In this document: in pieces, positions 1 to 64,000 of the stretch | How the letters are laid out: every line of letters starts with the position of its first letter | Numbering within the stretch: the first letter of the stretch is position 1 | Made by a program: the position numbers and the translations under genes | Assembly (NCBI GenBank): GCA_963783305.1 | Contig: CAWAMW010000002.1 | Coordinates: 320,001 to 384,000, forward strand | DNA length: 64,000 nt | Source of the DNA: an uncultured Gemmatimonadales bacterium | GTDB taxonomy: Bacteria > Gemmatimonadota > Gemmatimonadetes > Longimicrobiales > RSA9 | Reading direction: 5' to 3' | Notes under the pieces: generated by a model | The model's database searches: none | Seen by the model: only the letters and a program-made list of their open reading frames with translations | What the model was told of the DNA's origin: nothing

Positions 1-235
1 AGACGATCGTCCCGCCGTCCGGCGAAACGTCCAGGTTCATCCACGTCCCCTCGTCCGTCGTGAACGAGACGGTCTTGGACGGGCCCAGCTCCATGTCTAC
101 CGTCCAGGCGGGGCGGTCGGGCGTGGTGTCGGCGGCCGTGGCGGGCGCGCCGATCTGGGCGGTGGCTGAAAAGGGAATGAAGGCGAAAACGGCGGCCGCG
201 CTGAAGGCGGCCGTCAGCAGGGATGTCCGACGCAT
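1..235 (-). CDS. 5' part of a secreted PD40/TolB-like beta-propeller protein, probably amidohydrolase family (runs off window edge)
   Basis: Hand translation MRRTSLLTAAFSAAAVFAFIPFSATAQ...FTTDEGTWMNLDVSPDGGTIV: signal peptide plus the EGTWMxLDVSPDG motif typical of propeller-amidohydrolase fusions. Not in the ORF track. Confidence 0.7.
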   Translation of the reverse strand, partial: MRRTSLLTAAFSAAAVFAFIPFSATAQIGAPATAADTTPDRPAWTVDMELGPSKTVSFTTDEGTWMNLDVSPDGGTIV

Positions 236-484
236 GTCAGGGGCTCCGTTGGGATGGGTTTGGAGCCCGAAGCCTAGGATCGAAGCGGCGCAGTTCGCAA
301 CTCCTGCACATAACGAGACCGCCTCCAGGGCCAGACCCGCGGCAGAGCTTCGGGCGCTGGCCGAATAGGCTCCCGCCTGGCGGGTTTCGAGCATGAATGC
401 CAGTCGTCCGCTTCTTGAGCAGCTGTCGTCGTCACGTAGTCGGCAAGACCGGTGTCGGACAGGACCACCGTTGAGCCCGCGCGG

Positions 485-1366
485 TCAATGGACCTCGAAC
501 ACCATCCTCAGGCTCACCCACACGCCCACCTTCTGGTCGCTCTCGTGCGCCGGTGCAAACCTCATGACCTCGCCCATCTCGATGGCGGCGCGGTCCAGCT
601 CCGCGTAGCCACTGGACCTGCCGACCCGGGCGTCCTGAACGCGCCCGGTCGCATCCACGAAGTAGTACGCGAGGACCCTCCCGCCGATGCCGGCGGTGCG
701 GAGCTCGGGTGGGTAGTCCCGCGCCATCTCGCGTGCGACCTCAGCCTGGTTGATGAGATGGGGGCGCGCCGTCACGGCGCTCCGGTCCGGTCCACCGGCC
801 GCCGCGATGCCGTCCGCGTCGTCCGGCGGCGAGTCGAGCTGCGACCGCGCCGGCGCGAAGCAGTCGAGCGAATCGATGGCGGAGCCCACTCCGTCGAGCG
901 GGAACAGGAGCCCGTGGAGCAGGCCCTGCAGGTCGCGCGTCTGGACCTCCAGGACCGAGCCTCTCCGCATGTCGGACAGTGCCGACGCGAAGGCCGCCAG
1001 CTCGTCCCCGGTCAGGTCCTCGCAGCAGGCGCGGAACGCGCCGGTGCCGAGCGGGGTGGTCCGGAAGACGAGCGGCGTCGGCTCGCCGTCGTCGACCCGG
1101 AGCCGGACCGTCAGGGGTCGTCCTCCCATGTCGAGGAAGGCATCGCCGGTCTCGAAATAGAGAATGCCTCCGGCCGCGTCGCACTGGAGCCCCACGTACG
1201 GCTGCTCGCTCCCTTCGTATCCATCACCGATCACTTCGGCCGCGGCAAAGCGGGTGCGCTCTCCGCTGGAGTCGTCGACGAGCTCCCGCACTTCCCACTG
1301 CGCGGCGAGGGGTGAGGCGGCGAGGAGAAGCGCGATCACGGGTGTGGGGATGGGCGGCAGTCGCAT
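485..1366 (-). CDS. Secreted protein with C-terminal TonB_C domain
   Basis: Signal peptide (..ASPLAAQW); C-terminal YPPELRTAGIGGRV..VDATGRV..SSG..LDRAA..FAPA matches TonB C-terminal domain. Confidence 0.8.
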   Translation of the reverse strand: MRLPPIPTPVIALLLAASPLAAQWEVRELVDDSSGERTRFAAAEVIGDGYEGSEQPYVGLQCDAAGGILYFETGDAFLDMGGRPLTVRLRVDDGEPTPLVFRTTPLGTGAFRACCEDLTGDELAAFASALSDMRRGSVLEVQTRDLQGLLHGLLFPLDGVGSAIDSLDCFAPARSQLDSPPDDADGIAAAGGPDRSAVTARPHLINQAEVAREMARDYPPELRTAGIGGRVLAYYFVDATGRVQDARVGRSSGYAELDRAAIEMGEVMRFAPAHESDQKVGVWVSLRMVFEVH

Positions 1367-1631
1367 GATTCTGGAGCGGAATGTGGAAGCGGGAGGTCGG
1401 TCGCCGGCGCGCGGCGTACCCGACCGGGCCGGAGCGGCGGGGAAGCCGCGAGAAGGGGGTTCGATCCGGCCAGGATCACCGTCAGAATGCTAGGCCGCGG
1501 GAGGCGTCCGGGCAACCTGGTCGTCTCTCCGCTGAGCAGGCGGGTTCATCGCGGGTGCCGCGGCCATGGACTTCCGCGGGGGAGGATCGCACATTGGACT
1601 CATCTCGCAGGCCCCTCACTGCACGGAAAGA

Positions 1632-3422
1632 ATGAACCCGACCCGCTCCGGCGCCCCCGCGGTCGCGGAACGCCTGCATCCTGTTGTCCGGCTCGACTAT
1701 CTCGTCCGCCTGGTCACCTACCCGGTGGCCATGCTGGTGCTGTACTCCGTCTTCCGTGGCAGCGGACGGGCCAGCCTGGAGGTTGTCGCCTTCCTGGCAT
1801 TCAGCGGGCTGGTCCTGCCGCACCTGTACTACCTGGCCGCCCGGGGCAGCCGGGACAGCAAGCAGGCCGAGCACCGCAACCTGACGATCGACGGGTTCCT
1901 CATGGGCTGCTGGGTCGCCGGAATGCACTTCAGCCTCTGGCCGAGTGTCATGATCCTGGCCGGGCCCCACACGGGGGCCTTGAGCGTGGGGGGCATCCGC
2001 CTCGCTACGCGCAACTTCGTGGCGGCCCTTGCGGGCGTCCTGGTGGTCGGCCTTTTCACTGGGCTGGAGGTGGCCTTATCCGCGGGGCCGCTGCCGACCA
2101 CGGCCAGCATTGTCGGCATCTTCATGTACATGTCGGTATTCGCCTACCATTCGCACCTGCAGACGAAGCAGACGATCCGGGGCCGCAAGCAGCTCGAGCA
2201 TAGGGCGCTGGAGATCGAGGAGACGAGCGAGGAGCTGGCGGAGGCGAAGGACGCGGCGGAAGCGGCGAACCGGTCGAAGAGCGCGTTCCTGGCGAACATG
2301 AGCCACGAGCTGCGCACGCCGCTGAACGCCGTGATCGGGCTCAGCGACATCATGATCGAGGATGCCGGGTTCGACGGCAACGACGTGATCATCCCGGACC
2401 TGGTGAAGATCAAGGGTGCGGGCGAGCACCTGCTCGAGCTGATCAACGAGGTCCTCGACCTCTCCAAGATCGAGGCGGGGAAGGTCGAGCTCTACATCGA
2501 GGAGTTCCCGGTGGCGGCGCTGCTGGAGAGCGTGGTGGGGACCGTCGGGACGGTCGCGGCGCAGAACGGCAACCGCCTGGTGGTGGAACCCCACGATGCG
2601 GGCGTGATGACGTCGGACATGGTGAAGGTGCGGCAGATGCTCCTCAACCTGCTCAGCAACGCGTGCAAGTTCACGGAGAACGGGGAGGTTCGCCTTAGTG
2701 CCCGCCGAGAGCTGTCCGCAGAGGGCGACTGGCTGGTGTTCGAGGTGGCCGATACCGGCATCGGCATGAACGCCGAGCAGCAGGCGAGGATCTTCCAGCC
2801 GTTCGCTCAGGCCGACTCCTCCACCACGCGCAAATATGGCGGAACCGGCCTCGGCCTGGTCATCAGCGCACGCTTCGCCGCGATGCTCGGCGGGTCCATC
2901 GCCATGGAGAGCGAGCCAGGCGTCGGAACGACGTTCACGATTCGCTTACCCGCCTCATCCGCGAGCGAGGAGGGACCGGATGTGGTCGCGGATGCCGGGT
3001 TCGCCATGGCCACCCGGGACCGAGTCGTACCCACGGTCGAGCGGCCCGTGCTCGTGGTGGAGAACGATGCAACGACCCGGGACATGCTCCGCAAGCTCCT
3101 CGAGCGGCAGTCGTGGCCGGTGGTCGAGGCGGTGAACGGCCGCAAGGCGCTGGAGCTGCTGGACGAGAGTCGGCCGGCCCTCGTGATCCTGGACCTGATG
3201 ATGCCCGAGATGGACGGCTTTTCCTTCCTGGAGGCCCTCCGGGGCCGGAGCAGCGACGGGAACGTCCCCGTCGTGGTGCTCACCGCCAAGGAGCTGTCCC
3301 GCGAGGAGGAAGGCCTCTTCGCCGGAGGCGTGCATGCGATCCTGGAGAAGGGCAGCTACAGCCAGGACGAGCTGCTCGACGCGGTGCGGAGCGCCCTCGG
3401 CGACCCCGTCGCCGCCCGATGA
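1632..3422 (+). CDS. Membrane hybrid histidine kinase (MASE2-like sensor, HisKA, HATPase, REC)
   Basis: N-terminal TM region with PHLYY...AEHRNLTIDGFLMGCW resembling MASE2; FLANMSHELRTPLN H-box; NLLSNACKF, DTGIG, GGTGLGL; C-terminal receiver ILDLMMP. ATG 1632 follows GGAAAG. Confidence 0.9.
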   Translation: MNPTRSGAPAVAERLHPVVRLDYLVRLVTYPVAMLVLYSVFRGSGRASLEVVAFLAFSGLVLPHLYYLAARGSRDSKQAEHRNLTIDGFLMGCWVAGMHFSLWPSVMILAGPHTGALSVGGIRLATRNFVAALAGVLVVGLFTGLEVALSAGPLPTTASIVGIFMYMSVFAYHSHLQTKQTIRGRKQLEHRALEIEETSEELAEAKDAAEAANRSKSAFLANMSHELRTPLNAVIGLSDIMIEDAGFDGNDVIIPDLVKIKGAGEHLLELINEVLDLSKIEAGKVELYIEEFPVAALLESVVGTVGTVAAQNGNRLVVEPHDAGVMTSDMVKVRQMLLNLLSNACKFTENGEVRLSARRELSAEGDWLVFEVADTGIGMNAEQQARIFQPFAQADSSTTRKYGGTGLGLVISARFAAMLGGSIAMESEPGVGTTFTIRLPASSASEEGPDVVADAGFAMATRDRVVPTVERPVLVVENDATTRDMLRKLLERQSWPVVEAVNGRKALELLDESRPALVILDLMMPEMDGFSFLEALRGRSSDGNVPVVVLTAKELSREEEGLFAGGVHAILEKGSYSQDELLDAVRSALGDPVAAR

Positions 3423-3832
3423 GCGCCGCCGGGAAGGAACCACTGAAGATCCTCATCGTCGACGAGAACGAGCTGAACCGGGAGGTCGTGGGCCGGCGGC
3501 TCCACCGCAGGGGCTTTCATCTCCTGTACGCATACGACGGGGCCGCCGCCGTCGCCGCCGCGCGATCGGATCCCCCGGCGCTCATCCTCATGGACCTCAG
3601 CATGCCGGTCATGGACGGCTGGGAAGCGACCCGACAGCTGAAGGCCGACCCGGACACCCGGGACATTCCCATCATTGCCCTCACCGCCCACGCCATGGAG
3701 GGTGACCGAAAGCGGGCCATGGAAGCCGGCTGCGACGACTTCGATACGAAGCCGGTGCAGATGGATCGGCTGCTCGAGAAGATGGCCGCTTTCCTGGGAG
3801 AGATCCCGGCTTCCGACCCGCGGCTCCGATGA
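3419..3832 (+). CDS. Single-domain response regulator (DivK/CheY-like)
   Basis: KILIVDEN, ILMDLSMPVMDGWE, IALTAHA, TKP; ATGA overlap with kinase stop. Confidence 0.9.
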   Translation: MSAAGKEPLKILIVDENELNREVVGRRLHRRGFHLLYAYDGAAAVAAARSDPPALILMDLSMPVMDGWEATRQLKADPDTRDIPIIALTAHAMEGDRKRAMEAGCDDFDTKPVQMDRLLEKMAAFLGEIPASDPRLR

Positions 3833-4251
3833 CCGACGGTCCGTCCTTCGCCGCCGCCCGCCTGGAGAACCTGCCCGAGCTCCTTTCGTTCGTGGACCGG
3901 GAATGCGCTCGCGCCGGCGTGCCGAACGACGCGGCCTTCGCCCTCCGGCTGGCTGCCGAGGAGGCCTTCGTCAACATCGTTCGACACGCCTACACCGGCA
4001 GCCCGGGGCCCGTGCGCTCGAGCCTCACCCACAGTGACCAGGGCATCACCATTACCTTCGTGGACGAAGCCCCCCCGTTCGATCCCCGCGACGCCCCGCC
4101 CCCCGACCTCGACGCGGACCTGCCGGACAGGCGTGAAGGGGGCCTGGGCCTGCATCTGATCCGTCAACTCATGGACGAGGTCCATCACCGGCACCGTCCC
4201 GGCGCCGGCAATACCCTGGAACTCGTAAAGCACCTCGGAGAAACCCAATGA
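3829..4251 (+). CDS. RsbW/SpoIIAB-like anti-sigma factor Ser kinase (HATPase_c_2)
   Basis: LAAEEAFVNIVRHAY N-box, D..PPFDP, GGLGLHLIRQLMDEV. Confidence 0.9.
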   Translation: MTDGPSFAAARLENLPELLSFVDRECARAGVPNDAAFALRLAAEEAFVNIVRHAYTGSPGPVRSSLTHSDQGITITFVDEAPPFDPRDAPPPDLDADLPDRREGGLGLHLIRQLMDEVHHRHRPGAGNTLELVKHLGETQ

Positions 4252-4598
4252 ACATCGAGACTCAGGAAAGAGGGCACGCGCTGGTGGTCGCCATCCACGG
4301 CAGCGTGGATGGCCTCACCGCGGAAACACTTCTGAACACGCTGCACGAACACGTGGAGTCGGGACACACCCGGATGGTCGCCGACCTCAGCGGGGTCGAG
4401 TACACCAGCAGCGCCGGCCTCCGCGCGCTCCTCGCTACGGTCAAGGAAGCGCGCCGCAAGGGGGGTGACCTCCGGCTCGCCGACGTGCAGCCTAACGTTC
4501 GGAAGGTCCTGGACCTGAGCGGGTTCACCAGCATCCTGAAGCTCTACGATGGCGTTGATGCCGCCGTGGACAGCTTCGACGGATCGGCCCCGGCATGA
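4248..4598 (+). CDS. STAS-domain anti-anti-sigma factor (RsbV/SpoIIAA-like)
   Basis: DLSGVEYTSSAGLRALL with conserved phosphoacceptor Ser; 116 aa. Confidence 0.9.
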   Translation: MNIETQERGHALVVAIHGSVDGLTAETLLNTLHEHVESGHTRMVADLSGVEYTSSAGLRALLATVKEARRKGGDLRLADVQPNVRKVLDLSGFTSILKLYDGVDAAVDSFDGSAPA

Positions 4599-5479
4599 TG
4601 CGCGAAGAGATCGTGAAGCCTGCCCCGGCCAAGGCGCGTAAGCGGGTGGCGCTGGTGATCGGTGCCGGGAGCGTCAAGTGCGCGGCGGCCCTCGGTCTCT
4701 GGAAGGTCCTCGATCGGGAGGGGATCGAGATCGACATGGTGGTGGGGTGCAGCGGCGGGAGCATCTACGCCGGCGTCATGAGTCTGGGCTACGATGTGGA
4801 CGAGTGCGAACGGCTGACTCGCGAGCTGTGGACGCCGGCTGTCACCAGGCGTCGCGACACCCGCTCCATGCTGCGCGCCGCGTTCCCGCGCCTCTTCGGC
4901 TTTGACGGCCACTTCGGGATGATCCATGGAGACCCGCTGCTCGAGGCTCTTCAGCGGCCTTTCGGCGGGCGCACCTTCGAGGAGGCCGCCGTCCCGCTCC
5001 ACGTGGTGGCCACGGACGTGGCGAACGGGGAGCGGGTAGTGCTGAGTGAGGGCAGTGTCCTCGACGCGATCCGCGCGAGCATCGCCATCCCGTACGTATG
5101 GGAGCCGTGGCGCGTCGGCGACCGCTGGCTTCTCGACGGCTGCCTCTCCGACCCGCTGCCCGTGGACGTCGCCATGCAGGAGGGCGCGGACATCATCCTG
5201 GCCATGGGGTTCGAGAGCCCGTACCCGAGGCGGGTCCGCTCCGCCACCCGCTACGCGTTCCAGATCAACAGCATCTACACCAACAACCTGCTTCGGGCGA
5301 ACTACTCCTTCCACAACCTGGCCCACCACACCGAGATCGTGACGGTCGTGCCCGAGTTCGAACGCCGCATAGGGCTATTCTCCACCGACGAGTTTCCCTA
5401 CGTAATCGAGCAGGGGGAGCGCGCCACGGAGGCTCACATCGACTATCTTCACCGGGCTCTCGAGGAGACGCGTGTCTGA
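4595..5479 (+). CDS. Patatin-like phospholipase family protein
   Basis: ALVIGAGSVK (glycine-rich loop variant), GCSGG nucleophile elbow, ASIAIP, LLDGC (DGG-type catalytic Asp). Confidence 0.85.
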   Translation: MMREEIVKPAPAKARKRVALVIGAGSVKCAAALGLWKVLDREGIEIDMVVGCSGGSIYAGVMSLGYDVDECERLTRELWTPAVTRRRDTRSMLRAAFPRLFGFDGHFGMIHGDPLLEALQRPFGGRTFEEAAVPLHVVATDVANGERVVLSEGSVLDAIRASIAIPYVWEPWRVGDRWLLDGCLSDPLPVDVAMQEGADIILAMGFESPYPRRVRSATRYAFQINSIYTNNLLRANYSFHNLAHHTEIVTVVPEFERRIGLFSTDEFPYVIEQGERATEAHIDYLHRALEETRV

Positions 5480-6653
5480 GGGTGCGGAAGCGAGTGAGTC
5501 CGGCCACATCCTCATCGTCGATGACAATACCGTCAACCGGGAGATGCTCGTCCGCCGGCTCACCCGGCGTGGCCACAGCACCGCAGAGGCGGTGAACGGG
5601 CGCGAGGCGCTGGAGAAGATGGGGACGGTCCCGTTCGACCTCATCCTGCTCGACATCATGATGCCGGAGATGAACGGCTACGAGGTCCTCGAGCACGTCC
5701 GCGCGGACGATGAGCTGCGCCACATCCCGATCATCCTCATCTCCGCCCTGGATGACACGGATAGCCTGATCAAGGGAATCGAAAAGGGCGCCGACGACCA
5801 CCTGCCCAAGCCCTTCAACACGCACATCCTGCACGCCCGCGTCGATGCCTGCCTGGCCAAGAAGCGGCTACGGGACCGCGAGCAGCTCTACGCCCGCGCC
5901 CTCGCCCGCGAGATGGACATCGCCCGGGAGATCCAGGCGGGGTTCCTCCCGTATGAGCTGCCCGCACCCCCGGGGTGGGAGCTGGCAGCCCGGTTCCGCC
6001 CCGCCCGTAGCGTGGCCGGCGACTTCTACGACGCGTTCGAGCTCCACGGCGGGCGCCGAATCGGAATCGTGGTGGCCGACGTCTGTGGGAAGGGCGTCGG
6101 GGCCGCACTCTTCATGGCTCTCTTCCGCACGCTGCTGCGCGCCCTCGCCGAGCGGATCCTCGTCGAGGGCGGCGATATCGATGCGGGCGTGTCCGACCTC
6201 ATGGCGGCCGTCAACGATTACATCGCCACGACCCACGACCGCGCCAACATGTTCGCTACCGTCTTCCTGGCCATGCTCGACCCCGCCACCGGAGAGCTGG
6301 TATACGCGAATGGGGGCCACGATTCCCCCTTCATCACAGGGGGTGACGGCGTGAAAGCCGTTCTGGCCCCGACCGGGCCGGCGGTGGGCATGCTCCCTGG
6401 GATGGCGTTCGCCAGCGCGCGGGCGGTGCTGGAGCCCGGCGAGATGCTCTTCGTCTTCACCGATGGCGTGATCGACGCCCGGGCCCACGACGGCGCCGCC
6501 TTCTCACAGGAACGCCTGGTGGCGCTCGTCGACCACCCCGCGCCCTCCGCCGGCGCCACTCTCGACCGGGTCGACTCCGCGATCCAGGGGCACGCCGGTG
6601 ACGCCGCGCCGTTCGATGACATCACCCTTTTCGCACTGCGTCGGGACGACTGA
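5472..6653 (+). CDS. REC-PP2C (SpoIIE/RsbU-like) serine phosphatase
   Basis: N-terminal receiver (ILIVDDN, LLDIMMP); PP2C motifs VAGDFYD, ADVCGKG, FTDG, DDIT all intact; GTG start. Confidence 0.92.
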   Translation: MSEGAEASESGHILIVDDNTVNREMLVRRLTRRGHSTAEAVNGREALEKMGTVPFDLILLDIMMPEMNGYEVLEHVRADDELRHIPIILISALDDTDSLIKGIEKGADDHLPKPFNTHILHARVDACLAKKRLRDREQLYARALAREMDIAREIQAGFLPYELPAPPGWELAARFRPARSVAGDFYDAFELHGGRRIGIVVADVCGKGVGAALFMALFRTLLRALAERILVEGGDIDAGVSDLMAAVNDYIATTHDRANMFATVFLAMLDPATGELVYANGGHDSPFITGGDGVKAVLAPTGPAVGMLPGMAFASARAVLEPGEMLFVFTDGVIDARAHDGAAFSQERLVALVDHPAPSAGATLDRVDSAIQGHAGDAAPFDDITLFALRRDD

Positions 6654-7191
6654 GCGGCGCACCCTCCCGGCGCGCACCCTCCCGGAGCGTATCGCGGAGC
6701 CGGGCGCGGGCCCGGAACAGCTGGCTCTTGGACGTCCCCTCCGCGACCCCCAGAAGCTCGCCGATGTCCGCGTGGGTCCAGCCCTCCACGTCATGCATCC
6801 AGAGGACCTGACGCATCCCCGGCGGCAGCGTGGCCACGGCGCGGTCGAGCTCGAGTCGCAGCTCCACGGGGGGCGGATCGGAGCGGTCGCGCGGACGCCA
6901 CCACGTCTCCATGAGCTCCGCCCGCCGCTGCGTGGAGCGGCCCAGTCCGGTAATGACGTTCCGAGCGATAGTGTGCAGCCAGGAGCCGAAATCCGCCTCG
7001 CCGCGGAACCGGTCGAGACCGCGGAACGCGCGGAGCCAGCTTTCCTGGCAGAGGTCGTCCACCAGGTCCGGATCGGACACCCACTGCTCCACGAGCCGGC
7101 GGACACGGCCGGAGTGCCGTTCGTAGAGCGCCAGGAAAGCCGTCTCGTCGCCGCCGCGAGCGGCGGATAGCAGGGCTGCGTCCATCGGCAT
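6622..7191 (-). CDS. ECF sigma-70 factor
   Basis: DDLCQESWLRAF, FGSWLHTIARN (region 2); WTHADIGELLGVAEGTSKSQLFRAR (region 4.2). Start moved to ATG 7191 (7185 also possible); 32-nt convergent overlap with the phosphatase. Confidence 0.88.
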   Translation of the reverse strand: MPMDAALLSAARGGDETAFLALYERHSGRVRRLVEQWVSDPDLVDDLCQESWLRAFRGLDRFRGEADFGSWLHTIARNVITGLGRSTQRRAELMETWWRPRDRSDPPPVELRLELDRAVATLPPGMRQVLWMHDVEGWTHADIGELLGVAEGTSKSQLFRARARLRDTLREGARREGAPLSRPDAVRKG

Positions 7192-7424
7192 GGCTGGGGA
7201 GAGGGTGGAGAACGTCGTCCGGTCAAGGGTCCCTACTGCTTCTGGGGCGTGCCGGTTTCGCCATCGTATGGAGGCAGCAGCCGTACCACGCGATGCGCTC
7301 GGCCGTAAACGGTTTAAGTGCAACGGGATACGGGGTAATACAGCGACACGGCGGGCGCGGACGAGTGTCCGACTGCGGGACGAGGCGGGACGACTACGGA
7401 CACAGGCGGTGGGATACCGGCCTC

Positions 7425-7520
7425 TCAGCGGTCGGAGTCGTCGTCATCCTGCATGGCGAACCAGACGATGATGATGCCGCCGATGATGAGGATGGTCCAG
7501 GCGGCCGGGTGGAGGATCAT
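7425..7520 (-). CDS. 31-aa single-TM small protein
   Basis: MILHPAAWTILIIGGIIIVWFAMQDDDDSDR*; GGAG 5 nt before ATG; mostly GC-ending codons. Below ORF-track cutoff. Confidence 0.65.
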   Translation of the reverse strand: MILHPAAWTILIIGGIIIVWFAMQDDDDSDR

Positions 7521-7657
7521 GGGGGCTCCGTTCGGGATCGTGAGAGCGACCGCCGGGCCTCGGTGCCGGGCGGGTCGAGCCCGGATGCGCGAGGGCACCG
7601 GCCGTTGGCCGATGCCCCCGCTCCATCAGGACTGCTGCATATCCTGCTGTCGTGCGG

Positions 7658-9736
7658 CTACCAGATGTTCACTCTCTGCTCCGGCGCCATCCACATGCCG
7701 TCGCCGGGCTGCAGGTCGAAGGCCTCGTAGAAGGCGGGCATGTGTGCCACGATGCCGTTGGTCCGGTACTCGCTCGGCGAGTGCGGGTCGGTCATGATGC
7801 GGTTGCGCAGCTCTTCCTCGCGGTAGAGGCGGCGCCAGACCTGGGCCCAGCCCATGAAGAAGCGCTGGTCGCCGGTGTACCCATCGATGACCGGCGCCTG
7901 CTGCCCGTTCAGCGACAGCTTGTACGCCTTGTAGGCGACGGCAAGGCCGCTCAGGTCCCCGATGTTCTCGCCCAGCGTCATCTGGCCGTTGAGGTTCAGC
8001 CCCTCCAGCGGCTCGTAAGCGGTGTACTGGTCCACGATCATGCCGGCCCGGGCATCGAACGCCGTGGCGTCCTCGGGGGTCCACCAGTCGCGCAGGTTCC
8101 CGGCGCCATCGGACTTCCGGCCCTGGTCGTCGAAGCCATGACTGATCTCGTGGCCGATCACCGCGCCGATGGCGCCGTAGTTGACGGCGTCATCCGCCTC
8201 CAGGTCGAAGAAGGGCGGCTGGAGGATGGCGGCCGGGAACACGATCTCGTTCCGGACGGGGTTGTAGTACGCGTTGACCATGTAGGGCGGCATGCCCCAC
8301 TCGTTCGGGTCGATGGGCTCGCCGAGCTGTGACACATTGTCGTGGTACTCGAACGCGCGCACGCGACGCAGGTTGTCGAGCAGGTCGCCCTCCTGGATCT
8401 CCAGCCCCGAGTAGTCCTCCCAGACATCGGGGTAGCCGATCTTCGGCGTGAAGTTGGCCAGCTTGTCCTTCGCCTCCGCCTGCGTGGCGGGGCTCATCCA
8501 CTCGAGCTCATCGATCCCCTGGTCGAAGGCCGCGAGCAGGTTCCCCACCAGCTCATCCATGCGGGCCTTGGCCTCGGGCGCGAAGTAGCGCTCGACGTAG
8601 AGGCGGCCGAGCACGTCGCGGAGCGAGCCCCCGACCACGTCCACGCCGCGCTTCCACCGCGGCCGCTGCTCCGTGATGCCGGCCAGCGTCCGCCTGCGGA
8701 AGTCGAAGTGGGCATCGACGAACTCGGAGCTGAGGAGCGGCGCGGCGCCGTCGAGGGTGTGGAAGGTCATGTACGCCTTCCATGTGTCCACGGGCGTCGC
8801 GGCGATGATGTCATCCACCGCCTCGAAGTACGACGGCTGCTGCACGACCACCTGCTCGGCGTCGTCCAGCATGGCGCCGTGCAGGTACGCGGCCAGGTCC
8901 ACCGATCCCATGAGGTCATCGGCCTCGGCCACGGTCATCTTGTTGTACGTGGCGTTGCGGTCGCGGTTCTCCGTCTGCGTCCAGTGCTTGTCGGCGATCG
9001 CGGTCTCGAGGGCCAGGATCGCGTCGGCGGAGGCCTCCGGCCGCGGCTCACCGGCGAGGCGCAGGAGGGTGGCCACGTAGTCGCGGTACGCGCTCCGGAG
9101 CTTCTCGAACTGCTCGCCCTCCCGGAAGTAGTAGTCGCGGTCGGGTAGCCCGAGGCCGCTCTGGCCCAGGTAGGTGATGTGCTGGTCGGACTGCTTCTGG
9201 TCGATGTAGACATAGGCGCCGAACGGGCCGCCGATCCCCAGCGGGGCCGTCTCGCCCCAGAACGCCGGCAGCTGGGCCGTGGACGTGACCTCCGCGATGG
9301 CGTCCAGCTCCGGGCGCACCGCTTCGATCCCCAGCGACTCGATCCGCGCCGTGTCCATGAAGCTGCGGTAGAGCGAGCCGACCTTCTGGGCATCGCTGCC
9401 CTCAGGGGCCTGCAGCGCGGCCACGGACTCCACCACCGCCCGCAGGTTGTGCTCGGCCTCGTCGGCCAGTTGTGCGAACGAGCCGTAGTTCGAGCGGTCC
9501 GCGGGGATCTCCGTGCGCTCCAGCCACTTGCCGTTCACGTAGCGGTAGAAGTCGTCCTGCGGACGCACGCTCTCGTCGATGTTCTCGAGGGCGATCCCGC
9601 TCTCGAGCGCGGGCGCCGTCACGGCCACCGGCTCGGCCTGGGGCGCCGGCGCGGGGGCGTCCGCCGTCCCGGCCGCGCAGCCCGTCAGCGACGCTATGGC
9701 CAGCAGCGAAAGAATTCTGGTCGGGGTACTCGACAT
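7658..9736 (-). CDS. M13 family zinc endopeptidase (PepO/ECE-like), lipoprotein
   Basis: Lipobox LTGC; PQDDFYRYVNG, VNAYY, GHEISHGFD, GENIGD, DPHSP. Confidence 0.95.
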   Translation of the reverse strand: MSSTPTRILSLLAIASLTGCAAGTADAPAPAPQAEPVAVTAPALESGIALENIDESVRPQDDFYRYVNGKWLERTEIPADRSNYGSFAQLADEAEHNLRAVVESVAALQAPEGSDAQKVGSLYRSFMDTARIESLGIEAVRPELDAIAEVTSTAQLPAFWGETAPLGIGGPFGAYVYIDQKQSDQHITYLGQSGLGLPDRDYYFREGEQFEKLRSAYRDYVATLLRLAGEPRPEASADAILALETAIADKHWTQTENRDRNATYNKMTVAEADDLMGSVDLAAYLHGAMLDDAEQVVVQQPSYFEAVDDIIAATPVDTWKAYMTFHTLDGAAPLLSSEFVDAHFDFRRRTLAGITEQRPRWKRGVDVVGGSLRDVLGRLYVERYFAPEAKARMDELVGNLLAAFDQGIDELEWMSPATQAEAKDKLANFTPKIGYPDVWEDYSGLEIQEGDLLDNLRRVRAFEYHDNVSQLGEPIDPNEWGMPPYMVNAYYNPVRNEIVFPAAILQPPFFDLEADDAVNYGAIGAVIGHEISHGFDDQGRKSDGAGNLRDWWTPEDATAFDARAGMIVDQYTAYEPLEGLNLNGQMTLGENIGDLSGLAVAYKAYKLSLNGQQAPVIDGYTGDQRFFMGWAQVWRRLYREEELRNRIMTDPHSPSEYRTNGIVAHMPAFYEAFDLQPGDGMWMAPEQRVNIW

Positions 9737-9895
9737 AGTCTGTATTCCTCAATGGTTCTGACGTGACAATCTCGTCCGGCGACCTCGCTCGGCACGGGGT
9801 CCATACGCCCCAAAGAGACGTCGGGTTCCGGCAGCGGGCAAGTCAGGCTGGATCCGGTCCGGCGTTCCCGCTGCACGGGCCCACCCCCGCCCGCC

Positions 9896-9924
9896 TTGAC
9901 CCGCGCCCGGTGTCGCGGCACTAT
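9896..9924 (+). promoter_or_regulatory. Putative sigma70-type promoter giving a leaderless transcript
   Basis: TTGACC (9896-9901), 17-nt spacer, CACTAT (9919-9924), 6 nt, then ATG 9931; no SD sequence. Confidence 0.6.
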
Positions 9925-9930
9925 CCAGCC

Positions 9931-10008
9931 ATGGACACGCGCCGATATCCCGCCTATACCCGCTATACGACCCGCCCCGCGGGCCGTGACCGGAGGCGTA
10001 TGCGCTGA
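9931..10008 (+). CDS. Tyr-rich attenuator leader peptide (25 aa)
   Basis: [25 protein letters not shown]; three TAT codons at 9946, 9955, 9964; lies upstream of terminator and Tyr biosynthesis genes. Confidence 0.75.
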
Positions 10009-10032
10009 GGCGCAGACCGATTCCAGGCGCAC

Positions 10033-10071
10033 GGGCGGCCCGCGGAGCATTTCCGCGGGCCGCCCTTTTTT
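10033..10071 (+). terminator. Intrinsic terminator of the aroF-tyrA leader
   Basis: Perfect 14-bp stem GGGCGGCCCGCGGA/TCCGCGGGCCGCCC, loop GCATT, then T6; ends 20 nt before aroF ATG. Confidence 0.9.
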
Positions 10072-10091
10072 CATCCGGCACCCAGGTACCC

Positions 10092-11161
<1,070 letters not shown>

Positions 11162-11165
<4 letters not shown>

Positions 11166-11431
11166 GCGACCTGGCGGAGCTCCGAGACCGGATCGAGGCG
11201 ATGGACCGCTCCATCATCGAGCAGGTGGCGGCGCGCGTGGAGCTCGCCCGCAGAATCGGTGCACTGAAGCGGGAGCGGGGCGTGGGGGAGCTGGACCCGG
11301 GGCGTGAGGCGGCGGTGATCCGGCAGGCGGTGGAGACTGGGCGGGAGCACGGCCTCCCCGGCGAAGCAGTGAGGGAGCTGTTCTGGAACCTGATGGCGCT
11401 CTGCCGCGGCGCGCAGATGGAGGACCGATGA
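11162..11431 (+). CDS. Chorismate mutase (AroQ type)
   Basis: [27 protein letters not shown] overlap; operon context. Confidence 0.88.
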
Positions 11432-12267
11432 GGTCTGCGGGGATCATCGGTCTGGGGCTCATTGGCGGATCTGTGGCCCGCGACCTCTCGGCCGCCGGCT
11501 GGCGCGTCCTGGCCGAGGACCGTGACCCCATCCGTTTGGGCGGCGCGCGGACCGCGGGGGTGGTGGCCGGGCCTCTGACGCCGAACTCGCTCGAGAAGCT
11601 CGACCTCCTGGTGCTGGCCACGCCGGTGCGTGCAGCCGTAGAGCGGATCGGCAGGCTGGGCGAGATCCTCGATTCCGGATCGGGCGTCGTGATCACGGAC
11701 GTGGGCAGCACCAAGCGCTCCATCGTCGAAGCTGCGGAAACCACCGGTCTGGCCGGGCGGTTCGTGGGATCGCACCCCATGGCCGGGAGCCATGAAAGTG
11801 GCTGGAGCGCGAGCCGGCGTGGACTCTTCCGTGACAGCCCGGTATGGCTCTGCGCCACCGACGCGAGCGAGCCGCGGGCGGTGGCCGCGGTGGAAGAGCT
11901 GTGGCGGGCCGTGGGCGCCCGCCCGCGCCGGATCGACGCGGCTTCCCACGACCGCCTGCTGGCCCGGACCAGCCACTTGCCGCAGCTGGCCGCCACCGCG
12001 CTGGCCGGGGTCCTGTCGCGGCACGGCCACGCGCCGGCGGCGCTGGGGCAGGGCGGGCGGGGGGCCACGCGCCTCGCGGGGAGCGACCCCGACATGTGGA
12101 CCGACATCGCCCTGGACAACGCGCTCGAGATCTGCCCGGCGCTGGAAGAGCTCGCCCGGGATCTCGCCGACCTCGCCCGCGCCGTGCGGATGGGCGAAGC
12201 CGCGGCCGTTCGAGAGCGGTTGGTGGCCGCACAGGCCTGGCACGACGGAACGGAGCCCGTGCGCTGA
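11428..12267 (+). CDS. tyrA: Prephenate/arogenate dehydrogenase
   Basis: GLGLIGGS, DVGSTK, HPMAGS, HD...SHLPQ, TRLAGSDPDMW. Confidence 0.92.
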   Translation: MRSAGIIGLGLIGGSVARDLSAAGWRVLAEDRDPIRLGGARTAGVVAGPLTPNSLEKLDLLVLATPVRAAVERIGRLGEILDSGSGVVITDVGSTKRSIVEAAETTGLAGRFVGSHPMAGSHESGWSASRRGLFRDSPVWLCATDASEPRAVAAVEELWRAVGARPRRIDAASHDRLLARTSHLPQLAATALAGVLSRHGHAPAALGQGGRGATRLAGSDPDMWTDIALDNALEICPALEELARDLADLARAVRMGEAAAVRERLVAAQAWHDGTEPVR

Positions 12268-12307
12268 CCGAGCGCCCCCCGGTCCCGCCCGGTAGCTACG
12301 TCCGGGC

Positions 12308-12934
12308 TCAGCCCTTGTGCAAAATGCCGCGGATGCGCGGCGCGGTGGGCGGGAACCAGGCATCGTCGCGATAGTGCTCCAGCGGCCCGGTGAACCCGGC
12401 GTCCCGGAGGGCGGCGCCGCTGTCGCGGTCGAGGTGGCAGCCGACGGCGGCGCGGGTCCAGAGCGGGTCCAGCCACCGCTGCCACTTCTCGAGCTGCGAA
12501 TCGGGACGCGCCTTCACGTGCTCGAGCACCAGCAGCCGACCATTGGGCCGGAGCACGCGGTGCGCCTCCCGGGCGGCTGCCGCATAGTCTGGAATCGTGC
12601 ACAGCGTCAGGAACGCGACGACGGTATCGAAGCTGGCGTCGTCGTACGGAAGACGCTCGGCGTCGGCGCGATGGATCCGGATCCGGTACGGTGCGCCCTC
12701 GAGACGCAGCCGGTCCGCTCTGCGCCGCGCCTCCTCCACCATCACCGGGTGCGGATCGATTCCCACCACATCGCTCACCTCCGGCGGATAGAACGCGAGG
12801 TTGGAGCCGGTCCCCACGCCCAGCTCCAGGGTGCGGCCGTGGGCGTGCGCCATCAACGCACCGCGCTGCTCGTCGAAATGACGGGAGACCACGTGGAGGA
12901 GCTTCGGAAAAACGCGTTCGCTGTAGAATGACAT
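12308..12934 (-). CDS. Class I SAM-dependent methyltransferase
   Basis: LELGVGTG, AERLPYDDASFDTVV, LCTIP, RVLRPNG, GCHLDRD. Confidence 0.9.
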   Translation of the reverse strand: MSFYSERVFPKLLHVVSRHFDEQRGALMAHAHGRTLELGVGTGSNLAFYPPEVSDVVGIDPHPVMVEEARRRADRLRLEGAPYRIRIHRADAERLPYDDASFDTVVAFLTLCTIPDYAAAAREAHRVLRPNGRLLVLEHVKARPDSQLEKWQRWLDPLWTRAAVGCHLDRDSGAALRDAGFTGPLEHYRDDAWFPPTAPRIRGILHKG

Positions 12935-12939
12935 GAGCG

Positions 12940-12945
12940 ACGTTA
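12940..12945 (-). promoter_or_regulatory. Putative -10 box directly ahead of the methyltransferase start (leaderless)
   Basis: TAACGT then 5 nt then ATG 12934; no SD. Confidence 0.4.
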
Positions 12946-13077
12946 CCTTTGCATGGTCGACGCCACAACCGACGGACCGCTTCCCTCCCCCACGGGAATT
13001 TCCGGGAATTCCCTACAGCGCGAGGCGGCAGACCGCGAGAGCTTGTCCCGTGCACCTTCTCCTCCATGGAGGCTCTC

Positions 13078-13707
13078 ATGCGAAACCGCCCGCGGATGCT
13101 CCGTCGGACCCTCGCGCTGCTGGCCGCACCCGCCGTTATCGTCCTGACCACCACCGCCTGCGACGGGGGCGGGGGTACCGACGACATCAACGGGGCCACT
13201 CGCGCGCGCGTGGCCGCCGCCGGTGACTCGGCGGCCATGACACTGATCCGGACCCTGGGGGGAAAGCTGAACGGCAAGCTCGCCTCGGGCGGCCCGGCAG
13301 CCGCCATCGATTTCTGCGCGGGTGAGGCACAGGCGCTGACCGACAGTGTGGCCCTCACCCTGGGCGAAGGCTGGGCCGTGAAGCGCACCACACTCCGCAC
13401 CCGCAACCCGCGGAACGCCCCCGACTCACTCGAAGCCATCGCGCTGGAGTTCTTCCACGGCGCCGAGGCCGCGGGAACGGAGCCGTCGGACTACGTGCAG
13501 CGGACGCCATCCGGCGACTACCGGTACTACATGCCGCTCCGCTTGGGCCATATGTGCCTCGAGTGCCACGGTCCGCGAGACGAGCTCGACCCGGCGGTGC
13601 GCGAAGTCCTGGACTCCCGCTACCCCGCGGACCAGGCCACCGGCTACAGCGAGGGCGACCTGAGGGGAGTGGTTCGCATCACCATGCCGGCGGCAGCGGT
13701 CCGTTAG
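13078..13707 (+). CDS. DUF3365/Tll0287-like c-type heme lipoprotein
   Basis: GGAGG RBS; lipobox TTAC; RNPRNAPD, YRYYMPL, CLECH heme motif, YPADQATGY..GDLRG. Confidence 0.85.
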   Translation: MRNRPRMLRRTLALLAAPAVIVLTTTACDGGGGTDDINGATRARVAAAGDSAAMTLIRTLGGKLNGKLASGGPAAAIDFCAGEAQALTDSVALTLGEGWAVKRTTLRTRNPRNAPDSLEAIALEFFHGAEAAGTEPSDYVQRTPSGDYRYYMPLRLGHMCLECHGPRDELDPAVREVLDSRYPADQATGYSEGDLRGVVRITMPAAAVR

Positions 13708-14066
13708 CCGCTACCCCGTCGCTTGCCCCTCCCGCGGCGCTTCGCCGAGAGCGCCACATCGAGCGCGTCATCGATCCACGCCCCCAGGCCGTCGGTCGCC
13801 TCCAGCAGGTCGGGCGGCACCTCGTAATACTGCATGGGCCGCTCGGGGTCACCGAAGGGCAGGAAAGGGCCCATCCCCCGGGCCTCGAAAGCCGGCCGGT
13901 TCAGGTCGCTCACCTTGAAGTAGAGCATATCGTCGGCCATCAGGGCGAAGAAGATCCCATCGGCATAGATGCCCACGCCGCCGAACATGGCCCGGTGGGT
14001 CAGCGTGCGGGTGGTAGCGCGGCTCAGCTGCTCCAGGGCCCAGTCGCGATAGTCTTCGGAGACCAT
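13704..14066 (-). CDS. TfoX N-terminal domain protein
   Basis: RAMFGGVGIY, FFALMADDMLYFK, YYEVP. Confidence 0.85.
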   Translation of the reverse strand: MVSEDYRDWALEQLSRATTRTLTHRAMFGGVGIYADGIFFALMADDMLYFKVSDLNRPAFEARGMGPFLPFGDPERPMQYYEVPPDLLEATDGLGAWIDDALDVALSAKRRGRGKRRGSG

Positions 14067-14119
14067 GATCCTCCTGCAGGCTGGCGGTGCGAGCCGGGGG
14101 AACGAACATTCTCCGTAAT

Positions 14120-15400
14120 ATGACCGAAAAAGAAAACGATCCGGCGCGGCCGCCGCCGAGCGCCCGAGGCGGGCGTCCCGGCCGTGGCACGCGGCCGACG
14201 GACCCGGCTCGCCCCTGCCTCAACTGCGGGGACCCCACGCCCGGCGAGTACTGCCCGACCTGCGGGCAGCGAAAGGTGGACGTGCAGGTGTCGGTACGGG
14301 CCCTCGTCGTGGATGTGCTCGAGGACCAGTTCATCCTCGACAAGCGCCTCCCCCGCACCCTCGCGTACCTCCTGTTCCAGCCGGGGCGACTGACCGTCGA
14401 GTACGTCAACGGTCGGATCGTCCGCTACATCCACCCGTTCCGGCTCTACCTGGTCACGAGCATCATTTTCTTCCTGCTCCTCTCCTTCTTCAGCCTCCAG
14501 GTGGTGCGCCGGGCGGTGGAATCGGGTGGACCGGAGGTGACCATCCAGGGCGCGGACTCGCTGGACATCGCGCTGGAGCAGGTCCGTACCGCCCTCGCCG
14601 ACACCACACTCGACACCGAGAACCGCGTCGAGCTTCGCATCCGGGAGACCGCGCTGAGCGAAAAACGGCGGGAGCTGCGTCTGGACTCGCTGGCGACGGC
14701 CGCCGCGAGGCTCGACTCTGCGCTGGTCACCGTCCGCGAGGTCTCGAGCGACAGCGGGATCCCGGGCGGCGTACGGCAGGCCATGCAGGCCAACCGCGCC
14801 ATACTCGAGCGTCAGCTGGAGGTGGCCACCGCGCAGCGGGAGTCGATGCTGCAGGATACCGCCGGCGCCGCATCGCTGGCGGGACTCGATCAGGACCGTC
14901 CCATCCGGGAGGCGTGGGGGTGGGACGAGCCCACCGTGAAGGTGGGGAACGCGAAGCTCGACACGATCATCAACGGGCAGCTCAACCGTCTCGCCGACAT
15001 GCCGCCGCGGGAGGCGGCGGAGACCGTCGCCGGGACCTTTTTCAATTACGTCCCCACCATGATGTTCATCCTGCTGCCCGTATTCGCCGCGCTGCTGAAG
15101 CTCCTCTACGTCCGGCGACGGCGCTACTACGCCGAGCACTTCGTCTTCCTGCTCCACGTGCATTCCGTGGTCTTCATCCTGGCCACGGTCATCCTGCTGA
15201 CGAACCGGTTCCTGCCCGCCCTGGTAGAGGTGGCGCTGGGCGTCTGGATCCTCGTTTACATCTACCTGGCCATGAAACGCGTGTACGGCCAGGGCTGGCT
15301 AAAGACGCTGGTGAAATACTGGACGCTGGGGTGGATGTACTTCTGGGTCTTCTCCATCAGCATTCCCATCGCCTTCGTGGCCACGCTGTTCCTCTTCTGA
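14120..15400 (+). CDS. DUF3667 membrane protein with N-terminal Zn ribbon
   Basis: CLNCG..YCPTCGQ, PGRLTVEYVNGRIVRYIHPFRLYL, C-terminal TM helices with YYAEHFVFLLH. Confidence 0.85.
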   Translation: MTEKENDPARPPPSARGGRPGRGTRPTDPARPCLNCGDPTPGEYCPTCGQRKVDVQVSVRALVVDVLEDQFILDKRLPRTLAYLLFQPGRLTVEYVNGRIVRYIHPFRLYLVTSIIFFLLLSFFSLQVVRRAVESGGPEVTIQGADSLDIALEQVRTALADTTLDTENRVELRIRETALSEKRRELRLDSLATAAARLDSALVTVREVSSDSGIPGGVRQAMQANRAILERQLEVATAQRESMLQDTAGAASLAGLDQDRPIREAWGWDEPTVKVGNAKLDTIINGQLNRLADMPPREAAETVAGTFFNYVPTMMFILLPVFAALLKLLYVRRRRYYAEHFVFLLHVHSVVFILATVILLTNRFLPALVEVALGVWILVYIYLAMKRVYGQGWLKTLVKYWTLGWMYFWVFSISIPIAFVATLFLF

Positions 15401-15403
15401 GAC

Positions 15404-15787
15404 TCACGCGCGCCGGCCGACCACGGCCCCGTGCAGCGACAGCAGCGCCCCGACGAGCAGCACACCCGCCGGGTAGACGACCCACCATTCCTCGAGCACG
15501 TCGCGCTCGCCGACCACACCGGCCGTCGCCAGGTCCCAGACCAGCGTCCAGGCGAGGATCCAGACCAGAAGCGACCTCCAGTTCTCCAGCACCGCCCGCG
15601 GGGCGCCGATCCGCATGGCCGGGAACCAGAACGCCAGCGCCAGCACTACCGCGCTGATCACGAAGCTCACCGGCAGCGCTCCGAGCTGCCCGCGGGACGC
15701 CGCGAAATAGGCGCCCACGATCGCCACGACGAGGATCGACGCCGCCACGCCCCGGCGCCCGCTCAGGGTCTGTTTCGGTCCCGCCAT
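15404..15787 (-). CDS. Hypothetical 4-TM membrane protein
   Basis: GGAGG RBS before ATG 15787; four hydrophobic segments. Confidence 0.65.
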   Translation of the reverse strand: MAGPKQTLSGRRGVAASILVVAIVGAYFAASRGQLGALPVSFVISAVVLALAFWFPAMRIGAPRAVLENWRSLLVWILAWTLVWDLATAGVVGERDVLEEWWVVYPAGVLLVGALLSLHGAVVGRRA

Positions 15788-15814
15788 TTGCGCCTCCGTC
15801 CGATGTTTGTCGCG

Positions 15815-15830
15815 CGGCACGAACGATGCA
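15815..15830 (+). promoter_or_regulatory. Putative sigma54 -24/-12 promoter
   Basis: CGGCACGAACGATGCA (GG-N10-GC) upstream of lipoprotein gene. Confidence 0.5.
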
Positions 15831-15867
15831 CTTGATCGCTCCTGTCACCATGCTCCAGGAGCCGGAA

Positions 15868-16344
15868 ATGCGCACCTACGGAACCACCCTCATACTGGCC
15901 TTCGCCGCCCTCACCGCCGCCGCGTGCGACGGCGAGAACCGATTCCGCACCGGGGAGGCGAACATCACGGGGCCGTCCGACGCGCCGGTGTACGAAGCCG
16001 TGGCGCTGGCATTCGATGACAACATCGGCCCCAGGATGGACCTCCTCGACGAGGGCGCGATCTTCGAGCTTCAGCTCGACGAGACCGACATGATCTTCGA
16101 CTCGCGGTTCCGGTTCGGGGACACCGATTTCTCCACCACCGGGACGTTCGGCGTCGATGAAGGCGTGTTCACCTTCAGCGACGATCCGTTCCTCGATGAC
16201 ACCGACATCACCGCGCGGTCCTTCGATTTCGAGGACGGGGGCGATGTGCTCGCGCTGGAAGGCGCGACGGTCGTGCTGGACGCGGACCACGATGGTTTCC
16301 AGGAAGTCGGAACGCTGTACATCCTGCTGAAGCGAAGGGAATAG
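15868..16344 (+). CDS. Hypothetical acidic lipoprotein
   Basis: AGGAG RBS; lipobox TAAAC; Asp/Glu/Phe-rich mature part. Confidence 0.7.
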   Translation: MRTYGTTLILAFAALTAAACDGENRFRTGEANITGPSDAPVYEAVALAFDDNIGPRMDLLDEGAIFELQLDETDMIFDSRFRFGDTDFSTTGTFGVDEGVFTFSDDPFLDDTDITARSFDFEDGGDVLALEGATVVLDADHDGFQEVGTLYILLKRRE

Positions 16345-16355
16345 CGGCGCGGGCA

Positions 16356-17075
16356 TCAGGGTCGGATCCGCTCGCGGACTGCTCGCCGTGCGCCGGCCAC
16401 CATCCGGAAGAAGTTGAGCATGTGCGCCAGCGGCTTGATGTGGCTGGCCTGCCCTTCATAGATGGTGCGGATCGGCACCCACTCCACGGGCCAGTCTCGC
16501 CTCAGGCACGTCAGTACCATCTCCACCTCGAACTCGAAGCCGCGCTCTCCGCTGTCCAGCATGGCCTCCATCAGCCGCCGGCTCAACAGCCGGTAGCCGG
16601 ACTGGTTGTCGGGGACGTCCGCGCCCACCGCCCGCGAGAGGAACCACCGCCCCGCGATGTTGGCGATGCGCCGGAGCAGTGGCATCTCGCCGAAATCGCG
16701 CGCGCCGATCACGAGGTCCGGGGTTCTGGACCGCCATACCTCGAGGAAGATCGGGATCTCCGCCGGGTCGTGCTGGCCGTCCGCGTCAATCGTGACGACC
16801 GCCGCGAAGCCGACCTCCAGCGCGTGACGGAAGCCGCCCTTCAGCGCGGCGCCCTTCCCCTGGTTCGGCTCCTGCCTCAGCACTTCCGCCCCCGCCGCGC
16901 GGGCGGCGGCGGAGGTGTCGTCGGTGGACCCGTCGTCCACCACGACGACCGGCAGGTGCCGTGACGCGGCGCGCACCACGTCACCCACCAGCGGGCCGGC
17001 CTCGTACGCCGGGATCAGGGCGAGGGCCGCGCCATGGTCGCCGGCATCGGGTCGCCGCGCCCGGTCAGCCGCCAT
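16356..17075 (-). CDS. Glycosyltransferase family 2 (polyprenol-phosphate glycosyltransferase-like)
   Basis: IPAYE, VVDDGSTD, NQGKGAA, IDADGQH, DNQSGYR. Confidence 0.9.
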   Translation of the reverse strand: MAADRARRPDAGDHGAALALIPAYEAGPLVGDVVRAASRHLPVVVVDDGSTDDTSAAARAAGAEVLRQEPNQGKGAALKGGFRHALEVGFAAVVTIDADGQHDPAEIPIFLEVWRSRTPDLVIGARDFGEMPLLRRIANIAGRWFLSRAVGADVPDNQSGYRLLSRRLMEAMLDSGERGFEFEVEMVLTCLRRDWPVEWVPIRTIYEGQASHIKPLAHMLNFFRMVAGARRAVRERIRP

Positions 17076-17166
17076 CGCCGGCCTCCGCGTACGCCCGCCC
17101 GTTCTGATCGCTGTAGTGGACGGCGAGGATCGCCAGCAGGATGGAGAGGAGCGTCCGGTGCCTCAT
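17065..17166 (-). CDS. Possible 33-aa small protein or gene remnant
   Basis: MRHRTLLSILLAILAVHYSDQNGRAYAEAGDGG*; GAAAGGGG just upstream; overlaps GT2 start by 11 nt. Confidence 0.4.
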   Translation of the reverse strand: MRHRTLLSILLAILAVHYSDQNGRAYAEAGDGG

Positions 17167-17254
17167 GCCCCTTTCGGGGTGCAAGCTCCACGCCGAGGGG
17201 CGGGGTGGAGGGGGCGCCCGGGGGGCGAAAAGACCGCCAGGCCGCGGCGGTCGT

Positions 17255-18505
17255 CTACGAGGCCGCGGCGGTCGTTCGGGGGCCCCAGCGGCGGGCCACG
17301 TAGTCGTGCAGAATCTCCATGAACTCCTCCACCAGGCCGTCGCCCTTCAGCGTGGTGAAGAGCTCACCGTCCACGTAGACGGGCGCCTTGGGCTCCTCGA
17401 ACGTGCCCGGCAGGCTGATGCCAATGTGGGCGTGCTTCGACTCGCCGGGGCCGTTCACGACGCAGCCCATGACCGCCAGCTTCAGCTCCTCCACACCCGG
17501 GTACTTCTCCCGCCACTCGGGCATCTGCTCCCGCGTGTACTCCTGGATGTCCTCCGCCATCTTCTGGAAGAAGGTGCTCGTGGTGCGGCCGCAGCCGGGG
17601 CACGACGTGACCTGCGGCGTGAAGCTGCGGATACCCAGGGACTGGAGCACCTGCTGCGCGACCCGGACCTCCTCGGAGCGGTCGCCGCCGGGGCGCGGTG
17701 TGAGCGAGACGCGGATCGTGTCGCCGATCCCCCGCTGGAGCACGATGCTGAGCCCCGCAGTGGTGGCCACCACCCCCTTCGTGCCCATCCCGGCTTCGGT
17801 GAGACCCAGGTGCAGCGGGTAGTCGCAGCGCTCCGCCAGCCGGGAGTAGACATCCACCAGGTCCTGCACACCGCTGACTTTCGCGCTGATGATGATCCGG
17901 TCGTGCCCCAGACCCGTCTCCTCGGCCAGCTCCGCCGACCGGAGCGCGCTCTCGATCATCGCCTCGATCATGACCTCGCGCGCGTCCGCCGGCTCGGGGA
18001 GACGGGCGTTCGCGTCCATCATCTCCGTCAGCAGCTGCTGGTCCAGGCTGCCCCAGTTCACGCCGATCCGGACGGGCCTGCCGTGCTCCATCGCCACACG
18101 CACGATCGTCTGGAAGTGCGCGTCCCGACGCTTCGCTCCCACGTTCCCCGGATTGATCCGGTACTTCGCAAGGGACCGCGCCATCTCGGGGTACTTCGGC
18201 AGCAGCAGATGCCCGTTGTAGTGGAAGTCCCCGACGATCGGCACGTCGATGCCCACGTCCCGGAGCCGCTCGACGATCCCCGGCACCGCCGCGGCCGCCT
18301 CGTCGTTGTTCACCGTGATCCGCACGATCTCGCTGCCGGCCCCGGCCAGCAGCGCCACCTGCTCCGCCGTGGCCGCCGCGTCCGCCGTGTCGGTGTTCGT
18401 CATCGACTGCACGACGATCGGGTGGGCACTCCCCACCTTCACGCCGCCCACGTCCACCGTGACCGTCTGTCTCCGTAGGATCCCGTTCGTGCTCATCTCT
18501 TCCAT
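17255..18505 (-). CDS. ispG: HMBPP synthase (MEP pathway)
   Basis: [64 protein letters not shown]. Start 18505 or 18496. Confidence 0.96.
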
Positions 18506-18713
18506 CGCTGTTCCGGTGCGGGCGCAAGCTAACCATGCCGGCGTGGCGTTGTACACCGGTGGACCCGGAGGGTTTGACGGGGGCGGGTTGTGTGCCTCTG
18601 TGTGGAAACGATGGGGCTGCCCCGCACTCCTCAACCATCCACCGCCCCTTTCCCCCGCCGCTCCGGTCCCGCATGATACCCGGCGGACGGACCCTCAACG
18701 GATCGGCCGTGAC

Positions 18714-20069
18714 ATGAATGCGCTTCTCGCCGCGCGGGCCCAGATGGAGGTCTCGCTGGCGTTTCACATGGTGTTCGCCGCCCTGGGTATCGGGCTCCCC
18801 CTCCTCATGCTCATCGCCGAAGGGCTCTGGCTCCGCACGGGGCGCGAGCACTACCGGCACCTGGCCCGAACGTGGGCCAAGGCGACGGCGTTGACATTCG
18901 CGGTGGGCGCGGTGTCGGGGACGGCGCTCTCCTTCGAGCTGGGGCTGCTCTGGCCGCGATTCATGGAGGTGGCCGGCGGCGTCGTCGGGCCGGCCTTCGC
19001 TCTCGAAGGCTACGCGTTCTTCCTGGAGGCGATCTTCCTCGGCCTCTACCTCTATGGCTGGGACCGGCTCTCGCCGCGCGCCCACTGGTGGACCGGCGTG
19101 CCGATCGCCTTCACGGGGCTCACATCGGGGATCCTGGTGGTCGCCGCGAACGCGTGGATGCAGACGCCCATCGGGATCCACCCGGACGCCCTCGCGACCG
19201 TCGGCTCCGGGCCGCTGGCCATGGCGGACCCCCTCGCCGTCTTCAAGACACCCGCGTGGTTCCACATGGCGCTCCACTCCTCGCTCTCCGCGTACGTGGC
19301 CACCGGCTTCGCGGTGGCGGGCGTCTACGCGCTCGGGCTGCTGCGCGGCCGACACAACGCGTATCACCGGAGCGCCCTTGCCATCGCGCTGGCCGTGGGC
19401 GGCGCGGGCGCCGTGCTCCAGCCGCTCTCGGGTGACCTCAGCGCGCGCGCCATCGCCGATTACCAGCCGGCGAAGCTCGCCGCGGCCGAGGCGCACTACG
19501 AGACCATGCGTGGCGCGCCGCTCACGATCGGCGGGATCCCGACGGGCGACCGCGAGCTGATCCTCGGCCTGCAGATTCCCAACGGCCTCAGTCTCCTCGC
19601 CTACCACGACCCCGATGCCGAGGTGCTCGGGCTCGAGGAATGGCCGCAGGACGAGCAGCCGAACGTCGTCATCACACACCTGGCCTTCCAGGCGATGGTC
19701 GGCCTGGGCTTCGCCATGCTCGCGCTGGCGCTGGCGTTCTGGTGGTTCCGCTGGAGGGACCCCGAGTCCGTTCCGCGACGGCGGCTCCTGCTGTGGGCGA
19801 TCCTCGTGGGCTCACCCGCCGGCATGCTGGCGCTGGAGGCCGGGTGGCTGGTGACGGAGGTGGGTCGTCAGCCGTGGGTGATCTACGAGGTCATGACCAC
19901 GGCCGCCGGGGTCACACCCGTGGACGACGTGCCCATCACGCTCCTCGGGTTCTTCGTCCTCTACACGGCCCTCGGCGCCGCGCTGGTCACACTCCTGCGG
20001 GCGCTGGCGAGCAGCAACGAGTACGGGCGCGCGCCCACCCCGGAAGAACGGGAGGCGAGCCATGTTTGA
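18714..20069 (+). CDS. cydA: Cytochrome bd oxidase subunit I
   Basis: AFHMVF, GAVSG, EGYAFFLE, ANAWMQTP, QPAKLAA, EAGW..EVGRQPW. Confidence 0.95.
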   Translation: MNALLAARAQMEVSLAFHMVFAALGIGLPLLMLIAEGLWLRTGREHYRHLARTWAKATALTFAVGAVSGTALSFELGLLWPRFMEVAGGVVGPAFALEGYAFFLEAIFLGLYLYGWDRLSPRAHWWTGVPIAFTGLTSGILVVAANAWMQTPIGIHPDALATVGSGPLAMADPLAVFKTPAWFHMALHSSLSAYVATGFAVAGVYALGLLRGRHNAYHRSALAIALAVGGAGAVLQPLSGDLSARAIADYQPAKLAAAEAHYETMRGAPLTIGGIPTGDRELILGLQIPNGLSLLAYHDPDAEVLGLEEWPQDEQPNVVITHLAFQAMVGLGFAMLALALAFWWFRWRDPESVPRRRLLLWAILVGSPAGMLALEAGWLVTEVGRQPWVIYEVMTTAAGVTPVDDVPITLLGFFVLYTALGAALVTLLRALASSNEYGRAPTPEEREASHV

Positions 20070-21081
20070 GATCGGCGCGGCGGGTCTGACGCTCCTGGCC
20101 GTCGTGGCGTACGGCGTCCTGGGCGGAGCGGACTTCGGCGGCGGGATCTGGGACGCCTTCGCTGGCGGCCCCCGCAAGCAGGAGCAGCGGGACGCGATCT
20201 CCCAGGCCATGGGGCCGGTGTGGGAGGCCAACCACGTCTGGCTGATCTTCGTGATCGTGCTGCTCTTCAGCGCGTTCCCGCCGGCATACGCGGCGCTCAG
20301 CGTAGGGCTGTTCTTCCTCTTCCATCTGGTGCTTCTGGGAATCATCCTGCGCGGCGCGTCCTTCGTGTTCCGCGCGTACAGCCCTGAGGGCAGCCGGAAC
20401 GTGGATGGCGACGAGCGCACGCTCGGGCGGAGCGGCGGCCGCTGGGGCGTCGTGTTCGGCGTGGCGAGCGTGATCACGCCAGTGCTGCTGGGCATGAGCC
20501 TCGGGGCCGTCTCCGCGGGGGGCTTCCACGTGGCCAATGCGGTGGTCACGCTGGAAGGCATCCCCTGGCTGGCGCCCGTGTCGCTGGCGATGGGGGCGTT
20601 CGCGCTGGCGCTCTGCGCGTACCTGGCCGCGACCTTCCTTGCCTACGAGACGCGGGGTGAGCTGCAGGAGGATTTCCGGCAGCGGGCGCTCTGGGCGGGC
20701 ACGGTCGTCGTCGCGCTCTCGGTGCTGCTGCTCCCGCTGCTGGCGATCGATGCGCCACACCTGTGGGCGGGGCTGCTCGCGACCCGCACACTGCCGGTTC
20801 TGGGCGTGGGGCTGGTCGCCGCGCTGGCGTCGGGGTGGTGGCTGCGGACCCGCCGCTACCGCGCCGCGCGCATTGCCGCCATCGGACAGGTGGGCTGCCT
20901 CCTCGCCGGGTGGGGACTGGCGCAGTACCCGTACATCATCTACCCGGACGTGACGATCTACTCCGCCGCGGCGCCGGAACCCACGCTCCAGTTCATCCTG
21001 TACAGCCTGCCGCTCGGACTGGCCCTGCTGCTGCCCAGCCTCTGGTTCCTGTTCCGGGTGTTCAAGGGAGAGGTCCTCTAG
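20062..21081 (+). CDS. cydB: Cytochrome bd oxidase subunit II
   Basis: GGADFGGG, GPVWEANHVWL, LRGASF; follows cydA. Confidence 0.95.
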   Translation: MFEIGAAGLTLLAVVAYGVLGGADFGGGIWDAFAGGPRKQEQRDAISQAMGPVWEANHVWLIFVIVLLFSAFPPAYAALSVGLFFLFHLVLLGIILRGASFVFRAYSPEGSRNVDGDERTLGRSGGRWGVVFGVASVITPVLLGMSLGAVSAGGFHVANAVVTLEGIPWLAPVSLAMGAFALALCAYLAATFLAYETRGELQEDFRQRALWAGTVVVALSVLLLPLLAIDAPHLWAGLLATRTLPVLGVGLVAALASGWWLRTRRYRAARIAAIGQVGCLLAGWGLAQYPYIIYPDVTIYSAAAPEPTLQFILYSLPLGLALLLPSLWFLFRVFKGEVL

Positions 21082-21409
21082 CTGGCAGATCGCTGAAACG
21101 GGTGGGCGGGGAGCGAACGGTCCCTGGCGCTCCCTGTCGATCCCGTCGCTTCGATCGCTGGTCGATCGCTTCGGCCTGTGGCCTCGCTGGTCGATCTCCG
21201 CTGCGCTCCGTCTTCTCGCGGAGTCGCGCCGTCGCCGTAGCTGGAAACACACGCGCGTGCCCCTCCCTATCGACGCCGCGCGCAGCGCGGTCGCCTCGCG
21301 CAAAGCGCGGGCGATCGACCCCCCGCGCCAGCGGGTCCCGAAGGGAGCGGAGCGACCGAAGGGATCGACCCTCGACCCGCCTCCCCCGACTTCTTCAGCA
21401 GCCCGCCAG
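21082..21409. repeat. ~330-bp long imperfect inverted-repeat element (MITE-like or structured RNA)
   Basis: Nested complementary blocks 21082-97/21394-409 (12/16), 21136-44/21361-69, 21160-69/21311-20, 21199-206/21280-87, 21226-34/21271-79; fills the gap between convergent stop codons. Confidence 0.6.
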
Positions 21410-21410
21410 A

Positions 21411-22781
21411 CTAGACGCCCCGCAGCTGCACCGCCTTCGCCACCCGCTGGATCGCCACCATGAAGGCGGCGGTCCGGAGCGAGGTCGAGTGCTCGCGCGC
21501 GGTGTCGCGGACCGCGTCGTAGGCGTTCCCCATGATGGCGATGAGCTCCTGGTCTACCTTCTCCGCGGTCCAGCGGAACTGCTGGAGGTTCTGGACCCAC
21601 TCGAAGTAGGAGACGGTGACGCCGCCGGCGTTCGCCAGGATGTCGGGTACCACGATGACCCCACGCTCGTCGAGCACCGCGTCAGCGGCCGGTGTGGTGG
21701 GGGCGTTGGCGCCCTCCACCAGCAGCTTGGCCTTCACGTGGCGCGCGTTCCAGCGATGGATCACGCCGCCCAGCGCAGCGGGGACGAGGATGTCGACGTC
21801 CAGGGTGAGCAGGTCATCGTTGCTGATCCTGCTCACGCCATCAAGCGCCACCACGCTCTCGCCGCCGCGTACGATCTCGACCAGCCGCTCCACGTCCAGG
21901 CCCCGTTCGTCGTGGATCGCCCCGTCCACATCGCTCACCGCCACGATCCGGGCGCCCAGCTCGGCCAGGTAGTGGGCGCTCCAGCTGCCCACGTTGCCGA
22001 AGCCCTGGACGGCGACGGTCGCGCCCTTCAGGTCGATGCCGTGGTCCGCGGCCGCGCGCTCCGTGATCACCGAGACGCCACGACCGGTAGCCGACTCGCG
22101 GCCGGGGGAGCCGCCCACCTCCAGCGGCTTGCCGGTCACCACGGCCGGGGTGAACCCCTCGAACTTCGAGTACTCGTCCACGATCCACGCCATGACCTGC
22201 GCGTTCGTGTTCACATCCGGGGCCGGAATGTCCTGGTTGGGACCGATGAACTGGTGGATCCTCTCGACGAACGTGCGAGTGATACGCTCCAGCTCCGCAG
22301 GGGTCAGGTCCCGCGGGTCCACGTCGATTCCGCCCTTTCCACCGCCGTAGGGAATGTCCACCACCGCGGTTTTCCATGTCATGAGCGACGCGAGCGCCCG
22401 CGCCTCGTCCAGGTCCACTTCGGGATGGTACCTGAGCCCCCCCTTCATCGGGCCGCGGGCATTGTTGTGCTGGACGCGATAGCCATGAAACGTTCGGATC
22501 GAGCCCGCGTCGTCCAGGAGCGGGATTTCCACCATGACCTCGCGATACGGGGTCTTGAGCGCGACCTGGAGGTGCTCCGGCAGGCCCAGCCGCCGCGCCG
22601 CGCAGTCGAACTGGTAGTTCACCGCCTCGAACGGTGTCATCTGATCCGCGGCGGCGACATGCTCGGCACCCGCCGGCTGCTCCGCCGTTTTCAGCGCCTC
22701 CCGCTCCGCACCCCGCAGCCGCGCCTCGCTTCCCGGCGCGGGCGCGGTGGCCCGATCCGTCCCGGAATCCTCTTCGCTCAT
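21411..22781 (-). CDS. gdhA: Glutamate dehydrogenase (Glu/Leu/Phe/Val family)
   Basis: GYRVQH, GPMKGGLRY, GGGKGG, DIPAPD, TGKP..GGS, QGFGNVG, NAGGVTVSYFEW. Confidence 0.93.
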   Translation of the reverse strand: MSEEDSGTDRATAPAPGSEARLRGAEREALKTAEQPAGAEHVAAADQMTPFEAVNYQFDCAARRLGLPEHLQVALKTPYREVMVEIPLLDDAGSIRTFHGYRVQHNNARGPMKGGLRYHPEVDLDEARALASLMTWKTAVVDIPYGGGKGGIDVDPRDLTPAELERITRTFVERIHQFIGPNQDIPAPDVNTNAQVMAWIVDEYSKFEGFTPAVVTGKPLEVGGSPGRESATGRGVSVITERAAADHGIDLKGATVAVQGFGNVGSWSAHYLAELGARIVAVSDVDGAIHDERGLDVERLVEIVRGGESVVALDGVSRISNDDLLTLDVDILVPAALGGVIHRWNARHVKAKLLVEGANAPTTPAADAVLDERGVIVVPDILANAGGVTVSYFEWVQNLQQFRWTAEKVDQELIAIMGNAYDAVRDTAREHSTSLRTAAFMVAIQRVAKAVQLRGV

Positions 22782-22972
22782 GGCTCCCCCGTCGTTCCAG
22801 CGTCCATTGACTCGACCAGCGTGGCGTGAGCGCGTCCGATCTCGCGCTGGCCCCCTCCGGCACCGTGACGCTGCGTGATGCAGTTTCCAATCCGCTTGTC
22901 GGTGGCGGCGAAAACGGCACGATTATGGCATCGATCGAACCGCTTACGCATACAGCCCTGGAGGAGTCGCTG

Positions 22973-23443
22973 ATGCTCGAGGAGGGCAGGGAAGCACCGG
23001 ATTTCGTGCTGGACGGAATCGACGGAGAGGGTGAGCCGCTACGCGTCCGGCTCTCGGATCTGCGCGGCAGGCCCGTCGTGCTGTACTTCTACCCGAAGGA
23101 CGACACCTCCGGCTGCACCAAGCAGGCGTGCGGGATCCGGGACGAGTGGTCGGCCTTCCGGGAGGCCGGGGCCGAGGTCCTGGGCGTGAGCCCCGACGAC
23201 GTGGACTCGCACCGCAGCTTCTCGTCGAAGTATGACCTGCCGTTCACACTCCTGGCGGACCCCGACCACGACGTGGCGGAGTCGTACGGGGTGTGGACGG
23301 AGAAATCAATGTACGGTCGCAACTACATGGGAATCGAGCGAAGTACCTTCGTGATTGACGCGGAAGGGCGCTTGAAGCGAATCATGCGACGGGTGAAGCC
23401 GAAGCTGCACGCCGACCAGGTTCTCGATGCTCTCCGAGAATAG
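22973..23443 (+). CDS. bcp: Peroxiredoxin, BCP/PrxQ type
   Basis: GGAGGAG RBS; YFYPKDDTSGCTKQAC, GVSPD, RSTFVID. Confidence 0.93.
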   Translation: MLEEGREAPDFVLDGIDGEGEPLRVRLSDLRGRPVVLYFYPKDDTSGCTKQACGIRDEWSAFREAGAEVLGVSPDDVDSHRSFSSKYDLPFTLLADPDHDVAESYGVWTEKSMYGRNYMGIERSTFVIDAEGRLKRIMRRVKPKLHADQVLDALRE

Positions 23444-26090
23444 CCCCGACCCCCGGGCAGCCCGAACCGATGCCGAACGGCGCGGCGAGACCCACCTTCG
23501 GCGCGACGATCTCTACCGGCTGCTGGTGGAGAGCACGAGGGATTACGCCATCTTCGTGCTGGACAGCACCGGCCACGTAGCCAGCTGGAACCCGGGCGGC
23601 GAACGGATCAAGGGGTACACGGCCGACGAGATCGTGGGCCAGCCGTACGAGGTCTTCTTCACGGACGAGGCGCGGGAGGCCGGTGAGCCGGCGGCCATGC
23701 TGGAGCGGGCGGTGCGGGACGGCCGGGTCGACGTGGAGGACTGGCGCTGTCGCAAGGATGGCACTCGGTTCTGGGCCCACGTGGTGCTCACGGCACTGTA
23801 CCAGGGTGATGAGCTCGTGGGCTTCGGCAAGGTCACCGCGGACCTGACGGTGGAGCGCACCGCGCGGGAGGAGCTGGCGCGGCGGGAGCGGCAGTTGGCG
23901 GAAGCGCAGCAGATCGCCCACCTGGGGAGCTGGGAGTTCGAGCGCGCCACGGGCCGGCTCTCGTGGTCGGACGAGCTGTTCCGGATCTTCGGCCTCCCAC
24001 CGGCCGAGCCGATCCACTACGAGACCTACCTGGAGATGCTGCATCCCGAGGACCGGGATGACGTGCGTCGGAAGGTCGAGACCTCACTCGAGGACGGCTC
24101 CCCCTACGTCCACCAGCACCGGATCGTCCGACCGGACGGCGAGGAGAGGTGGGTGCAGAGCCGGGGTGAGGTCACGTGGAACGAGGAACAGGATTCTCCG
24201 CGGCTGGCGGGGACTACGCTGGACATCACGGGCATCAAGGAGGCGGAAGACAGGGCGCGGCGGCTGTCGGCGGAGCAGGTCGCGCGCGAGGCGGCCGAAC
24301 GGACGGCGCAGCGGATGGGGTTCCTGGCGGAGGCCAGCGCGCTGCTTGGAGCGTCGCTCGAGTACGACGACACACTGAAGACGGTCGCGTGGATGGCGGT
24401 GCCCACGTTCGCCGACTGGTGCGCGGTGGACATCGTGGACCCGGTCGGTCAGCTCGAGCGCCTGGCGGTGGCCCACCTGGACCCGGCCGGCGTGGAGCTC
24501 GCCGAGTGGCTGCACGAGCGCTATCCCCCCGACCCGGACTCCGGCACCGGCACCTACGCGGTCGTACGGTCGGGAGAGGCGGAGCTGCACGAGGAGGTCA
24601 CCCCCGAGCTGCTCGAGCGCTCCGCGATGGACCCGGAGCACCTGGAGATCCTCAAGGAGCTGGGGCTCACGTCCGCCATGGTCGTCCCGATCCAGATCCG
24701 CGACCGGGCCCTCGGCGCCCTCACGTTCGTCTACTCGGACTCGGGTCGACGGTACGGGCAGGATGACCTCGTAGTGGCGCAGGAGCTGGCGAACCGGGCG
24801 GCGCTTGCTGTCGAGAACTCGCAGCTGCACACCGCCGAGAGAGACGCCCGCCGTCACGCGGAGCGGGCCACCGAGCGGACCATGCGCCTCCAGACCATCA
24901 CCGGCGAGCTGTCCGAGGCGGTGACTCCGGACGCCGTGGCCCAGGTGATGGTGGAACAGGGAACTGCCGCGCTGGAGGCCGCCGAGGGCGCCCTCGCCAT
25001 GGTCCAGGAGGATGGGTCGCTCACCATGATGCGCTCCACCGGCCTGCCCGACGAGGTCGTCAGCCACTACGCCCGCTTCACCAGGGACGCGGAGATCCCC
25101 CTGGCCGAGGCGGTCCGCACGGAGAAGCTGGTGATCGTGGAGGACATCTCCGACCGCGACGCGCGCTATCCAGAGATCGCGGCCGTGCGTCAGACCACCG
25201 GGACCAGCTCGCTGGTCGCGGTACCGCTCCGCTCGGGGGAGGGTGTCATCGGCAGCCTGGGCTTTGGCTATCGGGAGCAGAGACCGTTCACGGAGGACGA
25301 CCAGCGGTTCCTGCTCGCGCTCGGCCGCCAGTGCGCGCAGGCGCTGGAGCGGGCGTGGCTCTACGAGACGGAGCACGAGGCGCGGGAGGTCGCGGAGGCG
25401 GCGAGCCGGGCCAAGAGTCAGTTCGTGGCCATGATGAGCCATGAGCTGCGCACACCGCTGTCGGCGATTATCGGGTACCAGGAGCTGCTGACGGAGGAGA
25501 TCTCCGGCCCGATCAACGACGCGCAGCGGCAGCAGCTCGACCGCATCCAGTCCTCGGCCGCCCACCTCCGCGATCTCATCAACCAGATCCTGAGTCTGTC
25601 CCGCATTGAGGCGGGGAAGGAGGAAGTGGAGGCGGAGGAGGTAAACGTGGCGCGCATGACCCGGGAGGTGGCGCTGCTGATGCAGCAGAAGGCCGAGGCG
25701 CGAGGTCTCACGCTGGAGCTGGATCTGCCCGAGGAGCTGTACACCAGGACCGACGCTGGCAAGATCCGACAGGTGTTGCTCAACCTGCTGTCCAACGCGA
25801 TCAAGTTCACGAGTGAGGGCGGCGTGACGGTGGCGCTGAGGTCCGATCAGGACGCGATCCGCCTCAGCGTGACGGATACGGGGGCCGGAATCGCGCCGGA
25901 GGAGCGGGAGCGCATCTTCGACGCGTTCACCCAGGTCGACCAGTCCATGACGCGGAGCGTGGGCGGGAGCGGGCTTGGACTGGCGGTCAGCCAGCGCCTG
26001 GCGCGGCTGCTGGAGGGGGAGCTGGAACTCAAGTCGGAGCCGGGTCGCGGCAGCACGTTCACGCTGCGGCTGCCGCGCAACCCGGTCTAG
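23427..26090 (+). CDS. Cytoplasmic PAS-PAS-GAF-GAF histidine kinase
   Basis: DYAIFVLD..SWN.G.ERIKGY (PAS), LGSWE..WSDE (PAS_3), ADWCAVD (GAF), second GAF, MSHELRTPL, NLLSNAIKF, GSGLGL. Confidence 0.92.
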   Translation: MLSENSPDPRAARTDAERRGETHLRRDDLYRLLVESTRDYAIFVLDSTGHVASWNPGGERIKGYTADEIVGQPYEVFFTDEAREAGEPAAMLERAVRDGRVDVEDWRCRKDGTRFWAHVVLTALYQGDELVGFGKVTADLTVERTAREELARRERQLAEAQQIAHLGSWEFERATGRLSWSDELFRIFGLPPAEPIHYETYLEMLHPEDRDDVRRKVETSLEDGSPYVHQHRIVRPDGEERWVQSRGEVTWNEEQDSPRLAGTTLDITGIKEAEDRARRLSAEQVAREAAERTAQRMGFLAEASALLGASLEYDDTLKTVAWMAVPTFADWCAVDIVDPVGQLERLAVAHLDPAGVELAEWLHERYPPDPDSGTGTYAVVRSGEAELHEEVTPELLERSAMDPEHLEILKELGLTSAMVVPIQIRDRALGALTFVYSDSGRRYGQDDLVVAQELANRAALAVENSQLHTAERDARRHAERATERTMRLQTITGELSEAVTPDAVAQVMVEQGTAALEAAEGALAMVQEDGSLTMMRSTGLPDEVVSHYARFTRDAEIPLAEAVRTEKLVIVEDISDRDARYPEIAAVRQTTGTSSLVAVPLRSGEGVIGSLGFGYREQRPFTEDDQRFLLALGRQCAQALERAWLYETEHEAREVAEAASRAKSQFVAMMSHELRTPLSAIIGYQELLTEEISGPINDAQRQQLDRIQSSAAHLRDLINQILSLSRIEAGKEEVEAEEVNVARMTREVALLMQQKAEARGLTLELDLPEELYTRTDAGKIRQVLLNLLSNAIKFTSEGGVTVALRSDQDAIRLSVTDTGAGIAPEERERIFDAFTQVDQSMTRSVGGSGLGLAVSQRLARLLEGELELKSEPGRGSTFTLRLPRNPV

Positions 26091-26105
26091 GTCGGCCGCC
26101 TCGGC

Positions 26106-26426
26106 TCAGGTGGGCTCGGTCTTCACGGCCGTGCCGTAGCACATGATCTCGGCCGCACCGGTCATGATCATGGACGTCTGGAATCGGGTCATCACTACCG
26201 CGTCCGCCCCCAGCGACTCGGCCTCCTCGATCATGCGGTCGATGGCCTGCTCCCGGGCCTCGGCGAGCATCTTCGTGTACTCCCCGATCTCGCCGCCCGC
26301 AATGGAACGGAACAACGCCATGATGTCGCGCCCGATGAAGCGTGCGCGAATCGTGTTGCCGCGAACGAGCCCGAGGGTCTCGACAATGCGGCGGTCCTGG
26401 ATGTCCGGTGTCGTGGTCAGGGTCAT
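26106..26426 (-). CDS. YbjQ (UPF0145) family protein
   Basis: MTLTTT..LGLVRG..GGEIGEYT..AREQA..LGADAV..YGTAV; ATGA overlap. Confidence 0.9.
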   Translation of the reverse strand: MTLTTTPDIQDRRIVETLGLVRGNTIRARFIGRDIMALFRSIAGGEIGEYTKMLAEAREQAIDRMIEEAESLGADAVVMTRFQTSMIMTGAAEIMCYGTAVKTEPT

Positions 26427-26836
26427 CGCCGCAACTCCTTGTAGGGATCCGTCTTCAGATCGCGGAGTCGATCCACGGCCGCGGTGAGCAGGAGGGTAGC
26501 GAGACCCACCACCACGGCGCTGGTCGCCACCTTCTCCCAGAGCGCTTCGGCGCCAGTGAGGTAGGAGAATACGCCGTACACGACCCACACCAGCGCGCCG
26601 GCCACGAACAGCGTCCAGCCAACCGGCCGTGTCAGTCGGCGGTTGAGCTCGGTCCATACCGTCGGTCTCTCATCCATGCTTGCTCCCAGCTCGTTCAGGT
26701 CCACCTTGAGGCGGCGGAACACCGCCACCTCGCGCCGGAGCTCCGTACTCCGCTCCAGCGCCTCCTCCACGGCGTGGGACCGGTCGGGATCCAGCTCCCC
26801 GTCCAGGTACCGCATCAGCTCGTCGTGCCCGATCAT
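26423..26836 (-). CDS. Membrane anti-sigma factor
   Basis: HDELMRYLDGEL (anti-sigma N-terminus) plus two TM helices; ATGA-coupled to ECF sigma. Confidence 0.8.
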   Translation of the reverse strand: MIGHDELMRYLDGELDPDRSHAVEEALERSTELRREVAVFRRLKVDLNELGASMDERPTVWTELNRRLTRPVGWTLFVAGALVWVVYGVFSYLTGAEALWEKVATSAVVVGLATLLLTAAVDRLRDLKTDPYKELRR

Positions 26837-27432
26837 GGGTACTCCACCCCCAGCTCTTCGAGCGCCTCGCGAAGCGCTCGCCGCGCGTGATAGAGACGGC
26901 TCGCCACCGTGCCTTCCGGGATCGACATGGCCACGGCGATCTCGTTGTAGCTGAACCCCTCGATCTCTTTCATTACCAGTACTTCCCGGTGGTCGGCGGA
27001 GAGCCGCGCAAGGCCCTGCCACAGGACCTCCCGCGCCTTCGATCGGGCCCGGTCCCGCTCGGGATCGGACGAGGACGGCAACCGCTCCGCCAGCACCTGA
27101 TCGATCCGCTGCACCTGCAGCCCCGCCCTGCCCCGCCGCAGCGCGTCCCGGCACTGGTTCCGAAGGATCTGGAAGAACCACGGCCGGAAACTGCGACCCA
27201 GCTCGAACCGGCCCAGCGCCCCGTACGCCTTGATGAACGCCTGCTGCACCGCGTCCCGGGCGGCATCCGGATCGCCCATCATCGCCAGGGCGAGCCGCTG
27301 TCCCGCCGCCTCGTTGGCCCGGACCAGCGGTTCGTAAAAATGCGCCTGCCCGGCCCGGCACTTCCGGATCAGCTCCGTCTCCAGAGCGCGCTCCTGGTCC
27401 CTCATACGATGCGGGGCATCCGATTCCTTCAA
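26833..27432 (-). CDS. ECF sigma-70 factor
   Basis: DAVQQAFIKAY, FRPWFFQILRN, FSYNEIA..PEGTVASRLYHAR; TTG start overlapping upstream stop (ATG 27405 is an alternative). Confidence 0.9.
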   Translation of the reverse strand: MKESDAPHRMRDQERALETELIRKCRAGQAHFYEPLVRANEAAGQRLALAMMGDPDAARDAVQQAFIKAYGALGRFELGRSFRPWFFQILRNQCRDALRRGRAGLQVQRIDQVLAERLPSSSDPERDRARSKAREVLWQGLARLSADHREVLVMKEIEGFSYNEIAVAMSIPEGTVASRLYHARRALREALEELGVEYP

Positions 27433-28457
27433 CGGTGCGCTACGCCCAGTCCCGGCTCGGTGTTGAACCGGAGGGTACCGTCGTCGTTCATGCCGGGTCC
27501 GGTGAACGGGTCCTCGGCGAGGAGCAGCGCGCCGTCGAGGTCGAGGTAGTCCACCAGCGGCGCCAGCTGGAGGGCGGCGGCGATACCCAACGTGCTCTCC
27601 ACCATACAGCCGAGCATGACGGTCATGCCGTGGGCGCGCGCCACGTGGACCATGCGAACCGCCTCACGCAGCGAGCCGGACTTGGCCAGCTTGATGTTGA
27701 TCCCGTCCACCGCCCCCACCAGCCGGGCGACGTCATCGGCGGTCTCGCAGGACTCGTCGGCGATGATGGGGAGTCGGGACCCTTTCCGCAGCAGCCGGAG
27801 CCCTTCGACGTCTTCGGCCGGAAGCGGCTGCTCGACGAACGCGACGCGCATCTCCTCGAGCATGGGCATCTTCCGGAGCGCCTCCTTGACGGTCCAGCCG
27901 GTGTTCGCGTCCACGTAGAGCTCGGCGTTGGGCGCCTCGTCGCGGATGGCGCGGAGCCGGGCCTCATCGTCGTCGCCCCCAACCTTGATTTTCAGGATGG
28001 GGCGGTGCGCGTTTCGCCGGGCTTTGTCCCGGGTCTCTTCGGCGGAGGCCAGGCCGAGGGTAAACGAGGAGCGGGGCGCGGCCGCGGGGTCGAGGCCCCA
28101 GAGGCGCCAGACGGGCTGGCCGGCGCGCTTCCCCATGAGGTCGTGGAGCGCGGAGGACAGCGCCGACCGGGCGGCAGGGTTGCCGTTGAGGCGAGTGCGG
28201 AGGTCGTCCTCGATCCGCTCCAGGGCGAACGGGTCATCGACGGCCTCGAGGATCTCGGCATACGTCGGCATCGACGCCGTGACCGTCTCGGCGGTATCGC
28301 CGTAGAAGGCGTTCGCGGCCGCCTCGCCCCACCCCTCCTGGCCGTCATCCGTGGTAAGCCGGACCCAGACATTGCGCCTGCGATCGGCCACGGACGGACG
28401 GGCGATGTGGAAGGGTTCCTGTGGCCGCAGCTCGAGCGTTTCGTATGTCAGTTTCAT
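27429..28457 (-). CDS. Dipeptide (L-Ala-D/L-Glu) epimerase, enolase superfamily
   Basis: GWGEA, KIKVG, VDANTGW, EQP, ADES, NIKLAK, GCMVES, DLDG. Confidence 0.9.
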   Translation of the reverse strand: MKLTYETLELRPQEPFHIARPSVADRRRNVWVRLTTDDGQEGWGEAAANAFYGDTAETVTASMPTYAEILEAVDDPFALERIEDDLRTRLNGNPAARSALSSALHDLMGKRAGQPVWRLWGLDPAAAPRSSFTLGLASAEETRDKARRNAHRPILKIKVGGDDDEARLRAIRDEAPNAELYVDANTGWTVKEALRKMPMLEEMRVAFVEQPLPAEDVEGLRLLRKGSRLPIIADESCETADDVARLVGAVDGINIKLAKSGSLREAVRMVHVARAHGMTVMLGCMVESTLGIAAALQLAPLVDYLDLDGALLLAEDPFTGPGMNDDGTLRFNTEPGLGVAHR

Positions 28458-28600
28458 TCGGGCACAAGGTCCGGGTCGCGTAGATGCACGCCGGGAACGT
28501 AATGTACGGCCGCCTGATGGACGAGAGCAGGCGTGAGCAGATGAGACGAGTCGACCGAGAGGGACGCAGCCGTGGGCGGAACGAGTCGGGGGAGCGAAGG

Positions 28601-29642
28601 GTGACGGCGCCGCGAGCGAGCGCTTCGAGGGGCCGCATCATCGCGGCGCTGGCGGCGGTCTACCTGGTATGGGGGTCCACCTACCTGGCGATCCGGTTCG
28701 CCGTGGAGACGCTGCCGCCCTTCCTCATGGCCGGCGTGCGGTTCACCATCGCCGGCGCGATCCTCTATGGCTGGCGTCGGGCGGGCGGTCACGGCAGGCC
28801 CACGGCGGCGCAGTGGCGGGCGGCGACGGTCGTGGGTGGGCTGATGCTCCTGGGCGGCAACGGTGGTGTGGTGTGGGCGGAGCAGTGGGTGGAGTCGGGG
28901 ACGGCGGCTCTGATCGTCGCCACGGTCCCGCTCTGGATGGTGCTCCTGGAATGGCTGCGACCGGGCGGTCGCCCGCCGCGGACATCCGTCTGGGTGGGCG
29001 TACTGATCGGGCTGGTAGGCGTGGCACTCCTGATGGGCGCACCGGCCGCCGCGGTCGGAGCGCACTACACGGCGGGGGTGATCGTGCTGGTGCTGGCGTC
29101 GGTGGCGTGGGCCATCGGATCGCTTTACTCGAGGAACGCCGTCCTTCCGGCCCCACTCATGGCGACGGGGATGCAGAATGCTCACGGGCGGGGGGCTCCT
29201 TCTGCTGGCGGGCGTAGTGACGGGAGAGGTCCAGGGTCTGGACCCAGCGACGTTCTCCCTGAGGTCGGGGATGGCGCTGCTCTACCTCATCGTCTTCGGC
29301 TCGCTCATCGGCTTCAGCTCGTACGTGTGGCTTTTGCGCGTAACGCCACCCGCCGTGGCCTCGACCTACGCCTATGTGAATCCCGTGGTAGCCGTGTTCC
29401 TGGGCTGGCTGCTCGCTGGCGAGCTGATCACGCCGCGCATCCTGACGGCGTCGGCCGTCATCGTGGGGGGAGTGGCCGTGATCACCACCGCGCGGAGCCG
29501 CCGTCGGCCGCCCCCACCCGGGCCGGGCACCGGCACAGCGCACCCGGGTACGGCTGTGTTCGAGGGTCGGCGGGTGGGCGGCGGCGAGCCCGGGACCCCT
29601 GATTCGAGAGTCGCACCGGAGCGCGGCCGGGACGGACCCTAG
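28601..29642 (+). pseudogene. EamA/DMT (YedA-like) transporter with +1 frameshift
   Basis: First half YLVWGSTY..ATVPLW and second half YAYVNPVVA are in different frames; ATG CAG A ATG CTC shows one extra A at 29177/29178 (expected MQMLTGG). May be a sequencing error. Confidence 0.8.
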
Positions 29643-30616
29643 ACCAGACTTTCCAGCGCCCTGCGGACGTACACCGGTACCATGGCGCGCCGCCACTCCG
29701 GATCCACGATGATATTGGTGAGCGGGTGGCACTGCTGGTGCGCGCGGTCGGCAATGGCGGCGATCGTCCCCTCGTCCAGCCGCTCGCCCACCACCTCGTC
29801 GAGACCTGTCACCTCACGGGGCCGGGAGCCGAGCGCCGATACGACGACCCGCACAGCCCGGACCCGTTCGCTCTCATCCAGCGTAGCGACCACTGCCACG
29901 CTCAGCACCGGGAAATCAATGGAATCCCGGGGGCGCACTTTGCGGTACGTCATACGGGTGCCGGCATCCGGAAGGGGGATGCGCACGCCGGTCACGATCT
30001 CCCCGGGTTCGCGGACGGTGTTGCGGATCCCGTCTGCGACGAAGAAATCCTCCACGGCCACCTCTCGCTGGCCCGCCGGCGAAGTCAGCTCCACGGTGGC
30101 CCCGAGCGCCCACAGGACGGGCGGCGTGTCGGCGGAGTGGGCGGCCACGCATTTCTTCCCAACCTGCGTGACGTGGCAGGTATCGCCATCCTTCTTCAGG
30201 CAGAAGCCGAGCGACTGCCGCCAGAAATGGCTCTGGTTGTAATACGTGCAACGGGTGTCCAGGCAGAGGTTGCCGCCGAGAGTGCCGGCGTTCCGCAACT
30301 GCGGACCGGCTACGTGACGCGCCGCACCCGCCAGCGCCGGCACATGCTCCTCCACCAGGGGGTGGGCGGCGATGTCCGCGAGCGTCTCCAGCGCGCCGAT
30401 CCGGAGCGCGTCATCCGCCCGCTCGACCCCTCGGAGCTCGTCCAGCCGCCGCAGCGACACCAGATGGCGGGGCTCGTGGAGCCGGTGCTTCATGTTCGGG
30501 ATCACGTCCGTCCCGCCCGCCACGGCCATTGCGCCGTCACCCAGCTCAGAAAGGAGACGCAGCGCTTCATCCAGCGACGACGGCCGGTGATACTCGAACT
30601 CGGGTAGCCTGAGCAC
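29639..30616 (-). CDS. FAD subunit of xanthine oxidase-family enzyme, HcrB-like with [4Fe-4S] insert
   Basis: AGGTD, QLRNAGTLGGNL, C-X15-C-X7-C-X8-C insert, R.SIDF. Confidence 0.88.
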   Translation of the reverse strand: MLRLPEFEYHRPSSLDEALRLLSELGDGAMAVAGGTDVIPNMKHRLHEPRHLVSLRRLDELRGVERADDALRIGALETLADIAAHPLVEEHVPALAGAARHVAGPQLRNAGTLGGNLCLDTRCTYYNQSHFWRQSLGFCLKKDGDTCHVTQVGKKCVAAHSADTPPVLWALGATVELTSPAGQREVAVEDFFVADGIRNTVREPGEIVTGVRIPLPDAGTRMTYRKVRPRDSIDFPVLSVAVVATLDESERVRAVRVVVSALGSRPREVTGLDEVVGERLDEGTIAAIADRAHQQCHPLTNIIVDPEWRRAMVPVYVRRALESLV

Positions 30617-30631
30617 GCGGTCTCGTGCCCC

Positions 30632-31225
30632 TCAGCCGCTCTCGATGAGGCGACGGCTCGCATCCACCGCGCCCGCCGGCGGACGATCGGCCGCGGTCAT
30701 GGGCGCGACCCAGACGGGCCACTCATAGCGCGCCGCGAGCATGCCACCCAACCGCCGGGCCTCGGCCACCGTGGGCACGGCCCCGACCCTCAGCCGGTAG
30801 AAGGTCTGCCCCCCCAGCTCGGCCACAGACGTCCAGACCGGCATGCCCTGGCTGCGCAGGCGATCCGCCCATTCCGTGGCGGACGCCGCCTCCGTGAACG
30901 CAGCGACCTGGACGGTATACAGTCGAGAGCTCTGCCCCGGCTGACCACTCTGACCCGACCGCTCCGCCTCACCGGAGGTCGGGCCAGCGTCCGACTGAGC
31001 CGACTGACCCGACCGACCCGACTGATTCGACCGACCCGGCTGACCCGGGCGCCCGGCGACCCCGGTGGAATCGGCCACGACGGCGATGGTGTCCCCGAGG
31101 GTGGTATCGGCGGCGGGCTGCTCGGGAGCGGGTCGCCGGGTCGGCAGGGCATCGGTGTCGTCGGCCTCGTCACCACCGCAGCCGGTAGCGATGAGGGCGG
31201 CGAGGGCGAGCTTGGTGAGACGCAT
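30632..31225 (-). CDS. SPOR-domain lipoprotein
   Basis: Lipobox ATGC; G/Q/S-rich linker; YTVQVAAF..FYRLRVG. Confidence 0.85.
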   Translation of the reverse strand: MRLTKLALAALIATGCGGDEADDTDALPTRRPAPEQPAADTTLGDTIAVVADSTGVAGRPGQPGRSNQSGRSGQSAQSDAGPTSGEAERSGQSGQPGQSSRLYTVQVAAFTEAASATEWADRLRSQGMPVWTSVAELGGQTFYRLRVGAVPTVAEARRLGGMLAARYEWPVWVAPMTAADRPPAGAVDASRRLIESG

Positions 31226-31312
31226 GGGCTGCTCCTCCAAGATCGAGGTGGTGGGCGGAGTCGGGGGGAGTGCGTGGGCTGAAGATAGAGATCTCGGGAG
31301 GTCGGGTAAAGC

Positions 31313-32965
31313 TCAGTCCTCGGCGGTGCGCGGGATGCGTAGCGTGAAGGTCGAGCCCACGTCGGGCTCGCTGATCACGCTGAGGCTGCCCCCCAGGAGG
31401 GTGGCGAAGCTGCGGGCCACGGTGAGGCCCAGCCCTGTGCCGCCAGCCTTTCGGGTGAGCGCCTCCTCCATCTGCCAGAACCGCTCGAAGATCTTCTCGA
31501 GGCGGTCCTTCGGGATCCCCACGCCGGTGTCCTCGACCTCGAAGACGAGCGTGTCGTTCTCCCGCCGCGCCCGGACCGCGATCGAGCCGGCCTCCGTGAA
31601 CTTGAGCGCGTTCGAGATGAGGTTGAGCAGGATCTGCCGCACCTTGCGTGGGTCGGTGCGGGTGGCGGTGTCCCCGTCGGCCACATCGATGGTGAACTCC
31701 AGCTTCGTCTCGCCCGCCAGCGGATCGGCGACCGCCGCCACGCCGTCCATGATCTCCGCCAGCGTGACCTCCTCCGGGTGCACCGACTCCTTCCCCGCCT
31801 CCGTGCCGGCGAAGGCGAGGATCTCCTCGATGATCTGGAGCAGGTGACTGGAGCTGGCCCGGATCCGACCGAGGTACCCCGACTGCTTTTCCGTGATCTC
31901 CCCCACCACGCCGCGGTCGATGAGGTCCGTGTATCCGATGATCGCCGAGAGCGGCGTCCGAAGCTCGTGGGACATGACCGAGAGGAAGTTGGCCTTCGCC
32001 TGGTTCGCCGCCTCCGCGTCCCGGTAGAGCCGCGCGTTCTCGATGGCCAACGCCGCGTGGCGCCCCAGCTCGACCGCCATCTGGAGGTCCCGCTCGTTGA
32101 AGTCGGTGCGACCTGTGCTCACCGCGGAGAAGAGACCGATGCACTCCCGGCCGCTGTCGAGCGGCACGAAGATCACCGAAGTCGGGCCGAGGGAACGGAG
32201 CAGCTCGAGGTGCTCCTCGTCCTGGGCCGCCGACCGCAGCCACGCCTCGTCCACCTCCCGCACGAGGACCGGCTTCCGCTCGCGGAATGCTCGCGCCTGC
32301 GGCGTATCATCACCGATCCGGAGCGGGTAACCGCGCGCTCGGTCCATGAATCCGGCGGCATGGCTGGAAGCGGCTGCGAAGCGGCGCACCTCTCCATTCT
32401 CTACCAGGTCGAGGATGCAGTAGTCGGCGAACTCTTCGACCACCAGCTGAACCACTCGCTGGAGCGTCTCCTCCAGCGCCAGGCTGGCCGAGAGACGACG
32501 CGCCGCCTCCGATAGGAACTCGCCCCTCCTTGCCGCCTGCTCCGCCTCTGCCCGCGCCAGCTGCTCGCGCACCAGCTCCCGCTCGCGCTCCGCCGATCTA
32601 AGCCGCTCCGTGATGTCGCGGAGCGAGATGATGAACGCGGACTCACCCTCCCACTCCGTACCCATCACCCGCAGCTCCGCTATGCGCAGCTCGCCCCGGC
32701 GGACCACGTCGATCTCGGTGGTCTCCCCTACCACGACCGGGTGCCCGAACGGCGACCCGACGAGTGCGGACGGCTCGCGGCCGAACAGCCGGCCCGCGGC
32801 GGGATTGGCGAACCGGACCACACCGAGCTCATTGTCCACGACCATCATCCCATCCGCCGCATTCTGGATGATACTCCGGAACCGCTGCCGGGCCCTGGCA
32901 AGCTCGGCCCGCAGCCGGTGGGTCTCGGACGCGTCCGCCCTTTCGTCGGTCCCCTGATCCGTCAT
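31313..32965 (-). CDS. PAS-GAF histidine kinase downstream of kaiC
   Basis: DGMMVVD..FANPAA..LRDITER (PAS), ADYCILD (GAF), MSHELRTPL, NLISNALKF, GGTGLGL. Confidence 0.92.
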   Translation of the reverse strand: MTDQGTDERADASETHRLRAELARARQRFRSIIQNAADGMMVVDNELGVVRFANPAAGRLFGREPSALVGSPFGHPVVVGETTEIDVVRRGELRIAELRVMGTEWEGESAFIISLRDITERLRSAERERELVREQLARAEAEQAARRGEFLSEAARRLSASLALEETLQRVVQLVVEEFADYCILDLVENGEVRRFAAASSHAAGFMDRARGYPLRIGDDTPQARAFRERKPVLVREVDEAWLRSAAQDEEHLELLRSLGPTSVIFVPLDSGRECIGLFSAVSTGRTDFNERDLQMAVELGRHAALAIENARLYRDAEAANQAKANFLSVMSHELRTPLSAIIGYTDLIDRGVVGEITEKQSGYLGRIRASSSHLLQIIEEILAFAGTEAGKESVHPEEVTLAEIMDGVAAVADPLAGETKLEFTIDVADGDTATRTDPRKVRQILLNLISNALKFTEAGSIAVRARRENDTLVFEVEDTGVGIPKDRLEKIFERFWQMEEALTRKAGGTGLGLTVARSFATLLGGSLSVISEPDVGSTFTLRIPRTAED

Positions 32966-32984
32966 AGCGCCATGCGGGCCCCGC

Positions 32985-34535
32985 CTACTCGGCGGGGCTC
33001 CCTTTCCTGCGGCGCTGGAGCTTCTCCGCCAGCTCCGGGTCCACGTGACCCGGACTGCCCCAGAGCAGCCCGTGGATGTCCGACAGCTTCTCCCCGATAT
33101 GCATGCCATCCGCGTCGATCACGTACTCCCGGATCTCCGGATCGTGCTCGGAGCCCCGCATCTTCAGTACGACCATCCCGCGCCTCACCTCACCAAAGCT
33201 CTCCACGTATCGGAGCAAAATGATGCTGTCGGTGAGGGTGGAGATGTGCTGCTCGGTGATGGACGTTCCGCCCGTGAGCGTGGGGGTGTTGGCGCTGAAC
33301 AACCCGGCCATCTCCCGGTGCTTGATGGTGGCCGTCAGGTTGATCACGAATTCACGGAACGAGCGCACCGAGCTGGCCCGCTCGAGCGCCGACAGGCTGT
33401 CCACTGCGATACGCCCCGGATTGTACTCCTCGATGACGTCCTTCATCTTGACGAGGTGATCCTCGAGCGTGAGCGAGTGCGGGTACTGCGTCACGATCTT
33501 CAGCAGACCCCGCTCCTGCCACCCCTCGAAATCGAATCCCCAGGCCGCAGCGTTCCGCACCAACTGCTCACGACTCTCTTCGAACGCGAAGAGGAGTGAG
33601 CGCTCCCCCGCGGCCGCGCCCCCGGCCAGGAACTGTGAGACCGTGAGCGTCTTCCCCGTCCCCGTGGCGCCGGAGATGAGGACGACGGAGTCCCTGAAGA
33701 ACCCGCCCCCACACATCCGGTCGAGCTTCTCGTTCCCCGATGTGATGCGGACCGTGGAGGACGCCTGCGTCAGATGCATCGCGGACAGCGGTATTACGAT
33801 GATTCCGCGACCGCTGGAGATGGTGAACGGGAACTCCCCGGACTGGTGCGGCGTGCCGCGGAACTTGAGGATCTCGACCGTCCGTCGGCGCTTCTCCTGG
33901 TCCAGGGAGTTGCGGAGGATGAGCACGTTATCGGCGACGAACTCCTCGATCCCGTGGGTGGTTAGGTCGCCGTAATCCTCCTTCCGCTCGGCCGTCAGGA
34001 GCGCCGTCACGCCGAGCTCCTTGAGCTTGCGGGTGATGCGGAAGATCTCCTGGCGCAGGCTCCGGTGGTCGTCGTAGAGCGAGAAGATGGCGTTCAGGGA
34101 GTCCAACGCGACGCGGGTCGCCCCGACCTTCTCCACCGCGCGCTCGATCCGGGCGAGGAGCCCACCCAGGTCGAAGTCGCCGACGACCACGGGGTGCTCG
34201 CCCGTATGGGGCGAGGCGTCGATGAAGACCCAGCTGTCCTCGCTCTCCCATCCGGCCACATCCCAGCCGAAGCCGCGAACGTTCTCGCGCACGGCCTCGG
34301 CCGAGTCCTCGAACGTGATGAAGACGCCCGTCTCGTCGTGCTCGCGGATTCCCGCCGCCAGGAACTGGCACGCGAAGATGGTCTTGCCGCTTCCGGCGGT
34401 ACCGGCGATGAGCGTCGCGCGCCCTTCCGGGATGCCGCCCTCGCTGATCACGTCGAATCCGTCGATGCCGGACGGCATCTTCTTCATGGTAAACTGGTCC
34501 GCAGGGGCCATGGCTCCACTGGATAGGGAATTCAC
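32985..34535 (-). CDS. kaiC: Circadian-clock-type double-domain ATPase KaiC
   Basis: Walker A GTAGSGKT and GATGTGKT, FEES, EEFVADNV, LKFRG/LKMRGS, HISTLTD phosphosite motif. Confidence 0.95.
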   Translation of the reverse strand: MNSLSSGAMAPADQFTMKKMPSGIDGFDVISEGGIPEGRATLIAGTAGSGKTIFACQFLAAGIREHDETGVFITFEDSAEAVRENVRGFGWDVAGWESEDSWVFIDASPHTGEHPVVVGDFDLGGLLARIERAVEKVGATRVALDSLNAIFSLYDDHRSLRQEIFRITRKLKELGVTALLTAERKEDYGDLTTHGIEEFVADNVLILRNSLDQEKRRRTVEILKFRGTPHQSGEFPFTISSGRGIIVIPLSAMHLTQASSTVRITSGNEKLDRMCGGGFFRDSVVLISGATGTGKTLTVSQFLAGGAAAGERSLLFAFEESREQLVRNAAAWGFDFEGWQERGLLKIVTQYPHSLTLEDHLVKMKDVIEEYNPGRIAVDSLSALERASSVRSFREFVINLTATIKHREMAGLFSANTPTLTGGTSITEQHISTLTDSIILLRYVESFGEVRRGMVVLKMRGSEHDPEIREYVIDADGMHIGEKLSDIHGLLWGSPGHVDPELAEKLQRRRKGSPAE

Positions 34536-34807
34536 CGCGGCAGCCCGAGGGCCAACGCTACGGCGTCAACGTCCGACAGGTCACCGGTCACCCGGCGGAC
34601 CGGGTCGGGATGGCGCTTGATGACGGTGGGCGTCGCCATGATCTGGTGGGCCTCCGCCTCGGCGGGGTCGTGCACCACGTCGATGACGACCAGCTCGTAG
34701 TCGCCCTCATCGAGCATGCCCGCCGCGAGCCCGCGAAGGTTCTCCACGGCCCGCGTGCTGCGCGGACTCTGCCCGGCGATGAAGAGGGTGAACTGGTAGG
34801 TGATCAT
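34532..34807 (-). CDS. kaiB: KaiB
   Basis: LFIAGQSPRS.RAVENL, VIDV..P..AE...IMATPT, PVRRVTGDLSD; GTGA overlap with kaiC. Confidence 0.93.
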   Translation of the reverse strand: MITYQFTLFIAGQSPRSTRAVENLRGLAAGMLDEGDYELVVIDVVHDPAEAEAHQIMATPTVIKRHPDPVRRVTGDLSDVDAVALALGLPR

Positions 34808-34811
34808 ACGG

Positions 34812-35372
34812 TCAGTCCAGCCATCGGGTTCGCTCGGCAGCCGCGGTACGCGCCTTGGCCTGGGGCACCGCAGCGGGCTCGCCCAGGAACACGATCGCCA
34901 CCACACGCTGACGGTCCGAGACCTCCAGCGCGCCGCGAAGCTCCGGCTCTCCCATCACCGCTCCGGTCTTTATGTGTGTGCCGAGCCCCATCTCCACCGC
35001 CGCGAGGCTGAGGTTCTGTATCGCCATGAAGGCCGTAGCGTAATCCTCTTCCCGGATTTCCGGGCTCTCGTCTTCGTTCTGGATGACCGCGATCATGGCG
35101 GGAATCGATTCCGACCTCCGGACCACCTTCCCGGCCACGGCCCGCGCCGTATCCGGATCGTCGATCTTCGCCACCTTCCGTCCCGCCAGCGCCTGACCGT
35201 AGGCAGTTTTTGCGCCAGCGCCCATCACGCGCCACTCCAGCGGCTCGGTCATCCGGTGATTGGGCGCCGCGTTCGCGAGCTCCAGCAGGCGCTCGATGGC
35301 AGCTCGGGGGACGGGGTGGTCCACATACTCCTTTACGGAGACACGAGTGTTTATGGCGGCTTCGACGTTCAT
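34812..35372 (-). CDS. Nitroreductase family protein
   Basis: RVSVKEY, AAPNHRMTEP, AIQNLSLAA..GLGTHIKTG; GGGGAG RBS. Confidence 0.88.
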   Translation of the reverse strand: MNVEAAINTRVSVKEYVDHPVPRAAIERLLELANAAPNHRMTEPLEWRVMGAGAKTAYGQALAGRKVAKIDDPDTARAVAGKVVRRSESIPAMIAVIQNEDESPEIREEDYATAFMAIQNLSLAAVEMGLGTHIKTGAVMGEPELRGALEVSDRQRVVAIVFLGEPAAVPQAKARTAAAERTRWLD

Positions 35373-35417
35373 TGCGCTCCCCTTCGAATGGATTGGACCT
35401 GGATTGAATTTGAATAT

Positions 35418-37985
35418 TCAGGGTGTCGTGGTGTAGGGGCGGGGACGGGCGCTGGTGGGGGAGTCACCGCGACCGCGGGGCTGGGTGGTGGCGGGGGGTC
35501 CGTCGCCGTCCTGGAGATCGGCGCCCTCGGCGGCGCGGAGGGCGCGCCAAACGCGGGAGGGAGAGAAGGGGAGCGAGTCGAGGCGGACGCCGACGGCGTC
35601 GTAAATGGCGTTGGCAATGGCGGGAATGGACGGGTGCAGCGGGCCTTCGCCGGCCTCCTTGGCGCCATACGGGCCCTCGGGGTCCACACTCTCGATGATG
35701 AGCGAGTGGAGGTCGGGGGTGTCGAGGGAGGTGGGGAGTCGGTAGTCGAGGAGCGATGGGGCGTTGTGCAGCCCGACCTTCCCTTCCCGGTCGCTCTTGT
35801 AGACCTGCTCCTCGAAGATCGCCTCGGCGAAGCCCATGTACGCGGACCCTTCCATCTGGCCCTCCACCAGGACGGGATTGAGGGCCCGGCCGCAGTCGTG
35901 GGCGACCCAAATGTTCTTCACGGCCACGTAACCCGTCTCCTCGTCCACCTCCACCTCGGCCACGTGGGCGGTGAAGGAGTAGGCGGGGGAGGCGCCGATG
36001 GTGCCGCCGCGGTACTCCCCGTGGACGTCCTTGGGCGTGTTGTAGTGCCCCACGGCGCCGAGGGTGCCGTGCCGGGCCTCGGCGAGGTTGAACGCCTCCG
36101 AGATCGGCATCCTGCGGGCGGTGTCGCGCAGGTCGAACGCCCACCCGCCGGCGAGACCCACACGCGGCGGCTTCACATTCCATTCGTCCGCCACCGCACC
36201 GACCACTTTCTCCCGGAGCTGCTTCGCGGCGTGCACGGCGGCGTTCCCCACCATGAACGTCTCCCGGGACGAGTAGGCGCCCAGGTCCACAGGGGTCTGG
36301 TCGGTGTCGGTGGAGACCACCCGGACGTACTCCAGCGGGACCCCCAGCTCCTCCGCTGCGATCTGCGCAACCACGCTATCGCTTCCCTGCCCGATCTCAC
36401 TGGCGCCGGTCCAGACCGTGACCCGCCCGCTCCGCTCGATGGCCATCTGGATGGCCGACTGCGGCATGTCGTTCGGGTAGATCGGGTAGTTTGTGCCGGA
36501 GATGTAGGTGGACCCGGCGACGCCGAGGCCGTGACCGCGCGGCAGCTTTCCCCACCGATCCTTCCACTCACTGGCCGACTCCACCGCCTCCAGGCACTCC
36601 AGGAAGCCGTTCGACTGCACGCGCAGCTCGTTGATCGTGCGGCCGGTGCCCATGAAGTTGCGACGGCGCAGCTCGATGGGGTCCAGCTCCAGCCGCCGCG
36701 CCAGCTTGTCCAGCTGGATCTCGAACGCGAACCGCGGCTGCACGCTGCCGTGGCCCCGCTTCGGGCCGCACGCGGGCTTGTTCGTGTACACCCGCGTCGA
36801 GTCGAAGCGATAGGAGCCGAACGTGTAGGGCGCCGTCAGCAGCTGCCCCGCGTAGTAGGCCGTGACCAGCCCGAACGAGGCGTACGCCCCTCCGTCCAGC
36901 AGGATGTCGTGGTCCACCGCCCGGATACGGCCCTCGGCATCGGCGCCGAGCCGGCACTTCATCCGCATCGGGTGGCGCCCGCGGTGGGAGTAGAACACCT
37001 CCTCCCGCGTATAGAGGATCTTGACGGGGCGACCGGTCCTCTGGGCGAGCCTGGCGACGCAGAACTCGAGGTCGAAGGGCTCGGATTTGCCGCCGAAGGC
37101 ACCGCCGACGGTGGGCTGCACGACGCGGATCCGGGCCACATCGAGTTCGAGGACGCGGGCGAGCTCGCGGTGGAGGTAGTGCGGCACCTGGGTGGACGAC
37201 CAGACGGTGAGCTTCCCCGCCGGGTCCGCGTAGCCAATGGCGCAGTGGGGCTCGATGGGGGCGTGGGTGCTGCCCTCGTAGTAGTAGTCGCCCTCGATCA
37301 CCACCTCGCTGCCGGCCATGTGGGCGTCGACGGGTCCGAACTCGAGCGTCAGCTTCTTGGTGATATTGCCGTTCCAGCCGTCCTTGAGGGGCTCGTGGAT
37401 CGGCACGGCGTCGTCGCCGGGGCGGAGCGCCTCGCGCGGGTCGAGGTACGCGGGAAGCGGCTCGTACAGGACCCGGATGGCGTCGGCGGCGCGGATCGCG
37501 GTGTCCTCGTCCACGGCGGCGACGGCGGCCACGGCATCGCCGATGTAGCGCACGCGCTCCGTGGCCAGCGCCTGCTCGTCGCGGGTCCACGGGATGATGC
37601 AGTACTTCTCAGGCATGTCGGCGCCGGTGATCACGGCGTACACGCCGTCCATGGCCTCGGCTTCGGCGGTATCGATGGAGAGGATGCGGGCGTGTGCGTG
37701 GGGCGAGCGCAGGATCTTGCCGTGGAGCATCCCGGGGAGCGACATGTCGTCGGCGTACACAGCGCGTCCCATGGCCTTGTCGAGGCCATCCACACGCACT
37801 GTCCGCTGGCCGATGACCGCGAACTCGCGCTCGACCAGCTCGTCCAGCTGGTCGAGGTCCAGCGCCCGCCGCTCCTGGGCGGGACGCAGCTCTTCTGGCC
37901 TCATGGATGTCGCGGTGCGGGGGAACGCGGAGACGGGCTCCGTCGGGACTCGGGTGCCATCCTCATCATGCCACGACGACGGCAC
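35418..37985 (-). CDS. Molybdopterin large subunit of xanthine oxidase-family enzyme, HcrA-like
   Basis: LRSPHAHA, HAPIEPH, STQ, GGAFGGK, KRGHG, IGQGS, GAYSSR, GAKEAGEG. Start uncertain (GTG 37985 or ATG 37904). Confidence 0.9.
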   Translation of the reverse strand: MPSSWHDEDGTRVPTEPVSAFPRTATSMRPEELRPAQERRALDLDQLDELVEREFAVIGQRTVRVDGLDKAMGRAVYADDMSLPGMLHGKILRSPHAHARILSIDTAEAEAMDGVYAVITGADMPEKYCIIPWTRDEQALATERVRYIGDAVAAVAAVDEDTAIRAADAIRVLYEPLPAYLDPREALRPGDDAVPIHEPLKDGWNGNITKKLTLEFGPVDAHMAGSEVVIEGDYYYEGSTHAPIEPHCAIGYADPAGKLTVWSSTQVPHYLHRELARVLELDVARIRVVQPTVGGAFGGKSEPFDLEFCVARLAQRTGRPVKILYTREEVFYSHRGRHPMRMKCRLGADAEGRIRAVDHDILLDGGAYASFGLVTAYYAGQLLTAPYTFGSYRFDSTRVYTNKPACGPKRGHGSVQPRFAFEIQLDKLARRLELDPIELRRRNFMGTGRTINELRVQSNGFLECLEAVESASEWKDRWGKLPRGHGLGVAGSTYISGTNYPIYPNDMPQSAIQMAIERSGRVTVWTGASEIGQGSDSVVAQIAAEELGVPLEYVRVVSTDTDQTPVDLGAYSSRETFMVGNAAVHAAKQLREKVVGAVADEWNVKPPRVGLAGGWAFDLRDTARRMPISEAFNLAEARHGTLGAVGHYNTPKDVHGEYRGGTIGASPAYSFTAHVAEVEVDEETGYVAVKNIWVAHDCGRALNPVLVEGQMEGSAYMGFAEAIFEEQVYKSDREGKVGLHNAPSLLDYRLPTSLDTPDLHSLIIESVDPEGPYGAKEAGEGPLHPSIPAIANAIYDAVGVRLDSLPFSPSRVWRALRAAEGADLQDGDGPPATTQPRGRGDSPTSARPRPYTTTP

Positions 37986-37989
37986 ACGT

Positions 37990-39702
37990 TCAAGCCCCGG
38001 AGGCGGTTACCACCCGATCGACCTCGACCGCATCGAGGAACGCGCGATCGTGGGAAACGACCACGAGCGCCCCGTCGTAGCCGCGCACGACCTCCTCCAC
38101 GGCGCGGATGCTGTCCAGATCCAGGTGATTGGTGGGCTCGTCCAGGACCAGCAGACGAGGCGGCCGGGGCACGGCCACCACGCAGGCCAGCGCCACGCGC
38201 ACCCGCTCACCCCCGCTCAGGTCGCCCGCCCGGGCGCGCACGGCATCGCCGCGGAAGAGCAGCCTGGCCAGGACCCGACGCGCGGTGTTGTCGTCCACCC
38301 CCACGTCGGCATCCTGTACGTTCTCGAGCACGGATCGGTCGTGCCGCAGCCGCGCGGCACGCTGATCCAGGTAGGCGACCTCATGTGGCTGGAGCCCGAG
38401 CGTCAAGGAGCCGGAGGTCGGCTGGATCTCGCCGGTGAGGAGTCGGAGCAGGGTCGTCTTGCCGCTCCCGTTCGGCCCGGTGATCGCCAGCCGCTCCGGC
38501 CCCACGATGCCCAGGTCGAAACCCCGCACCGCGGGCTCGGCGGCGCCCGGGAAGGTGTAACCGACACCGCGGAGCTCGGCCACGAGGCGCGTCGAATGGA
38601 GATCCGCCGACGGCAGCTCCAGCCGGACCCGCTCCGCCTCCTCCACCCTGGCGTTGGCGATCCGGACCCGCGCCCGGCTCGCCTCGATCCGGTGCTCCCC
38701 CACCTGGCCCAGGCGAGCCGACGTCCCTTCGCTTCGCTCCCGCCGCGCGTTCAGCAGGATTTTCGGCAGGTTGGCGGTGCCACGACCCCGCTTCCCGCGG
38801 GCGTTCCGCCGGTCCTGCCTCTCCCGCACCTCCCGGGCCGACCGCTTCGTGTCCCTCAGCGCGTGCCGGGCGCTCTCCAGCTCCCTCTGGGCCGCCTCCG
38901 CCTCGGCCGTGCGCTGCGCCTGGTACAGGGACCAGCCGCCGCCGTAGGATCGGGCGCCCAGAGGCGACAGCTCCAGGATCCGGTCCACCCGATCCAGCAG
39001 CGCGCGGTCGTGCGTACTGACGAGCAGACCCCCACGCCACGACTCCACGGCGCCGTACAGGAGCGACCGGCCGGGGGCGTCCAGGTCGTTGGTGGGCTCG
39101 TCCAGGAGCAGGAGGTCCGGTCGCCCCAGCAGTCGTCCGGCCAGCGCGATCCGCGTGGCCTCGCCGCCGCTCACGCCCGTCATGGGTCGGTCCAGCGGAA
39201 TGGATTCGAGGCCCAGCCCCGCGAGGTGAGCCGTGAGCCGCTCGCGCAGGTCCCACCGGTCCCCGATGGTCTCGAGGTCTCCCGGCTGCGGCGATCCCGC
39301 CAGCACGCGGTCGAGAGCGCGGAGTGCCTCCTCCACCCCGAGCGCGGCGGCCACCGTGCGCGGCGCTGCTTCGGCGTCCGGGCGGACCGGGTGGGTCAGG
39401 GTGGCGGCCAGGAGGGCGTTCGGCTGGCCCGACAGCGGGTCCATCGGGGGAGCGGTGGAGCCGTCCGTCCGGCGTTGGGGCAGGTACGCGATCCGGCCGC
39501 TTCGGACCACGCGGCCGGCCGCAGGCTGGATCTCGCCGGCCAGGATCCGGAGGAGGATCGTCTTGCCGATGCCGTTGCGTCCTACCAGTCCGACGCGCTC
39601 ACGGCCGAGCCCTAAGCTCAGACCCGCGAAGAGCTCCCGGCCATCGGGAAGGGCGAAGGCTACCGCGTCGGCGGAAAGGAGAACGGGGTCGGAACGCAAC
39701 AT
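37990..39702 (-). CDS. ABC-F family ATPase (ribosome-associated)
   Basis: Two ABC domains (GRNGIGKT/VSGGE/LDEPTNDLD; GPNGSGKT/LSGGE/LDEPTNHLD), helical linker, no TM segments; AGGAG RBS. Confidence 0.9.
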   Translation of the reverse strand: MLRSDPVLLSADAVAFALPDGRELFAGLSLGLGRERVGLVGRNGIGKTILLRILAGEIQPAAGRVVRSGRIAYLPQRRTDGSTAPPMDPLSGQPNALLAATLTHPVRPDAEAAPRTVAAALGVEEALRALDRVLAGSPQPGDLETIGDRWDLRERLTAHLAGLGLESIPLDRPMTGVSGGEATRIALAGRLLGRPDLLLLDEPTNDLDAPGRSLLYGAVESWRGGLLVSTHDRALLDRVDRILELSPLGARSYGGGWSLYQAQRTAEAEAAQRELESARHALRDTKRSAREVRERQDRRNARGKRGRGTANLPKILLNARRERSEGTSARLGQVGEHRIEASRARVRIANARVEEAERVRLELPSADLHSTRLVAELRGVGYTFPGAAEPAVRGFDLGIVGPERLAITGPNGSGKTTLLRLLTGEIQPTSGSLTLGLQPHEVAYLDQRAARLRHDRSVLENVQDADVGVDDNTARRVLARLLFRGDAVRARAGDLSGGERVRVALACVVAVPRPPRLLVLDEPTNHLDLDSIRAVEEVVRGYDGALVVVSHDRAFLDAVEVDRVVTASGA

Positions 39703-39760
39703 ACGGCACAGCTCCTGGCGTGGAGGATACGGGTGATCTCTCTGTAGAACGCCAGGGTGC

Positions 39761-39784
39761 TCAGCACGTCGGTTCCTCGTCCAT
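39761..39784 (-). CDS. Possible 7-aa uORF (MDEEPTC) in ABC-F leader
   Basis: ATG GAC GAG GAA CCG ACG TGC TGA, between a promoter-like motif and the ABC-F RBS. Confidence 0.3.
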   Translation of the reverse strand: MDEEPTC

Positions 39785-39819
39785 GGTGCCGTGGTACGCC
39801 ACGGGCGGCGCACGGCGAC

Positions 39820-39849
39820 ACGCTACGCGCAATGTGGTGGCGGGGTCAA
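39820..39849 (-). promoter_or_regulatory. Putative internal sigma70 promoter for ABC-F and downstream genes
   Basis: TTGACC-N18-TAGCGT on minus strand. Confidence 0.5.
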
Positions 39850-39921
39850 GGGTTGCGGGATATGGCACCCCTGGGGGCGAATCCGGCCGTGGGCGCCTCC
39901 GAGGGCGCCGTGGCGCGGCGG

Positions 39922-40425
<504 letters not shown>

Positions 40426-40431
40426 AATGTA

Positions 40432-40461
40432 AGACTACCGGCCGTCGCGGCCCGGGGTCAA
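40432..40461 (-). promoter_or_regulatory. Putative leaderless sigma70 promoter of the Fe-S subunit gene
   Basis: TTGACC-N18-TAGTCT-N6-ATG; no SD. Confidence 0.6.
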
Positions 40462-40506
40462 GCGAAGGGTGCTGCCCCAAATGTGGAATATGGAACCTGG
40501 TCCGCC

Positions 40507-40512
40507 TATACT
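40507..40512 (+). promoter_or_regulatory. Putative -10 box, leaderless start of mocA-xdhC fusion
   Basis: TATACT-N6-ATG (40519); no SD. Confidence 0.55.
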
Positions 40513-40518
40513 CCCCCT

Positions 40519-41901
40519 ATGAATCACCACTCCACGGCCGGGGTCGTACTGGCTGCCGGCCGATCGCGCCGGATGGGCTCGCCGAAGCCGTTGCTGGAGC
40601 TGCGGGACGGGACCTTCCTGGGCGCGGCAGTGGCCTCCCTGGCTCGTGGGGGCTGCGACCCAGTGGTGGCGGTGGTGAGCGACCCCGAGACCGCGGCCGA
40701 GGCCCGCCACGCGGGCGCCCTCGTGGTCACGGGGGATCCGGACGCAGAGCAGGTGGACTCGCTCCGGGTCGGCCTCCAGGCGCTTCCACCTGAGGCCACC
40801 GCAGCCCTGGTCCTGCCGGTGGACCACCCGCTGGTCGAAGCCTCGACCGTGCGCGCGCTACTGGATGCCGCGGCGCGCGATCCGGGGGCAGTGATCCGAC
40901 CGGTGCACGGCGGCCGGCCCGGGCACCCGACGCTCTTTCCCCGGTTGCTGTGGGCGACGCTGGCGGACCCGGCACTGTCCCGGGGCGCCCGGTCCGTGGT
41001 GGAGTCGCCCACCACGGAGAGGGTGGACGTGCCCGTGGATGACCCTGGGGTGGTGGCCGACATCGACACCCCCGAGGCGTATGATCAGCACGTGCGCGGC
41101 ACGGCGCGGCTCTCGCTGGCGGCGGCGGCACGGGCCATCCTGGAGGCAAAGAGTGGCGGTCCGGCGGTGGCGGTAGTCGCGCGGGTGGACGAGGTGGGCG
41201 GCGGATCGCGCCTCCTCGTGCAGGAGGGCGGACGCGTCCTGGGAACGCTGGGCGAGCCAGGGCTGGATACGGCGGGCCGGGAGATCGGGGAGCGGCTGCT
41301 GGCAACGCCGGAGGAGAGCGCCTGGACGCTGGAAGCGGGAGACGGCGAGATCACTCTCTTCGTCGAGGCGCACCGGGCCCCGGCCACCCTGTTCGTCGTG
41401 GGCGCCGGGCACATCGCGGTCCCGCTGGCCCGGCTGGCGGAGCTGCTGGCGTTCCCCGTGGTGGTCCTGGACGACCGCGACGAGTTCGCGACGGCGGAGC
41501 GGTTCCCGACGGCGGCCCGCGTCGAGCGCCTGGACTTTGCGGCGCCGTTCCAGGATCTCGCTCCCCGCACCGGCGATTTCGTGGTCCTCGTGACGCGAGC
41601 TCACCGCTACGACTTCGACTGCCTGCGCGCACTGCTGGATGCCGGGTCGGCACCCCGCTACATCGGCATGGTGGGGAGCCGGCGCCGCGTGCGCGCGGCG
41701 TACCGGGCGCTCCTGGCCGCCGGAGTGGCGAAGGAGCGGCTGTCGTCGATCCACGCGCCCATTGGTGTGGACATCGGGGCGGAGACGCCGGAGGAGATCG
41801 CGGTGTCGATCGCCGCCGAGCTGGTGGCGGTCCGTCGGGGCGTGGACGCGGCCGGGTCGCTCCGGGACGAGGAGCGGATCGCGGACCGTCTCATGGAGTA
41901 G
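40519..41901 (+). CDS. MocA-like Moco nucleotidyltransferase fused to XdhC-like chaperone domains
   Basis: VLAAGRSRRMGSPK, PVDHP, GHPTLF, DIDTPE; then VGAGHIA, DDR, VTR.H..D, YIGMVGSRRR, APIGVDIGAETPEEIAVSI. Confidence 0.88.
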   Translation: MNHHSTAGVVLAAGRSRRMGSPKPLLELRDGTFLGAAVASLARGGCDPVVAVVSDPETAAEARHAGALVVTGDPDAEQVDSLRVGLQALPPEATAALVLPVDHPLVEASTVRALLDAAARDPGAVIRPVHGGRPGHPTLFPRLLWATLADPALSRGARSVVESPTTERVDVPVDDPGVVADIDTPEAYDQHVRGTARLSLAAAARAILEAKSGGPAVAVVARVDEVGGGSRLLVQEGGRVLGTLGEPGLDTAGREIGERLLATPEESAWTLEAGDGEITLFVEAHRAPATLFVVGAGHIAVPLARLAELLAFPVVVLDDRDEFATAERFPTAARVERLDFAAPFQDLAPRTGDFVVLVTRAHRYDFDCLRALLDAGSAPRYIGMVGSRRRVRAAYRALLAAGVAKERLSSIHAPIGVDIGAETPEEIAVSIAAELVAVRRGVDAAGSLRDEERIADRLME

Positions 41902-42002
41902 CGAGCGGGCGCTCCCGTGAGCGGCTACTGTTAGGGGGCAGGCTGACAGCACGCGCACGAGAGCAGCCACTATCAAAGGACCTCAGAGGGCAACGCAGCG
42001 GA

Positions 42003-42335
42003 ATGGACGCCGACGCACAGGTTTTCGAAGCCATACTCGCCGCGGCCGCGGCGGGCCGGCGGGTCGTACTGGCTACGGTGGTGTCTGCGAAGGGGTCGAC
42101 GCCTCGCGGCACCGGGAGCAAGATGGTGATCGACCCGGCGGTGGGGCTGGTGGGCACGATCGGGGGCGGGTGCGGTGAGGGGGACGTGATCGAGGCCGCG
42201 AAGTCGGTGCTGGAGACCGGACGTCCGCGGCGGGTGCGGGTCGAGCTGATGGACGACGAGGATTCGTGGAGCCCCGCGGTGTGCGGGGGAGTCATGGACA
42301 TATTCGTGGAGCCAGTGGATCCCGATGTGGGATAG
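42003..42335 (+). CDS. Stand-alone XdhC/CoxI N-terminal domain protein
   Basis: LATVV..GSTPR..GSKM..GTIGGGCGE..VCGG.M.IFVEP. Confidence 0.9.
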   Translation: MDADAQVFEAILAAAAAGRRVVLATVVSAKGSTPRGTGSKMVIDPAVGLVGTIGGGCGEGDVIEAAKSVLETGRPRRVRVELMDDEDSWSPAVCGGVMDIFVEPVDPDVG

Positions 42336-43554
42336 ATACAATGCATACCTGCAGCGTCCGCCGGAGCTGATGGTGGCGTGGCAGGACAGCGAAACGGAAG
42401 CGCGCGGCTGGCTGGTGATCAACTCGCTGCGTGGCGGCGCGGCCGGGGGGGGCACGCGCATGCGGACGGGTGCCAACGCCCGCGAGGTCGGCTATCTGGC
42501 GAAGACGATGGAGCTGAAGTTCGCGCTCGCCGGGCCGGCCATCGGCGGCGCGAAATCGGCCATCGACTTCGACCCGCGCGATCCGCGAAAGCGCGATGTG
42601 CTGCGGCGCTGGTATCGCGCGATTGCGCCCTACCTCCGGGCCCACTACGGGACGGGCGGTGACCTGAACGTGGACGAGGTCACGGAGGTCGTACCCATCA
42701 TTCAGGAGCTGGGGATCTCACACCCGCAGGAGGGCGTGGTCCGCGGACACCTGCAGCCGGACGAGGAGCGCTTCGGGAGGGTGATCCGGACGCTGGACGA
42801 AGGCGTGGAGGCCCCCGTCAGCGGGTCGCTCGGTGTGGGGGACACGACGTTGGCGGTGGCGGACATGATCACCGGCTATGGGGTCGCCCGCTCCGTGATC
42901 CACTACCGGCAGCGGCTCGGCCTGCCCATGGACGGTGCCCGGGTGGTTCTCGAGGGTTTCGGCAACGTGGGCGCGCCGGCCGGGCTCTACCTGGCGCGGG
43001 CCGGCGCCCGCGTCGTCGCCATCGCCAATGTGGAGAAGACGCTGCTGGCGCCCGAGGGCCTGGACGCGGCCGCCGTGGAGCGGCTGCTGGTCACGGGGCC
43101 CCTCCACCTCCTGCCCGATGGCGACCGCTACCTGCAGGGCGACGACCACGATGCCTACCTGGACGCTCCCGCCGACATCTTCGTCTGCGCCGCGTCCTCC
43201 GGCACGCTCACGGGCGAGTGCCTGGACCGGATCGAGAAAGCCGGCGTCACCACCATCGTATCGGGCGCGAACCTGCCGTTCCGCGAGGCTTCGGCGGGCT
43301 CAATGGACGTTCACCGCGCCGCGGACGAGCGCTTCGCCGTGCTGCCGGACTTCGTGGTGAACCTCGGCATGGCCCGCGCCTTCAGCTACTTCATGGAGGA
43401 GGGTGCGGAAGCGAGCGCGGAACCGGTGTTCCGGGCCGTGGACGCGACCGTGCAGAGATCGGTGCGCGAGATGGTCGAGCGGGCGCCCCGTGAAGACCGG
43501 GGCCTCATGGGCGCCAGTCTGGGCATCGCGCTCGACCGGATCGGCGCCGCGTGA
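42325..43554 (+). CDS. Divergent Glu/Leu/Phe/Val dehydrogenase family protein
   Basis: GGGTR, GGAKSAI, TGYGV, EGFGNVG, GAN, PDFVVN. Confidence 0.85.
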   Translation: MWDRYNAYLQRPPELMVAWQDSETEARGWLVINSLRGGAAGGGTRMRTGANAREVGYLAKTMELKFALAGPAIGGAKSAIDFDPRDPRKRDVLRRWYRAIAPYLRAHYGTGGDLNVDEVTEVVPIIQELGISHPQEGVVRGHLQPDEERFGRVIRTLDEGVEAPVSGSLGVGDTTLAVADMITGYGVARSVIHYRQRLGLPMDGARVVLEGFGNVGAPAGLYLARAGARVVAIANVEKTLLAPEGLDAAAVERLLVTGPLHLLPDGDRYLQGDDHDAYLDAPADIFVCAASSGTLTGECLDRIEKAGVTTIVSGANLPFREASAGSMDVHRAADERFAVLPDFVVNLGMARAFSYFMEEGAEASAEPVFRAVDATVQRSVREMVERAPREDRGLMGASLGIALDRIGAA

Positions 43555-44645
43555 GTGGCGGCGGCCCGAACGGCAATGCGCCGATGATCACGCTGTACGT
43601 GGGGACCCGGCGCGGCCTCTTCCTCGTCACCTCGGCGGACCGTGAGTCCTGGAAGGTCGAGGGGCCGTACCTGGCCGGTCGGGAAGTGTTCCACGCGTTC
43701 CGGGATCCGCGTCGGCGCGGGCGCGTCTGGGCGGCCACGAGCCACAAGGTGTGGGGGTCGCACATTCATCGCAGCGACGATGGCGGGCGCGAGTGGTCCG
43801 TGCTCGAGGCCGCGCCGCACCACGCCGACGAACGGGGGCTCCGCGCCATCTGGTACCTCGCCCCGGGCCCCGCCGACCAGCCGAACACACTCTGGGCCGG
43901 GATCGAGCCCGCCGGCCTGTTCCGGAGCGACGACGCCGGCGAGAGCTGGACGCCATCGCCGCTGAACGAGCACCCCACCCGGGACGCATGGCAGCCGGCG
44001 GGCGGAGGGCTGGCCCTCGGCAGCATCCAGCACGACCCGGCGGACCCCCGTCGCATCTACTGCTCGCTGTCCGCCGGCGGTGTGTACCGCTCCGATGACG
44101 GCGGCGAGACGTGGCAGCCGAAGAACCAGGGAGTCCGCTGCGACTTCCAGCCCGTGACGTACCCCGAGGCGGGCCAGTGCGTACACAAGCTGCGCGTTCA
44201 TCCCGCCCGCCCGGAGCGCCTGTACCAGCAGAACCACTGCGGCGTGTACCGCTCGGACGACCACGGCGACAGCTGGATCGAGATCACGGAAGGGCTGCCC
44301 AGCGATTTCGGCTACGCCCTTGCCCTCGATCCGCGCGAGCCCGATACCGCCTTCGTCATCCCGGAAGAGTCCAGCCACATGCGGGCCACGGTGGACGGGA
44401 AGCTCCGCGTCTATCGCACCACGGACGCCGGCGCCAGCTGGGCTCGCCTGACCCGCGGGCTCCCGCAGTCGCACGCCTACGTGTCCGTGCTCCGCGACGC
44501 CATGGACCACGACCGCCTGGAGCCCGCCGGCGTGTTCTTCGGCACCTCCACCGGCCACCTCTTCGCCAGCCGGAACCGGGGCGAGTCATGGCGCGCCATC
44601 GCGGCATACCTCCCGAAGATCCTGTCCGTCACGACCTGGAGCTGA
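43551..44645 (+). CDS. BNR/Asp-box beta-propeller protein
   Basis: Repeated RSDDGGxxW Asp-boxes; LYVGTRRGLF; QQNHCGVY; no signal peptide. Confidence 0.85.
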   Translation: MSGGGPNGNAPMITLYVGTRRGLFLVTSADRESWKVEGPYLAGREVFHAFRDPRRRGRVWAATSHKVWGSHIHRSDDGGREWSVLEAAPHHADERGLRAIWYLAPGPADQPNTLWAGIEPAGLFRSDDAGESWTPSPLNEHPTRDAWQPAGGGLALGSIQHDPADPRRIYCSLSAGGVYRSDDGGETWQPKNQGVRCDFQPVTYPEAGQCVHKLRVHPARPERLYQQNHCGVYRSDDHGDSWIEITEGLPSDFGYALALDPREPDTAFVIPEESSHMRATVDGKLRVYRTTDAGASWARLTRGLPQSHAYVSVLRDAMDHDRLEPAGVFFGTSTGHLFASRNRGESWRAIAAYLPKILSVTTWS

Positions 44646-44653
44646 TCAGGAAC

Positions 44654-46120
44654 ATGACGACTCCGGATCACCCGCGCCTCGTCCTTCTCCGGTTCGCCGG
44701 TGAGCTCTTCATCAAGTCGCGCCGGACCCGGTCCGGGTTCCTCCAGCGCCTCCGGTCGAACCTCGAGGACGCCCTCCGCGACGTGCCGGGCGGCGCGACA
44801 GTCGAGGGTGGATGGGACCGGCTCTACGTGCGCTACAGCGATGAAGCCGTACTCGACATCCTGCCGCGCGTCTTTGGCATCAGCTCACTGAGCCCCATCG
44901 ACCGCGTCACACCGGCCGACCTGGAGGGCATCGTGGACGCCGGCGCCGACGTGTTCACCGACGCGGTGCGCGGCCGCACCTTCGCCGTGCGCGCTCGCCG
45001 GGCCGGGTCCCACGCCTTCAGCTCGGCCGACATTCAGATCAAGCTCGGAGCCCGGCTGCTGGAGGCGTCGGCGGGCGTGGACCTGGACCACCCGGAGGTC
45101 GAGGCGTTCGTGGAAGTGCGGGACCGGGACGCCTATCTCTTCTCCCGACGGATTCCCGGCGCCGGTGGGCTCCCGCTCGGAGTGGAAGGACGGGCCGTCA
45201 CGCTCCTGTCCGGCGGCTATGACTCCGCGGTGGCCGCGTGGCTCATGCTCAAGCGCGGCATCACGCAGGACTACGTCTTCTGCAACCTGGGCGGCGACGC
45301 CTACGAGCGAGCCGTCCTGCAGGTCGGGAAGCTGGTGGCGGACGACTGGAGCTACGGCACCCGGCCGCGCCTGCACGTGGTCGATTTCGAGGAGCCGCTC
45401 CGGGCGCTCCGGGAGGGGGCGAAGGAGAAGTACTGGCAGGTGGTCCTGAAGCGGCTCATGTACCGCGCGGCATCACAGGTGGCCGCCGAGTTGGGCGGGC
45501 AGGCCATCATCACCGGCGAGGCGGTGGGACAGGTATCATCGCAGACGCTCTCGAACCTGAGGGCGATCGAGCCCGCGGCGGACCTGCCCGTCTTCCGGCC
45601 CCTCCTGGGGTTCGACAAGGACGAGATCATCGACCGCGCCAAACACATCGGGACGGCGGGCCTGTCGGAGCAGGTGAAGGAGTACTGCGCGATCGCGCCC
45701 GGCCGGCCGGTGACCGCTGCCACGGTGGAGGGGGTGGCAGCGGAAGAGGAGAAGGTGGAGCTGCGGACCGTCTCGCGCGCCGTCGCCGACCGCCGGATCC
45801 TGGACCTCCGGGAGCTCACGTCCACCGACCTCGTGGCGCCCTACCTCTTCACCGACGAGGTGCCGGACCGTGCCGTGGTGATCGACTGTCGCCCGGAGTC
45901 GGCGTTCGGAGCGTGGCACCTGGAGGGCGCCGAGCGGCGGGACGAGTGGCAGCTGCTGCGGAAGTTCGGGAGCCTCGACCGCGAGCGCCGCTACGTCCTC
46001 TACTGCGCCCATGGCATCCAGAGCGCGCACGTCGCGGAGAAGATGCAGAACGCGGGGTACGAGGCCTACTCGTTCCGGGGCGGCGCTCCCGCCCTTCGGA
46101 GGTGGTCGGAGCGCGACTGA
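44654..46120 (+). CDS. thiI: tRNA 4-thiouridine synthase with THUMP and C-terminal rhodanese domain
   Basis: GELFIKS, GGLPLG, LLSGGYDS PP-loop, TGEAVGQVSSQT, EYC, YCAHGIQS. Confidence 0.93.
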   Translation: MTTPDHPRLVLLRFAGELFIKSRRTRSGFLQRLRSNLEDALRDVPGGATVEGGWDRLYVRYSDEAVLDILPRVFGISSLSPIDRVTPADLEGIVDAGADVFTDAVRGRTFAVRARRAGSHAFSSADIQIKLGARLLEASAGVDLDHPEVEAFVEVRDRDAYLFSRRIPGAGGLPLGVEGRAVTLLSGGYDSAVAAWLMLKRGITQDYVFCNLGGDAYERAVLQVGKLVADDWSYGTRPRLHVVDFEEPLRALREGAKEKYWQVVLKRLMYRAASQVAAELGGQAIITGEAVGQVSSQTLSNLRAIEPAADLPVFRPLLGFDKDEIIDRAKHIGTAGLSEQVKEYCAIAPGRPVTAATVEGVAAEEEKVELRTVSRAVADRRILDLRELTSTDLVAPYLFTDEVPDRAVVIDCRPESAFGAWHLEGAERRDEWQLLRKFGSLDRERRYVLYCAHGIQSAHVAEKMQNAGYEAYSFRGGAPALRRWSERD

Positions 46121-46147
46121 CGCTTCAGCCGGCGGTATCGCTCCCGC

Positions 46148-47128
46148 TCACCAGCGGAGCACGACCTTCCCGAACGTCTCGTTGGACTCGAGGAGCCGAT
46201 GGGCCTCAGCGGCCTCGGCCATGGGGAGGACCTGGTGGATCGGCGGGCGCGCCTCGCCGCGGGCCACCAGCGCGAGGCCGTCCCTGGAAAACGCGCGGGT
46301 GGCGGCGGCCTTCTCGGCGCTCGACCGGCTGCGCAGAACGGTGCCGGTGATCGTCAGCCGCTTGCGGAGCAGCACGCCCATATCGAGGTCGGCCGACCGG
46401 CCGCGCGTCAGCCCCACCACCACGATCCGCCCGAGCGAAGCCACACAGCGCAGGTCTTCCTCCAGGTAGTCGCCCCCGACCAGCTCGAGAATGGCCTCGA
46501 CTCCGCGGCCTGCGGTGAGCGAGCGCACCGCATCGGAAAACGCGCCGTCCTCGGGGTGAATCCCCTCGTCGAGCCCCAACTCCCGCGCCCGCTCGATCTT
46601 CCACGCGCTCCGGGACGTGCCGATAACGCGCACCCCCCACGCCTTCGCCAGCTGGAGGGCGGCGGTGCCGACACCGCTCCCCACTGCGTGGACCAGGAGC
46701 GTCTCTCCTGAGCGCAAACCCAGCCGCGCGCGAAGCGCGTCATGGGCTGTAATGAAGGCCTCGGGTACCGCGGCGGCGACCTCCGCGGCGAGCCCATCCG
46801 GTACCGCCAATGCCTCGTCCGCCGGGACCACCACGTACTCGGCGCACGCGCCGCCACCCGTGAGACCCATCACGCGATCCCCCGGCGCCCAGACCGTCAC
46901 GTGGTGACCCACGCGCTCGACGACCCCAGCGTACTCCAGGCCCGGGATGTCGCGGGGCGCGCCATCGGGGGCGGGGTAATGGCCCTGGCGCTGGAGCAGG
47001 TCGGCGCGGTTAACGCCGGCGGCCTCCACGCGGACGCGGACCTCGCCGGGGCCGGGCTCCGGGTCCGCAACATCGAGGAGCCTGAGCACGTCGGGTGCGC
47101 CAGGCTCCGTGATCACCACCGCTCTCAT
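46148..47128 (-). CDS. NAD(P)H-quinone oxidoreductase (PIG3/MDR family)
   Basis: GVNRADLLQRQG.YP, PGLE, GSGVGTAA, GTVLRSR, GKVVL. Confidence 0.92.
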   Translation of the reverse strand: MRAVVITEPGAPDVLRLLDVADPEPGPGEVRVRVEAAGVNRADLLQRQGHYPAPDGAPRDIPGLEYAGVVERVGHHVTVWAPGDRVMGLTGGGACAEYVVVPADEALAVPDGLAAEVAAAVPEAFITAHDALRARLGLRSGETLLVHAVGSGVGTAALQLAKAWGVRVIGTSRSAWKIERARELGLDEGIHPEDGAFSDAVRSLTAGRGVEAILELVGGDYLEEDLRCVASLGRIVVVGLTRGRSADLDMGVLLRKRLTITGTVLRSRSSAEKAAATRAFSRDGLALVARGEARPPIHQVLPMAEAAEAHRLLESNETFGKVVLRW

Positions 47129-47149
47129 GGTCCTCCGCCGCGCGAAGGG

Positions 47150-47419
47150 CTACAGCGCCTTGCGCGCCACCAGGTGGTAGATGAAGGGGAAAAACAGCGC
47201 CCCGAGCACCGCCCCGACCAGCGCCCCGAAACGGATCGGCGTGGGGTCGTGGGCCACGTAGGGCGCGGTGCCGAGCATGCCGCCAATGAAGGCGCCCGCC
47301 ACACCGAAGAAGATGCTCAGGAAGACGGTGGTCGTCGGCCCGCGGTACACGGCGCCGACGAGGAGTCCCGCGCCGATCCCGAGCGCCAGCCAGATCAGGA
47401 AACCAATCACGAAGGTCAT
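47150..47419 (-). CDS. GlsB/YeaQ/YmgE-like small membrane protein
   Basis: Three TM helices, GVAGAFIGGMLG, GAVLGA. Confidence 0.7.
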   Translation of the reverse strand: MTFVIGFLIWLALGIGAGLLVGAVYRGPTTTVFLSIFFGVAGAFIGGMLGTAPYVAHDPTPIRFGALVGAVLGALFFPFIYHLVARKAL

Positions 47420-47501
47420 AGGGCGGGGATATACACGGCGGCAGCACGACACGCAAGCCCGGAGGGCGTCCGCTTTTCCGTGCTCCCGGACCCGCCGCCA
47501 G

Positions 47502-48803
47502 TCACCCGGTCACATCGCCCGCGGACAGCGCCGAGTCGTCGTCCATCTCCGCCCGGTGGGTGGGGGCCGGGATGCGCGTGGCCAGGATCGCGGCCAGCAC
47601 CACCAGCGCCGACCCGACCACAAAGGGGCTCCCGATCCCGACCCGTTCGAACAGGAGTCCGGCCCCTACCGGACCCAGCACGCGCCCCACTCCGCCGACC
47701 ACCTGCTGGCCTCCGAGCATAGCGCCCTGCGAGTCGCGGTCGCTCTCCTGCGATACGAGGCTCGCCAGCGATGGGAACGTCAGTCCCGTGGCGAGCGCCC
47801 AGAAGGGCACCATGGCGAACATCAGCGACGGATCCGGCAGCAGTGGGATCGCGAAGAGCGTCGCCGCCAGCACCAGCGTTCCGGCCCGGACGATCCACCG
47901 CTCGCCGAACCGGCGAGCGAGCCACCCCACGATCAGCCCCCGGACCACGACCGTGGTACCGCCGGCCGTGGCGAAGATCACGCCCATGTCCATGGCATCC
48001 ATGCCGTGGGCCCGCTCCGCGTACAGCGCCAGCACCGACGTCATCGCCGTGAAGGACATGATCGACAGGAAGTACACCAGGAGCAGCAGTCCGACCGGGA
48101 AGCTCACGAGCGCAGCGACCCAGCGCCGTAGCGTCCCCGCCTGCGCCGCAGCGGGTGCCCCCCGCTCCTCCACCCCCGCGGCCGCCCCTCGATCCGCACC
48201 CTCCGCCGCACCCTCCGCGTACCTGTTCTCCGCCGCGCGGCTGGCCTGGGTGCCACGCCGGGACTCGGGCAGGAAGAACAACGCCGCCACTCCGTTGACC
48301 ACGCAGAGTCCCGCGGCGATGAACCCCGGCACCGCATAGCCGAAACCGCTGAAATAGCCGCCGATCGCCGGGCCGATGAGGATCCCCAGACCGGACGCGG
48401 CGCCGAGCATCCCCATCCCGTGAGCCCGGTCAGCCGGACCGGTCGTGTCGGCGACGTACGCCTGGGCCACCGAGATCGTGCCGCCCGCCGCGCCCGCCGC
48501 AATGCGGGAGACGAAGAGCGCCAGGAGCGATGCGGCGAAGCCGAAAATGACGTAGGAGACGGCCGACGCGAACAGGCCGGCGATGATAAACGGCCTGCGG
48601 CCCAGGCGGTCCGACAGCCGCCCCCAGATGGGCACGGCCACGAACTGCATGGCGGAGAACGAAGCGATGAGCAGGGTCACCTGGAATGGAGACGCCCCGA
48701 ACTCCTCTGCGTAGTACGGCAGCAGCGGGAGCACGATCCCGAACCCCACCATGTCCACCAGGACGGTGACGAAGAGAATGGCGAGCCGGGATGTCTTGAG
48801 CAT
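47502..48803 (-). CDS. MFS transporter (TetA/DHA1-like)
   Basis: DMVGFGIVLPLLP, WGRLSDRLGRRP, AQAYVAD, GPAIGG. Confidence 0.92.
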   Translation of the reverse strand: MLKTSRLAILFVTVLVDMVGFGIVLPLLPYYAEEFGASPFQVTLLIASFSAMQFVAVPIWGRLSDRLGRRPFIIAGLFASAVSYVIFGFAASLLALFVSRIAAGAAGGTISVAQAYVADTTGPADRAHGMGMLGAASGLGILIGPAIGGYFSGFGYAVPGFIAAGLCVVNGVAALFFLPESRRGTQASRAAENRYAEGAAEGADRGAAAGVEERGAPAAAQAGTLRRWVAALVSFPVGLLLLVYFLSIMSFTAMTSVLALYAERAHGMDAMDMGVIFATAGGTTVVVRGLIVGWLARRFGERWIVRAGTLVLAATLFAIPLLPDPSLMFAMVPFWALATGLTFPSLASLVSQESDRDSQGAMLGGQQVVGGVGRVLGPVGAGLLFERVGIGSPFVVGSALVVLAAILATRIPAPTHRAEMDDDSALSAGDVTG

Positions 48804-48939
48804 CTGTACGCGCGGGGCGCGGTGCGAGAGTGCTTGTACGGCGAAAGGGCAGGACCTACATTGCTCCCTGATCAGTCCCCCCCTCGACCGGGCCTGTCGA
48901 TCAGACCAGGGAGGGTTTCCGGGACGGCTACCCGATGCC

Positions 48940-50439
48940 ATGCTTCGCCGACCAGCCCAGAGCGTAACCGACTTCCAGGAACGGTACGATGTCCTCCTCG
49001 ACATCGGACGCGTCCTCACGGCCACGCTCGAGCCGCACGAGCTCTATCGCACGATCTACGAGCAGGCGAGCCGGGTCCTGGAGACCACCGGTTTCTACAT
49101 CTCCCTCTACGAACCCGACGACGACCAGGCGACCGTGGTATTCTTCGCCGATCGGGGCGTGATCGAGCGGCCGGGAACAACCTACCGGGGGTCGGAGAGC
49201 CGCGCCATACGTGACCGCGAGCCGGTGCTGGAGGATCTGACTCGCTCGGATCGGGGAATCGTGCTCCTTGGCTCGGACCACGACGAGGAGCTCACCCGCT
49301 CCATCATCGCGGCGCCCATGATCCACGAGCGCCAGGTCCTCGGCGTCATCAGCGCCCAGAGCTACAGCGCCGCCGCCTACTCCGAGGACGACCTCAAGCT
49401 CCTGACCGCCCTCGCCGATCTCTCCGCCGTGGCGGTCTGGAACGCGCGCACCGTAAAGGAGCTGGAACAGACGACCCGCGAGCTGGAGCGGATGGCCGAA
49501 GTGACCCGCGCCATCACGTCCTCCCTGGATCTCAGCGAGGTGCTCCAGCGGATCGTCCGCGCCACACGCGACCTGGTGCGGTCGGACGGGTCCGGCGTGT
49601 GGCTGCTCCGCCCCGATGCCCGTGCGGAGCTGGCGATCGCCGTGGGCGACATGGCGTTGCCCGTCGGGATCAGCGTCCCCATTACCGAGGAGGTGCACCG
49701 CCGGCTTCGGGACTCGCGCGAGCCCATCATCCTCGATGGGGAACCCATGCAATCGATGCTCCCGCCCGAGATCAGGGAGCTCATGACCGCGGCCAGCGGG
49801 GTCGCCGTTCCACTCCTCGCCGATGGCGAGCTGATTGGCGCCCTTTCCGTCAGCCATATCGAGCGGCATCGCTATTCGGCCCGTGTCATCCGCCTCCTTC
49901 AGCGCCTGGCGGTGCACGCGGCCGTGGCCGTGGCCAACGCGCGGCTCCACGAGCAGGTCCGGACCCTGTCACTCACGGACCCGCTCACTCACCTCCCCAA
50001 CCGCCGCCACATGGACATGTTCCTCGCCAAGGAGTTCGCCGCGGCCGAGCGCGGCCGGAGCCTCACCGTGGTCCTCTTCGACCTCAACGACTTCAAGCAG
50101 TACAACGACACCGCCGGACACCAGGCGGGCGACACGGTGCTGCAACGGTTCGCCGAACTGATGGCGGGCGAGACGCGCGCCATGAACCTCGCCGCCCGCT
50201 ACGGCGGCGACGAGTTCATCTGCATCCTCTCCGACACCGACGAGGAGGGCGGCGCCATCCATGCCGGCCGCGTCATGAAGGCCGTCCGCGAGGACGCCGC
50301 CATGGGCGCGGTAAGCGTCAGCGCCGGCGTGGCCACGTTCGAGGATGGGATGACCACGTCCGATGACCTCATCCGCAGGGCCGATGAGGCGCTCTACCGC
50401 GCCAAGTCCGCCCGCGATGGGAAGACCGTCACCTCCTGA
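48940..50439 (+). CDS. GAF-GAF diguanylate cyclase
   Basis: TDPLTHLPNRR, DLNDFKQYND..GH..GD, RYGGDEF, ADEALY.AK; I-site position reads RAMN. Confidence 0.92.
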   Translation: MLRRPAQSVTDFQERYDVLLDIGRVLTATLEPHELYRTIYEQASRVLETTGFYISLYEPDDDQATVVFFADRGVIERPGTTYRGSESRAIRDREPVLEDLTRSDRGIVLLGSDHDEELTRSIIAAPMIHERQVLGVISAQSYSAAAYSEDDLKLLTALADLSAVAVWNARTVKELEQTTRELERMAEVTRAITSSLDLSEVLQRIVRATRDLVRSDGSGVWLLRPDARAELAIAVGDMALPVGISVPITEEVHRRLRDSREPIILDGEPMQSMLPPEIRELMTAASGVAVPLLADGELIGALSVSHIERHRYSARVIRLLQRLAVHAAVAVANARLHEQVRTLSLTDPLTHLPNRRHMDMFLAKEFAAAERGRSLTVVLFDLNDFKQYNDTAGHQAGDTVLQRFAELMAGETRAMNLAARYGGDEFICILSDTDEEGGAIHAGRVMKAVREDAAMGAVSVSAGVATFEDGMTTSDDLIRRADEALYRAKSARDGKTVTS

Positions 50440-50492
50440 GATCGTCCCAATCCGCTATCGCTGGACTCGCCGCCACACCCGATCTTGTTCTC

Positions 50493-50942
50493 ATGTACTC
50501 GCACAAACGGTACTCGATCAGGATCCGGGATGGTGTCGGCCGATACGGCGATGACCCCGGCCCCGCCGAGGAGCACCCGGGGGCACAGGCGCTCCAGGAC
50601 CTGCCGGGCGCGGCCGTTCACCATATCCCGCTCATTGTGGCGCGCTATGCGGCCGTGCGGGCGTGGTCGCTCCACTTCCAATCCGCCCCTGCCGTAGTGG
50701 TCGAGCACGCCACGAGCGCCGCCACGGCGCACCTGCAGGCGACAGGCAGCGGCTGGGTGGAAAACGAGATGCTGCGTCAGGCCGTCGAGGCACCCGGGGA
50801 CAGCGCCGTTCTCGACCTGCTCCTTTCTGCGGCGACGGCCGCCGACGCCGTGGGTCACGTCCACGGTGCCCGTGCATTGCGGGAACTCGTGCACCGAGCG
50901 CGCTGGCGGGCGAGTGGATATCGGCCGTCGCGCCCTGGATAG
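50493..50942 (+). CDS. Hypothetical protein
   Basis: 149-aa ORF filling the gap co-directionally; no motif recognised. Confidence 0.5.
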   Translation: MYSHKRYSIRIRDGVGRYGDDPGPAEEHPGAQALQDLPGAAVHHIPLIVARYAAVRAWSLHFQSAPAVVVEHATSAATAHLQATGSGWVENEMLRQAVEAPGDSAVLDLLLSAATAADAVGHVHGARALRELVHRARWRASGYRPSRPG

Positions 50943-50951
50943 GGGGGGCGT

Positions 50952-51167
50952 GTGACCGGCGGGTTCACGGCACCGGAGCGGAAGGCGCTCGCGACGGCAC
51001 TCGCGCGCGGAGAAGAGCCGCCGTGCCCCGCGTGCGGTGCGGCGCTGAGCCAGCGGCCGGTCCCGCCATCAAGGCAGGTGTCCTACGTCCGGCGCCGGGT
51101 GTGGCTGCTGTGCCCGTCCTGCAAGCGGACGGGCGCGGTGGACGTGCGGGATAGCCCGGAGGGCTGA
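50952..51167 (+). CDS. Small zinc-ribbon protein
   Basis: CPACG...CPSC; G-rich RBS before GTG. Confidence 0.7.
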   Translation: MTGGFTAPERKALATALARGEEPPCPACGAALSQRPVPPSRQVSYVRRRVWLLCPSCKRTGAVDVRDSPEG

Positions 51168-51184
51168 GCCGACGGCTGGCACCG

Positions 51185-52198
51185 TCAGCGAGGGCGAGCC
51201 ACCATGATGCCGTCCTGCCCGTCGATCCGGAGGATCCGGACGGCCAGCGGCTGGTCGCTGATCTCCAGCACCTTCCCCACCAGGGGGGCATGCATGAGGT
51301 GCAGCTGCCCGTCCTGCCAGAGGGCGAATCCGGTGTGGGCCACGTCGAGTCCCTCGATGCTGCTGGTCGCCGCGATGATGTCGCCGTCGCGGATCCCATC
51401 GGCGGCCCTGGCGATGTCCTCCTGCGGGATCCTGCTGAGGCTCCTGGCGCTCAGCGCGTCCTCGATCTCGCGGATCTCGGCGATGCGCGCAGCGTCGCCA
51501 TTCAGCTTCGGGTAGGCATCGGAGTGCGAGGACATGAAGTCGATGACCTCGTCGTAGGGCTTCCCGCCCAGGTCGGCGGTGACATTCCGGACGAGCCCGA
51601 GCTCCTCGTTGTCGGCGATCCACTCGCTGAAGTAGTGCAACCGGCTGACGTATCCGTCGAGCTGACCATCGCGAAACCGGATACGGGCGAGTTCGTTCAC
51701 GAACGCATCGAAATCTCCGCCGCCGTCGCGGATCAGCCGTGACAGCGCGAGAACGCTCTCGACGTATGTGACGCAGTCGAGCTCTCGCAGGTTCACCACC
51801 ACGCGCTCCGGCCCCGGAATCTCGAGGGTCTGCGCGGTATAGGGCTGGCCGACGAAGCGCCGGCCGGTGCGGACGATGATCTCGCCAATGGGCAGCGTGT
51901 CCATCCGGTTCTCGCTCGCCCACGCCATGATCTCTCCCAAGATCTCCACGTCCTCGGGCGTGTAGACGACCTGGTCGCGAATGATCGCCGAGGGTGCGGG
52001 CTCGGCCGCGTCCAGGGGTGCGGCGGGTCCGTTGAGGGCCCCGGTGCCGGCGAGGTTTTCGCCGGCCTCCCCCTCGGTGGCGGCGTTGCCGCTGAGGGGT
52101 CCCTCGTCGCCGGAGTCGAGGCCGCGGCCGATGAGGAACCAGCCCGCGATCAGGAGGATACCTATGAGTGCGAGAACGTATGCGTAAGGCTTTCCCAT
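51185..52198 (-). CDS. DUF1460 / NlpC-P60-like amidase, membrane-anchored
   Basis: N-terminal TM; LDCVTYVE, RLHYFSEW, GLDVAHTG, LMHA, GIMVARP. Confidence 0.88.
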   Translation of the reverse strand: MGKPYAYVLALIGILLIAGWFLIGRGLDSGDEGPLSGNAATEGEAGENLAGTGALNGPAAPLDAAEPAPSAIIRDQVVYTPEDVEILGEIMAWASENRMDTLPIGEIIVRTGRRFVGQPYTAQTLEIPGPERVVVNLRELDCVTYVESVLALSRLIRDGGGDFDAFVNELARIRFRDGQLDGYVSRLHYFSEWIADNEELGLVRNVTADLGGKPYDEVIDFMSSHSDAYPKLNGDAARIAEIREIEDALSARSLSRIPQEDIARAADGIRDGDIIAATSSIEGLDVAHTGFALWQDGQLHLMHAPLVGKVLEISDQPLAVRILRIDGQDGIMVARPR

Positions 52199-52297
52199 GG
52201 TCGGTCGGGGGTGCAAGGCGCGTACCCGGTGCGTCTTTGACTTCTCGCCCCAAAGAGCGGACTTTTGGAATCCACGTCAACCTGTGCCCTGCGCGCC

Positions 52298-53986
52298 ATG
52301 CCGAAACGAACGGAAGCGGGTCTCCCGGTACTGCGGATGCGTCCTGTCCCCAAGGGGCGGACCGTCGACGCGGAGGCGCTGGACGAGGTGAGGGCGCTGC
52401 TCGGCGACGCCCCACGACGCCGCGACCTGTTGATCGAGCACCTGCACCGGGTCCAGGACCATTACGGCCACCTCTCCGACCGGCACCTCCTGGCGCTGGC
52501 CCGGGAGCTGGACCTGACGGCCGCCGAGGTCTACGAGGTCGCCACCTTCTACCACCACTTCGATGTGGTGAAGGACGGCGGTGAGTCCCCGGCGTCGCTG
52601 ACCATCCGGGTGTGCGACTCCATCGCGTGCGACATGGCCGGGTCGGCCGAGCTCCTCGCGCAGCTGCGGGATCGGCTGGGGGGCCGGGTCCGGGTACAGG
52701 CGGCGCCGTGCATCGGGCGGTGCGAGCGGGCGCCTGCGGCGTTCGTTGCGGACCGCGCCGTGGACCACGCCACGGTAGAGGCGCTGGAGAGCGTCGTCCT
52801 GAGCGACGACCCCACCGCCGAGCTGCCGGACTACCGCCGGATGCCCCTGTATCGGGAGGCCGGCGGCTACGACATGCTCGCGGAGTGCCTGGCAGGGGAC
52901 CGGAGCGCGGAATCGGTGATCGAGAGGCTGGACGCCTCCGGGCTCAAGGGCCTGGGTGGCGCGGGCTTCCCCGCCGCGCGCAAATGGGGCTTCGTCCGCT
53001 CGGAGCCGGGCCCGAGGGCCGTCGTGGTGAATGCGGATGAGGGGGAGCCGGGCACCTTCAAGGACCGGTTCATCATGGAGACGGATCCCCATCGAATGCT
53101 GGAGGGGATGCTCATCGCGGCGTGGGCCGTGGAAGCCGAGCAGGTCTTCATCTACCTGCGCGACGAGTACCCGCACTGTCGGTTGGCGATGAGCGCGGCG
53201 CTGGACGAGCTGCGGGCGAACGCCACCGGTGCCCTCCCGCAGATCCACCTGCGACGCGGCGCGGGCGCGTACATCTGCGGCGAGGAGACGGCGCTCATCG
53301 AGTCGCTGGAGGGGAAGCGCGGGGAGCCGCGGCTCCGTCCGCCGTTCCCTGCCCAGCGGGGCGTCTTCGGGATGCCGACGCTCGTGCACAACGTGGAGAC
53401 GCTCTACTGGATCCCGGAGATCCTGGCGCGGGGCGGCGAGTGGTTCGCGGCCGCCGGGCGCGACGGTCACCCCGGCCAGCGCTTCTATTCCGTGAGCGGC
53501 CGGGTGAAGAAGCCGGGCGTCCACCTGGCGCCGAACGGCACGTCGGTGCGTGAGTTGATCGACGAGTTCGCCGGCGGCATGGTGGAAGGGCACACCTTCT
53601 ACGCGTACCTGCCGGGCGGCGCGTCCGGCGGGATCCTGCCGGCCCGGCTGGGAGACCTGCCGCTGGATTTCGGCGGCGACCTGGGCGAGTACGGGTGCTT
53701 CGTGGGGTCGGGCGCCATCGTCGTGTTGAGCGACCGGGACAGCGCCCGTGCGGCGGCGCTCAACATCATGCGCTTCTTCGCCCACGAGTCGTGCGGCAAG
53801 TGCACGCCCTGCCGGGTGGGCACGGCCAAGGCCGTGAAGCTGCTGGAGGAGCCGGCGCTCGACCGTGACCTCATGAAGGAGCTGGGGGACGCCATGGCGG
53901 ACGCGTCCATCTGCGGACTCGGACAGGCGGCGCCGAACGTGATACACAGGGTGCTGGAGCACTTCCCGGAGGAGTTCGACGCATGA
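52298..53986 (+). CDS. NAD-dependent formate dehydrogenase beta subunit (NuoE-NuoF-like fusion)
   Basis: EVATFYHHF, CDSIAC..CIGRC, GLGGAGFP, NADEGEPGTFKD, YICGEE, ESCGKCTPCR..ICGLG. Confidence 0.92.
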   Translation: MPKRTEAGLPVLRMRPVPKGRTVDAEALDEVRALLGDAPRRRDLLIEHLHRVQDHYGHLSDRHLLALARELDLTAAEVYEVATFYHHFDVVKDGGESPASLTIRVCDSIACDMAGSAELLAQLRDRLGGRVRVQAAPCIGRCERAPAAFVADRAVDHATVEALESVVLSDDPTAELPDYRRMPLYREAGGYDMLAECLAGDRSAESVIERLDASGLKGLGGAGFPAARKWGFVRSEPGPRAVVVNADEGEPGTFKDRFIMETDPHRMLEGMLIAAWAVEAEQVFIYLRDEYPHCRLAMSAALDELRANATGALPQIHLRRGAGAYICGEETALIESLEGKRGEPRLRPPFPAQRGVFGMPTLVHNVETLYWIPEILARGGEWFAAAGRDGHPGQRFYSVSGRVKKPGVHLAPNGTSVRELIDEFAGGMVEGHTFYAYLPGGASGGILPARLGDLPLDFGGDLGEYGCFVGSGAIVVLSDRDSARAAALNIMRFFAHESCGKCTPCRVGTAKAVKLLEEPALDRDLMKELGDAMADASICGLGQAAPNVIHRVLEHFPEEFDA

Positions 53987-56853
53987 GCCACGAGAACGAG
54001 GGCGTCCGGTTCAGCCTGGACGATACCGCGATCGAGGCCCGGCCGGGCGAGACCATCCTCCAGGCCGCGGAGCGTAACGGAGTGGGGGTTCCCCACCTCT
54101 GCTACACGGAGGGAATGCGCGTGGACGGCAACTGCCGCGCGTGCGTGGTGGAAATCGAGGGCGAGCGGACGCTGGCGCCGTCGTGCTACCGCCGGCCAAC
54201 ACCCGGAATGGTGGTGCACACGGCGAACGATCGGGCGCGCGCGTCGCAGAAAATGGTGCTGGAGCTCCTCCTGAGCGACGTGACCGAGGAGCGCTACCGC
54301 GACGACTCGGAGCTCCATTTCTGGGCCGACTCCCTCGGCGTCACGAACGGCCGGTTCCCGCAGCGCGAGCAGCCGGCGCCCGACTACTCCCACGCCGGCA
54401 TCACGGTCCGGCTGGACGCGTGCATCCAGTGCACGCGCTGCGTCCGCGCCTGCCGCGAGGTGCAGGTCAACGATGTCATCGGGTACGCCAACCGGGGCAA
54501 CGACGCGAAGATCGTCTTCGATTTCGACGACCCCATGGGGCAGAGCACGTGCGTGGCGTGCGGCGAGTGCGTCCAGGCGTGCCCCACGGGCGCCCTCATG
54601 CCGCGCTCCATCGACGCGCCGCTCTCGACGCTCTTCCCCGTCCACGACACGTATGCACCCGCGGAGCTGGCCGGGAACGGCGTGGCGCAGGACGGCGTGG
54701 CCGAGGACGGCGTCAACTCGGTGGCCTCACTCTGTCCGTACTGCGGCGTGGGCTGCCAGGTGACCTATCACGAGGAGGACGGCCGCATCACCCACACCAC
54801 CGGGCGGGATGGCCCGGCCAACCGGGGGCGACTGTGCGTGAAGGGCCGGTTCGGCTTCGACTACGTGCACAACCGGCAGCGTCTCACGCGCCCACTCATC
54901 CGGCGCGAGGGCGTGCCGAAGCGGGCGGACACGCTGGTGGACCCGAGAGATTTCGGCGCCACCTTCCGGGAAGCGAGCTGGGAGGAGGCTCTGGACGTGG
55001 CGGCCGCGGGGCTCCGCCAGATCCGTGAGGAGAGCGGTGGCTCGGCGCTGGCCGGGTTCGGGTCGGCGAAGGGGAGCAACGAGGAGGCGTACCTGTTCCA
55101 GAAGCTGATCCGGACGGGCTTCGGGACCAACAACGTGGACCACTGCACGCGGCTGTGCCATGCCTCGAGCGTGGCGGCGCTCCTCGAGATGATCGGGAGC
55201 GGCGCGGTCTCGAACCCGTTCGCCGATGTCCAGTTCGCGGACGTTTTCATCGTGATCGGCGCGAACCCCACCGTGAACCATCCGGTGGCGGCGACCTTCA
55301 TGAAGAACGCGATCGAGGCGGGTTCGAAATTCATCCTCATCGACCCGCGGGCCACGGAGATGTCGCGGCTCGCCACCCACTCCTTCCAGTTCCAGCCGGG
55401 CACCGACGTGGCGCTCCTCAACGCCATGCTCCATACCATCGTCACGGAGAACCTCATCGACCGGGACTTCATCGACACTCGCACGGACGGCTGGGACACG
55501 TTCCGGAAGTCGATCATCCCGTATTCACCCGAGGCCATGGAGGGGATCTGCGGGATCCCCGCCGCCGACATCCGGGCGGCTGCGCGGCTCTACGCGACCG
55601 CGCCCAACTCCATGATCTTCTGGGGCATGGGGATCGCCCAGCACACCCACGGCACCGACAACGCCCGCTGTCTGATCAACCTGGCGCTCATCACCGGTCA
55701 GATCGGCCGGCGCGGCGCCGGGCTGCACCCGCTACGGGGTCAGAACAACGTGCAGGGCGCCTCCGACATGGGGCTCATCCCCATGGTCTATCCCGATTAC
55801 CAGAACGTGGCCGACCCGGAGACCCGATCGCGATTCGAGGCGTTCTGGGGCACCGAGCTCGATCCGGAGCCGGGGCTGACGGTGGTGGAGATCATGAACG
55901 CCGCACTCCGTCGCGAGATCCGCGGCATGTACATCATGGGGGAGAACCCCGCCATGTCCGACCCGGACCTCGAGCACGTCCGCGAGGCCCTCGCCGGCCT
56001 CGACTGCCTGGTGGTGCAGGAAATCTTCCTCACAGAGACCGCCTCGTTCGCTGACGTGGTCCTGCCCGCCTCCGCGTTCCCGGAGAAGACCGGAACGTTC
56101 ACAAACAGCGACCGCCGCGTGCAGATCGGCCGGCAGGTGCTGGACCCGCCGGGAGAAGCCCGCCAGGACCTCTGGGTCATCCAGGAGCTCGCGCATCGCC
56201 TGGGTCTCGAGTGGGACTACGACGGGCCGGCCGCCGTGTTCGACGAGATTCGCCGCTGCACGCCGAGCATGGCCGGAATCACCTGGGAGCGGCTCGAGCG
56301 CGACCACGCGGTCACCTACCCCTGCCGCGAGGAGGGTGATCCCGGGACGGAGGTCCTCTTCGAGACCGCGTTCCCCACGCCGAACGGGCGGGGCCACCTG
56401 AAGCCGGTGGGTTATACCGAGTCCGCCGAGCTACCCGACGACGAGTACCCGGACATCCTCATCACCGGGCGGATCCTCGAGCACTGGCACACCGGCGCCA
56501 TGACCCGCCGGGCCACGGTGCTGGATGCGATCGAGCCGCTGCCGATGGTATCGGTGAACCCGGCGGCCGTTCAGGCGCTGGGCGTGGAGCCCGGAGATGC
56601 GGTCACGCTCGAGACACGGCGCGGGTCGGTGGCCGCCCTGGTACGGGTGGATCCGAGCGTGCCGGAGGGCGCCGTATTCCTCCCGTTCTGCTACGTGGAG
56701 GCGCCCGCCAACCTGATGACCAACCCGGAGCTGGACCCGGACGGGAAGATCCCGGAGTTCAAGTACTGCGCGGTGCGGGTCTCGAAAGGCGGCGATGTGA
56801 AGCCCGCCGGGTTCGCGGCGGCCACCCTGTCCTCCGAAGGCGACGCCTCCTAG
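53983..56853 (+). CDS. fdhF: Formate dehydrogenase alpha subunit (Mo/W-bisPGD, Cys ligand)
   Basis: N-terminal Fe-S motifs, CPYCGVGC, NNVDHCTRLCHAS, LRGQNNVQG, EHWHTG, PEFK. Confidence 0.93.
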   Translation: MSHENEGVRFSLDDTAIEARPGETILQAAERNGVGVPHLCYTEGMRVDGNCRACVVEIEGERTLAPSCYRRPTPGMVVHTANDRARASQKMVLELLLSDVTEERYRDDSELHFWADSLGVTNGRFPQREQPAPDYSHAGITVRLDACIQCTRCVRACREVQVNDVIGYANRGNDAKIVFDFDDPMGQSTCVACGECVQACPTGALMPRSIDAPLSTLFPVHDTYAPAELAGNGVAQDGVAEDGVNSVASLCPYCGVGCQVTYHEEDGRITHTTGRDGPANRGRLCVKGRFGFDYVHNRQRLTRPLIRREGVPKRADTLVDPRDFGATFREASWEEALDVAAAGLRQIREESGGSALAGFGSAKGSNEEAYLFQKLIRTGFGTNNVDHCTRLCHASSVAALLEMIGSGAVSNPFADVQFADVFIVIGANPTVNHPVAATFMKNAIEAGSKFILIDPRATEMSRLATHSFQFQPGTDVALLNAMLHTIVTENLIDRDFIDTRTDGWDTFRKSIIPYSPEAMEGICGIPAADIRAAARLYATAPNSMIFWGMGIAQHTHGTDNARCLINLALITGQIGRRGAGLHPLRGQNNVQGASDMGLIPMVYPDYQNVADPETRSRFEAFWGTELDPEPGLTVVEIMNAALRREIRGMYIMGENPAMSDPDLEHVREALAGLDCLVVQEIFLTETASFADVVLPASAFPEKTGTFTNSDRRVQIGRQVLDPPGEARQDLWVIQELAHRLGLEWDYDGPAAVFDEIRRCTPSMAGITWERLERDHAVTYPCREEGDPGTEVLFETAFPTPNGRGHLKPVGYTESAELPDDEYPDILITGRILEHWHTGAMTRRATVLDAIEPLPMVSVNPAAVQALGVEPGDAVTLETRRGSVAALVRVDPSVPEGAVFLPFCYVEAPANLMTNPELDPDGKIPEFKYCAVRVSKGGDVKPAGFAAATLSSEGDAS

Positions 56854-57500
56854 CCGACGACGGAGATCCGCGGCGCCAGCCACTCCGCGGCATCCGCCAA
56901 CTCCTCCGGCGTGATGCCGTGGCCGATGGGATAATCCCGCTCCTCGAGCTCAGCCTCCGCCCGCCTCATCGCCGCCCGGCCGCGGACCGCAAGCGCGTGA
57001 CCCACCGCCGGATCGCGCGTGCCGTGCCCCCACCAGAATGACGTACCCGCCACAGCGGCCGGAGTCACGTCCACATCCGGGTGCTCTGGCAGGAACCCGC
57101 TGAAGACGAGAACGCTCGGCACGGCGCCGGGGTTCCGCAGCGCGTGACCCAGGCTCATGGTCCCGCCCTGCGAGAAACCGCCCAGCGCCACCGGGCCCGG
57201 CTCGAAGCCCACCACCCCGGAGAGCCCCGCCATCAACTCTTCCAGCGCCGCCTGCGAAGACCGGAAGCTCTGCACCTCCGGACGATCCTCGCCCTCGTAC
57301 AGGTACCAGGCCCACCCGGGCCCGTACCCCCACCGCGCACCCGGGTGCGGAGCACGGGGCAGCACCACCGCCGCGCCTTGTCCCAGACGACGACCTACCG
57401 ACGCCAGATCCGATTCGTCCGCACCGCGGCCATGCAGCAGCACGACCACCGGCGTTCCGTCGGTCGCACCGTCCGGGCGAATCACCTGGGTCTCCAGCAT
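56850..57500 (-). CDS. Phospholipase/carboxylesterase alpha/beta hydrolase
   Basis: LLHGRG, GFSQG, HGTRD, GHGI. Confidence 0.9.
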   Translation of the reverse strand: MLETQVIRPDGATDGTPVVVLLHGRGADESDLASVGRRLGQGAAVVLPRAPHPGARWGYGPGWAWYLYEGEDRPEVQSFRSSQAALEELMAGLSGVVGFEPGPVALGGFSQGGTMSLGHALRNPGAVPSVLVFSGFLPEHPDVDVTPAAVAGTSFWWGHGTRDPAVGHALAVRGRAAMRRAEAELEERDYPIGHGITPEELADAAEWLAPRISVVG

Positions 57501-57519
57501 CCCGACTTCCCGACCGGGG

Positions 57520-58860
57520 CTACTCGCGGCCGCTCACGTCCCGGAACTCCACGGGGGTGCCGGGGGGCGTCCTCTGCCCGAGTACACCGGCGTCCCAGTT
57601 GGTGAGCCGGACGCAGCCGTGGGAGGTGGCGTAGCCTATGGTCTCCGGTGCGCTGGTCCCGTGAATGCCGTAATGGGGCTTGGAGAGAGCCATCCAGACG
57701 ATTCCGACGGCGTTGTTCGGCCCGGCGGGGAGGAGCGCGTCCTCCTTGCTGGGGTCCACGCGGGACAGCAGGTCGGGCTTGTAGTGCCAGGTCGGATCGA
57801 ACGAGATGGACTCGACACTGAACTCGCCCTCGGGCGAGGGCGCGTAGTCGGCTCCGAGGGTCGACGGGAAGTGATAGAGGATGTTCCCGCCCTGGTCGAG
57901 AGCGTGGAGGTAGTGGCCGCCGTCGGAGATGACGATCCGCGCCACATCACCGCCCCCCGTGTATTTGCCATCGGGCAGCTCCCCGATATGGAAGGCATCG
58001 ACGGCCGGCACCGTCAGCGACTCGCCCGCCGTGACAGTGTTGAGGTCCACGCCGGGGTTCAGCTGCTCCAGGAGCTTAGGAGTGGCGTGGAAGACCTCGG
58101 CGAGCTGCTCGCGCTTCGACTCATAGCAGAGGCACGGCTGCTCGGCGCGCTCATAGACCTCCTCGGGGAGATCCTGGAACGGGCCGGAAATATCCGCCTC
58201 CGTCAGCCGCCGAGTCGTCACCACCTCGCCCTGCGCGCCGCTCTCCAACGCCTCCATGGTGCGCTGGTCCACTCCGCCGCTGGCGTCCAAGCCGTTTGCC
58301 TTCTGGAACCAGTACACCGCCTTCTCCGTGTTCTTGCCCCAGCGCCCATCGATCACGCCTGGCGAGAACCGGTTCATGTCCAGCAGGATCTGGAGCCGGG
58401 CGATGGTGGGCCCCTCGCGATCGCCGGTTATGGGGAGCCCGCGTGCCGGAGCGTTCACGGTTTCGCCGCTGATGTCGTCCCAGCCGAGAGAGTCGAATGG
58501 CGTGGCGTCACTCCCACCAGCGTCCCCGGAGTCTCTGCCCGCGGCAGCGGCGTCTCCGGCCGCACCCGCTGAGGACGCGGTGGCGCCATTTGTCCGGCGC
58601 GCGACCTGCGCAGCAGAGCGGGCTCCGATAGTATCGGCCTCGGCGAACCTCTTCCAGGTCGAATCGAGGCGGCCCGCCTCCAGCTCCTGTGCCGACAGTT
58701 CGGCCGGTCCACTGGCGAGGGCGGTGGCCGGCTCAAGCGCGGTGGCCGGCTCGGCGGTGGCGTCAGCGTCGGAGCGCTGGACATCCGCGTCGTCTCCATC
58801 CACGCAGGCGGTCAGGAGGAGGAAGGCTACGGCAAGGGCGGGGGCATGGAATCGGATCAT
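57520..58860 (-). CDS. L,D-transpeptidase family lipoprotein with PG-binding domain
   Basis: Lipobox LTAC; PGVIDG..T..A..FQ; GPNNAVG, YGIHGT, SHGCVRL. Confidence 0.92.
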   Translation of the reverse strand: MIRFHAPALAVAFLLLTACVDGDDADVQRSDADATAEPATALEPATALASGPAELSAQELEAGRLDSTWKRFAEADTIGARSAAQVARRTNGATASSAGAAGDAAAAGRDSGDAGGSDATPFDSLGWDDISGETVNAPARGLPITGDREGPTIARLQILLDMNRFSPGVIDGRWGKNTEKAVYWFQKANGLDASGGVDQRTMEALESGAQGEVVTTRRLTEADISGPFQDLPEEVYERAEQPCLCYESKREQLAEVFHATPKLLEQLNPGVDLNTVTAGESLTVPAVDAFHIGELPDGKYTGGGDVARIVISDGGHYLHALDQGGNILYHFPSTLGADYAPSPEGEFSVESISFDPTWHYKPDLLSRVDPSKEDALLPAGPNNAVGIVWMALSKPHYGIHGTSAPETIGYATSHGCVRLTNWDAGVLGQRTPPGTPVEFRDVSGRE

Positions 58861-58899
58861 GGTTCCTCTCGTCGGTCGTGTAACACCGACTGATCCGGG

Positions 58900-58915
58900 T
58901 GCAATGGCCGTGCCC
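58900..58915 (-). promoter_or_regulatory. Putative sigma54 -24/-12 promoter
   Basis: GGGCACGGCCATTGCA, ending about 40 nt upstream of the L,D-transpeptidase ATG. Confidence 0.65.
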
Positions 58916-59050
58916 CCGCGCGCGGTCGGTGGCTGCGTTGGCTACCGGTGCGGCGTCCACGGAGCCAGCCGGTGAGCGCCGCGGCCCCGGGTGACCGCGC
59001 GACCCCGGGGGAGCGCCGCTGCCTCGCGCCGCCGCTGCCTCGCGCCGCCG

Positions 59051-60634
59051 CTAGCCTTGGACGCCGGCCACCTTTTCCAGGTGGGCGAACAGGTCGGCCT
59101 GGCGCTGGCCGCCACTGTGGATGACCTCGGCGGCCTTCATGAGCTGGGCGTCGTGCTCGGCGTCCCTCTCCTTGGCGAAACCCTCGCCGAACGCGAGGCG
59201 GCCGATGCGGTCGAGAAGGACGCGGTCAATGTAGGTGGAGCCGGCATCGAACAGAGGTCGGTCGAGCTCGATCCCTTTCGCGACCAGCCGGTCGTAGAGC
59301 TCGGTCCGCCATTCGGGACGGATCACGAAGTCGCGGCCGACGTCGACCTTGAGCTCCTCCGCCAGGTCGAAGAGGGTGACGCTGAACTCCGGCGATCGGG
59401 CGAGGAGCACCTTCACGAGATCCTGCTCGTCGGTGGTGAGGGTGTCGGGCTCCACCTCGAGGTCGGGCATGATCCCTCCGCCGCCGTAGACTACGCGACC
59501 GGCATCGGAGTGGTAGGTGGGGCGCTGGTCGCGGCCGGCGCCGAAGTGGACGGAGTCCTCCACCTCCACGAGGCGTCCATTCTCGAGCACGCGCTCCCTG
59601 TGTATGCTGCGTCCGCTGGGTGTGAACCATTTGCCGGTGGTCATCTTGAGGACGTAGCCGCCCTCAACGCGGTAGGCCGTCTGCACCAATCCCTTCCCGA
59701 AGGAGGTGGTGCCCAGCACCACGGCCCGGTCGTGGTCCTGGAGCGCGCCCGCGACGATCTCCGACGCGGACGCCGAAGCGCCGTCCACGAGGATCACCAG
59801 CGGGAGGTCCGGCGCGAGCGGTGGGTTCTCGCTGCGGTACTCGAAGTCCTCGCTCCCTCGCTCCCACTGCCGGGCCACCTGGGCGCCCTTCGGCAGGAAC
59901 ATGCCGGCGATCTGGACGGCCTGCTCCACGATCCCGCCGCCGTTGCCACGGAGGTCCAGCACGAGCCCCGCCACGCCCGCCGCCTCGAGCTCGCGCACGG
60001 AGGCCGCCACCTCGCGGGCGGCGGTCTCGTTGAACTGGAGGAGCGGGATATAGCCGATATCACCCTTCACGGTGGTCGCATACGGGACGGCGGGGATCCG
60101 CACCACGGCGCGCGTCATCCGCGTCTCTATGGGACGCGAGACGCCGTACCGGGCAAAGACCACTTCCACCTCGGTGCCGGGCTCACCCTTGAGTGCGTTC
60201 GAGACCTTCTCGAGGGGCCACCCCGCCACCGCCTCACCAGACACGGCCATGATCCGGTCGCCCATCTGCACGCCGGTCCGCTCGGCCGGCGTGCTGGGGA
60301 AAACGCGTCGCACGACGGGTGTGCCCTCCTGCGTCTCGATCAGCATCCCGACGCCGGCGTAGTGGCCTTCGTAGGCCACCGTGAACTCCTCCATTTCCTC
60401 GGGACTGAACAGGTCGGCGTAGGGGTCTTCCAGCCGGTCGACCAGCCCCACGGCCGCGCGCTCATAGACCTCGGAGACGTCCAGTGTATCGACGTATCGT
60501 GTGGTTACGAGGGTGAGGACATCGCGGAAGAGCTCGGGGCCGGTCTGCGCGTCCTGGTCGGGGAGGACATAGCCTCCCAGCAGGAAAGTGGCGGCGAGGA
60601 CCGCTGCGAAACCGGCCTTTCGTACGTGCTGCAT
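59051..60634 (-). CDS. S41 C-terminal processing peptidase with PDZ domain
   Basis: GVGM (PDZ), LDLRGNGGG, SASASEIVAGALQD, FGKGLVQ, GGGIMPD. Confidence 0.95.
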   Translation of the reverse strand: MQHVRKAGFAAVLAATFLLGGYVLPDQDAQTGPELFRDVLTLVTTRYVDTLDVSEVYERAAVGLVDRLEDPYADLFSPEEMEEFTVAYEGHYAGVGMLIETQEGTPVVRRVFPSTPAERTGVQMGDRIMAVSGEAVAGWPLEKVSNALKGEPGTEVEVVFARYGVSRPIETRMTRAVVRIPAVPYATTVKGDIGYIPLLQFNETAAREVAASVRELEAAGVAGLVLDLRGNGGGIVEQAVQIAGMFLPKGAQVARQWERGSEDFEYRSENPPLAPDLPLVILVDGASASASEIVAGALQDHDRAVVLGTTSFGKGLVQTAYRVEGGYVLKMTTGKWFTPSGRSIHRERVLENGRLVEVEDSVHFGAGRDQRPTYHSDAGRVVYGGGGIMPDLEVEPDTLTTDEQDLVKVLLARSPEFSVTLFDLAEELKVDVGRDFVIRPEWRTELYDRLVAKGIELDRPLFDAGSTYIDRVLLDRIGRLAFGEGFAKERDAEHDAQLMKAAEVIHSGGQRQADLFAHLEKVAGVQG

Positions 60635-60722
60635 TCGGGATCCTGCGGCTATAGGAAGTGTGGAGGGCGGTGCCGCCCGGTATGTCTACTACTCAACGCG
60701 CCAGAGCTGGTTCCCCTGCCAG

Positions 60723-61766
60723 TCAGTCCAGGGTGGCGATCTCGATGTTCCGGATGTGCTCCCCGTAGTGCTCCTTGTAAAAGATCTTCCGCTCGACGGC
60801 CTCGATCACCGGCTCTCCGAAGTCCACATCCTGGAGCCGCCCCGCCACGTTCAGGCCGCCGGCGCTGATGGTATTGATCTCCACCAGCTTGTCGCCGACG
60901 ATGTCCAGGCCGGCGAAGAAGATGCCGTCCTTGATCAGCTTGGGGCCCACGATTGCGGCGAGTCGCAGCATCCCCTCGTCGACATCCGGCAGCGCTGCCT
61001 TCCCGCCCGCGCTCATGTTGCTCCGGAAGTCGTCCGCGGGTGTGGCACGCAGCACCGCCGCGTGCTTTCCGTCCACCACGAGAGGCTTGCCGTTGACGAG
61101 GAACAGGCGCGTGTCGCCTTCCGCGGCCTCGGGCAGGAACTCCTGCGCGATAATGTAGCTGTTCCTGCTCACCGACTCCACGATCTGATGCAGGTTCTCG
61201 GCGTCCTCCTTCACCAGGAAGACATCCGTGCCGCCGTACCCCATGAGCGGTTTCACCACGATCTTCCGCCCGTGCTCCTCGTGGAAGGCCTTCACCCGCT
61301 CGTAGCTGCGGGTGATGATACTCGCCGGCCGCACCCGCTCAGGGAACTGCTGGAAGTACATCTTGCTGGTGGCCCACGAGAGGCTGTACGGGTGGTTCAG
61401 CACCACTACGCCGTGCTCGAGGGCGAGCTGGCCAAAGAGCATGGGAGAGTTCTGCGTCCACGCCGCCTCCCCCTCTTCCCCCGGGTTGTAGCGGAGCCAG
61501 ATCACGTCCAGCTCGCGGGTGCTGACCATGGCCGTCTCCGCGTCCCGCCCCTGCACCACGTCCAGGAAGGCCTGCTGGGATTTCACGTCCGTGCCGGGGC
61601 CCACGCGTGCCATGGCGCCCACGTGACCGTCATCGAAGTATTCGAGCTCGCCCACACCGGTAACATAGACGTCGTGCCCTCTGCGGCACGCGGCTGTGGC
61701 AAGCACGGTGCTGGTCGCGGTGTCGATCTCGGTGTTCACGTCGTTCAGTACAAAGAGAATCTTCAT
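60723..61766 (-). CDS. gshB: Glutathione synthetase-like ATP-grasp ligase
   Basis: WLRYNP, VVKPLMGYGG..VF, QEFLP..GDTR, FRSNMSAGG, GLDIVG..EIN. Confidence 0.8.
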   Translation of the reverse strand: MKILFVLNDVNTEIDTATSTVLATAACRRGHDVYVTGVGELEYFDDGHVGAMARVGPGTDVKSQQAFLDVVQGRDAETAMVSTRELDVIWLRYNPGEEGEAAWTQNSPMLFGQLALEHGVVVLNHPYSLSWATSKMYFQQFPERVRPASIITRSYERVKAFHEEHGRKIVVKPLMGYGGTDVFLVKEDAENLHQIVESVSRNSYIIAQEFLPEAAEGDTRLFLVNGKPLVVDGKHAAVLRATPADDFRSNMSAGGKAALPDVDEGMLRLAAIVGPKLIKDGIFFAGLDIVGDKLVEINTISAGGLNVAGRLQDVDFGEPVIEAVERKIFYKEHYGEHIRNIEIATLD

Positions 61767-63649
61767 TCAGTCCGGGAGCCAGTGGAGGTTCGAGGGTCGG
61801 CGACCATGGCGTGGAGCGGCAGGCCGTCCCGCAGCTTCTTCAGCCGGGCCCGGGGCTCCTTCTGGTCGAGGAATCGGGGCATGAGCGGCACGGGCCCGAG
61901 GACGCCGCGCTCCCGCAGTTCACTGATCACGCCCAGGTGCCGTATGGCGATCTTGCCGACGTAGAGCGGCTTGATCGGCCCGCCGTCCCGCAGGTATTCC
62001 ACCACATCCACGAAGCCGCGCAGGTAGATGTGGTCGCGGGTGAAGCCGCCGCTGGAGTATGCGCGGGTGGTGATGTCGAACGCGCTCCACGGTGTAAAGC
62101 CGTGGTCGCGATGGAGACGCCGGAACGTTTCCAGGAAGTCCGCCCCATCGATGCAGCAGTCCACAGCCAGCACGCGTCCCGCCAGGAGCCGGATCCGGGT
62201 GGGAGTGAGGCCGCCCACGAGGAACTCCGCGAGGACCCCGAGTCCCTCCTGTGTTTCGTCGTATTCCGCGAACCCGCTGGCGAGCTGGAGGAACGGCTGC
62301 GCGGCGCCGTTCACGTAGGTCAGGACATGCGTTCCCACCTCGTGCTGAAGGAGGGCTTCGACCCGATCGGGCGAGAGGGACAGGTCGCGTCCGATCAGGA
62401 GCCGACCCGCAGAGACCATGAGGCCCACGAGGTCCGGCCGCACCTGGATCTCCGAGCGGAACGCCGGATACAGGCGCCGGTAGTGGTCGAACTCCCGCTC
62501 GGCCCGCCGGGCGAATTCCACCGCTCCCACCCGCTCCTTCGGCGGCCCTCCACCATCGGGCCTCTCCACCTCGGACAGGATTTCCTTCGCGCGATCTCGC
62601 AGCGCCGCGTCCACGGGGCCGAACAGGCGGATGGCGCTGTGGAGGAACTGGGGCGAGTTGCGCTCGGCCAGGAGGCTGATCTGCTTGTCCAGCTCTTCGC
62701 GCTTGTCGCGCAGCAGTTTCCAGGCGGCCGGGTCGTCCACGTCCTCCAGCCGGATCTGGTACAGCTCCCGCTTCACCAGGTCCGGCTCGAGTGGCAGCAG
62801 CCGGTAGTGCAGCTCCGGCGGGCTGCGGTAGCCCGCCGCCCGGAACCGCTCCCACGCCGCCCTGTGGTTCACCGGCGCCACGAGCAGCAGCGTATCGAAG
62901 GAGGCGCTGATCTCCGCCAGTCTGCGGTCGGCTTCCCACACCGCCTCGCCGAGGGAGCGCCGGCCGAGCGCGCGGTAGCTTGGCAGCGTGGTTCCGGTCT
63001 GGACCCGGAGGAACTCGAACATCGAGTTCCGCAGGATCGTCGATAGGGCGTGGGCGAAATGGCGCAGGAAGACCGGGTAGAGCTTGCCCGTCTCTGCGTC
63101 GCGCCACTCTTCCGGAAGCTCCACTCCCACGAGGAGTGCGCCGAGCTCGTGGAGCTTCGAGACCGGAAACAGGGGTCCGAGGGCGGGCGGATGCCGGTCG
63201 TCTGTGCCCGACACCTCCACCGTCGAGCCGGGTGTGCGGCTCAGGCCCGCCAGCCCATCCGCCAGCGTCCGGACCGTGGCGGGCGCCGGCCCGTCCGGAC
63301 CCAACACGCGGTACCGGTCGCCCGCCCACATCTCGATGAGCAGGAATGCGCCGTGCTCGTCCACGCCCGCGGCTGCCACCTGCCGCGCCGTCTCCACGAC
63401 GAGCTCCGGGTCGGCTTCCGGCCCCGCGCGCAGGTACGCAGCCTCGCCGCGTACCAGGTGCGCCATGGGAGACCCGGGCTCCGCGTTCCGGACGATGACC
63501 AGAAACGGCCGGGATCCGTCCACCACCAGGCGTACGCCACCGGCCGACGCGTCCAGGGGGATGCCACGGCGGAAGGCGTCGCGGATCGCCCGCGGGTCCG
63601 CGACGCCGTCCAGGTCAGGACTGCTCGCCCAGTTGCTCGTTTCTTCCAT
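61763..63649 (-). CDS. DUF1704 / QEGLA-motif metallopeptidase
   Basis: HEVGTH (HExxxH), TQEGLGVLAE, GGFTRDHIYLRG, LYVGKI; ATGA overlap with gshB-like gene. Confidence 0.85.
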   Translation of the reverse strand: MEETSNWASSPDLDGVADPRAIRDAFRRGIPLDASAGGVRLVVDGSRPFLVIVRNAEPGSPMAHLVRGEAAYLRAGPEADPELVVETARQVAAAGVDEHGAFLLIEMWAGDRYRVLGPDGPAPATVRTLADGLAGLSRTPGSTVEVSGTDDRHPPALGPLFPVSKLHELGALLVGVELPEEWRDAETGKLYPVFLRHFAHALSTILRNSMFEFLRVQTGTTLPSYRALGRRSLGEAVWEADRRLAEISASFDTLLLVAPVNHRAAWERFRAAGYRSPPELHYRLLPLEPDLVKRELYQIRLEDVDDPAAWKLLRDKREELDKQISLLAERNSPQFLHSAIRLFGPVDAALRDRAKEILSEVERPDGGGPPKERVGAVEFARRAEREFDHYRRLYPAFRSEIQVRPDLVGLMVSAGRLLIGRDLSLSPDRVEALLQHEVGTHVLTYVNGAAQPFLQLASGFAEYDETQEGLGVLAEFLVGGLTPTRIRLLAGRVLAVDCCIDGADFLETFRRLHRDHGFTPWSAFDITTRAYSSGGFTRDHIYLRGFVDVVEYLRDGGPIKPLYVGKIAIRHLGVISELRERGVLGPVPLMPRFLDQKEPRARLKKLRDGLPLHAMVADPRTSTGSRTE

Positions 63650-63954
63650 GGTTCGGTAGGTATGTGCAAGAACGGTGCTGCGGCGGGCACGGCGCCAACA
63701 CGGCTCTCTCCCGGCGGGGCCCGGGCACCGCTCCCGTCATGCACGTTCTCCGGGGACCCCGCTCGGCGGCTCGCCGGAGGGCTCGCAGCGCAGTCCAGGC
63801 GGAGACAGGCCCTGCCACCAGAAATGGCTTCGCTCTTCGGGTGCCACGTGGAGTGCCACGAGCGGCGGATTTCGATGCGGCTGGACGCCGGCGGCGACCT
63901 CCCGTTGCCAACCGGGGCGACCCCAGCCATTTTTTCGCACGGACCCTTCCAACT

Positions 63955-64000
63955 ATGATCGTGACCGACCACCGTTCCGAAATGCCGCGCGAAGCCCATG
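63955..64000 (+). CDS. Possible 5' end of a divergent gene (MIVTDHRSEMPREAH...)
   Basis: ATG open to window end, preceded by TTGCCA-N17-CATTTT (63905-63933). Confidence 0.3.
   Translation, partial: MIVTDHRSEMPREAH

Follow-up and report, generated by a model that had tools for sequence, protein, structure and literature searches.

A candidate leaderless, tyrosine-counting attenuator upstream of aroF, chorismate mutase and tyrA in an uncultured member of the Gemmatimonadota

Organization of the Locus

The window, that is the whole stretch of 64,000 nucleotides analysed here, carries on its forward strand three genes whose products lead to tyrosine and whose stop and start codons overlap. Upstream of them lie a promoter-like sequence, a short open reading frame (ORF) and an inverted repeat, arranged as follows in window coordinates.

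9896..9901, plus strand: -35-like hexamer TTGACC, found by sequence inspection, with a 17-nt spacer to the -10 box
9919..9924, plus strand: -10-like hexamer CACTAT, followed by 6 nt and then by ATG 9931
9931..10008, plus strand: leader peptide ORF of 25 codons, free of Phe and Trp codons
9946-9948, 9955-9957 and 9964-9966, plus strand: Tyr control codons 6, 9 and 12, all TAT
9966..9975, plus strand: region 1, the 5' arm of protector hairpin 1:2 in the minimum free energy (MFE) fold, overlapping the last Tyr codon
9977..9987, plus strand: region 2, the antiterminator strand, pairing with 10035-10045 and beginning 10 nt past the last Tyr codon
9989..10026, plus strand: inner stems within the antiterminator loop, from predicted folds only
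10001-10014, plus strand: small hairpin spanning the leader stop codon, one of the predicted inner stems
10033..10071, plus strand: intrinsic terminator of 14 Watson-Crick pairs, -34.4 kcal/mol
10033-10046 and 10052-10065, plus strand: terminator regions 3 and 4, followed by T6 at 10066-10071
10092..11165, plus strand: aroF, DAHP synthase of the PRK08673 / TIGR01361 type, 357 aa, above the NCBIfam cut-offs
11162..11431, plus strand: chorismate mutase, AroQ type, 89 aa, above the PF01817 cut-off and the sole PF01817 match in the genome
11428..12267, plus strand: tyrA, prephenate/arogenate dehydrogenase, 279 aa, above the PF02153 cut-off and the sole PF02153 match in the genome

The same intergenic region is shared with a divergent gene for a PepO-like (M13) peptidase with a lipoprotein-like N terminus (7658-9736, minus strand). 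The genome has a GC content of 69% and is 96% complete, and the closest named DAHP synthases to the AroF of the window are those of Gemmatimonadota.

An earlier note on this DNA had described a promoter-like TTGACC-N17-CACTAT-N6-ATG, which is present base for base at 9896-9931, and a 25-codon ORF with three TAT codons at every third position, which was likewise found. The exact 10-base reverse complementarity that it pointed out between 9977-9986 and 10036-10045 was recovered (about 0.001 occurrences per 100 nt are expected by chance), as was the perfect 14-bp terminator with its T6, and profile matches to DAHP synthase, chorismate mutase and prephenate dehydrogenase agree with its statement that the downstream genes make tyrosine. 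The occurrence of at least three Tyr residues among 24 codons has a chance probability of about 0.011. With a score of 8 of 12, the promoter falls below the threshold of the consensus sigma-70 scan and is absent from its listing. Two in-frame GTG codons, at 9763 and 9910, were considered as leader starts and rejected, both lying upstream of the -10 box. Three leader peptides searched against NCBIfam, that of the window among them, gave no match. Taken as a whole, the locus has an ORF rich in codons for the end product, an intrinsic terminator, an antiterminator that excludes it and a protector over the control codons, which are the parts by which attenuators are recognized.

A Leader Peptide on a Predicted Leaderless Transcript

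The distance from the -10 box to the start codon is 6-7 nt in 53 of the 64 strictly defined leaders (see below), and in the genome of the window the promoter-to-ATG distance of coding-like ORFs peaks, genome-wide, at 6 nt. Shine-Dalgarno-like motifs precede just 4 of 132 leader starts as against 73 of 132 aroF starts. These sequence features suggest that transcription would start at the A of ATG 9931, giving a leaderless transcript. A second putative leaderless leader peptide is found elsewhere in the same genome (C2:83468, plus strand). It has a run of six His codons and then a terminator, lies upstream of hisG and the his operon, and shares the promoter geometry of the aroF leader. With this second candidate, the genome appears to use the design more than once. 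The earlier view that a leaderless attenuator is unusual does not hold, as leaderless leader peptides have already been published for Deinococcus deserti and for Streptomyces, for which several are listed (PMC8079986).

Conservation of the Leader Among Relatives

The orthologous set comprised 104 aroF upstream regions with a protein identity of at least 57%, four loci short of upstream DNA and three duplicates having been dropped. A codon-blind rule (TTG box, 16-19 nt, xAxxxT, 4-8 nt, ATG or GTG) fires in 64 of these regions, and all 64 ORFs that it picks contain at least three Tyr, Phe or Trp codons, compared with 26 of 152 short ORFs picked by the same promoter-geometry rule in the genome of the window as a control. 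Only two of these 152 control ORFs, the aroF leader and the His6 leader, are followed by a strong terminator. With 13 further leaders chosen by eye the first set amounts to 77 leaders; the leader is absent from the remaining 27 regions, which include loci with aroF behind another gene. Absence is frequent in one family (code f2), affecting 18 of its 22 loci (L026, L027, L030, L119-L128 and others); L122 and L128, of the same family, may retain decayed leader remains. At locus L021 (genome G034) a leader-like sequence that lacks a start codon lies downstream of a short duplicated copy of the aroF 5' end, reflecting either decay or an assembly artefact.

When the rule was applied to 73 further genomes held out for this purpose, it fired in 60, and 58 of the 60 ORFs contain at least three aromatic codons. 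Leaders have been retained in five family codes and in well over 100 orthologous regions. The pooled counts given in this work use 132 distinct leaders, among them L060, with a mis-picked terminator, and L229, a doubtful leader pick, both of which were kept. The earlier note had proposed an alignment of orthologous leaders for conserved Tyr codons and covariation; aromatic control codons and pairing helices are retained across relatives. The spacing of Tyr at every third codon is kept in just 2 of 132 leaders.

Pairing, Covariation and Folding of the Leader RNA

Across the 132 leaders, the ORF pairs with the 5' arm of its own terminator at a mean of -22.7 kcal/mol, as against -19.4 kcal/mol with the arms of other species (the own arm being better in 97 of 132) and -16.3 kcal/mol for shuffled ORFs, which the real ORF surpasses in 131 of 132. 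The duplex between ORF and arm begins 9-13 nt after the last Tyr or Phe codon in 91 of 132 leaders, a distance roughly equal to the reach of a ribosome.

Covariation was assessed in 49 leaders, hand-chosen from the main subfamily and aligned by sequence only; as kin, they are not independent. The terminator has two-sided changes at 8 of its 14 pairs, in 54 cells versus 9.4 in shuffled alignments, and the protector 1:2, paired in 84% of cells, has them at 4 of 9 pairs and in 21 cells versus 8.6. Covariation, which the earlier note had named as a check, is present in these two helices, and in the antiterminator 2:3 by one measure out of two: 90.8% of its cells are paired and 16 cells versus 5.0 show two-sided changes, but counted by pairs these fall at 2 of 11, not above shuffles, the core being mostly invariant. 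In one alignment column an A-U pair is replaced by G-C jointly in regions 2, 3 and 4. RNAalifold recovered the terminator and three pairs of 1:2 and nothing more. An anchored pair table (126 of 132), partly circular, was left out of the evidence.

In folding predictions for the nascent RNA up to position 10050, masking up to 9 or 12 nt past Tyr6, Tyr9 or Tyr12 allows the 2:3 helix to fold, with arm 3 paired at 0.79-0.99, and a ribosome placed at codon 14 or later abolishes that helix. Without translation, the most stable fold combines the terminator with hairpin 1:2. At equilibrium the full-length RNA favours the terminator whatever the position of the ribosome, and any switch between the two structures must therefore be kinetic. 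At least five T residues are found in an automated 12-nt window in 77 of 132 leaders; the number is reduced because some hairpins extend into the tract. The U-tract after the terminator hairpin is weak in genus g67 and its kin (L129-L147), where termination may differ; in several loci of this group pheA lies divergently beside aroF.

Codon Choice and the Sensed Amino Acid

Tyr accounts for 12.8% of leader codons compared with 1.2% in the aroF genes of the same loci, and Phe for 6.2% compared with 2.2%. As both are enriched, the leader family is better described as aromatic than as Tyr-specific; control regions containing Tyr only occur in 29 of 132 leaders. The tyrosine specificity claimed in the earlier note stands for the genus of the window and for genomes devoid of prephenate dehydratase, and does not extend to the family, whose leaders use Tyr, Phe and sometimes Trp codons. 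The same applies to the exclusive use of TAT: it is true of the leader in the window, within a genome where TAT makes up 15.7% of Tyr codons (2318 long ORFs), and fails as a rule, with 165 TAT and 277 TAC codons in the 132 leaders. Nevertheless, U-ending codons are enriched relative to aroF (TAT, 37% versus 9%; TTT, 61% versus 16%), and this bias is confined to Tyr and Phe codons, being absent for Asn, Asp and Cys. It may be explained by slower wobble decoding by a single GUA tRNA. Selection of a tRNA isoacceptor as the cause of TAT use was rejected, one tRNA-Tyr (GUA) gene having been found in the genome.

Control Codons Follow the Biosynthetic Genes

No prephenate dehydratase was matched by HMM or tblastn in the genome of the window (96% complete), nor was a match found in six other genomes of the same genus (completeness 72-95%). 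Because prephenate dehydratase is not detectable, a shortage of Phe could not be relieved by the operon, and this would be why the leader counts only Tyr. The relation was followed across the relatives, whose downstream genes were identified by tblastn. In the first set of 77 leaders, 21 of 25 are Phe-free in genomes without prephenate dehydratase and none of 52 in genomes with it. The hold-out comprised 60 strict leaders, with predictions fixed before the gene search and 13 regions without a strict match uncounted; here Phe-free leaders amount to 14 of 18 in genomes lacking the enzyme and 2 of 42 in genomes encoding it (11 of 15 and 2 of 40, respectively, after removal of five duplicates of training leaders). 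Even within aroF-chorismate mutase-tyrA operons, Phe codons are present in 13 of 13 leaders when prephenate dehydratase is encoded elsewhere and in 4 of 16 when it is not.

Shared ancestry was taken into account on an AroF tree of 132 rows, in which 12 independent pairs on well-supported branches gave 6.7 concordant and 0.0 opposite cases on average, with one opposite pair in 3 of 200 pairings. The sign test gives a median p of 0.016, with values up to 0.125, a modest result, and the tree has no direction, so that loss and gain are not distinguished. Trp codons occur in 3 of 44 leaders when chorismate mutase follows aroF without pheA versus 17 of 27 otherwise, a comparison made with no tree correction. 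Exceptions to the rule linking Phe codons and dehydratase number 10 of 132 by whole-ORF counts and 13 by control-region counts; some may be assembly gaps.

Individual loci illustrate the variety of these leaders. L117 (G159) and L060 (G294) are sister leaders with Phe and Ser, respectively, at the same position; prephenate dehydratase is present in the genome of the former and gave no match in that of the latter. Locus L143 (G209) has a Phe-only leader, with seven Phe and no Tyr or Trp codons, in the only genome of 79 that lacks TrpA and TyrA matches. At L167 (G216), an open frame fusing prephenate dehydratase and prephenate dehydrogenase domains lies downstream of aroF and chorismate mutase.

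The lack of a detectable prephenate dehydratase bears on the metabolism of the organism, which would be auxotrophic for Phe. A Phe hydroxylase match was also absent from the genome of the window. An alternative route to Phe may exist via a periplasmic cyclohexadienyl dehydratase, an enzyme linked to the PF00497 family; the genome has three PF00497 matches, and the one compared with the PDB matched binding proteins only. Putative Phe and Tyr auxotrophies have been reported for one order of Gemmatimonadota (PMC10469786).

Proposed Mechanism and Alternatives

With a probability that we put at about 0.88, the locus is a transcription attenuator of the four-region, ribosome-mediated type, borne on a leaderless transcript, in which a shortage of Tyr-tRNA leads to read-through into aroF, chorismate mutase and tyrA, and which counts Tyr only for lack of prephenate dehydratase. 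The basis of this reading is the anatomy of the locus, its conservation, the compensatory changes, the geometry and the correlation between codons and genes. RNA polymerase would start at or beside AUG 9931, and a ribosome would load directly. When Tyr-tRNA is ample, the ribosome would pass codons 6, 9 and 12 and cover region 2 before region 3 exists, so that the 14-bp terminator forms and transcription stops near 10070. Under Tyr-tRNA shortage it would instead stall on UAU, masking region 1 and leaving region 2 free to pair with region 3 before region 4 emerges, with read-through into the three genes as the outcome. The proposal of the earlier note that stalling on Tyr codons frees the antiterminator thus gains support from the computational tests of conservation, own-arm pairing, covariation and masked folding.

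The signal might be of another kind, the attenuator responding to a general slowing of translation or to peptide-dependent arrest (TnaC-like, or through an Arg-rich C terminus) and not to a lack of Tyr-tRNA. This is improbable. The C-terminal half of the leader is recurrently rich in Arg and Gly, and in Corynebacterium glutamicum the single Tyr codon of aroR reportedly confers no response to Tyr (PMC11802643); however, the C-terminal residues vary, their DNA is the pairing region, the peptide can end directly after region 2 (L036, L138), and a ribosome stalled at codons 19-24 would sit over region 2, which would favour termination. That the identity of the aromatic codons tracks the biosynthetic genes of each genome argues further against a response other than to the amino acid. 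Slighter still is the chance that the switch acts on aroF translation initiation or mRNA stability instead of transcription termination, as the weak U-tract of genus g67 and its kin and the 77 of 132 leaders with at least five T might suggest: in the window, T6 follows the end of the hairpin at 10065, which is 26 nt short of the aroF start, and therefore no ribosome-binding site would be covered. The least probable account is that of a constitutive terminator or small RNA, the ORF and the GC-rich complement having both arisen by chance. A GC content of 69% would favour such complements, the terminator is always the most stable fold, and the probability of three Tyr in a 25-codon ORF, taken by itself, is about 0.01, but well over 100 orthologous regions from five family codes preserve the reading frame, its length, the aromatic codons, the spacing and the pairing.

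Beyond the single locus, ribosome-mediated attenuation through Tyr codons would probably have become a purely Tyr-counting biosynthetic control repeatedly within a phylum-wide family, the control codons being re-tuned to pathway content. Other known controls were also sought. The T-box (RF00230) gave no match on the window stretch or in the genome, and a TyrR-type regulator (TIGR04381 HTH) was not found in this 96% complete genome. No Trp leader was seen before its trpE or trpD. The genome encodes two more DAHP synthase paralogues (C16:606428 and C7:62838-63821), one of which adjoins menaquinone-like genes; scans found no leader before either, and the two enzymes may feed the Trp and quinone branches.

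Across more than 100 genomes, the agreement of control codons with biosynthetic genes constitutes a natural experiment in which a regulatory sensor follows the gain or loss of a pathway. It supports real amino-acid sensing without culture and offers an independent check on Phe auxotrophy predicted from metagenome-assembled genomes. If the repeated re-tuning is true, a 25-codon leader would foretell which amino acids an uncultured bacterium cannot make, whatever the gaps in its assembly. The leader family is missing from Rfam and NCBIfam, and a compact candidate for a Tyr-specific biosensor is also provided.

Comparison with Known Systems

In Rfam searches, neither the stretch of the window nor 10 related loci gave a match at the gathering score of any family, the Trp, Phe, His, Leu and Thr leaders included. 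In the literature searched, no paper was found on leader-peptide attenuation in Gemmatimonadota, and searches of openly accessible papers found no report of a Tyr-only biosynthetic attenuator and nothing on point concerning the co-evolution of codons and auxotrophy. The aroR leader of C. glutamicum is leaderless. Like the leader of the window, it is an aromatic-codon leader peptide before a DAHP synthase gene (aroF) that acts by ribosome-mediated transcription attenuation; it differs, by description only, in its Phe-Tyr-Phe motif, its reported response to Phe and not to Tyr, and its phylum (Neshat et al., 2014, as cited in PMC11802643; PMC4046766). Tyrosine control has so far been credited to TyrR and to T-boxes (in part, PMC11802643).

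A close likeness is that to Deide_18471 of Deinococcus deserti, a putative leaderless leader peptide before DAHP synthase (PMC4007540, Table S9), whose TSS is mapped to the A of ATG, the position predicted for the window, and which shares a short aromatic-rich ORF, the target enzyme and predicted attenuation. It differs, again by description only, in having Phe, Tyr and Trp codons. A second putative leaderless leader peptide of that species, Deide_00051, precedes tyrosine-tRNA ligase (PMC4007540); likened by description only, it differs in its single Tyr and its synthetase target. In Acholeplasma, the uORFC-13-1 motif before aroF, with predicted attenuation, shares the DAHP synthase target and differs by a ribosome-binding site and Phe codon(s) (PMC8632094). 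The attenuators predicted before aroA-tyrA in Thermus and Vibrio are alike in having DAHP synthase with tyrA downstream, Table 7 of that source giving neither leader peptide nor sensed amino acid (PMC1173090). The leaders trpL, pheL and hisL of Escherichia coli have the same 1:2 / 2:3 / 3:4 logic, end-product control codons and a U-tract terminator (PMC11802643; PMC2659441; PMC1183508), whereas the leader of the window is predicted to be leaderless and its control codons are those of Tyr. The mechanism itself is known, and what is new is the Tyr-only variant, together with the way in which control codons match biosynthetic gene content throughout the phylum.
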